The translations under genes and the position numbers were made by a program. From Zancudomyces culisetae HAW-14-8 (lineage: Eukaryota > Fungi > Kickxellomycota), in contig JBNJNM010000011.1 of assembly GCA_052426225.1 (NCBI GenBank), positions 3,348,001 through 3,412,000 of the forward strand: a stretch of 64,000 nt of DNA, written 5' to 3'. A model generated the notes under the pieces. That model did not search any database and had not been told where the DNA came from. It saw only the letters and a list, made by a program, of their open reading frames with translations. Shown here piece by piece: positions 1 to 64,000 of this stretch (its first letter is position 1; the number at the start of each line of letters is the position of its first letter).

Positions 1-446
1 GATATCTTGTATTTAGACTAAGTAACACTCAGAAAAATGCTTTTAGAACCAATCCAAATAACCCAAAACTGAAACGTAAGTACTTCTACTTTTGTTTTTT
101 TTTTCTTTACCCAGTTCAACTATAAAAAAAAAGTAAATTATTTGTACGTCTTGTTGATTTAGATTTGAGATACATTGAAACCAGAGCCAAAACCAAATTG
201 CTGGTGAGTGGTTGGTGGGGCCTCGCACGGCACATCAACTACACTGGAGACTGGCTTTTAGGTCTTTCTCAGTGTCTCGCCACAGGATTTTCGACGCCGA
301 TCACCTATTTCTTTTCTATATACTTTTTGATTCTGTTGGTACATCGTTTTTATAGGGATGAACACAAGTGTAAAGTGAAGTATGGCGATGACTGGGTCAA
401 ATACTGCAGCCTAGTTCCTTACAAGTTTATCCCATATATCTACTAG
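1..446 (+). CDS. ERG24: Sterol C-14 reductase (ERG24/ERG4 family), 3' part; exons <1..75 and 163..446
   Basis: Exon 1..75 reads YLVFRLSNTQKNAFRTNPNNPKLK; GTAAGT intron 76..162; then HLRYIETRAKTKLLVSGWWGLARHINYTGDWL...LLVHRFYRDEHKCKVKYGDDWVKYCSLVPYKFIPYIY, the ERG4/ERG24 C-terminal signature. Confidence 0.9.
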
Positions 447-707
447 TTTTAATTGCTCTATAAAAACATTTACTTTTTTTTCCAGGTATTCTGGCTATCT
501 TCTATTATCCTTGGTATAGAATACTAACAGAATTTCTCAAGTCTTTCTTGATATTAGCATATAAAGGTTTTTCCATTAAACAAAACAAAAAAAAACAGGT
601 GGGTAAAAATAAACATTTGAGATATCTGTACTTTATTTGGTATACAATCTTAAAGTCCTTTTAGTATCATATTAAAAGGTATATTATGCACGCTGACTCA
701 AAGATCA

Positions 708-3237
708 CTAAGGACTAATATGCGCACCCAGGCCTAGTATTCTTGTTGATAGAGAATTCAACTTTGAAATAATAATCTCCAACTTCCCCTGTTTTTGCTT
801 TGCAACATCCCTCAAATCACACAATCTTTTCTCTACTTCGTACAGCCTTTTATTCACCTCGATTAACTCGGAATCGCTAGGATTGTAAGTACTTAGTAAT
901 GACTGCATACCATATTCTTCACTTTTTTCGTCACATGCTTGTGCTCGACCTTCGAACTCTGAGTCCTTTTTCATTAGCATTATTTCGGACTTTGTTCTTT
1001 TGATTTCAGATGGCCTTGTTTTCTCTCGGAAAAAGTAATCAAACTCGTAATCACTCTTAGGCGAGTCTTTTTTGATTTCATTGTTTCCTCCAATGCACAA
1101 ATTGTTTGTAGTATGAGGGTTGATAGTATCCGTAGTGGTGGCTGTAGTAGTGGTGATGGCTGTGGCTGTGGTGTTACATTTATTTTTCATACTTATCAAA
1201 GCCTCGCACAGTTCGTCAAGTATCACTTCGCAACTTTCTACGCCTCCATAAAGGTTCAAGCTTCTGGGTTTTTTATTATCAGGTTGTGTTGTAGGGGTGC
1301 TTTCGGACTCTCTGCTTTTGGTGTGCTCAGATCCCTCTTTTTCTGTACCCGTATGGCACTTCATAGCTGTAGTATTTTCATCCTTGTAGTTCACCCTCGT
1401 ACGCTTGGCAAAATGTATACACCGGTCCATTTCCTCCCTATCCACCACAGTAGGTCTTTCTGTATACATTTGTGAACAGTGTTCGACTTCCCGACTACCA
1501 ATATCATACTGAGACTTTCGCTGCGAGCTGTCTCTGGATTTCGCCTTATACCAGTCGTAGTGCCTCTCGTTGTAGACTCCTTTGGGTATATATGGCATGT
1601 TGTGTCTATAGCTCATATTTGGAGTGTAGAAGTCTGGAAAATAGGCCTCATGATCCTGTGTTACTGACGGGTACCCTTTATCTACACTACTTAGCGCTGC
1701 TCTTGAGAAACCAAAGGCCCTGGAGTTTCCCCTATTACCAGCCAAGTTATAACTTTTATTTCCTTGGAAATAGCCGCGCTCAGAACATGGTAAACTTTTG
1801 TCTCCAACTACTGAAGAAAGTTCGTGACCCTTTGGCGCGAGATAAACGTTGGCGGTACTTTTTGTTTGGCGATTAACATTGGTTACCTGCATTTTAGATT
1901 CTTTATATCGTTTATACAATCCTTTAGTGTCCAAATCCTCCCTACTTCCAGAATTTTGGTTGGGCGTGTATTTTCTCAGATACATGGGAGGATCGTATGC
2001 AAGTATGTGCCTCTTGTTTTGGTACTCATTGTGTGAGCTTGCTGGGTCCAACATTCGCTTACCATTACGAGCACTATGCTGCCATGTATGAACCATATCC
2101 TGATCTTCATTATCTACATGGTTTCTATTTTGATAGTAATATGATTCTGGCTCATTGTAGAGATGCTTTTTTGAAAAACCTTCTGTTGAATGGAATGGTG
2201 CCTCTTGATGGTTTTGTGGTCTAAACCTACTCTCAGTATAACCATATCCTGTTGCCATATTGTTGTTTTTTACAGTATGCAGCATTTTTTTGTTTTTTTC
2301 AAGCGACTCTGGATTGTTTTTTATTGAGGTCAAAAAGTTACTGATACTTGGCAATCTCCCCGCATAGCTGCTAGTACCTGTGTGGTTTATCTCCTGTTCC
2401 CTCTCCTGTTTATGCTCATGCTCATGCTCCTGCGCATGTAACGAAGCGCTATTTATTTTTTCATATTTTTCATACTCACCCAATGTTGGCTCGGGTTTGG
2501 TAATTTTTTGCTCTACACCCGCCTTGGCGTATCTATAGCAGGTTAATAGTAAAGAATTACTTGTATTTTTTTATGCTTTATGGGTATTTTGGGGATGGAA
2601 ATTATTTTATGATATATAATAGATATAATTACTCTTTTGATGAGTTTGATGAGCTTCTCTTTTTTATCTGTGTAAAGTCAAGATAATGAGGAAACTCTTT
2701 TAACTTTTCTGGTAGACTCATATTAGTCATAGATAGATCCTAGTAAAGAGTACACACATAGATATGTTGGTATGCTATGCTAGTATTTTTACACACTCCG
2801 CAGCACCGATTTTAACCATAAATATTACTCACCCTATGTTTTGCCCACATGTTTTTCCACTTTATCCTACACTCTCTAATTGCCCTCCTTCGTCCATACC
2901 TTTTCTCCAATATTTTTACTAGGCGCTCCCATACTGATGCGTTACGTTTGTTTCTAAAAAAATCATTCTCGAGCATCAGCCAGGTTTTAACAAGCTCATC
3001 AGTTTCCTCTATGCTCCAGAAAGTACGTCCTGTAGTCAGTTTAGAGGTTTCCTGTACCTGACGGTAGTTAAATGTAGGTTTTGAACTCTTGACCAATCTC
3101 ATCCTCTTCAAAAACTCCTTCCTATCTTCTTCAAATAAAGATGTGTCCCTATGAAATTCAACTTCTTGAGCGGATCCTTCGTCACTGAGGTTTTCACAAT
3201 GCTCGTTTTCACTTTGGTTTTTCTTGGTTTTATACAT
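708..3237 (-). CDS. Myb/SANT-like (trihelix GT-type) DNA-binding protein; exons 3237..2833, 2739..2633, 2532..708
   Basis: WSIEETDELVKTW...VWERLVKILEKRYGRRRAIRECRIKWKNMWAKHR plus a short exon with KEFPHYLDF fit the Myb_DNA-bind_4-type pattern. Splice phases (0, 2) join in frame to the 591-aa ORF, which ends in a predicted coiled coil. Confidence 0.75.
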
Positions 3238-4231
3238 AGTTTGTCTGTCAACTTTCTGGCTTTGTGTCTTTTTCTTCTCTATCCAATTACAAGTAAAGAA
3301 ATGAAACGGAAGAAAAAAACAGTACGTAAATGATGGTACAGCAAGCTATTGGATCCCGATATTTCACGTTTGCAGTTGATCTAACTGCTTTATATTAATG
3401 ATAGTAGCGAGTGATAGTGATGGTAATAACGCTAGGCCTTCCGCTTTGACAGGCTATTCTATTTGCTTAACCCTCTTTTATACTTTTTGAGGTTAGTGTT
3501 TTTTGAATATTCTCTTTATCTAGCTTTTTTATTACAGGAAAAGGCTATTGGAACTGAAAAAAGTTTGGATACACGAAAAGTTAAAAATGTGGAAATAATC
3601 TGCTTATATAAAGTTATTCAAATATTTCCCTCTTTTTGGTATTATGTCTCGATGCTGAAGTTTATATGCAGAATATACAAACCAACCTGTGTACTCATCT
3701 AAACCTTTTACTTTGCTTTTTATTTTTAATCTGTTAGAGGGAAAATTGAGCAAATAAACAGTAAAACAATCCATTCCAGGCGCAAGTGATATGCGGCTGA
3801 TGGGAAGGGGAGGGGGGGTGGAAATAAATCATAAAATATCATCTGTATCAATGTAAAGCGTAGCGGATATTTTATTCACTCCAAGATTTTTAAATTAGAC
3901 CTGAACACCCCTACCTGTTTGGTCACTTTTTTCTCTGTTTAGAACAAAACATATTAAAACACTGCATGGTACTCAAAGTTATTCACAGCACAGTACTCGA
4001 TATTAATTTAATTTCCTTTCCATAATAAATCTTTATTTACTCGTTTTTGCAAATTATACATATAATAACGCAAAAGTTGCTCCACTATTGGATTTCTGCA
4101 CTCCTTTTAGTTTAAGCCAATTCCAGAACTCCTAAAAGGTATGGAACACTGGAAAAACTAGGACATTCACAAGAATCGAAATCTACCTCTCATATTCTTC
4201 ACCTTACTATTTTGGTAAACTTGAATGCACG

Positions 4232-4700
4232 ATTAATAACACGCGAACATTTGCCCCTAGGTTAACAAGCGGATAAGTGGGTATTAGCCTTACGCAGCTG
4301 TGCCAAATAGTCATGCAGACAAAGCGAGTTAAAAAAAAATTAAAACTTGAGAACTTGCATGACAAACAAAACGATTGCAAAGTATTATTTTGTATTAAAT
4401 GACCGTGGTGAGCAATGCTAGATGTTAATGTTTTAATTAATGGTATGCATATTTGTATTAATTTGAGCCTTGATTCAGATTCAGACCAGCTTATAAATAT
4501 TTTTATTTGATTGTCTCTGACAAGTTCATCATACCAACATGGCACATAAGGATCAACTCAAAGCCCCCTTTCCTTGTCTAACAGTAAAATGAGGTCTAAA
4601 AAAAACATTTTCTGTTAATAAAATGATAAAAGATCCCTTAGTCTCGATCCATTTAGAATGGTATGTTGTTGATACTTTTGCGCGATGCAAATCACTTACA
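4232..4700 (+). mobile_element. Degenerate LTR-retrotransposon gag/aspartic-protease relic (tentative)
   Basis: One frame with several stops reads ISLTQLCQI...NDCKVLFCIK*PW*AMLDVNVLING...NLSLDSDSDQLI...LSLDPFRM...AMQITY, resembling the retropepsin-like region of Ty3/gypsy polyproteins (…CKV…WA(M/I)LDTGA…D..SDQ.I…LGLDW…). No intact DTG and no LTRs seen. Confidence 0.35.
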
Positions 4701-7043
4701 TAGTTCAATTGCTGTAAGTTTGTTTTATTTGTGATCACAGGAAAAAAAAATACCAGTTTTAGGGCGCTACAAAAGTTTGTGAAAAAAGACGCCTCTCAAA
4801 ATGGTCTCTGTTCTACAAGCATAGAATATTTTAGCAGATCCTCCGAGTGAACTGAATCAGCAAACAGTATGCGCTCAAAAACAAAGACATTCAAAATAGA
4901 ATTTCAGAGTAAAATATCATGGTTATCTCGTGTCTCAAAATCCTTTTTTTTTTTGGTTGTCGGGCTGTTTTCCTGTTTTAGCAGGTTTTGAAGCTATTAA
5001 AATTAGGATAATCAAAAGCTATTAGTGACTTTTCATTTCTCTTCCCCATTACTCCCCCCCAAAAAACGTACACCTGATGGCCGGCTGCTCAACATTTGTC
5101 TTTTATCAGTTTGCATTCAACATATCAACAACACAAAAACGTTCATAGACCCCTTTACAAACGGATAACTCGCAATGCAAAAAAAAATTTTCTTACATGT
5201 CGATTGGGAATCAATACTGTTTATTTTAGAACTGGAAAGAAAAAAAACAAGTTCATATTTTTCTCTTCGAAAAAGAAATCCAGTTACCTCTAGTTAAAGG
5301 ATCAGTTTTGGGGGAGGTGGGGATGACTCCTTTTGAGTCAAAGCCTTATAATTTTATTACTTGTTTTGAGCCAAGAAGGGTTGTAGTCGGATAGAAATAA
5401 CTTTAGTGCTATACACATTTTTTTGGGGGGTGGAAGGTGATAGCGAAGCTTATATGGTTCTTCTCATCAACGTTTTATTTCCGCTTGTCGCCTATTATGT
5501 CTTATTTATCCTCATAAAACATCCTTTTAATTGGATACTTACCCGTTTGGGACTAACAGAATCTGCATTCGCGATTCGAATTCATTCATCCGCCAGCGGG
5601 TGAGTATAGTTTTTATCTACTTTAGATAAAGTCTAACTTTGGCTTTAAAGAACAAAATGTAAACACTGTTGTAGATATGTTGTGAATTATAATTAAAACT
5701 AATAGAACCATATTAAAACACAGGCTGAGTGACATCGATAACAGGTTTGATAAACAGCCTGTACTTTTTTTTATCGCAGAAAACCAATAATACTGTGGTA
5801 TACCATATTTAATCTGTGTTTTTTGTTGCGAGCTGCACTTCACTCTTGGTCCTTTGTTTTAGAAACTTCTTGCGCTCTATAAATAGCAAAGGTTCAAGAA
5901 AACGATACTTGGAGGTTTTAAGCCATGCTACTTGGGTGGTTTATGTGGTAAGCACTTGAGCAATACATTTTTGCACTCAGCCTTCTGCTAAGACTTTCGG
6001 GCAGATAAAAAAAGAAATTATGTTGGCAGTTTACATACGAGTATCCCCTTCATAGCATTCAATGAGTGGGGATATAAAGCGCGAGTTATTTTCAGAGGAA
6101 AGGCCGTGAAAGCATAAGTTTTCTGAAAGCTCTCTAGAGTATCCCCACAGGAACAAAAAACCCATGGTATGTTGTATGCGCTTTTTTTTGCAGTAATAGT
6201 ACAGGTTTAAATTTTTATTCTTGGTGTTAGTACTTCAAGTGATAAGGAGTAGAGAATTGATCAAGAACGCTAAACTATGAAATAGTAACAAAGACTAGTG
6301 GTACGGTCATATACAGTATTACTTTCTACCCTCTCCGCAAATTTTGCTTTTACGCCAACTGGTGTAATCAAATTGTATTTTTCTGATGAGTAAGTATACA
6401 CCTTGTGTTACCCCCACCGTCTTTGAAATGTCCACCTAAATCAAATATTGTCATATCCAAACATTTTCATTAGCGAGTGGACAGCGGTGAGCAAACAAAG
6501 ATCATAATCACTGCTTCTTGATAACTGAATGTGGCAATCTCTTAAATAACAGTAGGAAACTAAAATGAGAAGAGGGAGTATCTGCATTTTTGGTATGTGT
6601 ATTTTGGTTAGCGTATAGTTTTTATATTCCACAGTTTAATGGCATGAGTAATATACATTCTATACACTTCATACTCAGATAACTGCTAATCAAAAAATAA
6701 AAAATAAAAGAGTAGCGCTAACCCTTCTTGCGCATAAAAAGATAGTAATACCACTAAAGTACGCCCCATATTAAATAACTGTTTGTAGCCAAGGTCAAAC
6801 TTATAATAACTCTATATGTGTACATTTGAATGTATGTTAAATTTTGCTAAAAATCACTCGCTTCTCTAAAAAAAAAAGAGATATAAACGTTAAAAATCCT
6901 AAAAATCCAAACGGACCCATAATCGTATTAGATATACTCCCAACATACCTTCAAAAAATCAGAAACTGCAAAGTAGCAGAAGTTGTGTTTAAAATATTTT
7001 GGTATTCCAAGCGGCAAAACGGGTAAATCACTAATCGGAAAAA

Positions 7044-7772
7044 ATGGTGAATATTCAGAGCAAGATGGTACTTGTAGAAGACAAATATCTCCTCAAAATC
7101 AAAGATCTAGTTCATGGTATAAATTCTGATACCATGTATACACTAGCATCAGCAACTACTTCGGAATTGAAGAAATATCAGGTGGTCGAAGACATAATGC
7201 ACAACTACATAAAGCCAAAAAGGGACATTTTGAATGCACACTACGCACAGATAAAACTTGGAAAATTTAAATTGAGGCCAACCATCCTGGAGAAAATGGT
7301 AGCAGAAGCAAGGGTGCTTGAATGCGAATTGAGATATGTTGGGGAAGATATGTTATACTGTTTTAAAAAAATACTTCAAAACAGCAGTGATTATTGTATA
7401 GGCTTTAAAATCCTGTGCAACATGTCTATAGGTCTAATAATCAGATATATGGGAGAAACTGATCAAAGCGCCGATAGGGTGTATCACTTCAGGGAGGCAT
7501 TGGACTTTTATTTGGAAGCATTTGAGCTAACTAGAAACAAATATTACTCAAATTCGTACAATATTCTCGAGCTAATCTCTGCCATCTCCGATCTGTACTT
7601 TAACTATATTCATGAACCGACTGAGGGTTACGAATTTTGTATAAATGCACTAAAAGTGGAAGAGAGGTTTGTGACAAATGGGCACCTCAGTAACAATCAA
7701 AACTTACTTGACCTGATTGGAAAAGGAATGGAGCAAATCGAGAGGAAGTACAGACTAGCTTCCAAGAGGTAA
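7044..7772 (+). CDS. Highly diverged 14-3-3-like protein, copy A (242 aa, intronless)
   Basis: Colinear with 14-3-3: HNYIKPKRDIL~KNVIGARRASW; LECELRYVGEDML~IEKELxxICxDIL; FKILCNMSIGLIIRYMGE~SKVFYxKMKGDYYRYLAE; ALDFYLEAFEL~SLxAYxxAxEI; ILELISAISDLYFNYIHEP~RLGLALNFSVFYYEILNSP. Length matches a 14-3-3. Confidence 0.7.
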   Translation: MVNIQSKMVLVEDKYLLKIKDLVHGINSDTMYTLASATTSELKKYQVVEDIMHNYIKPKRDILNAHYAQIKLGKFKLRPTILEKMVAEARVLECELRYVGEDMLYCFKKILQNSSDYCIGFKILCNMSIGLIIRYMGETDQSADRVYHFREALDFYLEAFELTRNKYYSNSYNILELISAISDLYFNYIHEPTEGYEFCINALKVEERFVTNGHLSNNQNLLDLIGKGMEQIERKYRLASKR

Positions 7773-8920
7773 ACTTGGAAAGGCATTTTATACAGGCTAT
7801 AGAAGATCAATTGGCCAGATAATGCTTTGTGTAGACAGCTAGATGCGATAATGCCATCTTGTCTTTTATCCAGTGAAGAAAGTCCCTATTTATGTCTGAC
7901 TTTACCATTTGAGTTTTATGTTTTTATACTTGAAATTAATCGTTAATCTAATAAAATCCGGAAATTTTTTATCAAACTATGTTACCATATCCTAACTTTG
8001 TTATTAGCTTAATAGTGTTAAATGATTGTAGTGATAGTGATAGTGATAAATCGGATAAATGTATGTTAAAGAATAAACCTTTTAGTAACTTATACGTCTT
8101 TTGAGTATGCCATAGATTTCCAATTCAGGTTAAATCATACCATAAAGTAGCCTTGATGGCTAGCAGTTGTATGTTAAAAGAAGTCCACAAGAATCGCTAT
8201 ATTGATTATTTGAAATTAGACACACCACAAGTGAGTTGTAACTGCCCTGTATAATCGGTGTGTGAATAAACTCAAAAAACTTTTATATTTTTCAAGGATG
8301 ACTGGGTAGTTTGGCCTAGTATTTATACTTTCATTCTCGGATATATATAAAAAAAATCATCAAAATGTTATTCTGCTGGTGTTGTATGCTCACTCGACTT
8401 TGAACAACCAATAGTGGTATGATCTCGTTTTCTTTTTTTTTTTGCGCTGTAGCCAGTTGCTTATAGTATGTTATTTAAGGAGATAATAAAGATATAATCA
8501 TAAAAATTGAGTGATATGATAGATACAGAGGGTGGAGAGGAGTTGAGAGTATGACATTCATTGTGTGTGATATTTTTGCGTGTAAAACCATTTGAAGAAT
8601 GTCCTATTTACTTTTCTTGCTAATCTACATAGATCGAGGAGTGAAAAATTATCTGTGTGGCTTCAAGCTACATTACATCATATTTACTTTTTACATTTTG
8701 GCGAGTTGTGGTACATTTACAATATACTATTTGTTAGTTAACAAGAAGTTCGTAATCTTGAAAGCAAATTAAAAATACAAATAAAGCTACCAAGAAACAC
8801 AAATGCCCTATTTTTCATACTTCCTCTTACAGCTTTCATAGTTTATTAAATGCATTGACTTTATCCGTCCGTAAAGAGAGATATAACTTTTGGGTATTAA
8901 AGAAGAGAGCAGCAAAAAAA

Positions 8921-9781
8921 ATGTCACGGCTTTCAAAGTACTTGCTCTGGGATAACAACACGACTTATGGAATTAACACCAGAACGGTGGAGATTCTAAC
9001 AAACGTGCAAACCCACGAAACCGAAAAATATCAGGTCATAATGAAGTTGCTCAAGCAGTGTATAGAGCCAAAAAGGAAGATATTGAAAACCATAAAACTT
9101 CAAATGAGTGCTCCACCAGATGGACTCAAATATGCTTTTCAGTCATTAGAAAGAGAAAAAAATATAGTGAGAAAAGAGCTTGAATACATCCTAAAAGACC
9201 TTTTGTATTGTCTAAAGAGTTTAATGGTACCGGGCAACAACTCTAGTATATTACTCAGCATGCTCTTAAACAGGGCTATGGGAGAAATCCATCTCACGCT
9301 CGGAACATTAGAGGACACATATAACAATGACAAGGTTGATAGGAACGCTTATAGCCGTAGCGCTAATAAAAACAGTATTTGTGCAGTTTCTGTAAAAAAT
9401 GTTAAGAGTGGTACATTTGTAAATCCGGGGGAATACAGCAGAAAATCTTATACAAAAGCGATCGCGTTTTACAAAAAGTCAATGCAACTGGCAGATATGT
9501 GTCGACAGAATAGAAGTAAGCATGTTCTAGAAACGATAATAAAAGTGTGCGATATATACTGTAATTATCTCAGAGAACCACACTTTGGGTATAGTTTCGG
9601 ATCAACCCATTTGGAGATAGAGCTCAAATACATCCATCTCAACGAATATAGGAACATGAATAAATATTTAGTCACTATTTATGCAAATAAGAGAAAGCTA
9701 GAAAGATGGTGTAATACAGCGCTCACCAAAAACAATACTCTTGCATCTCTGTATGGATACAACCCTATATACTATGGCTAG
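8921..9781 (+). CDS. Highly diverged 14-3-3-like protein, copy B (likely ATG 8921, intronless), tandem paralogue of 7044..7772
   Basis: Shares KYLL...GIN..T...E..KYQV...I.PKR.IL...EL.Y...D.LYC.K...LE.I....D.Y.NY..EP..GY.F with copy A; ends KRKLERW~RDNLTLW; about 40-aa insertion after the helix-E equivalent. Confidence 0.65.
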   Translation: MSRLSKYLLWDNNTTYGINTRTVEILTNVQTHETEKYQVIMKLLKQCIEPKRKILKTIKLQMSAPPDGLKYAFQSLEREKNIVRKELEYILKDLLYCLKSLMVPGNNSSILLSMLLNRAMGEIHLTLGTLEDTYNNDKVDRNAYSRSANKNSICAVSVKNVKSGTFVNPGEYSRKSYTKAIAFYKKSMQLADMCRQNRSKHVLETIIKVCDIYCNYLREPHFGYSFGSTHLEIELKYIHLNEYRNMNKYLVTIYANKRKLERWCNTALTKNNTLASLYGYNPIYYG

Positions 9782-10051
9782 TCATATTTTCAAATTGCAC
9801 AGTTCCAGCCTCCCAAAGAAATATCTACTTTTTGAGTTTCCTGGGGGGGGGGGGTGCGGAGCTTACTGAGCGGGGTTCATTCTATATTTAAGCCAAATAA
9901 TATATATTGGTTTTTGATGTTTCTGAATATAAGACTGTAGAAATAAATAAACTACGTTTTAAATTTGTTTAAACTTTATAAGTTATTCTAAGCTCATGAA
10001 AAGAAAGTAATAAAAACATCACGGGGAAATAAATAACAACACTATCCAAAA

Positions 10052-10786
10052 CTACATGTTTAATGAACACAAATAATCGTTCATAATTGACTCCTCGCAG
10101 TCGAAATAATCCATAACTAAATCTTCCTCGTTTACTGTATCATTTGGCTGCCGGGAAAGATAAGCACTGTGACTCCCAGAATTGGGATGTGAAGGATAGC
10201 CATTAACTGGAATCTCTGTCAGAAGTTGGTGCGATGGTAAAAATGAGGTTTTGGTACATGTGGGAATATCGCTTTTCTGTGACAGTATTTCGTTGAATAT
10301 TTCAGTTTCCAAGTTTGATAAAAAGTCTGAATCAGTCTTTAAGCCCAAGTCTAGATTTTTATTCTGTATTTGAAATATTTCCCATTCTTGTTTAATTATA
10401 CCAAGTATTTCCTATTGTACAGAGTAAAAATATATTGAAAATAACTTTCAGATAATATTGAAAATGTCGGTTTTGATTAAAGTGTTAGGTTTTGTGATAA
10501 ATAGGCGTCTAATAGAATCAAGACTTACATTATCGTCAGGTGAACCGGTGGGTGTAAGAATACAAGATTTCGATATAGTCGAGTCGATGGGAAACGCGTC
10601 AATTCCCCGATGTGACTGGAAGGCTTTTAGGCGATTTAGATTAAATCTATCATAACACTTATCGCGAAACTCCGCTTTCCAGTTGTTTTTTGCATTTAGT
10701 CTTCTGTTGTAGTATGAGGAATTCGATAAATTTCTGAAATTACTCGCAGACGACCGTGGCGGAGAAGAGAAAGAACCGTGAGACAT
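10052..10786 (-). CDS. RPA-interacting protein (RPAIN/RIP)-like; exons 10786..10529, 10411..10052
   Basis: WKAEFRDKCYDRFNLNRLKAFQSHR matches the RPA_interact_N motif (WKxxFRxRCxxRxxxxR); phase-0 GTAAGT intron joins to IIKQEWEIF. Confidence 0.6.
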
Positions 10787-11320
10787 ATTAGTTGTAGTGT
10801 GTGATATGTATATATATTATAGTTTTCAAAAAAATATAGAAAAATGTGGTGAAACAAAATATGGAAGAGCTCTATGGTTATTGCTCAATAAAAAATGTTC
10901 GTGTTTACAACTCTGTTTTTACTCGGCTAGAAAAAAAAACGATTTCTTCTGCCAGTATCTATTCGATGTTCTCGATTCACGAATATTTTGCTACAAAAAA
11001 AGACTGTTCAAATGTTTAATAAAGCCAAACACAGCAAACAAGAACGCACTTACAAATGCTCATGCAATTGAAAAAAAACAAAGCCAGCCCACTAAACGAA
11101 TATATGGGTTTTTATGTCTGGAATTGGACCAAAATTTGCGATTTCTTATTTTTTTTCTAATTAGCTTATTTGCGTTCTCTTGAACATTTCACAAAATTAT
11201 AAGCAAATGTCCTGAAATACTGGAAAATTTTTTTAGTAAGCCCCCAAACAAACACGATAAAATCAATACAATAAAATACAATAAAATAAAAGTTAATAAA
11301 ATAGAGCAAAATAACACACA

Positions 11321-11711
11321 ATGGCTAGACACCATCCAGATCTAATCTTTTGTAGAAAACAACCAGGAATAGGTAAGTTATAGATTGTAGCATTGAAAAA
11401 GCACCATGAAACTAAGTATACAAAAAAATATAGCCATAGGGAGATTGTGCGAGAAATGCGATGGAAGATGCATAATTTGTGATTCCTATGTCCGGCCAAA
11501 AATACTAGTAAGAATATGCGATGAATGCAACTACGGAAGTTACCAAGGAAGATGTATAATCTGCGGAGGTAAAGGGATCAGTGATGCATACTACTGCACT
11601 GAGTGCACTAGCTTAGAAAAAGATCGAGATGGATGTCCAAAGATTATTAATTTAGGCCAATCAAGGACAGACTTGTTTTATGAAAGAAAAAGGCATGGAA
11701 ACATAACATAG
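11321..11711 (+). CDS. RDS3: PHF5A/Rds3 SF3b splicing factor; exons 11321..11372, 11434..11711
   Basis: Spliced product [39 protein letters not shown]...[14 protein letters not shown], near-invariant PHF5 sequence. Confidence 0.97.
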
Positions 11712-11757
11712 ATTCTAAGCAGTGAAAAAATAATAAAGTAGGGAGGGGACTGGTATA

Positions 11758-14534
11758 TTAGAATAGTGAGTTTTTATTTGATTTTATGGATGAGACTATC
11801 AACGACTTCAATGTGCTTGATCGCTCAGCTTCAATAAAATCCAAAGCCATATAACGAGAATCGGACTTGAGTGTATCTACAATACGGGTATATAGTGAAT
11901 CTATGACCTGCGTATGGTTCTGGGGCTCGGTTTGTATGGTTGGGTTACTGAGAACCTCCTGGGATACTATGTGCTGGACAAAATTGTTTGATACTACAGC
12001 TGTAGAAAGCTCTTTAAGCAGATGCTCAACTTCAGCTTTCTTGTATTGTATGAATGACTTTTCGAACCAATAAAGTATTTCTGAAGCAAACTTATCAATG
12101 TCAGGATCAGTGGTAGAGGCTTGAGGTTTGTTGTTATATAGCTCGTACAGCCTGGTTAGCACAGGTTCTGGGAGGGTATTTCCTAGAATGCTAGAAATGA
12201 TTGATTTCCCGTAAGAGGGACCTTGTTGAGTCGAATCGAATATCAAATCGGAGACATTGGGTTGCCAATCATCCTTCAGGTGGAATTTATGTGAATTTTC
12301 TCGTAAGAATGCACTGAGTCTGGCACCTCTCTTGTTCCAAATGTTATCTTTATGTCTCTGTACCAATCTGACCACGTCAGATTTATCGAGAGTACATTCG
12401 TAAGAGTCGGCCAACGGATAAACATCTTGCGGATAGCCCCTTTTTTTTGTCAGAAAATCGATGATTTCAGTGTCTGTTGCTTCAGCATGAAATACGTAGT
12501 CATTGAGTAGGGAAGTGAGCGTTTTTTCAGCTGTACTTCGCATAAGTTTCTTACGCTCGCTACTTGCATCGCCCATAGCTCTTTGCTGGTCTAGTCTTCG
12601 TTTGTTCTTTAGTCTTTCAAGGGCGAGTAGCTCTGTACTAAGTTGGGTAGACGACGTGCGTTCCCTGTCCCTGTCCCTATCCCTACTCTTATCCCTATAC
12701 CGATCTCTATTCCTGTCTCTATCTCTGCTCCTGTCTCTGATTCTATCTCTGCTCCTGTTTCTGTTCCTGTCTCTACTCCTATCCCTGCCTCTGCTCCTAT
12801 CTCTACTCCTATCTCTATTTCTGCTCCTATCTCTATTTCTGCTCCTATCTCTATTTCTGCTCCTATCTCTATTTCTGTCTCTTTCCCTTATAAGAACCTC
12901 AATATATTCTTTCAAGTACTTTTTCCTTTTTGCTTCGCTTTTGACGCTTAAAAATCTAATATCGTATCCACATTTTCTACAAACAAGATCCCAACAGGTG
13001 TCGAACGTTTCTCTCATTTTAGTAAGCTTATAATCTTCATTTAGATCCTTCAGCATCTCAATGAAGGACTCGTATTCTTTTTCTTCGCTATCTTTTGTCT
13101 CTCCATCGTCCTCATCCTCCCCACCCTTTACCTCTTTACTGAGTTTTTTTTCTTTTTGTTGTCGTTTTTTGACTTTATTCAGTTTTCTTAAATAACCCTC
13201 ATATCTACTTTGCCGTTTCAGGCTCGACTTAACTGATAAAAAACGAGCATCTGTACGAAACTTTTGACAAAATTTTGGCCACGACATAGGTGGATCTCCG
13301 CTCTCACTTCGCATCAGCTGCTCATAGATATCCATTTCCGTATCTATTTTCGCTCCCTTGGCCTTTACTTCACGCATCGTTGATTTATCCTTCTTCTCTT
13401 TTATCAGTTCTTTACACACCAAATCAAAAAGACCCCTCCTCTCCTGATCGCTTTCTATTAACTTATACCTGTCATCGTCAATAAATTTTAACTCTTCTGT
13501 ATCATATGAACCAAATGGATTAACGTTTTTTTCCCTCAGCATTTCCTATACAACGTTCAGTTTATATTGTTAGGTACATGTACTTTACTTCTTGGTGCAA
13601 TGGTTATATTACTGCTGCACAAAGTATGAAATATTACCTTAAATAGATCACACTTTTCCTCCTGCCCCATTTTGCTAGCTTCTACATGGTCGTCTGCAAC
13701 ATCTATACCTTCTTCATTTTCATCCCCACCATTCATCTGCTCGAGCATCCATGCAATATCGTCCTCTGTCATCCTATAATATTATTTAATCTTCTAATCA
13801 GCTGCTTTTGAGAATAAATAAGAACTATAACTGAACTAACAATGGACACATATATTAAATTTTATGGTAATGTGGATAAAGTAAATGTCATTTACTCTGT
13901 TCCTTCTTCTTGCTCGCGAACCTCTTCATTCTCCTCTTGCTCTAGATTCTCCATTGCTTTCGTTTTCTCTTTTATAACGCCTTGCAGCTCTTGAGGCAAA
14001 TACCAGGTCGAAATTTTACTGATTTCGTTATAATAGTATTCCCTTCCTTGAACAGTCTTTACTAACATGTATTCCGTCCCTTCAATTTTATGCCTATTCC
14101 CGATTTATCCATACAAATAAACATCAAAATATAACATCTGCGCATTGATTCTCTTTGGTATAGAATGAATTTATCAACCAAAACACAAACAAGATGCTTA
14201 TATTAAATACCAGCCAAAAGATTGAAGTATCCTATCTAAAAACTTACGTTTTCAGAGGCGAATCGTTTTTTGCCCTCAGCTTTAGTTCCATTAGCCTCTC
14301 TTTTCGATGCTCTTCGATCCATTTGCTCGCCATCTCTTTTACTATTCGTTCGTATTCATCTCTATCGCCCTGATTTTCTTCAGTAAAAACACCACTACTG
14401 AGTTTGCCATTTGGCATAACTATCTGGAATCCCATTGGCTTCCCCCAAACACTGATCCTCTTGTTTCTTTCATAATAATATTTTCTACCCTCCTTAGTTT
14501 CAAATTCACACCATTCCTCCACAGGATGGCTCAT
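11758..14534 (-). CDS. WW/FF-domain splicing-associated protein (Urn1/Dre4/TCERG1-like) with RD/RS repeat; exons 14534..14248, 14093..13896, 13773..13638, 13545..11758
   Basis: Two WW domains (WCEFETKEGRKYYYERNKRISVWGKP; LVKTVQGREYYYNEISKISTWYLP), Urn1-type EMTEDDIAWMLEQM motif, FF repeats (FKEMLREKNVNPF...DDRY...ERRGLF; WPKFCQKFRTDARF). All junctions are GT-AG and in frame. Confidence 0.8.
12661..12887. repeat. Coding imperfect 6/18-bp tandem repeat (ctatctctatttctgctc)n encoding (RDRSRN)n on the minus strand
   Basis: Directly visible; translates to RDRNRDRSRNRDRSRNRDRSRN... Confidence 0.9.
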
Positions 14535-15063
14535 CGGAGTTTGTTGAGAATACTTGTTTAGAGTATTTGTTGTATTTATATGATGCGCGCCTAAGGTTTA
14601 ATTATCAAAGACATGGAAAATTTATTAGCATAAAAACATGTTTATAGAAAAATTTCGTATAAAGTGGAATATTCCTGATTTATAACTAAGTTTACCATTC
14701 AAATCTTCTCCAAAATTATTAGAATCCATTTTTCCTCAACTGAACGCACTTAAAGAAAATGGCTTCTTATTCCCGGTCCTAATCCCGTCCCTGTGTCCTT
14801 AGCTTTACTCTATCTCTTCTTTTGTTTCCGTTTAACCACCAAAATTTGTGAATGTAAATCGTGGTCTTAATCGTCTGTAAGCAAGCCCCGCAAAATAAAA
14901 ACGATAAAATAATTCATTTATGTTGGAATCAACTATTCTCTGTTTATTTATCCTTTTTTAGTGTTTAAGTCACGATTTAAATAATTATTTTATTTGCTCA
15001 ATGCCTCTTATTTGGCACAAACAAAAAATTTGGACAAAAAAAAAATAAGCAAACCAAAGTAAC

Positions 15064-16354
15064 CTAGTAAAGTCTTGATCTGAAATTCTTGATCTGCTCA
15101 AAAAATACAAACATTAGCACTGTGTGTGGGCCCACCCTCAGATAATGAGCAAATAGACCCTTGGCAAAACCCAGTATTCCCTCCGTTCTGTAAATTTTTG
15201 TAACGCAATCAAATATTCCTGAATACAGCAGTCCTTTGTGGGTTATTGGGTCTTTCTTTTGATTGTATATTCTAGTTCCCACTACATCAAACGGGTTCAT
15301 TGCCAGTACCAAAAAGATACTAGATATCATACTAGCTGGTAAGACTACTTTTAGGTCGTTGCTTGAAGGAGTGCTCCCTGCACTATTTGCAAATTTCGCC
15401 TCTCTTCTCTGATAGAATCTTTCTATCGCAGCTTTACATAAATCATACGAGACCAACTGCACCGGTGAACTGAATGCCACTCTGATTGAAGCAGCTGTTA
15501 CACCTTGGTATAGTCCCTTTACGCCATTCTCGGTGTATATACGCCTGAGTCCGTCAACCACTCCGTTGTATTTATGCTGATGCCCAATGGATGCAAATGT
15601 GCTGTATGATTGTAGTCTTGTTTTAACCAGATAAAATGGTGAACCCAGTACGGCACCCATCATTCCTGAAATTGATCCTGATACTACACCAACAAAAACC
15701 CTGTTGTCACCCAGCCCATACACATTGTGGAATGTATTAGAGACTATGTTTTTTATCGGCTCATACAACCCTACCCTCACACCATTAAGCATAACCTGGT
15801 ATGCATACGCGCTTAACAATCCCTTCTGGAGTGCAAAGACACCTTCATTCTTGGCAATAACCCCCATCGCCTGCAAGACATTTTTGTATGGTGTAGGTGC
15901 ATTGGAGTTTCTCTTTGCAAGCTCACCTTGTAGCTGTAGTCTAACTTTTACCACCTATTTTGAGAATACAAAGAAGTATTGAATTTATGCATTTTACAAT
16001 TTTAAACGAACAAAGGATTGCCCAAAAGGCACCAACTTTTTGTGCTTTCAATCCACACGCATGGTAAATTTTAGCATATATTTCCTTTTTTGAAAAGATA
16101 AGAAAGAAAACCGAGGTAAAAGTATGCGAATATTAGCACGCTGGATGTCTCTGGAGTTACACTAAGTAAATATATATATATATAACCGTGATGATTACCT
16201 CAAAAATATTACTAACTGTGACTGCTCCGCATGATCCCAGCGAAGCAGCAAAAAATAAAAATGCGCGCGATGGTGCTGGAGTTTGTGTAGTATTTTGCAG
16301 CTTGGCGCCTGCTGTCGTCGTTGACGTTGGCTGTGTACCTACTTTTGCAGACAT
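15064..16354 (-). CDS. OAC1: Mitochondrial oxaloacetate/sulfate carrier (OAC1/SLC25A34-35); exons 16354..16199, 15954..15064
   Basis: SCGAVTVSNIFEVVKVRLQLQGE, GSPFYLVKTRLQSYS, MNPFDVVGTRIYNQ and YLRVGPHTVL: three carrier repeats with OAC1-specific motifs. Confidence 0.9.
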
Positions 16355-17922
16355 TAAAACCGAACAAGATCGAAAAAAAGGCTATGTGTGTTTTCTATTC
16401 GTTTCGCTTCTTGCAGCCTGTTGACATAAATTCAGGAATGGGCCTATGCTTTGTCTTTTGCGTGGTGCGCTTGTCTATCTTTATTTTCTCAAGGCGTTAT
16501 TCGGTTTGGTGTGTATTTTCATTTGTTCTTTGCAGATTGTGCTAGAAACGTAAAAAGTAATAGACAGAACCCACCTAAAAAGTGATAATAAGGAAAACAA
16601 ACTTTTTTTTTCAGCACCAACAGCTTTAAACTTGTTGGATATCTAAGTTCCCCGAGTTTCATCCTTTTTCTAACTTTTTTTTATTTATTTTTTCAAATCC
16701 ATTGTCATGGTCATAGTGAGAACCCTTGCTAACACCTTTGGACTTGATCAATTGCATTTTTTTTTTGTTAATTCTGGTGTTTTTATTGGAGAAATAAAAT
16801 TGTATTATAAATCCTCTAGGATGAAAAATGAAAAAGATCACAAAATCACAGTTATTATTGCTCATTATGGTTATTATATCCAACATGCCCTGTTATTGAC
16901 TCCATAAGATTATCTAGCCCAAACCTCTTCTTCCGTTTTTATTTTATATTTTTTTGGAGAAAAACAGAATTTTATAGATTTTCCTGATAAAAACAAAACT
17001 GTATGACAAAGTATAACATCAGGCATTAAAGAAGAAGTTGGCCCTTTAGCATTCAACCGATTTATCTTCCAGACTATTTATGTATGAGCTTTTAGAGCCT
17101 GAAACGTTAGGAGATAACTATTTCAATAACTGCAATAGGTGTTGGATAAGATACACATAGAGCATCTACACAGAAACTCGAGGCACTCTCTGCTATGGTG
17201 TATATACTTTATTCGAGACGTTGGCACTGGTTTTGGTTCTACAAATATCTTTTGACTTCTCGTAACACTAGAAAATAAACTCGAAGGGTCACGTTTGCGG
17301 GTTGGTTTCTATTAAACTTCAGTAGCGCAAATCCCATGCTCAAAATCAAAAATTTGAAATACTACACAGTATCCAGAGATGTCAATTAAGTAGAAAACAT
17401 AGTCTGCATTATGTACTATTTACACTATTTTTTGATGCTACATAAGGTGTTAAATCCAATAGCATCCACCGCCAAAACAACTTTCTGCTACATTTTGTTG
17501 TTTGGCAAACACACTTGCTCCAAATGGGTATCTGTTTGTTGGTAATAGGTGTCCTAATGAACATGCGTTTCTCTTGAAAAATAGATACCTTTGTCACCAA
17601 ACAGCGATATCTTTTTTGTGTATTTCTTACTATAAGCAACACCAAAATAAGCACCCAAAAAGTATCTACTACCTACCACCATTCATTGACTACTCAACCT
17701 ATTGATGCTTTTTCTCTTAGCTTTGGTTGATTTACTAGTTGAAATTAAAATCAAGCTTTGTAAAAAAAAACTGCAAATTAGAAAAAAAATTTTTTTTTTC
17801 TTTTTGGTAGCCACCAGAAAGTTCTAAAAATGTACGCAAATTGTGTCCCAAATGGCATAGAAAATGCACTGAAAAACTCAAACTTGGTTCAAGTTAAACA
17901 ATTGTAATACCAACAAGTAACG

Positions 17923-18706
17923 ATGAACACAGAAAAAATAAACTCTCAGCTAACGCAGCTCTCCGAGGCGCTGGAAGAGGTTGAGCTTTGGATAAAGCCA
18001 TTATTGGATGTGCCCATACACGAATTAGTCAGTGGTATGACGGTAATGGAGCGATGCAAATTGGAAACCTTTGTTGCATATTCGATACATACTCTGATTT
18101 TTAGTAAGTGTTCTTGTTTAAGTAATTTGTTATGAAATTTGTATATACAAAAGAAAAAACCAATTGTGTTGTTGTGAAAACCATCATGAGCATTATTTTT
18201 TTACCTTATAGTTTATATAAAGCTTGATGGCAAGGAGCCAAAGTCCCACCCAGTAATGTCAGAATTGGTAAGTAAAAATGCCATTATAGCTATCAATGCA
18301 GATGTTTTTGTTATCTTTTATTTGTTTTAATCAACAAAAAATAATTACAATAAAGGTTAGTTCACGGGATTGTGTACTAATATGAATGATACAACTAATA
18401 TAGCAAAATATTCAGAAATATTTGATAAAAATCAACAATGCCGAAGGGACTTCAGATCAACGTACGTCTATGAATCATATATTTTTTCTATTACTTTAGA
18501 TTTTTTTTATTTGGTCAAAATTCTTGACAGGTGTTTCAGCCCATACAAACAGATGGTGTCGGAGACAGTAGCGTTAATACCACTATATAAAAACCCTATA
18601 AAATCATTCTAACGCTGGTGCAAACACTTTAGGAAAACGCAAGATTGACGCAGAAGCAGCAAACAGATTCATAAAACATGCCATACATGAGGCCAAAAAC
18701 GAATAG
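17923..18706 (+). CDS. C1D/Rrp47 (Lrp1) nuclear exosome cofactor; exons 17923..18103, 18212..18267, 18404..18461, 18633..18706
   Basis: Spliced: ERCKLETFVAYSIHTLIFIYIKLDGKEPKSHPVMSELQNIQKYLIKI...KIDAEAANRFIKHAI, the Sas10/C1D pattern (HPVxxELxRxxxY; D..AA.RFI). Confidence 0.85.
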
Positions 18707-18998
18707 TAGCGATTTAATGTACTAGATACACCCGAGTGCCTACTATTCCCTATTAGACATCTTTGTACTAGTTATCTAGATTCGTTTTCATTCTGTGTAT
18801 ATATAGATATGTATATTTTCACCCAACCCGCATTATTCAGTAGCTTAGTTGGCTGGTATAAATAAACAACAACAATAAAAGATATATACCTCTTGATACA
18901 TATAACTTTTTAAAGCTTTTTGCTCATCTCTCATCACCACCAGCTCAAACGAACGTTCAAGCATGATGTTATTCGTAAGCAACAGCGGTATCTTACAT

Positions 18999-19022
18999 AC
19001 ACACACACACACACACACACAC
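18999..19022. repeat. (AC)12 microsatellite
   Basis: Perfect dinucleotide run between the convergent C1D and H3 3' ends. Confidence 0.95.
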
Positions 19023-19255
19023 TACTTCAATCAAATGAAACAAGGTGACAAGGGAGAAAAAGAATACAATTTATTTAGTCAAACTCTCGTACTTAGTAAA
19101 ACAAATATAATAACACAAATACTGTTTAAAAAGTAAAGAAATACATACGCCATGCAAATTCTCATAACTGTGAGCAGGCAATGAGCTCATCCTATAATAG
19201 AATACTAGAGAAAGCATTTTCTTGGACTATACGTATAAAGTCAAAACAACAGGTC

Positions 19256-19669
<414 letters not shown>

Positions 19670-22167
19670 TTATGATTTTTTGAGGGAATTAAATTCGATC
19701 AAAGATTTTGTTACTAGATATTTTTTTAATATATTAAAATCAATAGTATACTAAGATTTGTATATTTATGTAAATGAGAAAGAAAAAGAAAAAAATTATT
19801 ATTTAATACTATTTCCTTTTTCTGGTACTAATAACCGCTTTTTTTTTGTAGAGTACAATTTCCACAAGCTGCCTCGATCCGGCGTATTGTTTTTTATTAT
19901 TTTGGGATAAAATTCGCTAATGATGCCAAATATAAAACATTCAGCAAAATGGGCTAATGTGCGAATGATATTAATGAGTTGGGACAATGATACAACTCAT
20001 TGTTGGAACATGTAAGGGTATGCATAGCCAACAAAAGCCGGTTTTGCCTTTTTGTTTTTTTTCTCGTTTTTTTTACATAAGCGGTAAAACAAGCGAGGTT
20101 TATGATGTAGTTCATGAGAATGATAGTGTGAAATAGACATCAGCCTATCTTGAATAGAGAAAAGCGCAAAAAATTTCAAAATCTGATGTGATAAGCCCTA
20201 TGCATACTCATGACCCATACACCCCCCCCTCCTGTCTTAATAGAGAAAACAGATGGCTTTATTTGTTCTTGCATCCACACTTAGTATACATTTCAACTAC
20301 TTTGTCCATTCTAACTGAGAGGAAAAACGACAGATGTGATAATAGCATGTACTAATGACTAAGGTTAATGTAGTCACATTTTTAGTCCTTAGCTGACTGT
20401 AGTTTATTTTAGTGACCCACCTCCTGACTTGATGGGTAAATGATTATAAATTTAAGCAAATTAGTTTTAAATGATTGGATATTAGGTAATCACTTTCTAC
20501 GCAATATAAGCTGCCCAATCTGCAAACATCTATTAATACTAGTAAATCTGCGAACAATAATCGTTTTATTTTTGTTGTGTGTTTTAGGACACAGAAAAAT
20601 AAGTACAAACAATAATTCTTGATTTAATGGTGGTCTTTTCCCATAATCTCAAGCCGCTGCAAACTCCTAGCCAATCAGCTACAATCCAAATAATGCGCTT
20701 TTCGAATAAGGAAATCATCAAAAATTTCCTAAACCAGCAATGCTCCACCTCCTAGCTCATAGTTGTGTTGAGTGGATTTGGGAAGTAGTGCTAATGTTGT
20801 TAAATATATTGAACCCCCTCCTCCCTTCGCATGAAAAAAAAAAGGCGTACCATATGCGTGAAACAATGCGGTTCAGCTGTATGAGTAACTAGAGGAGGAC
20901 GTCTTTCGAATCAATGCATAGAAGAATTGTGAGTGCAAAATCATAAACACTCGTAAATACACACGTGTGTTTGCGTGTTTGCAATTCATTATCTGCTCAT
21001 TGCTATCCCAAATCCTCTGTGGTAGATGGATTCACAATGATAATTTTTTTGTTTTTGGTAAAGATGCAGAATATGCATTTTTGATCCATAGTTACTTTTG
21101 GCATGCACTATCAAGATGGACTTTCAAGTATAGAATAGGTGGGATGAAGTGAACAGTGATGGAAGACAATATACGTATCTAGTTGTGTGACCTCACATTA
21201 TATTGATCTCTAAAGTTACTTTATTTATGTAGCAAATTTTTTTGTTTTAGAAGCTGGATTACTTTCAGTGTTTTCAGAGGCAGCACATAATTAATTTATT
21301 TTACATTATATTGGTATCAATAGACTAGGGAGCGCCATCCGTATTTCTTAAAGGCTTTAAACATCTCACCTGGTAGAAACCGGTTGGTTCCAACAATGGT
21401 TGTGTAATATAGTCAGACTTCTAAATAGCTAGCTAACTTTAATGACTGTTGTAAAAAGTTTGAATTTGTACTAACGAGGATTTAAACCAGGCAACACACA
21501 CATCAGTACTTAAATATTTAGATAATATTAGTATTTTCGGAAAAAGACTAGTATGATTCCTCTGGCGTAGGATCGACACGCAAAGCGACTTCAAGTCATA
21601 AAATGAATAAGTGCTCGATTTTTCAACATCCTTCATGTATAACAACAGTCGGAGTCTGACTTGACTCTAGCGCTGTAGCTATGCATGTTTATATACCACC
21701 ACCATTCCTCATAACAGCAGCTGTGTGATAAAAACTTGATCGCAGGGTGGTAGAGCACAATACATACGAGAAAACTTGAGACAGGCCAACAGTTGTGAAT
21801 ATCGTGGAAGTTGATTCCTTTCCTTCACAAAAAAAACAAGATTTGTTTGGTCATTCCTCGGCACTTGTATTCGATTGTTATACTATTATCAATATTCAGT
21901 ATACCAGCTTGGTTCTGACTAAGTTGGTAGCTTTAGGCATTGTTGTTTATCAACAGATGCCTGCACCTAACAACATCAACACTAATTTGTCCGTCTTAAC
22001 ACAAAAAACACGAACATTAACAATTTCTTGGATATCCAATAGACGAGTCCGTATTTCAATGCAATAAATTTGAAGTTTTTACTACATTTTTGTGAAAAAC
22101 GCTATTTGAACAGCCGGTATTTCAAACCAAGACATCCTTAAATGTGACAACACGGTTTATAACCAGT

Positions 22168-24708
22168 ATGAATATAAATTATAGGATAGAATTAGAGTCA
22201 TATCAAATCAAGCAACACAACGCGAAAAAAAAGGAAAAGACGGGAGAGAAACACAAGAAACAAAAAAACAAACAACCGACTTTTGAGGAAATCAATGTGC
22301 AAAGGCACAAAGGAACATCGAATAGAACACTTCAGCAAAATATTGACAATAGGATAGGGAAGCTAACAATAAATAATTATTCATTGAGGCGAAGTAAGAG
22401 CAGATCTGGCGATATTCGAATAGAAGAGTACGAAACCAAAATTATCAAATACACAGTCACTAGGAAAAAGGATAAAAACGGAGTGACAACGAGTACAGCT
22501 GGTGGCGTAAATATGGAAGATGAGAATTCGAATAGCAGAGGAAGTGTACATGAGGGTATAGGGATGAATATCGGGGAAATGAAAAGGGAAATTGAAGAAG
22601 AGGAAGAGGAAGAGGAAGAGGAAGAGGAAATAGGAATTTCCTGGGAACCTAAAACGCAAAACCCAGACATCAAACAGAATAGTGAGAGCCATATAAATGA
22701 TAATGTGCTGTGTGGATATATTGAGATAGTTGAGGAGGAGAAAGAGGAGTATGAACTAGGCGTATTGCATCTGTATAAGAACAACACAGGCCCGAAATCA
22801 TCAACAGAACATAATAGCAGCTCTTTGGATGTAAACAGCGAAGCTGAAGTGGAAATAAAAGCACATGGTGTCATTGGGGTTATTGGCGTTCCAGGGTATA
22901 TGTCAGCCACTGATTTTGTAAATTTTGTAGGAAGCTTCAAAATGTACATATCCGAATTCAAAGTCATTAAAACTGAAAGCTGGGGAAATTATATAATAAT
23001 AATAAAATTTGCAGAAAACGAAGACGTAGTGACATCCACAGCGCAAGGCGATGAGGGTAAAAGAGATAAAGTAGATGGTACGTGTGGTGTGAAGGAAATA
23101 ATGAGTGAGTTTTATGAGCATTATAATGGAAAGAGTTATAGCCCATTTGAGCCGGAAAAGTGCAGAATAGTATACATTGATCAAGTAAGAATGAACAAAA
23201 GGATGATATCTGGTAGCGATGAGAGTAAAACTGAAAAGAAAATCAAAATATTTAAAACCGATGAAGATTTGAGAACAGAAATGCCAAGCTGCCCAGTGTG
23301 TTTGGAGCGGCTGGATAGCAACAGCACAGGGTTGCTTACTATCATGTGCCAACACACTTTTCACAGCAATTGCCTGAGTGGGTGGAAAGAAAATAGCTGT
23401 CCAGTTTGCAGGCAAGTTCAGCAAATGTTTATAAATCAGAATGGTAATAGGAATGACGCGGATGGCAACGCACCTCAACAGGAATGGCAGGAGCGCAGGT
23501 TGGAGAATATAAAGTGTATGGAATGTGATAGCAATATCTCGCTCTGGATATGTGTGATATGTGGTGTGGTAGGATGTGGTCGATACAAGGGTGGTCATAT
23601 GCACAAACACTACTTGGAAACAAATCATATTTATGCAATGGAGCTGGAGACACAACGGGTATGGGACTACGCTGGAGATGGTTATGTACACAGAATTATG
23701 CAAAATAAAAGTGATGGAAAGCTGGTTATGTTGGAATTACCGAACTTCAGCAACAGTGGTAATTATGTTAGCATGACAGGCGGAAGATTTGGTGTTACAA
23801 ACGATAGAACTACTGATGATATTGATCAGTATAACGACGACAGCAATTTTAACGGTAGTGGTGGTGGCCATTTCAACTCACAGGCTTTTCATAATGATAG
23901 CACTCTTGATGTAAACCACAGAACTAGTAACGTGTGTGAAAATGGTGTTACCAGCACAAGCACAGGTGCGAATGGCAGTTTGTTTACAGATGGTGATAGA
24001 TACTACGTACGCAATAATAGCGCGAGCAACTACAGCTCGAGTAAAGGAGCAGAATATAACGGCTATGCATGCACCTGTACAAATGACGATAAAGAGTTGG
24101 TGTTACACTATCATGGTCGAAACAACAATGATAAAGAGCTCAAAATCCGGTTGGATGAACTGATATCAGGCTATCAACAAATCACCGATTACAAGATCAA
24201 CCAGCTAACGAGAAAAAATAATGAGTTAATAAACGAACTCAATTCTCTAAAAGACAGGATCAAGATCCTGTCAGAAACGAAAACAGCGGCTCCTGCTATT
24301 CAAGTAGTGGGTTCGAATGCACTACTGGGCACCCAGTCGAATGTCAATGGTGGGGGTAGTAATAATGGTGGGATTGGTGGAATTAGTAACTTAAATAAAA
24401 AGAAAAATAAAAAATCGAAACAAATCAATAGTAATAATAACAATAACCAGAATACGGTGCTAGCGGATATAGAATCGCAGCTGGCAATTGAGCAAAGTAT
24501 CAATTCCAGTCTGCTTGAAAAACTAAAAATTATACAAAATGAAAACGAAAAACTTAAAGTCAACAACTTGGAGCTTAGCGAGCAAGTCAAAGACCTGATG
24601 GCCCATTTCAGCGCAGCACAAGCAGTAGCCGCTAGCCTGGACCGCGGTCAGGGTGGTGACATTACAATTGCACCTACAAGTTCATCACGACGTCGTCGAC
24701 GGCCCTAG
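22168..24708 (+). CDS. ETP1: BRAP2/ETP1 RING-ZnF-UBP E3 ubiquitin ligase (likely ATG 22168)
   Basis: BRAP2 domain (VPGYMSATDF...YNGKSYSPFEPEKC), RING (EMPSCPVCLERLD...CQHTFHSNCLSGW...CPVCR), ZnF-UBP (LWICVICGVVGCGRYKGGH...QRVWDYAGDGYVHR), C-terminal coiled coil (ELSEQVKDLMAHF). Confidence 0.93.
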   Translation: MNINYRIELESYQIKQHNAKKKEKTGEKHKKQKNKQPTFEEINVQRHKGTSNRTLQQNIDNRIGKLTINNYSLRRSKSRSGDIRIEEYETKIIKYTVTRKKDKNGVTTSTAGGVNMEDENSNSRGSVHEGIGMNIGEMKREIEEEEEEEEEEEEIGISWEPKTQNPDIKQNSESHINDNVLCGYIEIVEEEKEEYELGVLHLYKNNTGPKSSTEHNSSSLDVNSEAEVEIKAHGVIGVIGVPGYMSATDFVNFVGSFKMYISEFKVIKTESWGNYIIIIKFAENEDVVTSTAQGDEGKRDKVDGTCGVKEIMSEFYEHYNGKSYSPFEPEKCRIVYIDQVRMNKRMISGSDESKTEKKIKIFKTDEDLRTEMPSCPVCLERLDSNSTGLLTIMCQHTFHSNCLSGWKENSCPVCRQVQQMFINQNGNRNDADGNAPQQEWQERRLENIKCMECDSNISLWICVICGVVGCGRYKGGHMHKHYLETNHIYAMELETQRVWDYAGDGYVHRIMQNKSDGKLVMLELPNFSNSGNYVSMTGGRFGVTNDRTTDDIDQYNDDSNFNGSGGGHFNSQAFHNDSTLDVNHRTSNVCENGVTSTSTGANGSLFTDGDRYYVRNNSASNYSSSKGAEYNGYACTCTNDDKELVLHYHGRNNNDKELKIRLDELISGYQQITDYKINQLTRKNNELINELNSLKDRIKILSETKTAAPAIQVVGSNALLGTQSNVNGGGSNNGGIGGISNLNKKKNKKSKQINSNNNNNQNTVLADIESQLAIEQSINSSLLEKLKIIQNENEKLKVNNLELSEQVKDLMAHFSAAQAVAASLDRGQGGDITIAPTSSSRRRRRP

Positions 24709-26109
24709 TTTGCCCGTTCTGCTGATTGTTGGCTTGCAAAAACAGCTGCGAATTCTCTAGCAAGGCAGATGTTTGAGGATCGGGGTTGTTATTGGCTTGG
24801 CCACCTTCTTCCGGTGGCACAAACGGACGCTCACTGATGTGATCGGCTCTTGTAGTAGTGTTGTTTACCAGGGTCAGGTTCCGAGTAGGATGGAGATATG
24901 CACAGTCCATTCGGGTACAGTAGTAGCCAAATTTGCACGGGATCTTGGCATCCTCAAGCTGTTCGTGTGGATGGATGTATCGACAATCAGCACGGGTACA
25001 CGTAGCACCGTTTCTACACGCCATTGGTACCTTATGCTCCTTGCTACACCTTGATCCTGGCATGATGTTGACACCATCGGCAACCACGCTCCCATCTACA
25101 GGTGGCGTTTGACCTGGCTTTGGTGTTGGGTGCACGAACGTACATGCTGGATTCATACAGTTTGGATAAAACTTGCACAAAATTGACAGACCTGGCGCCG
25201 CTGGTGAACCGTCAGCCGATATTACTGCCGCACCTGGTTGTTGTTTAGGTGGATGTTCGTATGTACAGTTTGGATTCAAGCAATTTACACCAAACTTACA
25301 TTTGGTTTCTGTTGGCTTTGTTGCCGGATGTATGTACATACACTCGTTATCTTTCTTTGGACAGTTTGGAAACTTGGGACACATTTTAGTTGGATGGAAA
25401 TATGGACATTCATTGCCTGCTTTACAATAAGGCCAATTGGTACATCTTATCAGCTTGGTTCCGAATAACACACCACCCCCTGTCTCATGCTTCATTCCCA
25501 TGTGAAGTGGCATTGTCATTGGCATTGGCATTGACATTGGCATTTGCATTGGCATCTGCATTGGTGCCTGTACTCCCATTGATCCTGCCATCTGCCCTGC
25601 TTTATCTGTCATAAAACCACCATCTTTTCCCCCAAACCCTGCCTCTCCCCTGTTTCCTAACCTCTCAAACACACTTTTTTTATCATGCTCCATTTTCCCT
25701 GCCAACCCCTTGATTGCTGTCACAGCTGCTGTGCTTTTTTCAGTCTTCTTCTTCTCAATCTTTCCATTTTTACCTCCTATTCTTGCCATTATATCTTGCT
25801 TTTTATCCCCTCTTCTTCTGTCTTCTCTTGAATTATCTCTGCGTTTGGATTGCTCTCTTGTTTCTCGCAGCTCCTTCAGGCTTATACCTCTAATATTTTT
25901 GCCTTCGCCGCTATCCCTTTGGCTTTTATTTAGTGCTGTCTGGAACATTCGCTTGTGTCCAGCATCGTATTTTTTATCAGCTCTCTTTTGTTCTATTTAG
26001 TGTTCATGTTTGGGTTATAAATCTTTAAAATAAATATAGCAACCACACTACCAACTTACCTCGTGTCATAGGGTCTTCATGCATATCCATATCTTCCTCT
26101 ACTATCGGC

Positions 26110-26160
<51 letters not shown>

Positions 26161-27230
26161 AATTGTTGTAACTGTTGTTGCTGTTGTAATTGTTGTTGCT
26201 GTTGTAATTGTTGTTGCTGTTGTTGTTGTTGTTGTAGCTCCTGCTCCTGAATTCGGTGCTGTTCTAATTTCTGTTGCTCGTGCTGCTGTTGTTGTTGTAA
26301 ATCCATCAGACCTCCATTGTTACGGTATCGCCCCTCTTTTACCTCTTTTTCAACCCAGTACCCGAATTCGTTGCTATATGCCTCTCCTAGCACTATAGTT
26401 GTTTTATATTCATATTACTTGTTAGCATACACTTTCTATACCCAAAGCCAATACCACCGTTCAACTTACACTCTACAAGCTCTGCATTGATCTGTTCTGC
26501 CCCTTTGTCATTTCTTATCATGGTCTATTTTCACGTTTATCCTCTGTTTTAGTTTATTCATCTCCAAAAGTTACACCCATTATCAGTATTAGAAACACCG
26601 CTTACCGTCACATATTCAGCAAATATCGTATCTATTTATTTACAAGGATTGGTTATTATAGTTCTCGTAAATCCAAACTAGGCCAAATGTTTTGAGCAGT
26701 AAAAAAATCAATAAATCAACATACCATTTTGCTGAGCGTACCCAATTTCTACTAATTTTCTGTGGATAATTTCCTATAGTATTTTTTATTCACAATTAGG
26801 TCCATAATCACCATTTTTTTTTTAGAAAAAGGGAAAACAATAAGGAAGGTTCTTGCTCCCAATTTATCACCTAATTAACTACAAATATGCAGAAACAATC
26901 ATTAGAAAGACAAAATCTGCCAGATTGTCAGAATGATGACAAGATACTTCACGAATCTTGAATACTTTGGTTTTGACTCTCCAAGCTGATCCAGATTTAA
27001 GCGAATCTAGCTATCCGCATCTTTTTGGATTTATCGCATTTTTCCGATTATTCACACTTTTCTTTTTCTTGAAAAAGAGCTTTCGTTAATCGAACTTTGT
27101 TACGTTTAAACAAGTCGAGCATGTAGTCTTAATCATCATCTTGAAATCTCTCGAATGAATGTATGAATCACTCCATTTTTCCGCTTCTTACCTGCAATAC
27201 TGCTAGCTCCTGCTCCGTTACATGTGACAT
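24674..27230 (-). CDS. NAB2: Nab2/ZC3H14 nuclear poly(A)-binding protein; exons 27230..27192, 26773..26725, 26631..26606, 26524..26470, 26392..26060, 25992..24674
   Basis: Micro-exons rebuild a PWI-like N-terminus (MSHVTEQELAVLQEIIHRKLVEIGYAQQNDTIFAEYVTTMIRNDKGAEQINAELVELLGEAY...FGYWV), followed by polyQ, six clear CCCH fingers and HISERPF. All junctions are GT-AG with consistent phases. Confidence 0.85.
26108..26297. repeat. Coding (CAA/CAG)n polyglutamine tract with a pure (TTG)n core at about 26111..26159
   Basis: Directly visible trinucleotide run within NAB2 exon 5. Confidence 0.95.
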
Positions 27231-27795
27231 CTTTAATATTATTCAAAATATTGTTCTATATATTAACTTTTTTTGAGAGAATCTATTACGGCGATAATTT
27301 AAAGCTTTTTGTTCAAAAAATATATAAATGTTATCCCTTTGATCTTGTTTTACTTTATAGCAATTTGAAAAGAAAATACGCCAAACTTGCCAAACGAAAC
27401 CATTACTGAGTAAAAAAAATTAAAATGGAATGAAATAAAGAGCCAAACTTTTCGTGCGTTTTTTTTTTGCACCTTTTTCGGTGACCACCACCACTGTAAA
27501 AAGTCTCAAAGCCAAAGCTAATTTCCAGGGATTTTGGAACATCATTTTATCTCCGTTTCAATATGCGTAAAGGAATCTTTCAATTTAATTGGCAAGTCAC
27601 AACATTCAAATTAGCACTTGATTAGTAATGGTCAAGATAAATCAAACCCATAACAAAAACCAAGGAAGACAAAACTACAAAGACATACTTAACAAAGATA
27701 GCTTAGTATCACACTCCACTAAAAACTATATCTCACCCCATACTTTTTACCCTTGGAAAACAAGGCTAGGATTACTTGCTCGAGTATCGAAAAGA

Positions 27796-28809
27796 ATGTC
27801 TCAAGAAGGATATAGGACAAGGATACTGATAATTGGTGGTGGTGGTGTCGGTTCAATTCTCGGATGGCGATTGCAAGCAGGGGGTGCCCACGTTTCTATG
27901 GCATGTCGCTCCAACTACAAAGCCATAAAAGAAACGGGCTTTATTATCACACCCGGCGTATCCGAACCTGTGACTTTTCATCCTGACGAAGTATTAACTT
28001 GCGCTAAGGGTGCTAGTACCAACAACATCGTATTTGACTATGTGTTTGTGTGCACAAAATGTTTGCCCAATATATCAGACCCGTCGGATGCGATTTTACC
28101 TTATATATCTAGCAATAAAACGGTCATAATACTCGTTCAAAACGGAGTTGGTATTGAAGAACCTGTAAAAAACAAATTGCCACTTAATACACTTGTCTCT
28201 AGCGTCATAAACGTAAGTGCTAGTCAAACAGAAAATGGTGTTATTACATATGCAGGGCGGATAAATTTGAAGTTTGGGTTTTATGTTCAAGAGGGTCAGG
28301 ACCTTGATGAATATAATAAACAGAACCGACACACTTTGCAAAAAATACACAAGCTTTTAGTTGCGGGTGATATTGGATCCACGATATTTGAAAACATTCA
28401 ACCTGTACGCTGGTCAAAGGTAATTTGGAATGGCACATTTAGTCCTGTATCTGTGCTGGCTGGTGCCATAGATAAAAAGAGTGTCGTAACCCTTCCCGAA
28501 ACAAGAGATCTTTTGATAAATGCGATGAATGAGCTATGCGCCATTGCCGAGGCAGTAACAAATGAGAAGGTCACCGCTATTTCAGGGTACAGCTCAATTG
28601 AGGGTGCTATTGAAAACGCCAAAAACGGAAAAGTAACTTATTATTCTTCGATGGTACTTGACTTTGTAAACAAAAGGCCAATGGAGCATGAGGTTATATT
28701 GAGAAATCCTATTATTCAGGCTAAAAAATATGGGTTGGAGACGCCAATACTGGAAACGCTATACGCGCTGCTTACATGTACTGAAAGATCGTATATGTCA
28801 TCTAACTAG
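27796..28809 (+). CDS. Ketopantoate (2-dehydropantoate) reductase PanE/ApbA family (likely ATG 27796; ORF opens at 27628)
   Basis: ILIIGGGGVG Rossmann motif, FDYVFVCTK, LVQNGVGIEE, RWSKVIWN (catalytic Lys), SSMVLDF...RPMEHEVI (catalytic Glu). Confidence 0.9.
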   Translation: MSQEGYRTRILIIGGGGVGSILGWRLQAGGAHVSMACRSNYKAIKETGFIITPGVSEPVTFHPDEVLTCAKGASTNNIVFDYVFVCTKCLPNISDPSDAILPYISSNKTVIILVQNGVGIEEPVKNKLPLNTLVSSVINVSASQTENGVITYAGRINLKFGFYVQEGQDLDEYNKQNRHTLQKIHKLLVAGDIGSTIFENIQPVRWSKVIWNGTFSPVSVLAGAIDKKSVVTLPETRDLLINAMNELCAIAEAVTNEKVTAISGYSSIEGAIENAKNGKVTYYSSMVLDFVNKRPMEHEVILRNPIIQAKKYGLETPILETLYALLTCTERSYMSSN

Positions 28810-29360
28810 GTGCAGCCCTGTACGGATCAAACTCAGCTATCTATATCACCATTTCATTTTTTTAATTTTTTTTTTCTTGTGGGTTACAAGCAGCCCACTT
28901 TTAATGAATCTAACCTTGCTAAACAAAGTATAGCATGTATGCCGGCCATCTGGCGGCTTATGTATTTATGCTCGGGTCTAAGTAGAGTTTGACGCATCGT
29001 ACCAGTCGTTTTTTCTTGTTTTTACTTAATTGCTGAAAAGGTAGTGTATTCCATAGTTTATTTGATGGGTTGTGTGTAATCATGTATAAAATATAATATC
29101 AAAACAGGGGGAAAAAATAAACGTTATGTAAAAACAAATGAGAGAAAATATATAACAACCATAATAAAACCCCTCTTTTCGCGATCGAGTGTTATACCCA
29201 AGAGTTTCTCCTAAGAGTAATTGATATCATCCAATTTCTTAGCCTTTATAAACACATCCTCACCACTCTGAATATAATATTGCGATGATGAAAAGTTATT
29301 GTTCCACTGGAGTATTAGAATGGCTAAATTAGGAAAATTCTTAAACCAGCACTACCAGCA

Positions 29361-30812
29361 CTAGCAAATTCTGTATCTACACACATCTTGCCCGTATGCT
29401 CCATAGTAACCAACGGGTCGAATAACACCTGCACCTATACGTCCATCTGCTTCGACAGTACCAGCAAGCCCCACTCCGGCTCCAACTCCAACTCCAACTC
29501 CATCTCCAGCTCCGATTCCAGCTCCAGCTCCAATTCCAGCTCCAGCTCCAACTCCGACTCCAGCTCCAACTCCGACTCCAGCTCCAACTCCAGCTCCAAC
29601 TCCAGACATTCCTACAACTCCGGCGCCACTCCCGACCGCCCCACCTATAGCCGCAGCACTGCTACCAGCTATTGCATTAAATGTAGCCACAAATGCTGTA
29701 TACCCAGCATCTCTACCAGCAGCTGCATTTGTGTAGGCTGAAAACGTTGCATCTGGATTTACTCCAGCCGCTTGTGTTGTAAATGCATTTATAGCCAACA
29801 CGCCAGTAGTGTATCCATCACCAATAAACAAAAAGTTGTTGTGGGTTGTTATTGATGCAATCCTATAGTTTTGAATTATCACAATCATGCTGTTTTCACT
29901 GTACCCAAAGGAGTAAAAAGAGGTGTAGTGTGCGATTGCCCCTATTAGGCCATGGAATCTTGAGGTAAGGTGTAAATCGTCAAAATACAAATATCCATCA
30001 AGACCATCACAAGAAGATAGCACGTCGTTTGGTGCGTTGTAGCACGCATCACGAAAGTTTGCAAAATTTAGTGCTCTATATACACCCTCTTGAGAAGTAA
30101 GGGCAGTAATGCTATACAAATTCACAATTCGTATATACCCACCACCTGTTTCTATATCACCTCTTAACCCAATTATAGCGTTATTCAAACTCTCGTTTAT
30201 TGTTATTATCAAGTGATAAATCCTGTTTCGCTCTGCCACGCTGTATTTTCTAAAGTATGGAAACCTGAGATAATCCGCAATGTTTGTGACTAGATACCTA
30301 CGATACCCAGCAGCCCTCAGTCTGCGAATAATTTCCAATACTCTGTCAACAAACCCAATAGCAAACTCACCTACACCTATTCTGTTGTTTATTATGTGAT
30401 CTATTGCGTACAGGATATCGCACCTACCCGTATCTATCACTACTATATCATTGTATATGTCAGATATTCCGCCTCTTCCACCAAATGATCCCAAAAACGC
30501 ATCTACCTGTTGGTATACTGATGACACGCTTGTGTCATATGTGATTCCCACTCCTTGAAAGTATGTATGATGCGAAACCGATCCAGCCACAGCATAATCT
30601 ACAAGAGCGAACCCTCTCCAATATGCCAGATACTCCGTCCATACAGGTCCATTTGAAAACCTTCCTTTCCAGTATGGAATAGTAAATGATCTTCCCTCTA
30701 TGTTTCCAATATCTGACCAGCTATCTCCAAATACAATTATTCTGCGACTCTGAACAAGAGTAATGAGAATAGATAGTAAAACGATTGAATATACTTTTAA
30801 ACACCTAAGCAT
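29361..30812 (-). CDS. Secreted GDSL/SGNH lipase-acylhydrolase (thermolabile-hemolysin-like) with C-terminal Gly/Ala/Val repeat
   Basis: Signal-peptide-like N-terminus; FGDSWSDIGN; YWKGRFSNGPVWTEYLA; DYAVAGS; YFDDLHLT (DxxH). Confidence 0.85.
   Translation of the reverse strand: MLRCLKVYSIVLLSILITLVQSRRIIVFGDSWSDIGNIEGRSFTIPYWKGRFSNGPVWTEYLAYWRGFALVDYAVAGSVSHHTYFQGVGITYDTSVSSVYQQVDAFLGSFGGRGGISDIYNDIVVIDTGRCDILYAIDHIINNRIGVGEFAIGFVDRVLEIIRRLRAAGYRRYLVTNIADYLRFPYFRKYSVAERNRIYHLIITINESLNNAIIGLRGDIETGGGYIRIVNLYSITALTSQEGVYRALNFANFRDACYNAPNDVLSSCDGLDGYLYFDDLHLTSRFHGLIGAIAHYTSFYSFGYSENSMIVIIQNYRIASITTHNNFLFIGDGYTTGVLAINAFTTQAAGVNPDATFSAYTNAAAGRDAGYTAFVATFNAIAGSSAAAIGGAVGSGAGVVGMSGVGAGVGAGVGVGAGVGVGAGAGIGAGAGIGAGDGVGVGVGAGVGLAGTVEADGRIGAGVIRPVGYYGAYGQDVCRYRIC
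29460..29650. repeat. Coding hexamer-based repeat (ccagct/ccaact/ccgact)n encoding (GA/GV/GI)n
   Basis: Directly visible; GVGAGVGAGVGVGAGVGVGAGAGIGAGAGIGAGDGVGVGVGAGVG. Confidence 0.9.
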
Positions 30813-32244
30813 TTTAATTACGGCACGATAGTATGTTGTTTTTAATCACGATATAGAATCAGAACTTTTGGTAATGTGCTTTTTTCTTTAATTAGACACA
30901 CAGGATATGAATCTGGATAAAGATTCTAGCAAAAAGATCTTTGAGATTACTGCGTTTTAACTTGATTTCAATATTTTACAAGATCTTTATATACTTTATT
31001 CTGTGTTATTAAAAACTCGATAGGTATCCTTTAAGGTTGTGAATTTAAATTTTCAGAACTTGTTTAGATTGAGTTTGCTGAACGTATCATGGTTTACTTG
31101 GTATACTCAAAGTATTTTTTCGTCAATACTATGATTGTTGTTTGGTTATCACTACACAGCTTTTAGTGCTTGGTAGATACTTTTTAAGAGTCCCCCAGAT
31201 ACTGAAAATACAAAAGCTTATAAAACAAAAGTGATTAAGGCTACAATAGAAATTCTTTGTACCCCAAGTTGATATTTTTTGTTTGATTCGAGTTTAGTTA
31301 CCATTCTATATTCGCTTCATAGTATACATCATCTTAAACTCCATTAAACTTTACCCCCCCTCCCCCACCACCCACAACCAACACCAACAAGAGTATCACT
31401 AGTATTTAATGCTTTCAAACAGACTCTAAACAAACAAGCTAACACCACAGAAATGTTTTTTTCATACTTAAGTTGTCTACAAAATACCAGCATATATGTT
31501 ATACCTTAGGCTTAAACATACATCACTCATATCTATTTAAGACCCCAGCTATAAAGCTAAATAGGAAAAAAAGAAACAAAGCCACTATATACATCCCGCT
31601 TCGTAAGCCTATTATTAAGTAGTCCCTTTTAAAACATCTTGGCTCCACTCTTTTGTGCTGACTTTTCTCTCAACTCCTTGCTTAAAAGTTTATAATGATA
31701 TCATTTTCACTGATATCATTTTTACTTTTGTGATAACTTTACCTGTTCCCTACCTCCCCAGATTTTACTTCAATTTGCATGTAAGAAAGTAAGTGCAGAT
31801 ATGTTCAAGTACTGGCATATATATGAAGGACCGCACTTATGTATACAGGCTGATATTGCATCACTATAAACTACACACTCTCAAATTGAGCAGGTTTTTG
31901 GTTATTAGCTTTTGCGTTATCACTGTTACTTTTCTTTGTGCAAGAAGAGTGGGAGTTGGTGAATCACAACTTTCCCAACTTCCTAAAAAAAAGAGTAAAC
32001 CAATTCAGGTGAAAAACGACTAGTAAGTTGAGCGCAAGATATGTGACTCTGTTGACCAGAAACGCAGATAGTGGAATTGGTAAATAATGGTTTCGCTTTA
32101 TTAAGAAACTGGTGCTGAATATGCGATTCATGATATAGTATTACACAGGTAAAAAGTGGAGAAAGCTAGCCCTCCCCCCAGGACGTGGTTAGAAACTAAA
32201 AAAAAAGTTCTTGGAGGAATATTCCATAAATAGAAAAAAAGTAC

Positions 32245-33333
32245 CTAGGCCAGTTGAGATGAATATGCTACAGCTACCTTCGCAGCCTGCAGCCTTCTCT
32301 CAGTAAGCGGAAGCAGCTGGAGCTTTTTGTGGATTTTTTTCAATTTGTAAATTACGTTCTCTATAGATTCCATTGGTGTTTCAACAACCGTGGAGCACTC
32401 CACTTCAGGAAACAGCTGAGCCGTAAGTTTAAATATCTCTTTTTCATCAAGAGCTGCAACGACTTTTTCCCAATCACTGTCATAAAGAGTATAGTCAATC
32501 TCTCCATCACAGCACAGATATGAGGCCAGGCGCTGCGATGTTATCCCAAAAATACCAAAGTTCATCTTCGCAATAGCGTCGTTACGTACCCAACTTCCAA
32601 GAAGGTCAGGTGTGACTCGTATTCCAGCTTCTAGTCCAGTTTGGCCGGGTGCATCATATCTGCGGACAGAATACATGTACGACCAAAAATGCTGCTCAAA
32701 AGCCAATAACACATGAAGATAATTGTTATATCCCACGTGTGGATCCACTTGGTCCGGTTTTATTACAAGCTTTGTGCTGGGAAACGTCAGTGAGTTGCTT
32801 TCATACATTTTAGACAAATCTACATACTCCCAGCCTTTTGAAACACATATATTACCATAGTTATGCGTTTTTTGGAAACCCAAAAGGTTTAGAATTTTTG
32901 CTGGCTTTGTCGGGTTATTGACACATAGGCGGAGTCCAATGTTGTTTACCGAGGCAAAGTTTGACCAAAACTCAAACTCTTTGAAGCTGTCAGGCTGGAA
33001 GGCATCAAAAATAAACACAATTGCATCAATAGGGCCTCCAAGTCTGGCCCTATCCACACTGGAGCTACTCAGAAAAGAGTCGTTCTTTCCTGTTTCGTGA
33101 ACCCATATGTGTGTTTTAAACTCATAGTACACAGTTTTATGTTCCCATTGAATTGGTCTGTATTTTAGGCTGAACAGGCGATTGCTGGAAACTTGCACGT
33201 TTTCATCCGTGTATTCGAGGCTTTTTCCGAAAATACCTTGGACTGCCTTGCTTTTCCCAACACCCTTCCTACCAACAATCAGCGACACGTTTTCCAAACC
33301 TTTGAAAAGATTGCTGACAAATTCTTCGGCCAT
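32245..33333 (-). CDS. Alpha/gamma-adaptin-binding protein p34 (AAGAB/Irc6)-like
   Basis: Pseudo-GTPase N-terminus (LIVGRKGVGKS; TVYYEFKTHIW; IDAIVFIFD), CVSKGWEYVDL, LAFEQHFW and C-terminal LPLTERRLQAAKVA, typical of AAGAB/Irc6. Confidence 0.75.
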   Translation of the reverse strand: MAEEFVSNLFKGLENVSLIVGRKGVGKSKAVQGIFGKSLEYTDENVQVSSNRLFSLKYRPIQWEHKTVYYEFKTHIWVHETGKNDSFLSSSSVDRARLGGPIDAIVFIFDAFQPDSFKEFEFWSNFASVNNIGLRLCVNNPTKPAKILNLLGFQKTHNYGNICVSKGWEYVDLSKMYESNSLTFPSTKLVIKPDQVDPHVGYNNYLHVLLAFEQHFWSYMYSVRRYDAPGQTGLEAGIRVTPDLLGSWVRNDAIAKMNFGIFGITSQRLASYLCCDGEIDYTLYDSDWEKVVAALDEKEIFKLTAQLFPEVECSTVVETPMESIENVIYKLKKIHKKLQLLPLTERRLQAAKVAVAYSSQLA

Positions 33334-36240
33334 GTTTAAGTCTTTCTAAAGTTACAGAGTGCAAAAAAAAAGATACTGTTTTAGCTTGAGTTCATTCCTT
33401 GAACTTTTCAATTCGTGTCCTCCTAAAGGTTTTATACTTGACCCTTAGACATTAAATAGAATACGGATTCCCGACAGTTATCGTAAGGCTGTTGTTAGTG
33501 TTATTGCTTATTTTTTTAAACAATGTTCTTGTACAATTTCCATGAAAAAGTTTAACCAACTTAATAGATGAATTGGTCGGCGGGATGTCAGTGTAAAATA
33601 TGTATTTATTAAGGTTCAGTAAGCTTGAACCCCTTAGTCTATTGTTTAATAAACAGCCTTACTAACTTTAAACTTAAAAGAGTAAGAGTATATTTTTTTC
33701 TAAAAGAATTTAAATAGTGCCAGCTATGTAGTAATATGTGCACAAACAATTTGCTATCCAATATTCTCGGCGCTAAAATGTATATATTTTTCACCTGTTC
33801 ACAATACCACGCATGATTTGTAATAGTTTTTTGTATTTTTTTTCTCGAGTATATAAAACAGGGGTAATGCCTACCAATAAATCAGAGCATTGATAAATTC
33901 AATTTCCTCAAAAATAAAATAAAAATAAAATAAGGCGAAAATGACAGAATGAAACTTTTTTTTTCGATATAACTAACAAGGAAGATGTACAATCCAATAG
34001 TTTTGCAGACAAATGTGGTAATATCACAAAGTTCACACGAATTAGCATTGCTTTATTTTTTTCGCTCAGTAAATACAAAATAGCATTTCAATTAGCAAAT
34101 TCTAATGTAAACCAAGTTTTTCATGACAAAATAGAATTGATGGGATAATTAAACCCGGGCTTAGATTGAAAACGCATAGGACTTGAAAAACAAGTCCACA
34201 GCAGATGGGTTGGGCAAGGTCCAAAATTCTATAACAATTGGTTTGCACTATTTTTTGCTAAAAAAATTTTTTTTTCGAGTTGTAGCTGTAATGAGAATAA
34301 GCTAAATTATTTGCTGAGCTCTGCATTTTCCAACCAAGCCGATTCATTTTGAAGTGTAAATCAAATAACCAGATGTAACATATGTTGGGCCTTGTAGGAA
34401 TTGGCATTGTTTTGTCAGTGAGAATCAGGACTAAAAATTCGGATTTCACCAAACTAAATTGTGCTGACTTTAATCAGTGAATTAGCTGGTTAACAATCAC
34501 TGCCAATAAACGTGCAAAGTTTACATAAACTAATAAAGTTTTTAAGGTGTTTTATAGGGCATTAAATGGTTTGTAATAGGGATTCCGCTTTAAAAGCACT
34601 AAAATCGAAAAATCTGTAAAAGATTAAAAAAGCAAGTAGATTGTTGGTAAAAAAGCCTGCCAATCACCACAAAGATACATGACTCGTGTATAGGAGTGTT
34701 AAATTATTGATGTTTTAAAGAAATAGCCGGGTTATTACTAATAGCAGTAACAACTCCATAAGTCCAAGAAATTGGGGAGTTGGAAGCATACAACGTGATA
34801 GGCTCAGAACAACAAGCAATCGAATAAACTGCATGTCTTGGACTATTTTGCGGAAATCTGAGTGGTACTACACACGGTCTCTGCGATGCTAACACACAAT
34901 TGGTACATGATAGCGTTTGGAGTTGGGCAAAATATATTCGTAACTGTAGCCGAGCAGGCTTGGGTGACAATGTAAGCCAGTGTATGATTAGCAACACGCT
35001 ACCCATTGGTGAAGCGGGATTGGTACGCTCAGCAGCCATAAAATAAAGTGCAGAAAACACATTCTTGTACATTTTTCATGTCAACGTGTTTATTTATGAA
35101 CGAAGGAACTGGCAAACATATGGTGTGTTTTTGATGATGCAATGGTTATGAAAGAGTATGATGTAGACATGCCATATAAAAAACTGAGTATGTACTATAC
35201 TCATCCATTCAATCGATAACTCAAACTCATAATCTTTTAGATATTCACAAAATTTATTACAAATTGTAGTTTATTGCTAATCAAGATCAGAATCACGCCT
35301 CGTTTAATTAATAAACGTGCTATTATCTAACTAAAAAACCGAAAAAATGAGGTTACTAAACAAAAGTTGGCTGATATATGTCGAAAATGGCTAATAGGTA
35401 ATACTCAAAACACAAAGATAACACAGCCAGATTTTGGGTCACAAGGGTTGTGCAAAAATTATACAATCCATGATTGGCTATTATGATGGCAGAGGCAATT
35501 GTTATCTAAAGAAGTAAGGCTAGGGATTGTTAGTAAAAAAAAAAAGAAGTATTCCCTGACTGGTCAATGAGCAGTGTCTAGATCCCTGGCAGGACGCTTT
35601 ATTCAAACCACACAGGTACAAAAAAAAGCGGACAACAAAAAGTATGGAGCATATTGTATCTCATCCTTGTAAACTTACCATTAAAAAGATTATAGTGGAG
35701 TGCAACAGCACGAGGGGAGATTATGCCATGTAAGCAGGGCGTCTGTATCTTATTTAGTGTTAATAGTGCGCACATATGCGGCTATATCACCGAAGCCAGT
35801 ATCTTATATGTACATTAAATCGGGTATACAATGATGGGGATGATTGGGCGTGAAGAAATAAAGTGAATATATATATGGTATATAAACCAATTTGTTCAGT
35901 ATAGGCTCAACTGTTACGTCCCAAATGATGGTGGTGTATATCCTAAGTATTATGTGTAGTTTCTAAGCTGCAAAAGAAAGCAGTAGAGTGTGAGGATATG
36001 TATAGCAGCGGAGAGTGATTCTTAACAACCAATCGCTAAGCTCGGCCACTGTACAGCCAATAAAAAAGATATACTTGTTTTCATGATTCCAAATGAAGAA
36101 AAATGCCATCTGAAATTAATTGATATTTCAACTACTAAATTGTTACGTAAAGCAAAGTGCGCTCTATTTTTACCCTAAAAATCAGGAAAAAAAGGTAGTA
36201 TAGAACCCCTTACAGGATGCTAGATAAATAAGGCCAAAGT

Positions 36241-39200
36241 ATGGATAAGCTATTACTAGGTGTTTTTTTGGTCACGTACTCTTCAAAAGGAAACTATATA
36301 CCTTTTAGGTACCCATTATCTATTTATGATTCAGAAATATCCCTAAAAAGCAAGGATGGGCCAAATCCGCAGAACCAACAAAATCCACAAGAGGAACCAC
36401 AACAGGAACCACAACAGCAGCAATTAACTCAAAAAGCAAATGAGCAAAAAGAGAGGACAAATGGTGTTCATTTGGATACCAAAGGGATCGATTCAAAAGA
36501 TAATATTGTACTAATAAAAGAAAGCGATGAACATTTGCAAACAAATGAACTTAGCCCCAAAGTAGTGGAAGATGTTGATAGACAGCAAGGTAGGTTTTTT
36601 GTTTCAGCTAGTTTATAAATTTTATTACTAACATTAGCAATTAAATACATCCTAGACGATTTAGAACTAGTTAAAACCGATTTATCTACGACTGGGATCG
36701 ATGCCGACAAATTATCCTCGTCAAGACCAGGGAATTCTGGGAGTTTAATGGGTAAGTTGAATACTGTGAACTAAAAAAAAAAGTCAGCATATCAAGATGC
36801 TAGAAATAAGACATAAGAGCTAGAGTGCAGGATGTTAGCGATTGTATAGTAAAATGGATTCAAAAGATTGGTGTACAGAATTATTTCGGCAATATTAGCG
36901 TGGGAAAAGTCACAAGAATAGCACAAGAGTATTTTAGTTATATTAGGGGTTTAATTGTATCTAACTACTGGTATGTGATGATATAAAATAAATAGAAGAA
37001 GGAGCTTTGAAAGATGCAGCAAAGGAGGTCGAATATGAGACTCAAACGCTGGGGGTAACACAGAGACAAGATGGACATAATAAAAGTAGTACAAATGTTC
37101 GAAAGTTGAGGGAGGGAAGGGGGTTGTTTGGAAGTAGGGTAAGAAACTCGCTCTGGAAGACAGGGGTCGAGAATACCCAAGAAAAGAAAAGTAGTCTTGA
37201 CATGGACGAAGAGAAAATAAAGGAAAAGCTGACAATTCCTGAAGAGTATCCGTTAACCAATATTAGACACACAAGGAAAAGTGATGGAGATGCAGTATAT
37301 GGAAATAAGTCAAAGAGCGAGAGGGAATCAGTACATCACAGAAAATACAGTGAACACGACGAAGGCAAAAGAAAGGGCAATAATGACAAAAAAGGCTACG
37401 ATCAAGGGAAAAGTGGTGATTTCAAGCAAAGTAGATTGAAACCAGGGCGAAAAGATATCGAGTCCAGGTCAGCAGAGTTGGCTGTAGATGGTTCGGTCAA
37501 AAGCATAGCGGGGTTCGAAAGGAATTTTGGAGACAAAGTGGAGAATTTATGGATTGAGTCCACTATTCTGGGCTTTGATAGAAAGATTCTTTCACAGATT
37601 TTGGCAGTAAAACCAAGTCAAAGTTTCCAAAGATTTGAGGTGTCTATAGACGATGTGATGTTCTTAGGTCTCCCAATGAGGGATAGAATGGTTGGTGATG
37701 AAGATGAAGCGGCCAAAGTGGTGAATAAGAGTGGCCAGGGTATATCGGGAGATTTTCCAAAGTTTCGGGAGTCGGGGTCAGGGTTGGGGTCGGGGTCAGG
37801 GTCAGGCAAAAATATCAGGGCGCCCGAGTCCATAAACCTTCAAACCAAGTCCAAAGGGCCTAACCCGAGCATTGGAGGGGTCAAAAGAGGAAAGCATACA
37901 GAAAGACTTACTAGTGGGCCACAAAGTGTAGCCAATCCGCGTTCCGATAGGTTGAGTAGGGCTGGATTTGTCGATGATTTAGGGAAGGGACGTCTTGGAG
38001 TAAGCAAAAAAAGTGCAAGAAAAAGCTCGATCGCTTCTAGATCAACCAAAAGGGGGGATATAGGCGCGGAGATGGCTGTTGTCGCAAAAAAGGAGACACG
38101 CACGCTCAAAAAATACTCATCCATGTTTCATGTAGTATTTGCGTTAGATGCAAGCTCACCGCATCTGGAGTCATTTAGCGACAGAATATACCAATGTCTT
38201 ATTAGACCACTTTCATGTGCACTCAAATGGGAACAAGAGCAGACAAACTGGGTTCATCAGGAGTCACAGGTGTTGTGGGAGCTACTTCGGAAGGCGACGC
38301 ACGAAGATTGGCCCTTGCAGCGGTACATGCAGCAGGTAACTGAACAGTCAGAGCTTGCTGGGCTGTTAAAGCGTGTATACGATGATGCGATAAGCAAGAG
38401 AAGCACGCATGTATCTCTGCATGGAAATGTGCGAGTGTCATTGCAAGTACCCACAACTCCGTTGCTAGTACGACATGCGGCTGACCCAATAGTGGCTCAA
38501 TCGTGGCTCAACTATCGAATGAGTGATTTCGGGTGGAGGAAAAACCAGGATACAAGTTTATTTGAAGAATACTCTCAACCCATAGCACCGCATGATATCC
38601 TGAAACATATTACGAATTCTGGAAACAGCACTAACTACGGTGTTTATATGGAAAATTGCAATGATGGTAGCCAAGTAGGCATAAAGCTACCTACCAAAGC
38701 GATTCTAAATCTTCAAGGAGAAAGTTCGCTAAAGGTAGTAAGTCAATACAATGGAAAAGATGGCTCGCATGTTATGCATAATGATAAGTCATACCAAATC
38801 GACAAGTTGGAGCAGGAGCACAGGAACAAGATCAATAACATTGGTGAATTTTACCAAAATGGTAATACATATAATAAAGATATTCAGAAAAGCTTGGATA
38901 AAAAAAAGTTAGTGGTTTTGACATCAAATACCACAGAAACTAAGCTAGAAGCAATGATGAGATGTCTAGAGTTAATGCACTCAGAAATCACACACGCTGA
39001 AAGGACATCAGGATTAACAGGCTTGGATAAAAAAAAACCGTCCGGAAATAAAACCACAAGGAATAGAGAGTCCAATGACCAACATATACACAGAAGAATC
39101 AAAGGAAGCGGGATAGAATCGGGGCTTACAACGGAGTATACAACACAAAAGAACAATATCGGCCAAGAATCGATAGCAAGGTTCTATCGGAATATAATAA

Positions 39201-40417
39201 AACCAGGGGAAAATCAAGTCTCGAGAAGAGGATCTGATTCAGAGCGCTATCCACTTCACCACTATCATCATCCTGATAAAAATCTAGCAGGAACAGGTGA
39301 TTATTTGCCCTCAGACTATTCCCAATACCCAACCATTGAGCCTTACCATTCAATCCTGTTATTAACTTCGCCTCAAGAATTAATCTCTAAAATCTTAATG
39401 ACAAAGCAAAGCCACAATAATGGCGACAGCTGCTCTCCAACACTGCTGGAGCTGATAAAGAGGGCCACACCCACCAGGACTCTATCTGAGCTGCATTTGG
39501 AAATACCATGCTCGTTTGCACAGATTTGCAGGCTGACGGCGCATCTTGTTTATTGGAATGAAGCCAGGATAATATGTCCTGCATCGGTACATGGTATATA
39601 CTTAGTGGCGCCACGTATCAACACTAGCGATAACGAGCATAACTCTGCCAATATTATCGAAAAATATGGACCTAAGTTTGACAGTTTGTTTGGAACCAAG
39701 GGGTACCGACTATCGCTGGTTTTATCATCATTAAAGCTAAACTGTTCGTTCAAAGAGTCGCTGCTCTCTATAGATAATCAAACATCGAACGACTACACTA
39801 ATTTTGCAGATCCAATTATTAACGAGTTTGTAAATGGTAACGCTGAAAAGGGTGAACAAAATAATCTAAGCGATACCGAGTACAATGATGAGCCTCAGTT
39901 GCACCGTGATAATGAGGAATTGTATTTAGAAATGCTGGTATTTTTATTGAAGCATAAACTAGTTGTACAAGTTCACACCTGGCCGTTGTTGCTAGTGCCT
40001 TTATATGTAAAACTAGGCATGAGTGAGCAGGAGTATTTGAAAATCATGAAAAAGAAATGGGAGCAAAGCTTGAAATCAATTGAGCTAGTTTCTTATAACA
40101 AAAGTAATAAAAGTGATAATAGTACAGCGAATAAAGATGAGCTACTAAACGAGTTTTTAAAGCAAACATACAACAAGACACAATGGAGACCAACCAGTGG
40201 GTATTCAAAGGCCTCAAAGCACGAGCGCCAATATTTGTTAAAATTGATCAAGGATAAACCCAAACACTATGCAAAGTGGTTTCTTGATGCCAGTATCTAC
40301 TTTAATGGGAAACATCATCTGCACGAAATCTTGTTTAGGGAATGCTTAACATCAAGCCAATTCAAGCAGCTAATCAAACCGTTTTCTGACTTGATAATTT
40401 TACCCTGCCATTACTAG
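36241..40417 (+). CDS. NPR3: Nitrogen permease regulator 3 (NPR3/NPRL3; SEACIT/GATOR1 subunit); exons 36241..36589, 36656..36751, 36996..40417
   Basis: LGVFLVTYSSKGNYIPFRYP; ILGFDRKILSQIL...RFEVSIDDVMFLGLP; MFHVVFAL; IEPYHSILLL; LTAHLVYWNEARIICP; YFNGKHHLHEI. Confidence 0.88.
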
Positions 40418-40490
40418 CCGGGATAACAAGTGGTAAATAGAAATATTTTTTTGGACTTGTCTTTGGGGGCTTTTTTTTCTTGTTTGTTTT

Positions 40491-43400
40491 TTAGCCAACA
40501 GTTTTGCTTTTGATTTTATCAAGTAGATTTGAAAGAATTTTCTCGATAATTTGATCCTTCAAGTCCACCATCTTTTCACGACTAGAATTAATGCCGCTCT
40601 TGTCTAGCACCTCATTATTTCCCCTACCAGCACCCCTGTGACCTCTTTTATCAGAAGCATCGTTGTTGGCGCTGCTATTTGTGCCTCTTCCAGTGATGCC
40701 AAGAATATCACAGATCTGCTTGATTTTCGACTCGACAATCGAAGAATCAAGTGTTGCCTTCCTCAGGCGCTCTTTCATCATGTCAACCTCGTTTCCCAAG
40801 TGCACAAGTTTGTCCCGCGAAGCTTTTATTTCGGATTTATGAGCCTCTCTTTTTTCATTAACCATGTTGCTGATCAGTTGCATTGCCTGGTCTATTACCA
40901 AATTATATCTACCATACCCGATCTCCTCATCCTCATCCTCTACCTCAATCTGTGGTTTTGAATTGGGGGACTCTGTTTGGTATTGAGTGGATGTTCTGTT
41001 GGTTGGGGCTAACGAAGTTTTTGAATTGTAACAACTACTTTCGCCACCACCACCATTATCATCACCATTACCACCGCTACTATGAGTATCAAAGTTATTT
41101 TTGTCAACACTGGCGGTTGCCAACATATTATCACTCCGCGGACTATTTTCAAATCGCAGTTTTGCATTTTGAAGCTCCTTGTAGTACGTTTTCTTTAGTT
41201 TACCCAAACTAAGCTCTCGGCTATTAACAAACCCGCTGCTGGCCGAAGCCCCATCATCTTTATTCCATGGGTTGGCACTGCCATAATGCACATGATCAAA
41301 ATGGTGTAAATATCGTCTATTGGTTGTATTGTTAGTGTTACTAGATACGAACTTGTTGTTTAACGAAAGATAACGCTGTTGGTCGTTATATAGCTCCTGC
41401 TTTGATATATTTTCAAAATGACCAAGTCGGGGTGGACTAAAAATATTATTTTTGAGCCTTCCCTGAGAAATATTTCCAGGCACCGAGATTGCTGGAGATG
41501 GTGATGGTGAAGAGGACGAGACCGATATTATGTTTGGTATTTGGCGATCGGGATCATCAAACTGCCTTTTCGCCAACCGTGAATTCAACCCATCTTCAAT
41601 AATCGACTGTTTGCTAGTATTAAAAGTATGATTACTGGTGCTGGTATTAGCGTATCTATAATATCGGGTATCATGGAAGGTGGCATATGGTGGTCGATGT
41701 TGACTAGCAGGATTTCTACCAATAGTATGCCAATTTTTGAGCGTATTAGAGCCTGAATTGTCAAAAACATCCTCGCTGTCTGTGCTTTCACCGACTGAAC
41801 AGGTAGATCCTGTATTTTTACCGCCAACATTTGCAGAAATTTCAGATAAAAGCCCATTTTGACCTCCTGTTATACTCTTGTCTATAATTTTTGTTGGGCT
41901 GCTATCATTACCATCGGAGATATTGTCTCGGGTACCGCTATCAATCGCAATTACATTGTCAGCAACTGCTGAGTAGGCGCATGACTCTGAATTGTCTGAA
42001 GGGTTCTTAGCAGTCATTGGTGTTCCAACAACACCAACACCCACAGATTCGTCATCATCCGTTGAATCCAATTCTACAGTTTGAGAATCTGAATCGCTAT
42101 ACACATTGACATCCACTGCATCCTTGAAGACATGGTCTCTTGCTTTAGTACCCTTTTTTTTAATAGCTTGAGAACTCATATGCAAAAAACCACCGCTTAA
42201 CGGTTCCAAGCCATGAAATCGGCCAACAGCATTTGGAGTAGCACTACTAAACTGTATCGGTGGTTTCGACAGTCTTTGTGCTTGAGCACCGTAAACCAAT
42301 CCCCTTGGCTGTATGTTTTTAAATCCAATGCTACCTATACTGCTCTTACTTTTGCCATTGCTTCTGATACTGTTGTCACTATCACGAACAATAGTATTAT
42401 GATTGGAGGTACAAGGTTCCTTGCTCTCCTGGCGATCAGACCCTGCATCAGTGAAGAACCCCAGAGATATCGTTGAAATTAACTCCTGAAGTTCTTCTTG
42501 GCCGACATAATAATCGTCTATGTACGAGCTATTGCCGTGTTGGTCTACCTCTACCAAGTCATCTGTTAAAACAACTTTGTTCACGTTCAAATCTACTGAA
42601 TCGCCGAGATTGAAAGCAGAAACATCGTCCTGCTTTTCTTGCAACTTGTGGTACATCTTGTCTAAAATAGCCGATACCGACTGTAATCCATTGAACATTG
42701 AGGTTTCGGATGGAAGTTTTTCGCGATAGTCATGCCACTGTAGTAAATCCAACTGCGAATGTGAATGTAAATAACACACAATACACTTCATGTAATACAG
42801 CGAAGCAGCTTCCATTTCTCGTCTATATTCAGTTTCCAGATTAGTCTTGGTATTTTCAGTAGTATTTTTTGTGTCTGTTGTTGCTGTTGCTATTTCTGTT
42901 GCTGCTGTCTCGGCATTCTGAGTTGAGGTCTCCAATGTATCCTCGCTTTTAACCGTTATGGATATACTCTTGCCATTGACCACGTCTGTTTTTTCCATAG
43001 ACTCGTTTAGTATTTTCGGAGAGGTCTTACTTGTATTGGAGACATAACCTGCTGCTGCAAATCTTGGCTCAATAGCGCTAAACGATTTTATAAATTTGGC
43101 ATGCTTCTTGGGCTCTGACATGCTATTTTTGCTTCCAGCGCTTCCATAGTCTAAATGAGGTCCTTCGGCAGCGTAATGAACTAATGTTTTTCCTCTTTTA
43201 TCCCTCTTCACTATTGATTTTCCCAAAAGTTGTAACAATTTGGGAAACACCCTGTATTTACGTTTTCGATAGCACTGAAACGATGATGCCGCGAGCATCA
43301 ACGGCGTGCGCCCATCGTCTGCAGTTTCACCATCAAACTCTCTGTTATGTAACAGCACTGTGGTTTGGACGTGTCCTGTACGCGCCGCATAGTGAATCGC

Positions 43401-44693
43401 CTTTAACCCACCGCCTCCTAGAGTTTTTGATGGAAGATAAATGTTATCTGTAGTAACAAAGTGCAGCAGTTCCTGGGGCAATGCTACCTCTGCTTTTCCC
43501 TGTGTAGCAGCCTGCTCACCGGTAAGAAACGTCCGGAGCTTTACAAAGTTCATCGCCGTGAGATCAAAGTCATTGCCTACTGAGCGCCGCTTAATTTGGA
43601 TCTTGTTTCCCATGTTGTTCGTCTGAACATCGTCTTTATCCACCGATACGCGCCGCTTATTCAGGAGGGTGGGTGTGATTGAACCTATCCACGCCGTTGC
43701 TGCCCTGGGCTCCAATTCACTACCATCTCTTCTTCCTCTCGGAATACATGTATCTTTTTCGTTCCAAGCTTGCGACCCAGACATATTTTCATGCATCTCT
43801 GCAGCAACTATTAGCGCTGGCAACCCTTGGGTATCCATACTATTTCTAGATCGTTGTCTGTCAATATCTTTACAACTTGAGATGCCCGTGATTTTGGGTA
43901 TTACAGCTCTTGATTGAACTTGGTCACCTCGGATATCGGCATTTCTTGCACTACCCACGTCCATCCCCATCATTCGATTGTTTCCGGTAGCACCGTTTAT
44001 CAAGAATTCATCAACTGCATTTCTTGGTCTTGGCAAAAGATGTTTATTAGGATGTAGTCCTGGAGCTTGTTGTGTTTCATCTGTGTTTGTATATACATTT
44101 CGAGAGTTGATGTCGTTGATGATCTTGGCTTGGTCCTGAGCTCGAGTTGACTTTCTTTGGTGTTCAAAGTATGTAATTTCTGAGCTTTGTTTAGATAGCA
44201 GGGGCCTACCTATATCTACTGGAGGACGAGGTTCGCTCGGTGCTATTTTTTGCAGCTTAAAGCCACCTTCAGCTTTCCGTTCTTTAACCCTATTCTTTCT
44301 CTTTCTCAGTGTTTGCATGGATTTTAAGCTGGGTGGTGTCGTCGATGGCTTTCCTTGTAGAGCAATATCATACTCTAGCAAATCTTTCACCGAGCTATAT
44401 ACCTTCAGTCTTTTGGAAAACTCCACTGCTCTTTCCAGAGGAACCCATGTCCCTTGAAACTTTCCATACCCCCCTTGTATTTTTTCGTGTTTTCCTGTAT
44501 GTATCTCCTTCTCAAGCACCTTTGTTCTATGCATCTTATCATACTGTGCTCCCTTCAAAATTTGCGTAACATTAACATATGAATCCCCCATCCTTCGCAT
44601 AATTGCCACACCATTAAATTCAATGATCAACACCTCGATCCCTGAAAATACTCCCATCCATATGTTTTCCGCTTTTTTTTCCATGTTGTCCAT
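40491..44693 (-). CDS. APSES (KilA-N) plus ankyrin G1/S transcription factor, Mbp1/Swi4/Res-like (1400 aa)
   Basis: FSGIEV...AIMRRMGDSYVNVTQILK...HEKIQGGYGKFQGTWVPLE; ankyrin-like AIHYAARTGH, GRTPLMLA, DKRGKTLVHYAA; C-terminal coiled coil. Confidence 0.9.
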   Translation of the reverse strand: MDNMEKKAENIWMGVFSGIEVLIIEFNGVAIMRRMGDSYVNVTQILKGAQYDKMHRTKVLEKEIHTGKHEKIQGGYGKFQGTWVPLERAVEFSKRLKVYSSVKDLLEYDIALQGKPSTTPPSLKSMQTLRKRKNRVKERKAEGGFKLQKIAPSEPRPPVDIGRPLLSKQSSEITYFEHQRKSTRAQDQAKIINDINSRNVYTNTDETQQAPGLHPNKHLLPRPRNAVDEFLINGATGNNRMMGMDVGSARNADIRGDQVQSRAVIPKITGISSCKDIDRQRSRNSMDTQGLPALIVAAEMHENMSGSQAWNEKDTCIPRGRRDGSELEPRAATAWIGSITPTLLNKRRVSVDKDDVQTNNMGNKIQIKRRSVGNDFDLTAMNFVKLRTFLTGEQAATQGKAEVALPQELLHFVTTDNIYLPSKTLGGGGLKAIHYAARTGHVQTTVLLHNREFDGETADDGRTPLMLAASSFQCYRKRKYRVFPKLLQLLGKSIVKRDKRGKTLVHYAAEGPHLDYGSAGSKNSMSEPKKHAKFIKSFSAIEPRFAAAGYVSNTSKTSPKILNESMEKTDVVNGKSISITVKSEDTLETSTQNAETAATEIATATTDTKNTTENTKTNLETEYRREMEAASLYYMKCIVCYLHSHSQLDLLQWHDYREKLPSETSMFNGLQSVSAILDKMYHKLQEKQDDVSAFNLGDSVDLNVNKVVLTDDLVEVDQHGNSSYIDDYYVGQEELQELISTISLGFFTDAGSDRQESKEPCTSNHNTIVRDSDNSIRSNGKSKSSIGSIGFKNIQPRGLVYGAQAQRLSKPPIQFSSATPNAVGRFHGLEPLSGGFLHMSSQAIKKKGTKARDHVFKDAVDVNVYSDSDSQTVELDSTDDDESVGVGVVGTPMTAKNPSDNSESCAYSAVADNVIAIDSGTRDNISDGNDSSPTKIIDKSITGGQNGLLSEISANVGGKNTGSTCSVGESTDSEDVFDNSGSNTLKNWHTIGRNPASQHRPPYATFHDTRYYRYANTSTSNHTFNTSKQSIIEDGLNSRLAKRQFDDPDRQIPNIISVSSSSPSPSPAISVPGNISQGRLKNNIFSPPRLGHFENISKQELYNDQQRYLSLNNKFVSSNTNNTTNRRYLHHFDHVHYGSANPWNKDDGASASSGFVNSRELSLGKLKKTYYKELQNAKLRFENSPRSDNMLATASVDKNNFDTHSSGGNGDDNGGGGESSCYNSKTSLAPTNRTSTQYQTESPNSKPQIEVEDEDEEIGYGRYNLVIDQAMQLISNMVNEKREAHKSEIKASRDKLVHLGNEVDMMKERLRKATLDSSIVESKIKQICDILGITGRGTNSSANNDASDKRGHRGAGRGNNEVLDKSGINSSREKMVDLKDQIIEKILSNLLDKIKSKTVG

Positions 44694-45104
44694 TTTTTTC
44701 GGGCGCGCTCTCTCTCTAGTCAGTTAATATACTACTTATTGTGCAGCTTTCAGGATATATTTCTGGTCGTGTATTTCGCTTAAGCATATCACTTCTAAAG
44801 CTGCTTGAAGTGCAATACCCCGTTAATCCCTTTGATACTCTTTTGCAGCGTGAATTCTACAGTTTTAGTTCCCTTCTGTATATCCTACAAATTATTGTAT
44901 TTATTTTTACTGGTGTTTCAGACGTTTAGCAGAAATTCCATTTTAGTGAAATCAGCATCAAGTAAATGAATGAATTATGGTAAATTCTTCACTTTTCTTT
45001 TTACTATATTCCAATCCTTACAGACTTCCGTTTAGATATATTAAAAAGAAAATGGGTTTTATAAATAGGTGTAATATGTATGGCTTTTTGATTAAAGTCA
45101 ACAG

Positions 45105-45183
45105 ACGCGTTTAAATCACGCGTTTGTGTTGTTTTGGTATTCACATTTATACATTTATCGGTATTATAGATTTTAACTCGCGT
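45105..45183. promoter_or_regulatory. Cluster of MCB-like elements (ACGCGT 45105, ACGCGT 45118, TCGCGT 45178)
   Basis: Three CGCG-core boxes within 80 bp of AT-rich DNA, about 410-490 bp upstream of the MBP1-like ATG. Confidence 0.55.
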
Positions 45184-46407
45184 TTTTTGCAGGCACATTA
45201 TAGTAAAAAGTACCATTGGGCAAAATTTAAATAAACACCAACACGTACCTCGATTTCTGTTGTTCCAACATAACATAAGTTCCTTATAGAATTTGTACTT
45301 GTAATGCCTTCTGCCTTTTTCCTTTGTTCTCCTGACACGTTGTTCTATCTCGTCAGCCCTTGTGTGGTGGTTTGTTTAGTTTTTATATTTTTGTTTCCCA
45401 CCTTGTCAAAACAAAGTTACTTTTTTCAATGTTTTTAATCAAGGTATGTTCACGTATCGGTACCCTAAAAAACATACCCGAAAATGTTTTCATGCCTTGA
45501 ATTTCCACCAAAACATTTTTTTTTGGAGAATGTCATTGGTGTAAATATCGACCTTGATATACTGCGAAGTTGATGCATTTGCCGAATTTAATTCGTCCTT
45601 AATTGGTCTAGGATTTGATTACCTATATTTAATCGCTATGAATAGCAAGGTTGTGGTTTTTTTTCTCTCCAGAGAAATAAAAAGAAACACGCTTGCAACT
45701 TATTTGCTGCTTTCGCCCTTCTATCACCATTTACGCCTATACTTTGTGCTTTATCATTTTTTCCCATTTACCATCCCATTTTCAAATATTAGGGCAATGT
45801 TAGAACAATTTTAACATCACCCAAGTGCTTTGGATGTACCTCTACAAGGTTATTTTTTTCCAGCTAAAAGGGCTGACAAAAAGCATATCTAAACTAAAAA
45901 GTATACAAAAATATTAAATAAGGTTTATTTGAATCTATTTAGCCATGAATCCAAAACACGTAGCACATAAACTATAGCAAATCGTATTAACCCAAACAAA
46001 TCACTTGTCAGCTAAACCAATAGATTTGAAATTTTTGATGAATCTGTATTCTTATTTATTTGTTTATTATTAATTTCGTTTTCATATTTTTGGCCAAAGG
46101 CACCACAACTGTAAAATAAATGCATCAAGCCCACTATCTAAGCATGTACTTTCTAGTTGAATGATTAAATTCAATACCAAAATGGATCCTGCCATCTTAT
46201 TCAAAAAAAAGTATATTACCTTCACATATCCCTAAAAAAGACCCTTCTTGTCAAAAACTCACCAATAATCATCCAAGAGGGGGGGGAGTCAACAAATGAG
46301 CTGGTGGTGATAAGAAACGGAAATGGTATTAGTTGTACAAAATTGGCGTCCCTCAACACCAAAACTAACAAAAAAAAAACTTTTTCAAAAAAAGACAAGG
46401 AAAAGGG

Positions 46408-48939
46408 TTATTTTTTGGGAGGAACATACCCAAATTGGTTAAATAAAACCCCCGCAGGTCCAGGCAACCCCAGCTGAGAGCCGAACGAGGATACCAAATT
46501 CTCGACCATATTCACGTCAACATCAACATCAAGCAGTCCATCATCAGAGAGCTCACTCTCATCAAACCGAATTTCTTCATCACCAGAGTTGGTAGAATCG
46601 GCAGGACTCGCAGGCGAATCATTAGGTTTTTCACGTGATGTATCTTGTTCCCTATTGTGCCTTTCTGCCATCAAAGAATCGGGCTGGCTGAGCGCCAGCG
46701 GGTGATCTTTGGCATTCTTCGCATTCATACCTGTTTCACCTTTCACGTGACTAACTTTTGGAGTGTCTCTAGGGGGATGAGCCTTCTTGTTAACAAAAGT
46801 ACTTGCGATAGTGGTTTTGGATAATTCCGCCTCTATTGCCTTAGATATATTGTCTGTGGAAGGAACAGAAGCGGTGTCTTTAGATCTTGCATCTCCATCA
46901 CATCCGGATTCCTTCCCAATGAGTTCGTACAGTGATTCAAACACGGATTCAGGATCAATATCTATATCTTCATCCGACCCCTCAACATCATCATCATCGT
47001 CATCACCACCACTACTGTGCTTGTGTTTATAAGTACCATGGTTTTTATAAGCGTGTGATAACTCACGCGGTGTTTTGGATGCTTGAGATGTGCGTGAATG
47101 TTTTGTAGTATCCATTACGGCATTTTCTTGATCGTCCAACAGGCTATCTTCATCATCACTACTTTCAAAATCACTGTCCCATTCATCTTCTGGATTTTTG
47201 TTTACAAATTCAGCGCCTTCGTAACTTGACTCGGTGTTTAAAAATGTCTGAATATTATGTATAGCCTGTTGTAAATTTCTCGCAGATTCTTTTTCTTCTG
47301 CAGTAAAGCCGTCGAGGTCGCTATTCATATTGCTTGCATTGCTGAACACCTTATCTTTATTCATTATTGATTCGGCCTCGGATAAGAGCTGTTCAAGTTG
47401 GTCTGGTGATATAACCATCCAACTATCGTCATCTTCTTGCTCAATCAGTTTTTCTTCAGTATCTTTATGGCTGTCGCGTTCAGATAAGATTTTATCAATA
47501 GCTAATTTTATCAGCTTACTTGATTTTTCCTTATCATTACCAGCGTTGATACAAGCAGTGTTGAGAAAATCCATGTCCGCAAACTGAAGCTTTTCTTTGT
47601 ATTTTGTGCTGCTCGGCGTTAGACCTTCAAAATATCCGGACAAAGTAAGCCCGGATATATATTTTTGAAACTCGTTGGCGTAGCTGTCCCTTTCATGTGC
47701 GTTGATTTTATTGGTATTTGAATATAGCATCTCAAACCCACACATCAACTTCATTCCTAGTACAGCAGCCTTATAATCTTCGGCCTCTTGATCAGGAATA
47801 CTGAATGGAGGTGGTGCATTAAATTCCTGGCTGACTAGTTTAGCGTATTGAGCTCTATTGAATTTTACAAGGACTCTCTTCATCTGTGTGGGATGAAACT
47901 TTTCCATCTTCTGACATACCTTTAGATTATCGAACAAAATTTCAAAATTAATGACCGATCTTTAACTACAATATAATGTTATCATACCTCAAAATACTGT
48001 AAAAGATGCATACTTACCATCAATGATATGGGTTCACGCAGATAAAACGTATCTACTGCCTTAGAAACAAGTTGTGGTGCCGTTTTAACCACAGCAATGA
48101 GGTTTTCGGGTAAGATACAGAATGCACTGTGTGTCATTGATCGCAGTTTTGCAGGGAATCTACGATTTGTTTCGTATAGTTAATTTTGATCGTGTTTTAG
48201 GGTTGCGACTGACGAATATTTGTAATAGTATGAAATGAAAGTATTCATCACTTACTGCTCAATTTTTGCTTTAATTGTGTTTGTCACAGCATTATTAGAA
48301 GTTTGAATATTAGGATTGTTCACGATTTTGATGGAATCTGCAACATTTAGTACACCACTGCTGTCTTTTGTGGAGTGCTCAGGTGGAATTATATGAACAC
48401 TTCCATTATTGATAAAAACCTATTGTTTTTCAAGTAATTTTTTAGCACCAAGTACAATAGATAAGGCATATACCACAGTCCATCTGCAATAAAATGGTAT
48501 TCACATAGTATTCAAAGAGGCTTACGCGATTGGTGCTATTTTCCGGCTTCAACCATTTCGGAAGTTCAAGAGCAGCTTCAACTAGTAAAAACTCACCATC
48601 GTTATCACACACACTAATGACCAAGGTTGGGTATTTTGTCGATATTTGGTAAAGAATCCAAACAATTAACCATTCGTCGTCTATCGAATCTCCAAATCTA
48701 GAACGACCTTTTATCTCATAATAGCCCCTGTCGTTTTTTTCAAGCTGAAGGTTAATGGGCTCTAAATTCCAAACAAACCCTAAAGTTTGTGACTCTATAT
48801 AGCTAAGAATATCTTGTGTAAGTCGGTTTACGATTTGGAACTGATCGTTTTTTGTTTCCTCGTGTTGTTTTTCAAGATAAGTATCAGTATATATGATAAA
48901 TTCCAAGGCATTTTCTTCAAAATCACTGAAATCAAACAT
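46408..48939 (-). CDS. Ecdysoneless/hSGT1 (ECD) family protein; exons 48939..48526, 48419..48256, 48159..48018, 47919..46408
   Basis: FVWNLEPINL...GRSRFGDSIDDEWLIVWIL...[87 protein letters not shown]. Confidence 0.92.
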
Positions 48940-50258
48940 TTTATCACGTTGTATTTATTATTGATTCTGAATCTATTGCCTACAACTCACTATAAATTAT
49001 ATATTTGTGAATTATGTACACAATTTGCGTTGTAACTCTAAAATTGAAATGAAAAAAAAATAAAATCAACCAAAAGGACAAATTGAATTGATCAAAAAAT
49101 CTGCTAATTCCTAGATACATTTAAATTTGTTGCTCTGATTGCCTAATGATATACTTTTTTTGAAAAATATGCAAAGATATCAATTGGATGTATTTGGTAC
49201 TAAAGCCAAAGATACGTGTGTAGGTTTTAATTATGTGGGTTTAACTATGCTTGTGCAATATATTAATACTAATACATTGCTAGAGCTAACAGGCTAAAAT
49301 GCCTACTGTTTTAAATAAATTAACTTGAGTTATGACTTGCGCTAGAACATATCCAGGTTTGTCAGCCATGGTATTCATAATTTATCCTTGTTCCAGCTAT
49401 CACTACCGCTATCATTATCCAAGGCCTCAAAAAAATAATGAAGTGCTGAAACGGAAGCCCACCCTAGTGGTGGTGGCAATCTCTTGCTATAACCACACAC
49501 TTGTTCCTTTTTTTTTTTCCGTAGTTACAAGCTGAAGTACAAAAAAAGCTATTCATACATGAGAGTTATCATTTTTTTCCATTTTCCAGCTGATGTCATT
49601 CTAGTCCTCCACTAGCTCCTTCTTTCACACCCCCTTCAGCTAATTATACAACAATAACGCTATTACCCAGCGATAGATCATCAGTACTAATCAGTCTTTT
49701 ACATTTGCTGAAAATCAATTAAGCTTCAAAGGCAATCACAAACTGTGATGCTAGTCTTTCTTTTTATTCGCTATTGCTCCTTTAGATTATCTTTGTGACT
49801 TGCACGACAAAATCTAGAATTAACACACACGCATAGAAGCCATTTCTGAGTCAAGTTAAAACAGTAAATTCCCATCTAGTCTAGTACACAACATGTAATA
49901 CTGCTCACCTTCGCAATAACAAAAAACAAAAGATAGAATACACACCCACGTTTTTTTAAAAAAAAGACAGTTTCTAGAGTTTTTTGAGATCTACAGCTTC
50001 CATCCCCTCTTCAGAAAAAAAAAATAGTGACATTAATCGATGCTTAGACTTTATACATCATTCATATCACATGTAATGCCATATCTTCCTAAAAATAGTT
50101 GTGCACAAATAACAAGTGGTATGGGCTGGTGCAAAACACTTTGAACTGACAAGAAAAAGGAAAGATATCCAGCAATAGCAAATTTTATTTTCTCTCCAAA
50201 CGCATGAAAAATCTACAGAACAAAGAGAGGGAAATGAAAAAAACAAACTAAACTACTT

Positions 50259-50705
50259 TTACATAGTCATAAGCATCTTGAGGAACTCCTCATAGCTGAG
50301 GGAACCATCACCACTGACGTCGTTTTCGTGAATCATTTCAGCGGCATCCTTCTCGCTAAGTTCAATTCCAAGTCCATTCAACAATGCTCTGAGTTTTCCA
50401 GCGGAAATTCTGTTGGTTTCATCCTGGAAAATCTCGTATGCAGCAGTATATCTGGTTTCGTCATCAACGGTATCCTGTCTCTTTGTGATCATGGCTATGA
50501 ATCCATCGAGATTCATCTTGTCTTGGCCATTAGTGTTAGCCTTGATCATTCTGACCAACTCGTCCCTTGAAGGAACACTCATTTGGAGTGCTCCCATAAC
50601 TGAACCAAGACCATCAGCAGTTATGAAACCGGCGTTCTCCTTATCGAAAAGACGGAAAACTTCCTTGTAGTCGGCAACCTCTTTTTCAGACAATCCGTGT
50701 GGCAT
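50259..50705 (-). CDS. Divergent calmodulin-like EF-hand protein (148 aa, intronless)
   Basis: LSEKEVADYKEVFRLFDKENAGFIT...LGSVMGAL...DVSGDGSLSYEEFLKML; calmodulin length and four-EF-hand layout, but only EF4 is canonical. Confidence 0.85.
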   Translation of the reverse strand: MPHGLSEKEVADYKEVFRLFDKENAGFITADGLGSVMGALQMSVPSRDELVRMIKANTNGQDKMNLDGFIAMITKRQDTVDDETRYTAAYEIFQDETNRISAGKLRALLNGLGIELSEKDAAEMIHENDVSGDGSLSYEEFLKMLMTM

Positions 50706-52768
50706 TTTCGAAATTTGATTTTTTTTCCTTTTATCTATAAGACTAAGAACTTAAAAATATATTTGCAAAGAGAGAGAAAAATCTAAATAGCGAAATCTAG
50801 CTGCAGATGTTTATGTTAGTATTTAAATGGTGTTTCAAAGCGGGTTTATCAAGTTTGCAAGCCAGGGAGCCAACTAGACACATATAAAATGTAGGAAAAC
50901 TTTTCTTTTTTCCCGCATTTTTCGCCCACCCCTTAAAAAAATCGCTTGATTAAATTAATTGATTAAAAAAAAAAGTTTTTGTGTAAACAAATTCTATAGG
51001 CCATTTTTATTCTAACAAAAAATATCTTAAATAACAAATCGAACACTGATTTGCTAATAGATTGGAAACAAAAAGTACATCCAAGAGATGTTTAGTAATT
51101 CCAATTTGTTGTAATTCCGTACAAATCCAAACTGAATACTTTTTTTTTCAATTTTGAATTTTACGGAATGATGGAGGCTTGCAGCCTTAATAACAAAAGC
51201 AGCTCCAATCAATAGAGCTATTCGCTAAATGACTATTATTATTTAGTGTGAGAAGAGTGGTGCCAAAATAGGTTGTTTATATGATAGATAGATGAGCTTT
51301 TACACATCATTTCAAACAGGCGCAATTTATACTTATTACAAAAAAATATTCAAAAAAAAATTTTTTTAGGGCGTAGGAAAGAAAAATAAAAGGAGGCGGA
51401 TTGACAGAACCAGGAGGAGGAGCAGTGTGAAAAGTGGGAAGTCTATGGCGGTAGCCTTAGGGCTACTTTTCAAATGTAAATACAGCTTATTATATCAATT
51501 CCTCAAACTGTATAAAACAGGATATATTAAGAAATGGTGGGATGCGTATATACTGAGAAAATTAAGCAGGACAAATAACACTAATGGTTTGTTTGAAGAT
51601 CGGATTGATTCTACAGAAGGAAAAGCAAACACACAAACCCGTATAGAAATTAAAACCTAAAAACCGTTGGTTATTTCATCACTGTTTCATAAATCAGTCC
51701 AATTGGGTGTATATAATGAAATTTGGATATTGGGTTGTGTAAAAAAAAAAGGGGAGGAGATTTGGTAACAAAAACGTTTTTTGAGGAACGATGCGGGAAG
51801 GAAAAGCGGAGGGGGGGGGGGGGGAAGGGTAGGGGACAACCATACATTATCAAATACACTTCGTGGCAACATGTGATAAAGTATGGTATCAAATGACATA
51901 TAGGGTAGTACTCCAAAGCGGAAAAAAAAGAGGAACAAGCAACAATAATATTTTTATAACTAACTGACTAATCTACCAACACCACAAACACGTTTATTTA
52001 CTTGTTCGAGTCATTTCAAATGTGGGAAGCATTTGTGCCAATGCGTCTTTTCTTAGAAAATCCACTATATGAACATGTCTCAATTAGTAAGCCCCATCAC
52101 TGGCAAATACCTGGGTGTATCATCTAGTAGTTGGGAAGGCCCCTACATCCTATAGATGATGTAGAAAGCTTGAATGGTATATATATATATGTACACATAA
52201 CTGTCCATCATCAAACAATAAATGCCAATCCTAATAAATATATCTATAGTTTTTTTCTTTTTTGATAAAGTGTACATACCACGCTATATTATTGTAAATG
52301 TAACACAGATAATATAATATGATTGTATTTCTAATACCAACACCTGAAGCAGTATATGTTACGAACTATATGCAAGTAGCCTAAAATGCAATGATTTCAC
52401 CCCCTTCATCCTTATAATACCTGAACCTAAAGAGACACGTTATAAAATACTTTATAATGTATAAATGGTACACCAGTGAGAGGGTATATTAACATGCCAA
52501 CAAATTAAAGTTGCACATGGTTGAGGGTTGTTTGCACTGCCAAGAAAATATTCTCTGAGTACCAACTAGATATATTTATTGTATAGCTCTTTTTTCATTT
52601 ATAAAAAAATAAAAATAATAAACACTGAATTCAAGGCATTAAAGTGAATATAATAAGCAGAAAAGTAGTACCAAATATTAGAACAATAGCAGAATGAGTT
52701 ATATATAACGAAAGAGAATATCCAGAAAATAACAGACACAAAGGGTACGGCTAGATTTGGTTTGATAA

Positions 52769-55700
52769 TCAAACGTGGTCTCCAACGAAGGTTTCAGAGG
52801 AAGAATATAGTTTGGCGCTCCGATGGTATGAATCAGTTTCATACGTATACTTTTTATGTAGTTCAGATGTGTCAGTAGCAGGGTCATCACAAGGAAACGA
52901 GAACGACTTGGCGCAGCCGACATTATAAGCAATAGTAGAGTCGTTTTCAGCAGTTTCTTGAGGAGAAACCGTAGACTGGTGTGAAAATGAAGAAAAGATA
53001 TCTTTGGTAGCTCTTTCGCCTGGTACGCATAGGGATGAAGATGGAGAGATAGTGGAAGGCGTTTGTGGATCAGTAGCTTTGCTCGAAGTGCCTTCGTTGA
53101 CAAACAGTGGCGTGTCTACAAAATCAGATGATTTCTTCATGTTATTGGTATGGTTTGCAATGTTAGACGTTACGCAGGTCTCAAAGCGGCCATGTGCAGG
53201 TGGTGGTGATGAGGTAAAGGTATTTTGAGCATATATTTTAAATGGCTGATTCTTCATCCGTGGAGTTGGGTGGTTGTGAGACCGGTGCCCGTAAAAATGA
53301 CCAAAACTTTCATCCTCAGCCACCTTAGCCAACGATCTTCGCAAATCGGCGTTAGCACAGTCATTGGAATAACTACCGGGACGGAAATAACTTGTATTTT
53401 GGCTACTTGAGTTAAGCTCAGAACCCGGATCAATTCTGGGAACGTACAAATCCAGACCCACTATACTCCCAAAGGAGCGATTGGCGTTATTATGGGCCTT
53501 TGTAATAGGGGCGGCGGACCGAGTGCGTACAGTTGTGGCACTAAGCCCCATTTTGGAAGAGCCGTTATATAAGCTAGAATCGGTAGACCTAGATTTATAG
53601 CTACTATGCATTTCGTTGGCCTTGTGGTGTGCTCTTCCGGAGGATGGGGTGGAGGGTGATGGGGATATTGATGTCGATGTCGACGCATGTGCCAGTGGTT
53701 TTGATAGATACTGTCTGGTGTTGTCCGGAGAGTAGTCAGAGACTGTTTTTTTAGAAGGTAGGAAATTCCTGGGTGGGTACCGCGAACTTGGATGTGTCTG
53801 AGATGGGGATTTTGCGTTTCTACTTATTAAAACATCCCTGGAAAGCAGGTCAGAATTAACTAATCCCATAGTTAATTCCAAGTCATCTTTTCTAGTAAAA
53901 GAAATTTTATCCATGTAAAATGCAGGTGTTGAATAATGAGGAGGAGGTTTTGTGTCGTCTTTGCCAAAGCTAGTCGGAGAAAATTCAGGAGTAGATATAA
54001 TCAGTGTCGGTTGAGTGGTGTTGGAGTTAGATATACATGGTGATTTCGAATGGGTGTAAGTTGATGTATTTCCGGACAAAGTGTCAGCCAAAGATATTGC
54101 AGACAAACCTGTGTATTCCGGATACAGTCCAAGAGTGGTTTCTGGAGATGTGTATATGCTTTTATTATTTATACCCCCAGAAATGGCATTTCCGGAACCA
54201 TCTACAGAAAAGCTGCATGTCCGAATGTCTCTCAGCATCAAATCACCGATTTTAGTTATTGGTGTACAACTGGGTCTAAATGAGATTTGTTTTCTCACAC
54301 TTTGTAGTGCACTCTTCATGGAGTTAAGTTGTGCCCTAGCGCTTTCTGCTTTCATTACAGACATTTTTATTAGCTGATGTCTTAGTCCAACATTTCTGAG
54401 TTTTGTTGCTCTAAATATCTCGTTATCCAACCTTTCTGACTCCAATCCAAACTCTTTTTTGATCCTTATCAAGTTTTCTTTAGCTTGCTTTTCTGTCTCG
54501 GAAATATTCAAATCATCTTCATCATTCATATCGAGTGTACTTTCACAGTTGTTTTCATATACTATGATTGCCCTGTCATAACTCATCAGTAGTTCAACGT
54601 GATGCTTTAGTTGCATCTATTTCATTTTATTCAAGAATACAATTAGTTGTTGTCTAAGGTATTTGTTGTATACGTCATTTTATATTACCTTGTTAGCTAT
54701 AACTAGCTGTAGCATATCATCAAGGCAGTCATATAGTTCCTGAGCTTCCCAATGAACCTAGATTTATATGGTTTACGTTTATGATTATATTTTTAATTTA
54801 TTTCTTATTTTTTTGCACTAAAAAGTATTTTAAAATCAGGTGACCATTCATTTAACACACGTCCACACACACAAATACACATACACGAATATATTGCGTA
54901 TGTTATAATTACGATTTCAATTTCCAAATAAAAGTGATGAATCCTTTTTTTTATTTTTTTAAAAAAAGGTAATAACTTACTGTTTCCTCTCTTGTAAAAC
55001 GAAGCATCCTGAAAAGTGTTTCTAGAGTTTGTAAATTACATATAAGCCTTAAAGAGTCTTTGCTTCTTATTTGTTTCTTAAGAGATAATCCATTTGTATT
55101 CCTCCCGGTATACAGTAGGTCTATGCGAAATAGTCCGTTTAGTTCCTTTACAAACTCACTTCGCAATCTGTCCATTTCTATTATGGGTTAAAAGTTTACT
55201 AGTTGTTTTATTTACCAATCTACATACACTGTTAATATCATTATATCTACACACCCTGGTAGTGTACCACCAAGGCAAATGTATATATATCGACTTGCCT
55301 TTTTGTTGAGTCCAAAGCAGCGCGAGTGAATGTTTGAACTCTTTATACGTTTTTTCCAGCTGAAAAATTACATTTCCCCGTGTTTTCATGACCTCATCAT
55401 CATTATCTTCTATCTGGCATACTGGGTCATATATATTAAAATTACCATTCTCTTCTCTCTCTGCTAAACTGGATACTAACCAGGAAAACATTCCTGATTT
55501 CTTCGATTCTAAAATAGCGTAATCCTATATACCATTCCAGAAACACCTTTGAATTACACCAAAAAAGTATATAGAAAAAACACACGCCATCTATTTTCAA
55601 GTATAATACATAATTCAATATTCAACAATTACCTTTTTAACCAAAAAATCCACTAAAGGTTTGTATATTTTGGGATATTTCCTTTTAGCTGCAAGGTAGT

Positions 55701-56185
55701 TTAGCCATCTTTCAACCTGCGCTCTCTTGCGCTCCAAGTATACTCTGGTCGATTTTTCTCCAGTAAAATCCTCGTGAGAAAGTTTGGTGATCCCTCCATG
55801 TTTATACTCCTCCCATATCTTTTTGCTTAACCCTACACATTGTCTATAGCTCCTCAAAACTTTCAGCCTTCTTGGAGGTTCTCTTTTTGCATTTTTTACA
55901 CTATTCCGTACAACTTCTGCTTTTTTCCCGTTGGATTCAGATTGAAAGGATTTTGCGGCTCTGTTTTTGTCTTCAGAACCAGTTGGAAATGTCCTTATAC
56001 CGCCTTCTTTAATCAACTATTGAATACCGAAAATATTGAGCATTTATTAAAAATTCCATTCCTACTGCCAAGTTGAGAAATAACAACATGTATTCCAAAA
56101 GTCTTACCTTTTCGTCATAGATTATCAAAAACAAAGCCTCGCCGCCATCTAAGAAAACATTCTCAATTACACATTTTTTGTTCAT
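52769..56185 (-). CDS. PX-BAR sorting nexin-like protein (Vps5/Vps17-like) with long Ser/Thr-rich C-terminal tail; exons 56185..56108, 56016..55633, 55524..55299, 55177..54981, 54757..54689, 54616..52769
   Basis: PX-like KVLRSYRQCVGLSKKIW...YLERKRAQVERWLNYLA...LVDFL, followed by long amphipathic helices (BAR-like: EKQAKENLIRIKKEF...LRHQLIKMSVMKAESARAQLNSM). Exons join in frame if one intron is GC-AG. Confidence 0.6.
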
Positions 56186-58484
56186 TTCTGCAACTAAACC
56201 CACCTCTGTCCTTCAGTCTTTTTTTTTTCTACTATCGAATCCAACCAAAATTCCTTTAAAATTCATAAAAAAGATCCTGTCTGTATTTTAAATTTTATTC
56301 CTTAATTCTCAACCACATCCGCTAAATCGAAAATCGCTTGCTTCGACCAGCCTTTTATCCTTATCTTTAGCACAATATTAAGCTTAAAGTGTTGGTTGCA
56401 TTCATATCCTCTATACTCCTATAAATGCATTTTTACAACTCCAGTATTAGTAGTTGGTGATTAAATCGGTATTTGCTAAATTAATTGGGTCCAAAATGTT
56501 TTGCTTTTCGAAGGCACTTTTGTTTTTCAGTTTAAAAATCTGCTCAGCCCGTAGAAACATCGCTTTTGAAGATAGCCTCCACAAAGCTCGAATAGTACTA
56601 GCACATATATCTCAATTATAATTATCTCTCTTACCTGCAATGTCTCGATGCTTTATGAATGTTACTTTACCTTCCTAGTTTTCAACCGTAACCACTGCTT
56701 TTGCCTCTATTGTTTTTCTATTAGATGGAATATATTTATCTGCAGGTCTGTTTAGTTTTAAATTTTCATTTGAGTTAATTTTCAAATATTTTTGTTGTTT
56801 ATAACAACTGTTATAGATGAAACGAACAGCTAGTTGCATTCAAAAGCTAAAATGTACCCAAAAAAAAACGACAGATGTGCTGGATTTTCTGGATAATTAC
56901 CGATACCACCAAATAGTTTTGCTTGGGCTTTTTTAACGGTTTTTTTTTAGAAATATAAATCATAGGTGAAAGCAGCCATTAACAACATTATTTTTTGAAC
57001 AAATTGAGCCCAAATAATTAGTACCAATCGAACTGTTACACTATAACCTCGGAACATACAAACATGGGGCAGGGTATAGAGTTCCTACTAGAAGTATATT
57101 CAGTTTCTTGGCTTTTTGCTTTGCTTTTCCTGTTTCCACTTTTTATTTTGGAGTTATCCTGCTCAAGTTCAAAGAAAAAAAAATTAAGAATAGGGCCTGT
57201 GGGTTGCAAAAGATGCTAACTGATTGGCAAGGTAGAGGGTTGAACATATTTGCTATTGTTTAGCTTTTACAGTCGAATATCTAATAATTACGATGCTTTG
57301 AATGCAAACCTATTCCATTATTATATTTTGTTCTTTATCTTGACCCATTTGCTTCTAACACCAGTTCAAGTAAATGCTAAAAATAAACACACAATTTGAG
57401 AAATATCTGACAATTCTCCAAAAGCAAACTCCAATCAATGGCTTGTGTTTACGATTTAAAATGGCAATTATAATACATAGGCGCAGCCAATAGCCCTTGA
57501 AAAGTATCGATTTTTCAAATTTAGGTTTTGATTGTGTTTGATTATTTAGTTCACTACACGCAATTGAAAACTAGAATTTGTAAGAAGCATAATAATGAAA
57601 AACAGGGTGTATAGGTGCTGAATTTGCCTTTAAACTTCAAGATTTTGAAACTATATTTCTGCCACATTATGAATACTTGTCGGTAGATGTTTACTTCACC
57701 GGATAGAACAAATGCGAATAGTGTTAATGTCACTCTAAAATGTGTAAAGTAAGAGCAGTAAAAATAATTCCTGGCTCTTGTTGATGATAGCTGTATTTTT
57801 ATTTTGGGAATGTTAATCACCTTGGTAATTGCTGAAATATGTATAACAAATCAGTTAAAGAAGCGTAAAAAATAGGCTCATACTAGAGTTTTGTGGAGGA
57901 TTGATCATCCCATCTATTTTTTAGCGCTATCTGTTCCTTATGGATATTGTGTTTTAGCTTGACCAGTATGTATGAGGATATGATTTGACAATTAAGGTAT
58001 TATACTGTGCTAATCATATTCTCTTCCGCTGTTCTCTATCCTTTTAATCAACTTTTTGGAGATACGTGCGTGTAATAACCCCCCTTCCCCGCCCCTCAAG
58101 CAAGATTTATTCAAATATTTGTTGTTTTTTTTTCTTTTTAATATGAATTTTGACAAGAATTATGAGAAAGGTTGTGAAAATCTTGTTTTAAGATGTTGAT
58201 GATCATTTCAAATTCTATTTCGAATGTGGAAAAGACGCAGAAATGCTGTGTTAGAGTCATAAAAACGGACAACATCTCGGATAGTTGAATGTGTAACATG
58301 ACAAATGAAAATCCTAATCGAGAAAAAAAACAGCGGATTTTTTTTTGGAGAGGGAAGGGTTGTTTTGTTTATTTTTTTCTGCTTTTTTGTTACATAAAAA
58401 AGCATACAAAAGAAAGAAAAGTGAAAAACACATACATTGACAATTTCTTACGCAAAAAGCAATTTGTATAATACAATTCCCAAA

Positions 58485-59366
58485 ATGGACGTGATTCTTG
58501 AGGCTGAGTGTTTGCTCTTTGATCTTGATGGAACCCTAATCAGTAAGTACTTTTTCTCAATACTATTCTGGGTGACTATGGATTGGTTGCTTTTTTGTTG
58601 TTTAAAAATCTAGATTCTATGATATCTATTGCATTTTTCCTGTTGACTTTTCCTCATTTTTTCTTTTGAAGGAAAGTATACTCATACTCATACACAAACA
58701 CATAGCATGGATCTAACGTAAATTCTAAAATTTTCAAAATAAATAGACACAACAAAGTGTGTCGAAAAGCACTGGAAGGCAAACTGCGAAAAGCATGGAG
58801 TAGATTTCGAGACACTAATGGCCTTTAGTCACGGCACCCAGACAATAAAAGTTTTGGAAAAGTTTTTTCCAGAACACATGGTAAATGAAAAGTCAGTTAT
58901 CGAGCTTGAAGAGGTGGTGATGAACGATACAGACGGTGTGGAAGTTGTTGATGGTGCTATAGAATTTGTTAAGAGGCTTCCCGCATCAAAATGGGGGATA
59001 GTAACATCAGGAACAAAGAAAATGGCAGAAACACGCATTATACAGACCAGTTTTCCACCTACAACTGCATTTTACACTGCAGATATTGTGAAAAATAGCA
59101 AACCACATCCAGAGGGTTATTTGCGATGCGCACAGGAGTTGGGTGCAGATCCAGCATCATGTATAGTCTTTGAGGATGCACCAGCAGGTATAAAGGCTGG
59201 GTTGGAGGCTGGATGCAAGGTTGTTGGTGTTGTTTCATCACACACTCGAGAGCAGTTGATGAAACTGGGCGTTTCGGCCTGTATTGAGAGTTACAACTCA
59301 ATAACTTGTGTAATCGAAAATGGAAGAATATTATTGACAATCAGAAACGGAATTAGCGCAAATTAA
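58485..59366 (+). CDS. HAD-superfamily sugar/glycerol phosphatase (GPP1/DOG1/YfbT-like); exons 58485..58542, 58747..59366
   Basis: LLFDLDGTLINTT (motif I across intron), WGIVTSGT, SKPHPEGYL, IVFEDAPAGIKAG. Confidence 0.9.
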
Positions 59367-59725
59367 TAGTTGCTAGTCTCACTTTCTGTGATATCCTCGC
59401 CTTATTATACACACATTGCTAGTTAGCGTAAACAAGCATATATATATTTTTTCGTTTCATTTTTCCATTGCTTTTCTAAAAAAAATATAGACACACCATA
59501 ACTACCAAAAGTTACTCAGATTTATTGATGCGTTCATTGGTCATTTTATATACTATTTTTTTTTTTGGTGATTATGATGAATTAAAGGTCAAAATGTGTA
59601 TTTTAGCATTCTTGATGAAAAGCGAAATACCTGATTTTTGTAAAAAAAACAACTCGAAGTACTTTGAGTACATTTAAAATAGAATCAAAACTGCAGTAGA
59701 GAACAAGCGGGAGGAGAGGGAAATA

Positions 59726-61660
59726 ATGGCTGACGCAAAGGCAAATGATTTCCAACAAGAGGCCAAAGAATTGCAGAGGATGCAGGCTGAGCTTGATTTA
59801 AAGTTGGAGCAGCAGGATAAACCTGTCAGTAAGGATGAGACGCAGATATCAGAGGTAGAAGATGAGGAAGAGCGTAAGCTTGAGCCTGAAAAAAGGCTCA
59901 AATTGAGTAGAGCTAGGGCTTACATGAAAGAGCTACAAAATACTGTAAGTAGGTTTAATGTATAATTATATGGACATGTATAAACACACATTTACTAGTT
60001 TTGTTTATTTTTGGATCGTCATTTTAACACAAGTATGACAGTTAAATATAAATGACAATATAAAGGGCTGAAGTTGTTTTATTTATTTAAAACTAGAGAT
60101 TCAAGGAGCTTAGTGAGGATCTGCAAAAACCAAAATCGGTTGGAATACTGAACCCGGGATTGGCATCGGGTATGGATGTACGAATACTTGCAACACTTTC
60201 TAGAATTTACGTCGGCTCAATAAATTTTGAAATGACGGATGAGCATCTAAGAAAAATATTTTCCGAATATGGTGCAGTAAAGAACATTAGTATGTCGATA
60301 GACCGAAACACAGGAAAACATATGGGATTTGGGTTTATAGATTTTGACGTTCCAGAATCTGCGAGCCTGGCACTTGAGAATATGACAGGAAAAATTCTTG
60401 CTGGAAGGTAATTCTTTTTTCTATTTTCTCCCCCCTTTTTTAAAGGGAAAGATAGGGTATCGATGGTGGCAGTTGTGAGAGTTATGACAGTTGTGATACC
60501 AGAATACTGACCCTAATATATTTTGAGAGCTATCAAGCTTAACAAGGATAAATTCATACATTTATTTTTGTGGATCTATACACTGTAGACAGATAAAAGT
60601 GGGCAGACCAAAGGAATACGAGTCGGCATTATCGGCAATCACCATAAAGCCACCAGCAGAAAGGATATACGTATCTAACGTGAATGAATCAATCAGCGAA
60701 GAGGATCTCTCGTCGATGTTTTTACATTTTGGAGCAATAAAAAAGTGTGTTCTTTCACCAAACATGCTAACACGAAAACACAGAGGTTGGGGATATATTG
60801 AGTTTGAATCAGCAGAGATAGCGGCTGGCGTGCTCTCAACTATGGATAGATTTAAATTGGTGAACCAAGAGCTTCGCGTTAGGGAATGCGTGGTTGGCGG
60901 AGAGCTGGGTGAAGGAATGGCCATTTTAGACTCATTACCACAACCGGTATTACCACTAAAAGTATCCACAGAAAAAGCGGTGGCTGGGTCATCTTTTGGC
61001 GATAAAGGTAACTAGAATGGGTATTTCCCTTCTTATTTTGTCATTTTGAGTAGCGAGCGCGACTCTTTAATTGATTAGAAAGCAAACGCGACAAAAAAAT
61101 AACTGATTGAAATATTTATAGAACAACCAGAAGCCTCAAATAGCGAACAAGCGCATTCTGCTCAACCCAGCGCTTACACATCTGCTGCAATCGATACCAA
61201 GGCAATGGGCCAAGCGGCGTTGAATGTGGCTGCCAAGCTTTCAGCACCCCTGCATTCTACAGACCTGGATTCTGTAGCAAACGAGGAGAATCTACACATA
61301 AGTTCAAAACAGAGATACTCAATTATGCAAAAGCTCTCCAGAGGCGAAGAGGCCATGGCAGTCATGTTCCTTTCTAATACAGCTACGCCCGAAGAAATAG
61401 ATGAAGATTTTGCGGAGGATATTTATCTTGAGTCGAAAAAGTATGGCGATATCGAAAAGGTTGAGGTTCGTGTTGACGATCAGAATCACGATGTTAAGGT
61501 GTTCGTTGTGTATAGAAGCATACATGATGCCAAGAATGCCGTGAGTGTGTTTGATCAAAGATGGTTTGGTGGAAGAAAGGTAGCTGCATCAATCTATGAC
61601 TACGAAAAACTTCGTTCTGAACCGAACCCCGCAACAGACGTGTATCCACGCAACCAGTAG
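59726..61660 (+). CDS. PUF60: PUF60/half-pint poly(U)-binding splicing factor (RRM-RRM-UHM); exons 59726..59944, 60097..60407, 60589..61007, 61122..61660
   Basis: RIYVGSINFE...TGKHMGFGFIDFDVPESASLALENM...GRQIKVGRP; second RRM (RIYVSNV...KHRGWGYIEF); ENLHISSKQRYSIMQKLSR; UHM with RWFGGRKV. Confidence 0.88.
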
Positions 61661-62513
61661 TGATTATTTCTACATTTACGTATTTGTGTTTAACCGTTTC
61701 CCTTTTTATCATCAATTTCTTTTATAGTGTATATTTAAGCATTTCTAACCAAATGGCTACATATTGTTGTTTATTTTCGATTATACCAACAAAGAAAAAG
61801 AACAGAAAAAAAACAGAAAAAATGATATTGTGCTTCAGGAATGTCTATTAGAAAAGTTTTCGTGGAGTACAAAACCTTCCTTATATACACATATGTCGAC
61901 TAGGTATTATGTTGGGGGTTTGTGTGTCGGATACATAGATGGCTGCAGTGTATGGTTTATAATTTAAAGTTATAATTTGCGTATTAATCAGTGAGGGCAA
62001 GATATTTTACTTGGTAAAGCACTCATTCTCTTGTACTTTGGCGTAATTAATACAATGAAAGAAGTTCCAAAGGTAAGATTTACGACTCCTGTATTTACGC
62101 GATATTTGGGAATTTTTGGTGCTGTAGCTGATGTTGTAAAATTCGGAGTATTTATCAGGAATTTTGTAAAGTGAAACGACCAGCTTGTCATTGGTGTAAT
62201 CGAAACTAAAATATACCAAAATTACGGTTTCACCAGTGTAATTTGAAAATGCAAACTACAAAAGAAATATTTAGGTTTAATCAATAAATGCAAGTTAGTA
62301 TATATTTCATGAAACAGCGATTTTGTAGAGACCTATTTACAGTTTAAAAATATTAGAGTATACTCGGACTAAAATTGTAATATTACAGAGTGTAGTACCA
62401 TAGCGGAAATCAGTAGCATTCTGTTGTTTCGGGATTAAACAAACTCAGTAATCGCGTAAAACAAAATTTCGAACCTCAAAGTAGAGTTAACAAAAGTGTG
62501 AATAAACAAAAAA

Positions 62514-64000
62514 ATGAGGACAAACTATCAGGGAGACTTGGTACAGGCTCCAAAGCAGTATGCGAAAAGAAAAAAGAAGAACAAACCTCATGTAGCAAAG
62601 ACAGTTGTCTTGAAACGTATATACAATCTTTCCTTTGGTAAAGTGGAAAGAGCTCTTTGGTGCCTCGACAATTTATTGGTGCCTCAAACAATTAAAGAGT
62701 TTGAGAAGCTTAATCTTGATGTAGTTGACATAATTTTCAAGGATAAAAAACAAGCATATACAAAAAAAGTTATACTCAAGAGATACGAGGCAAAAAGGCT
62801 CGAGGCACTCAAGAAAAGGAGTAAGAATCTGAAAGCCGAGGGAAAAGGAAAGAGATATGACGAAGTTAAAGAGCCATTTGTACAGGAGAATGGTGGTAAG
62901 GAAAACGTGGAATCTTTTAAGCACGAAGAGGAGGCTCTCTATGGTAAGCGGAAAAGAAGAAACACAGTGAATGAAATGGATAGTAAGCGAAGTAAAATGG
63001 TGAAGGAATTTGGTGAAGCAGAGATGGTTGGTGAGGAAGAGATGGTTGGTGAAGACATTGCAGAATCGTACCAATATGTGGACAGAGTGATTTCAAGACT
63101 ACCAGTTATATACGATCAGGATACGTCTTTTTATTTTATCGATGATAAGTACAAGTTTGTCTTTGTGATCGACATTAGCGAGAGCATGACTGTGCTGGAT
63201 ATGGTTACTGGGAGTAGATTGCTTGATATTGCATTAGAAACGTAAGTTTTTTTTTGGATTCTTTTTATATATGTGTACGAAGTTAATGTATTCATGACAG
63301 TTGGTGGGAGAGGGGGTTGTAGTGATAAGTATTTTTAGAATGAATAACGATCAAGTATTGTTTTAATTTAATGAAAAAAGTTAATACAATAATGGAAATG
63401 GGAATGAAATTTTTAGGTTGGAAAAATGCTTGAATGGTGTGACACAGCCATACACGTTAGAGCCAAAGGTAGGATTCAAGCCGTTTGGATGTGAACCAAA
63501 GATCATAGCATCTATAGTGGCATATTATCCAACAGAAAAGGCAAGGAGACAGGGACTTGGGAAAAGGTTTAAGGAAAACACACGGTACGAAAGGAGAGAA
63601 ATTCCTTATTTTAGGACACTTGTGCACTCAGAGTACATAGTAGTAGGAAATGTTGGGAAAATAATGGAAAAGGTACTGCAAAATCTGAGTGACTATATAG
63701 AGGAAATAATTGAGCTAAGGGAAAAGAATAGTGACGTAGTAGTGGGGAGTGATGAAAATGAAGGAGGACCAGAGGGACCAGGGAAACCAGGGGATCTAGG
63801 AATTTCAGATGGACTAGAAAAGGCTGTGAAAGAGTCACAAATTTCAGAGTCAATACAATTGGCAGAATATTATCTGGAACTACTGGTGAACACATATCCT
63901 GCTGGAGTGGTACTGATTATGGACGGGGTGGAAAGTTCAGATTTTGATGTGCGCAAGATATTTGAGTCTGTGGGATTTTTTGTGGAGAGTGAGATAAACC
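62514..64000 (+). CDS. SZT2: SZT2 (KICSTOR scaffold) homologue, 5' part; exons 62514..63241, 63417..>64000
   Basis: KVERALWCLDNL; KYKFVFVIDISESMTVLDMVTGSRLLDIALETLEKCLNGVTQPY; EPKIIASIVAY; RTLVHSEYI; YLELLVNTYPAGVVLIMDGV: same order as the SZT2 N-terminal blocks (Y..V..LDLSPS...DD.TG...L..CL.GL..PF; P.IYVT..AY; VLVQG; LQLLP....AGIIVITDGV). Confidence 0.8.

Follow-up and report, generated by a model that had tools for sequence, protein, structure and literature searches.

14-3-3 proteins (PF00244; e.g., Bmh1/Rad24, human zeta and epsilon) are a textbook case of conservation, and their well-studied degenerate paralogs are apicomplexan. The phosphate pocket (K49/R56/R127/Y128) and the hydrophobic wall belong to each monomer (PMC11934215, PMC6099619). 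N173, N224 and K120 hold the peptide backbone, and D124A and N173V weaken phosphopeptide binding (PMC12429009). Y82A alone makes zeta monomeric (PMC12429009), and changes at L12-E14, Y82, K85 and E87 are classic monomer mutations (PMC8935074).

The closest precedent for the genes described here is Cp14a and Cp14b of Cryptosporidium parvum (PMC3154893; PDB 2O8P, 3EFZ). Like our genes, they are extra paralogs beside a canonical 14-3-3 in a gut-dwelling eukaryote; their N-terminal helices and their dimer are altered. They are less than 30% identical to other 14-3-3s and do not bind consensus phosphopeptides, and such divergence was described as unseen outside Apicomplexa (PMC3154893). A second comparison is with the 14-3-3-like TPR domains of SMG5, SMG6, SMG7 and Est1 (PMC4132714), which use a similar cradle as a monomer or in a special heterodimer, with weak or no dependence on phosphorylation. 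These domains are ancient, pan-eukaryotic and part of long proteins; in contrast, the proteins described here stand alone and have true 14-3-3 genes as their ancestors. In the ESM Atlas, diverged 14-3-3-like clusters (PF00244 with DUF7758) from nematodes and apicomplexans are nearest to one of our proteins, copy A, in features (0.92) and shape (TM 0.72). The clusters are unstudied, and they show that degenerate 14-3-3s recur across lineages.

Zancudomyces culisetae is a Harpellales fungus that lives in the guts of insect (mosquito) larvae. We analyzed a 64,000-nucleotide window (contig C11:3348001-3412000) of its 27.1-Mb, 25-contig assembly, in which a sequence-only reading had proposed a tandem pair of diverged 14-3-3 genes. 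We found no literature on such 14-3-3 proteins in Harpellales.

Two tandem 14-3-3-like genes and a third copy

The features of the locus, in window coordinates, are:

7044-7772, forward strand: copy A, an intronless, degenerate 14-3-3 gene (242 aa)
7443-7448, forward strand: Arg134-Tyr135 of copy A, equal to R127/Y128 of the phosphate pocket and kept (zeta alignment, residue table)
7590-7592, forward strand: Asp183 of copy A, equal to V176D (residue table)
7773-8920, no strand: the 1.15-kb spacer between A and B, with no ORF of at least 80 aa and no further 14-3-3 remnant
8921-9781, forward strand: copy B, a degenerate 14-3-3 gene with an ATG start and a frame open throughout (286 aa)
9293-9298, forward strand: Leu125-Thr126 of copy B, in place of R127/Y128 (alignment, residue table)
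9320-9439, forward strand: in-frame insertion of ~37 residues in copy B, between helices E and F (alignment; a low-confidence loop)
9551-9553, forward strand: Asp211 of copy B, equal to V176D (residue table)

Canonical residues are numbered here as in zeta. Residues 85-196 of A, aligned to zeta 78-189, served as the anchor, and known 14-3-3 motif positions were further anchors. The residue table compares A, B and C (a third copy, below) with 47 canonical 14-3-3s drawn from metagenomes.

The coordinates and a BLASTP comparison (26% identity over 246 columns, E = 1e-21) agree with the proposal of two same-strand, stop-free, paralogous ORFs. The extreme divergence claimed for them was also borne out, as each of the two shares 17% identity with the canonical 14-3-3 of this genome. 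None of 1000 shuffled versions of the region gave a stop-free frame of 242 codons (maximum 187). Canonical 14-3-3s are acidic (pI 4.8); A and B are neutral (pI 7.0) and basic (pI 9.5), respectively, and have no acidic tail.

For comparison we used GCA_001969505.1, a Z. culisetae assembly that carries the window genes, differs from the window by ~1% and was treated as a second strain or haplotype. A longer version of B, starting at TTG 8855 (308 aa), was rejected: the extension is not conserved, and the frame in the second assembly opens just 11 codons before the ATG (297 stop-free codons, vs 339 in the window). The insertion in B was also considered as an intron, but a scan gave no in-frame GT-AG candidate. 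In the older assembly the region is present twice, on near-identical contigs that each differ by ~1% from the window, which suggests uncollapsed haplotypes or a recent duplication.

A and B are both absent from the public annotation and protein collection of Z. culisetae. The annotation was made using AUGUSTUS with a profile trained on another species, and intronless genes are common in this fungus (PMC5026252). Genes in the genome have a mean of fewer than two exons. A 3.7-kb single-copy gap with no called gene (3300-7043) lies upstream of A, and its reading frames gave no convincing sign of a retroelement. Downstream of B, a PHF5 gene and an FF-domain (PRP40/TCERG1-like) gene stand tail to tail (11406-13542), their ends 46 bp apart; the latter carries a long RD/RS repeat.

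A six-frame Pfam search of the genome found copy A and two canonical, intron-bearing 14-3-3 genes (gene 1 on C9; gene 2 at C11:4.118 Mb). It also found another diverged gene without introns, copy C (AX774_g5049; 324 aa). Copy C lies at C11:4.649 Mb, 1.3 Mb from A and B (minus strand, local positions 1159-2133 of the extracted 4649,000 region), and passes the Pfam 14-3-3 cut-off with 54.7 bits. It has an 80-residue C-terminal tail, to which its strain differences are confined. Searching the genome with an A+B+C profile gave no further member, and neither the window nor the genome contained a fourth copy or a decayed one.

Copy A alone matched PF00244 with E = 6.7e-5 and 23 bits, below the gathering score of 33.2, and B gave no match. 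The A+B+C profile matched 14-3-3s in the PDB (E = 1e-9) and canonical gene 1 (hhalign, 95% probability, E = 3.6e-8). AlphaFold2 models of A and B were built from alignment rows A, B and C alone, with no canonical rows; the models are not fully independent of family knowledge, since C itself is recognizably 14-3-3. Each model (pLDDT 76.5 for A and 71.0 for B) has seven long antiparallel helices that correspond to helices C-I in order and length. In Foldseek, the best 50 matches were all 14-3-3s for both A (best E = 5.7e-6, TM 0.65) and B (best E = 9e-3). In VIA-align, A was closest to human 14-3-3 (Z 18.3) and then Cp14b (Z 17.4, rmsd 3.3), with the next unrelated structure at 13.8. The order was the same for B with a smaller margin (15.9 and 15.2, vs 13.7), and Est1, Ebs1 and SMG6 were among its lower matches (Z 10-12).

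14-3-3 thus ranked first for both proteins in the structure searches that the sequence-only reading had proposed as a check against TPR or another fold. Its claim that the proteins align helix by helix to 14-3-3 stood for helices C-I. It did not stand for the first 25-30 residues, whose similarity to canonical helix A is not significant (p = 0.25-0.98). The first 30 residues of A and B are alike (p < 0.0005) and unlike canonical helix A/exon 1. Ahead of helix C, the model of A has a single short helix (residues 28-35) and that of B has two, in N-termini with pLDDT under 50-60; residues 136-169 of B (the insertion) have pLDDT below 50. Judged by alignment and by the models, A and B are 14-3-3 proteins by descent and predicted fold, and their sequences appear to fail the functional signature of the family.

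An altered ligand groove and dimer surface

Of 54 columns with a conservation of 90% or more among canonical 14-3-3s, A keeps 15 and B keeps 8 (17% identity of each to canonical gene 1 over 134 anchored columns). Among the remnants of the signature are R56, E89-L90, G123, Y149, L168, Y178 and P185. Most of the residue assignments in the sequence-only reading were reproduced in the 47-sequence table. Copy A keeps R56, R127 and Y128, and also E131 and N50, and has K49H, N173A and E180N; it retains three of the four pocket residues. Copy B retains two of the four (K49 and R56, with R127L and Y128T) and has N173K; W228, said to be kept in B, depends on a weak helix-9 register. G169E and V176D are present in both.

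Lost in both A and B are K120, K122, D124, G169, L172, N173, V176, E180, L220, N224 and L227, with the helix-9 register less sure. K120, N173, N224, V176, E180, W228 and the hydrophobic wall are all changed in A, and all save possibly W228 in B. Copy C has K49I, R56I, N173S, V176D and E180Q and keeps K120, D124, R127 and Y128. V176D is common to A, B and C, and position 176 is Val in 47/47 reference 14-3-3s. V176D is reported to abolish ligand binding in zeta (Wang et al. 1998). As aligned, the three copies retain different parts of the phosphate pocket, and D176 is constant across them. In contrast to B and C, which have lost half of the basic triad, Cp14a and Cp14b keep it, and the divergence is deeper in A and B.

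These data did not bear out several functional ideas about the groove. The losses in A and B had been called complementary, but most are shared, and E180N is found in both. Rescue in an A:B heterodimer had been suggested, but K49, R56, R127 and Y128 all lie within the groove of one monomer (PMC11934215), so pocket losses cannot complement across subunits. A scaffold for basic ligands does not fit the charge of the groove, which is approximately neutral in A (6 basic and 5 acidic residues) and basic in B (10 and 4).

The dimer surface is altered as well. Among the canonical interface residues (L12-E14, R18, S58, Y82, K85, E87 and E89), the two copies share the changes S58I, Y82E and K85V/I; E89 is kept, and helix A is not alignable. 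Given these substitutions, A and B probably do not pair with canonical subunits.

Origin and selection

Five residues (P54, D176, Y181, Y189 and L196) are common to A, B and C and occur in 0/47 references (5 observed vs 1.4 expected, p = 0.01). In a quick tree the three copies share one branch (SH-aLRT 98), a clade of three very long branches to which the long-branch warning applies.

We compared the spliced canonical genes exon by exon, rather than as joined models. Canonical gene 2 (C11:4117791-4118532) has K122Q, found in none of 48 other sequences but shared with C, and an extra helix-E intron that is not in gene 1. At diagnostic sites C resembles gene 2 at seven, K122Q among them, and gene 1 at two (p = 0.09), or 9:2 counting the weakly aligned first exon. 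A and B showed no preference for either canonical parent. None of the three copies has an intron at the helix-E site of gene 2. The first intron, shared by the canonical genes, may be absent from C, at a weakly alignable site (p = 0.07), and no poly(A) tract was seen.

Our results are consistent with the notion that A and B derive by tandem duplication from an intronless offshoot that left the fungus's own 14-3-3 genes long ago, and that C is their sister. In the simplest reading, this offshoot probably started with a retrocopy of canonical gene 2 and was later duplicated. We infer the start as a retrocopy from the diagnostic sites of C, since A and B themselves pick no parent.

A and B have evolved as coding sequences. 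Over 159 anchored codons, their identity at first, second and third positions is 0.45, 0.62 and 0.28, compared to a background of 0.26-0.29. dS is saturated and dN is about 0.8. Neutral simulation to the same distance gave approximately 9 stops per copy, and 0/300 runs were stop-free. Both frames are intact and free of indels in the second assembly; the flanks carry indels. Between assemblies A has six synonymous and four non-synonymous (conservative) differences (pN/pS 0.17, p = 0.006). Old decaying retrocopies, for which a dN/dS near 1 had been proposed as the sign, do not fit these values. The fold searches and selection tests together uphold the idea of a real 14-3-3-derived gene family with a rebuilt groove, to which C is now added. 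Based on these results, A and B are very probably coding genes that descend from 14-3-3 and have been maintained by selection over a long time.

Copy B has one synonymous and six non-synonymous differences (T27K, S63G, S100R, I207M, R218G and T269P), an outlier compared to nine neighboring genes (35:14; p = 0.006). SNP density between assemblies is 8/kb in B and ~30-32/kb in the spacer, the latter approximately 3 times that of the upstream gap (11.5/kb). The polymorphism of B alone is compatible with neutrality; from its seven sites, B may be recently relaxed or diversifying.

Searches for homologs with A and with the A+B alignment found nothing. An A+B profile run against 1.84 billion representatives gave TPR-repeat noise only, in a search too weak to recover even C, and the A+B+C alignment drew a blank against metagenome and viral contigs. 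A BRAP2/ETP1-Nab2-histone H3 block (window 19256-25948) is kept in GCA_003086725.1 and GCA_003097675.1, from other Harpellales. In these two assemblies, a synteny walk that started at histone H3 recovered BRAP2-Nab2-H3 and not the A/B side; the genes beyond H3 differ.

Proposed function and alternatives

We propose that the two canonical genes cover the general 14-3-3 job, leaving the offshoot free to diverge. The offshoot would have kept the helical cradle (helices C-I in the models) and given up the general phosphopeptide site: by sequence, the pocket is partly or wholly lost, the backbone-binding N173, N224 and K120 gone, and the wall of L172, V176, L220 and L227 turned polar. The canonical dimer surface would have been given up as well, and A and B would work as monomers or self-specific dimers and probably not as general readers of phosphosites. 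The new polar face around D176 is conserved in the family, which would suggest a dedicated partner whose binding does not require phosphate. One or a few such partners would be held by phosphorylation-independent contacts in a rebuilt groove centered on Asp176, much as TPR or SMG5/6/Est1-type 14-3-3-like domains hold theirs, and probably in one life stage. On balance, we favor the view that A and B are phosphorylation-independent adaptors for a dedicated partner. Several observations weigh against it: the full R56/R127/Y128 triad in A fits continued anion or phosphate binding, the strain variants of B look neutral or diversifying, no ortholog was found in the searches run, neither gene is in the public annotation, the clade joins very long branches, and monomer models say nothing direct on oligomers.

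A more specific version makes A, B and C a Harpellales pseudo-14-3-3 system, with an Asp176-centered groove for non-phosphate ligands, a private A:B interface, and B diversifying against a changing host or parasite partner. This version is speculative, and we consider it unlikely.

The alternative that survives best, also unlikely, is that A still reads phosphosites, with an atypical specificity narrowed to a single phosphosite or to a C-terminal site like that of mode III, and that B is its non-binding derivative. It would account for the retention of R56, R127, Y128, E131 and N50 in A despite 83% divergence, and it has precedents: Cp14b fails to bind consensus peptides but does bind its own tail when phosphorylated (PMC3154893), and Trypanosoma brucei 14-3-3s favor mode 3 (PMC3006207). 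However, A is without K49, K120, K122, D124, N173, N224 and the hydrophobic wall, B without R127/Y128, and C without K49/R56; what the family conserves is D176, not the triad.

We doubt that A and B form a heterodimer through a new N-terminal interface, with one subunit for binding and the other as a scaffold, as in SMG5-SMG7 (PMC4132714). The tandem position, the shared N-terminal segment unlike canonical helix A, and the same interface changes (S58I and Y82E) fit such a pair, but tandem position and shared residues are expected from recent common descent. The pockets could not complement each other, and the polymorphism of B is sharply unlike that of A.

Once-functional genes that are now relaxed or dying are a very improbable explanation, most plausible for B, which combines the 6:1 excess of non-synonymous changes (several of them radical: T27K, S100R, R218G and T269P) with a large insertion and few invariant columns; the lack of annotation for either gene also fits. 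Against this, neither frame is broken or carries an indel in the two assemblies, between flanks with indels, the SNP density of B is below that of the spacer (32/kb), and A is clearly constrained. Long-term decay is excluded.

The proposal that A and B are dominant-negative modulators, poisoning canonical 14-3-3 dimers, is highly improbable. E89 is kept in both, and the groove substitutions are like those of binding-dead mutants. However, the standard dimer requires helices A and B (PMC3154893), and this reading is disfavored because the dimer residues Y82, K85 and S58 and a recognizable helix A are gone. That A and B are TPR-like helical proteins rather than 14-3-3s is largely refuted and hardly credible: the A+B profile alone matches only TPR repeats and ESM Atlas features lead from B to TPR-like or unnamed clusters, but the resemblance is a single stretch of 20-25 residues, not 34-residue repeats, there is no Pfam TPR match, and whole-length structural matches, helix lengths and order, and the sequence bridge through C all lead to 14-3-3.

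Degenerate 14-3-3 paralogs were already known. New here are the fungal case, the deeper divergence, the loss of triad residues and the conserved V176D. The origin of A and B is presumably independent of that of Cp14a and Cp14b. Half of the triad is lost in two of the three copies, and neither the annotation nor large sequence searches picked up the genes, yet they are under selection, which suggests that such degenerate paralogs are under-counted. If the pseudo-14-3-3 system reading is true, this family would be a natural example of a fungal 14-3-3 that evolution has turned from phospho-reading to another use. The three copies, as small and soluble natural variants, offer with their canonical parents a way to ask what a 14-3-3 does without phosphate reading or the standard dimer.
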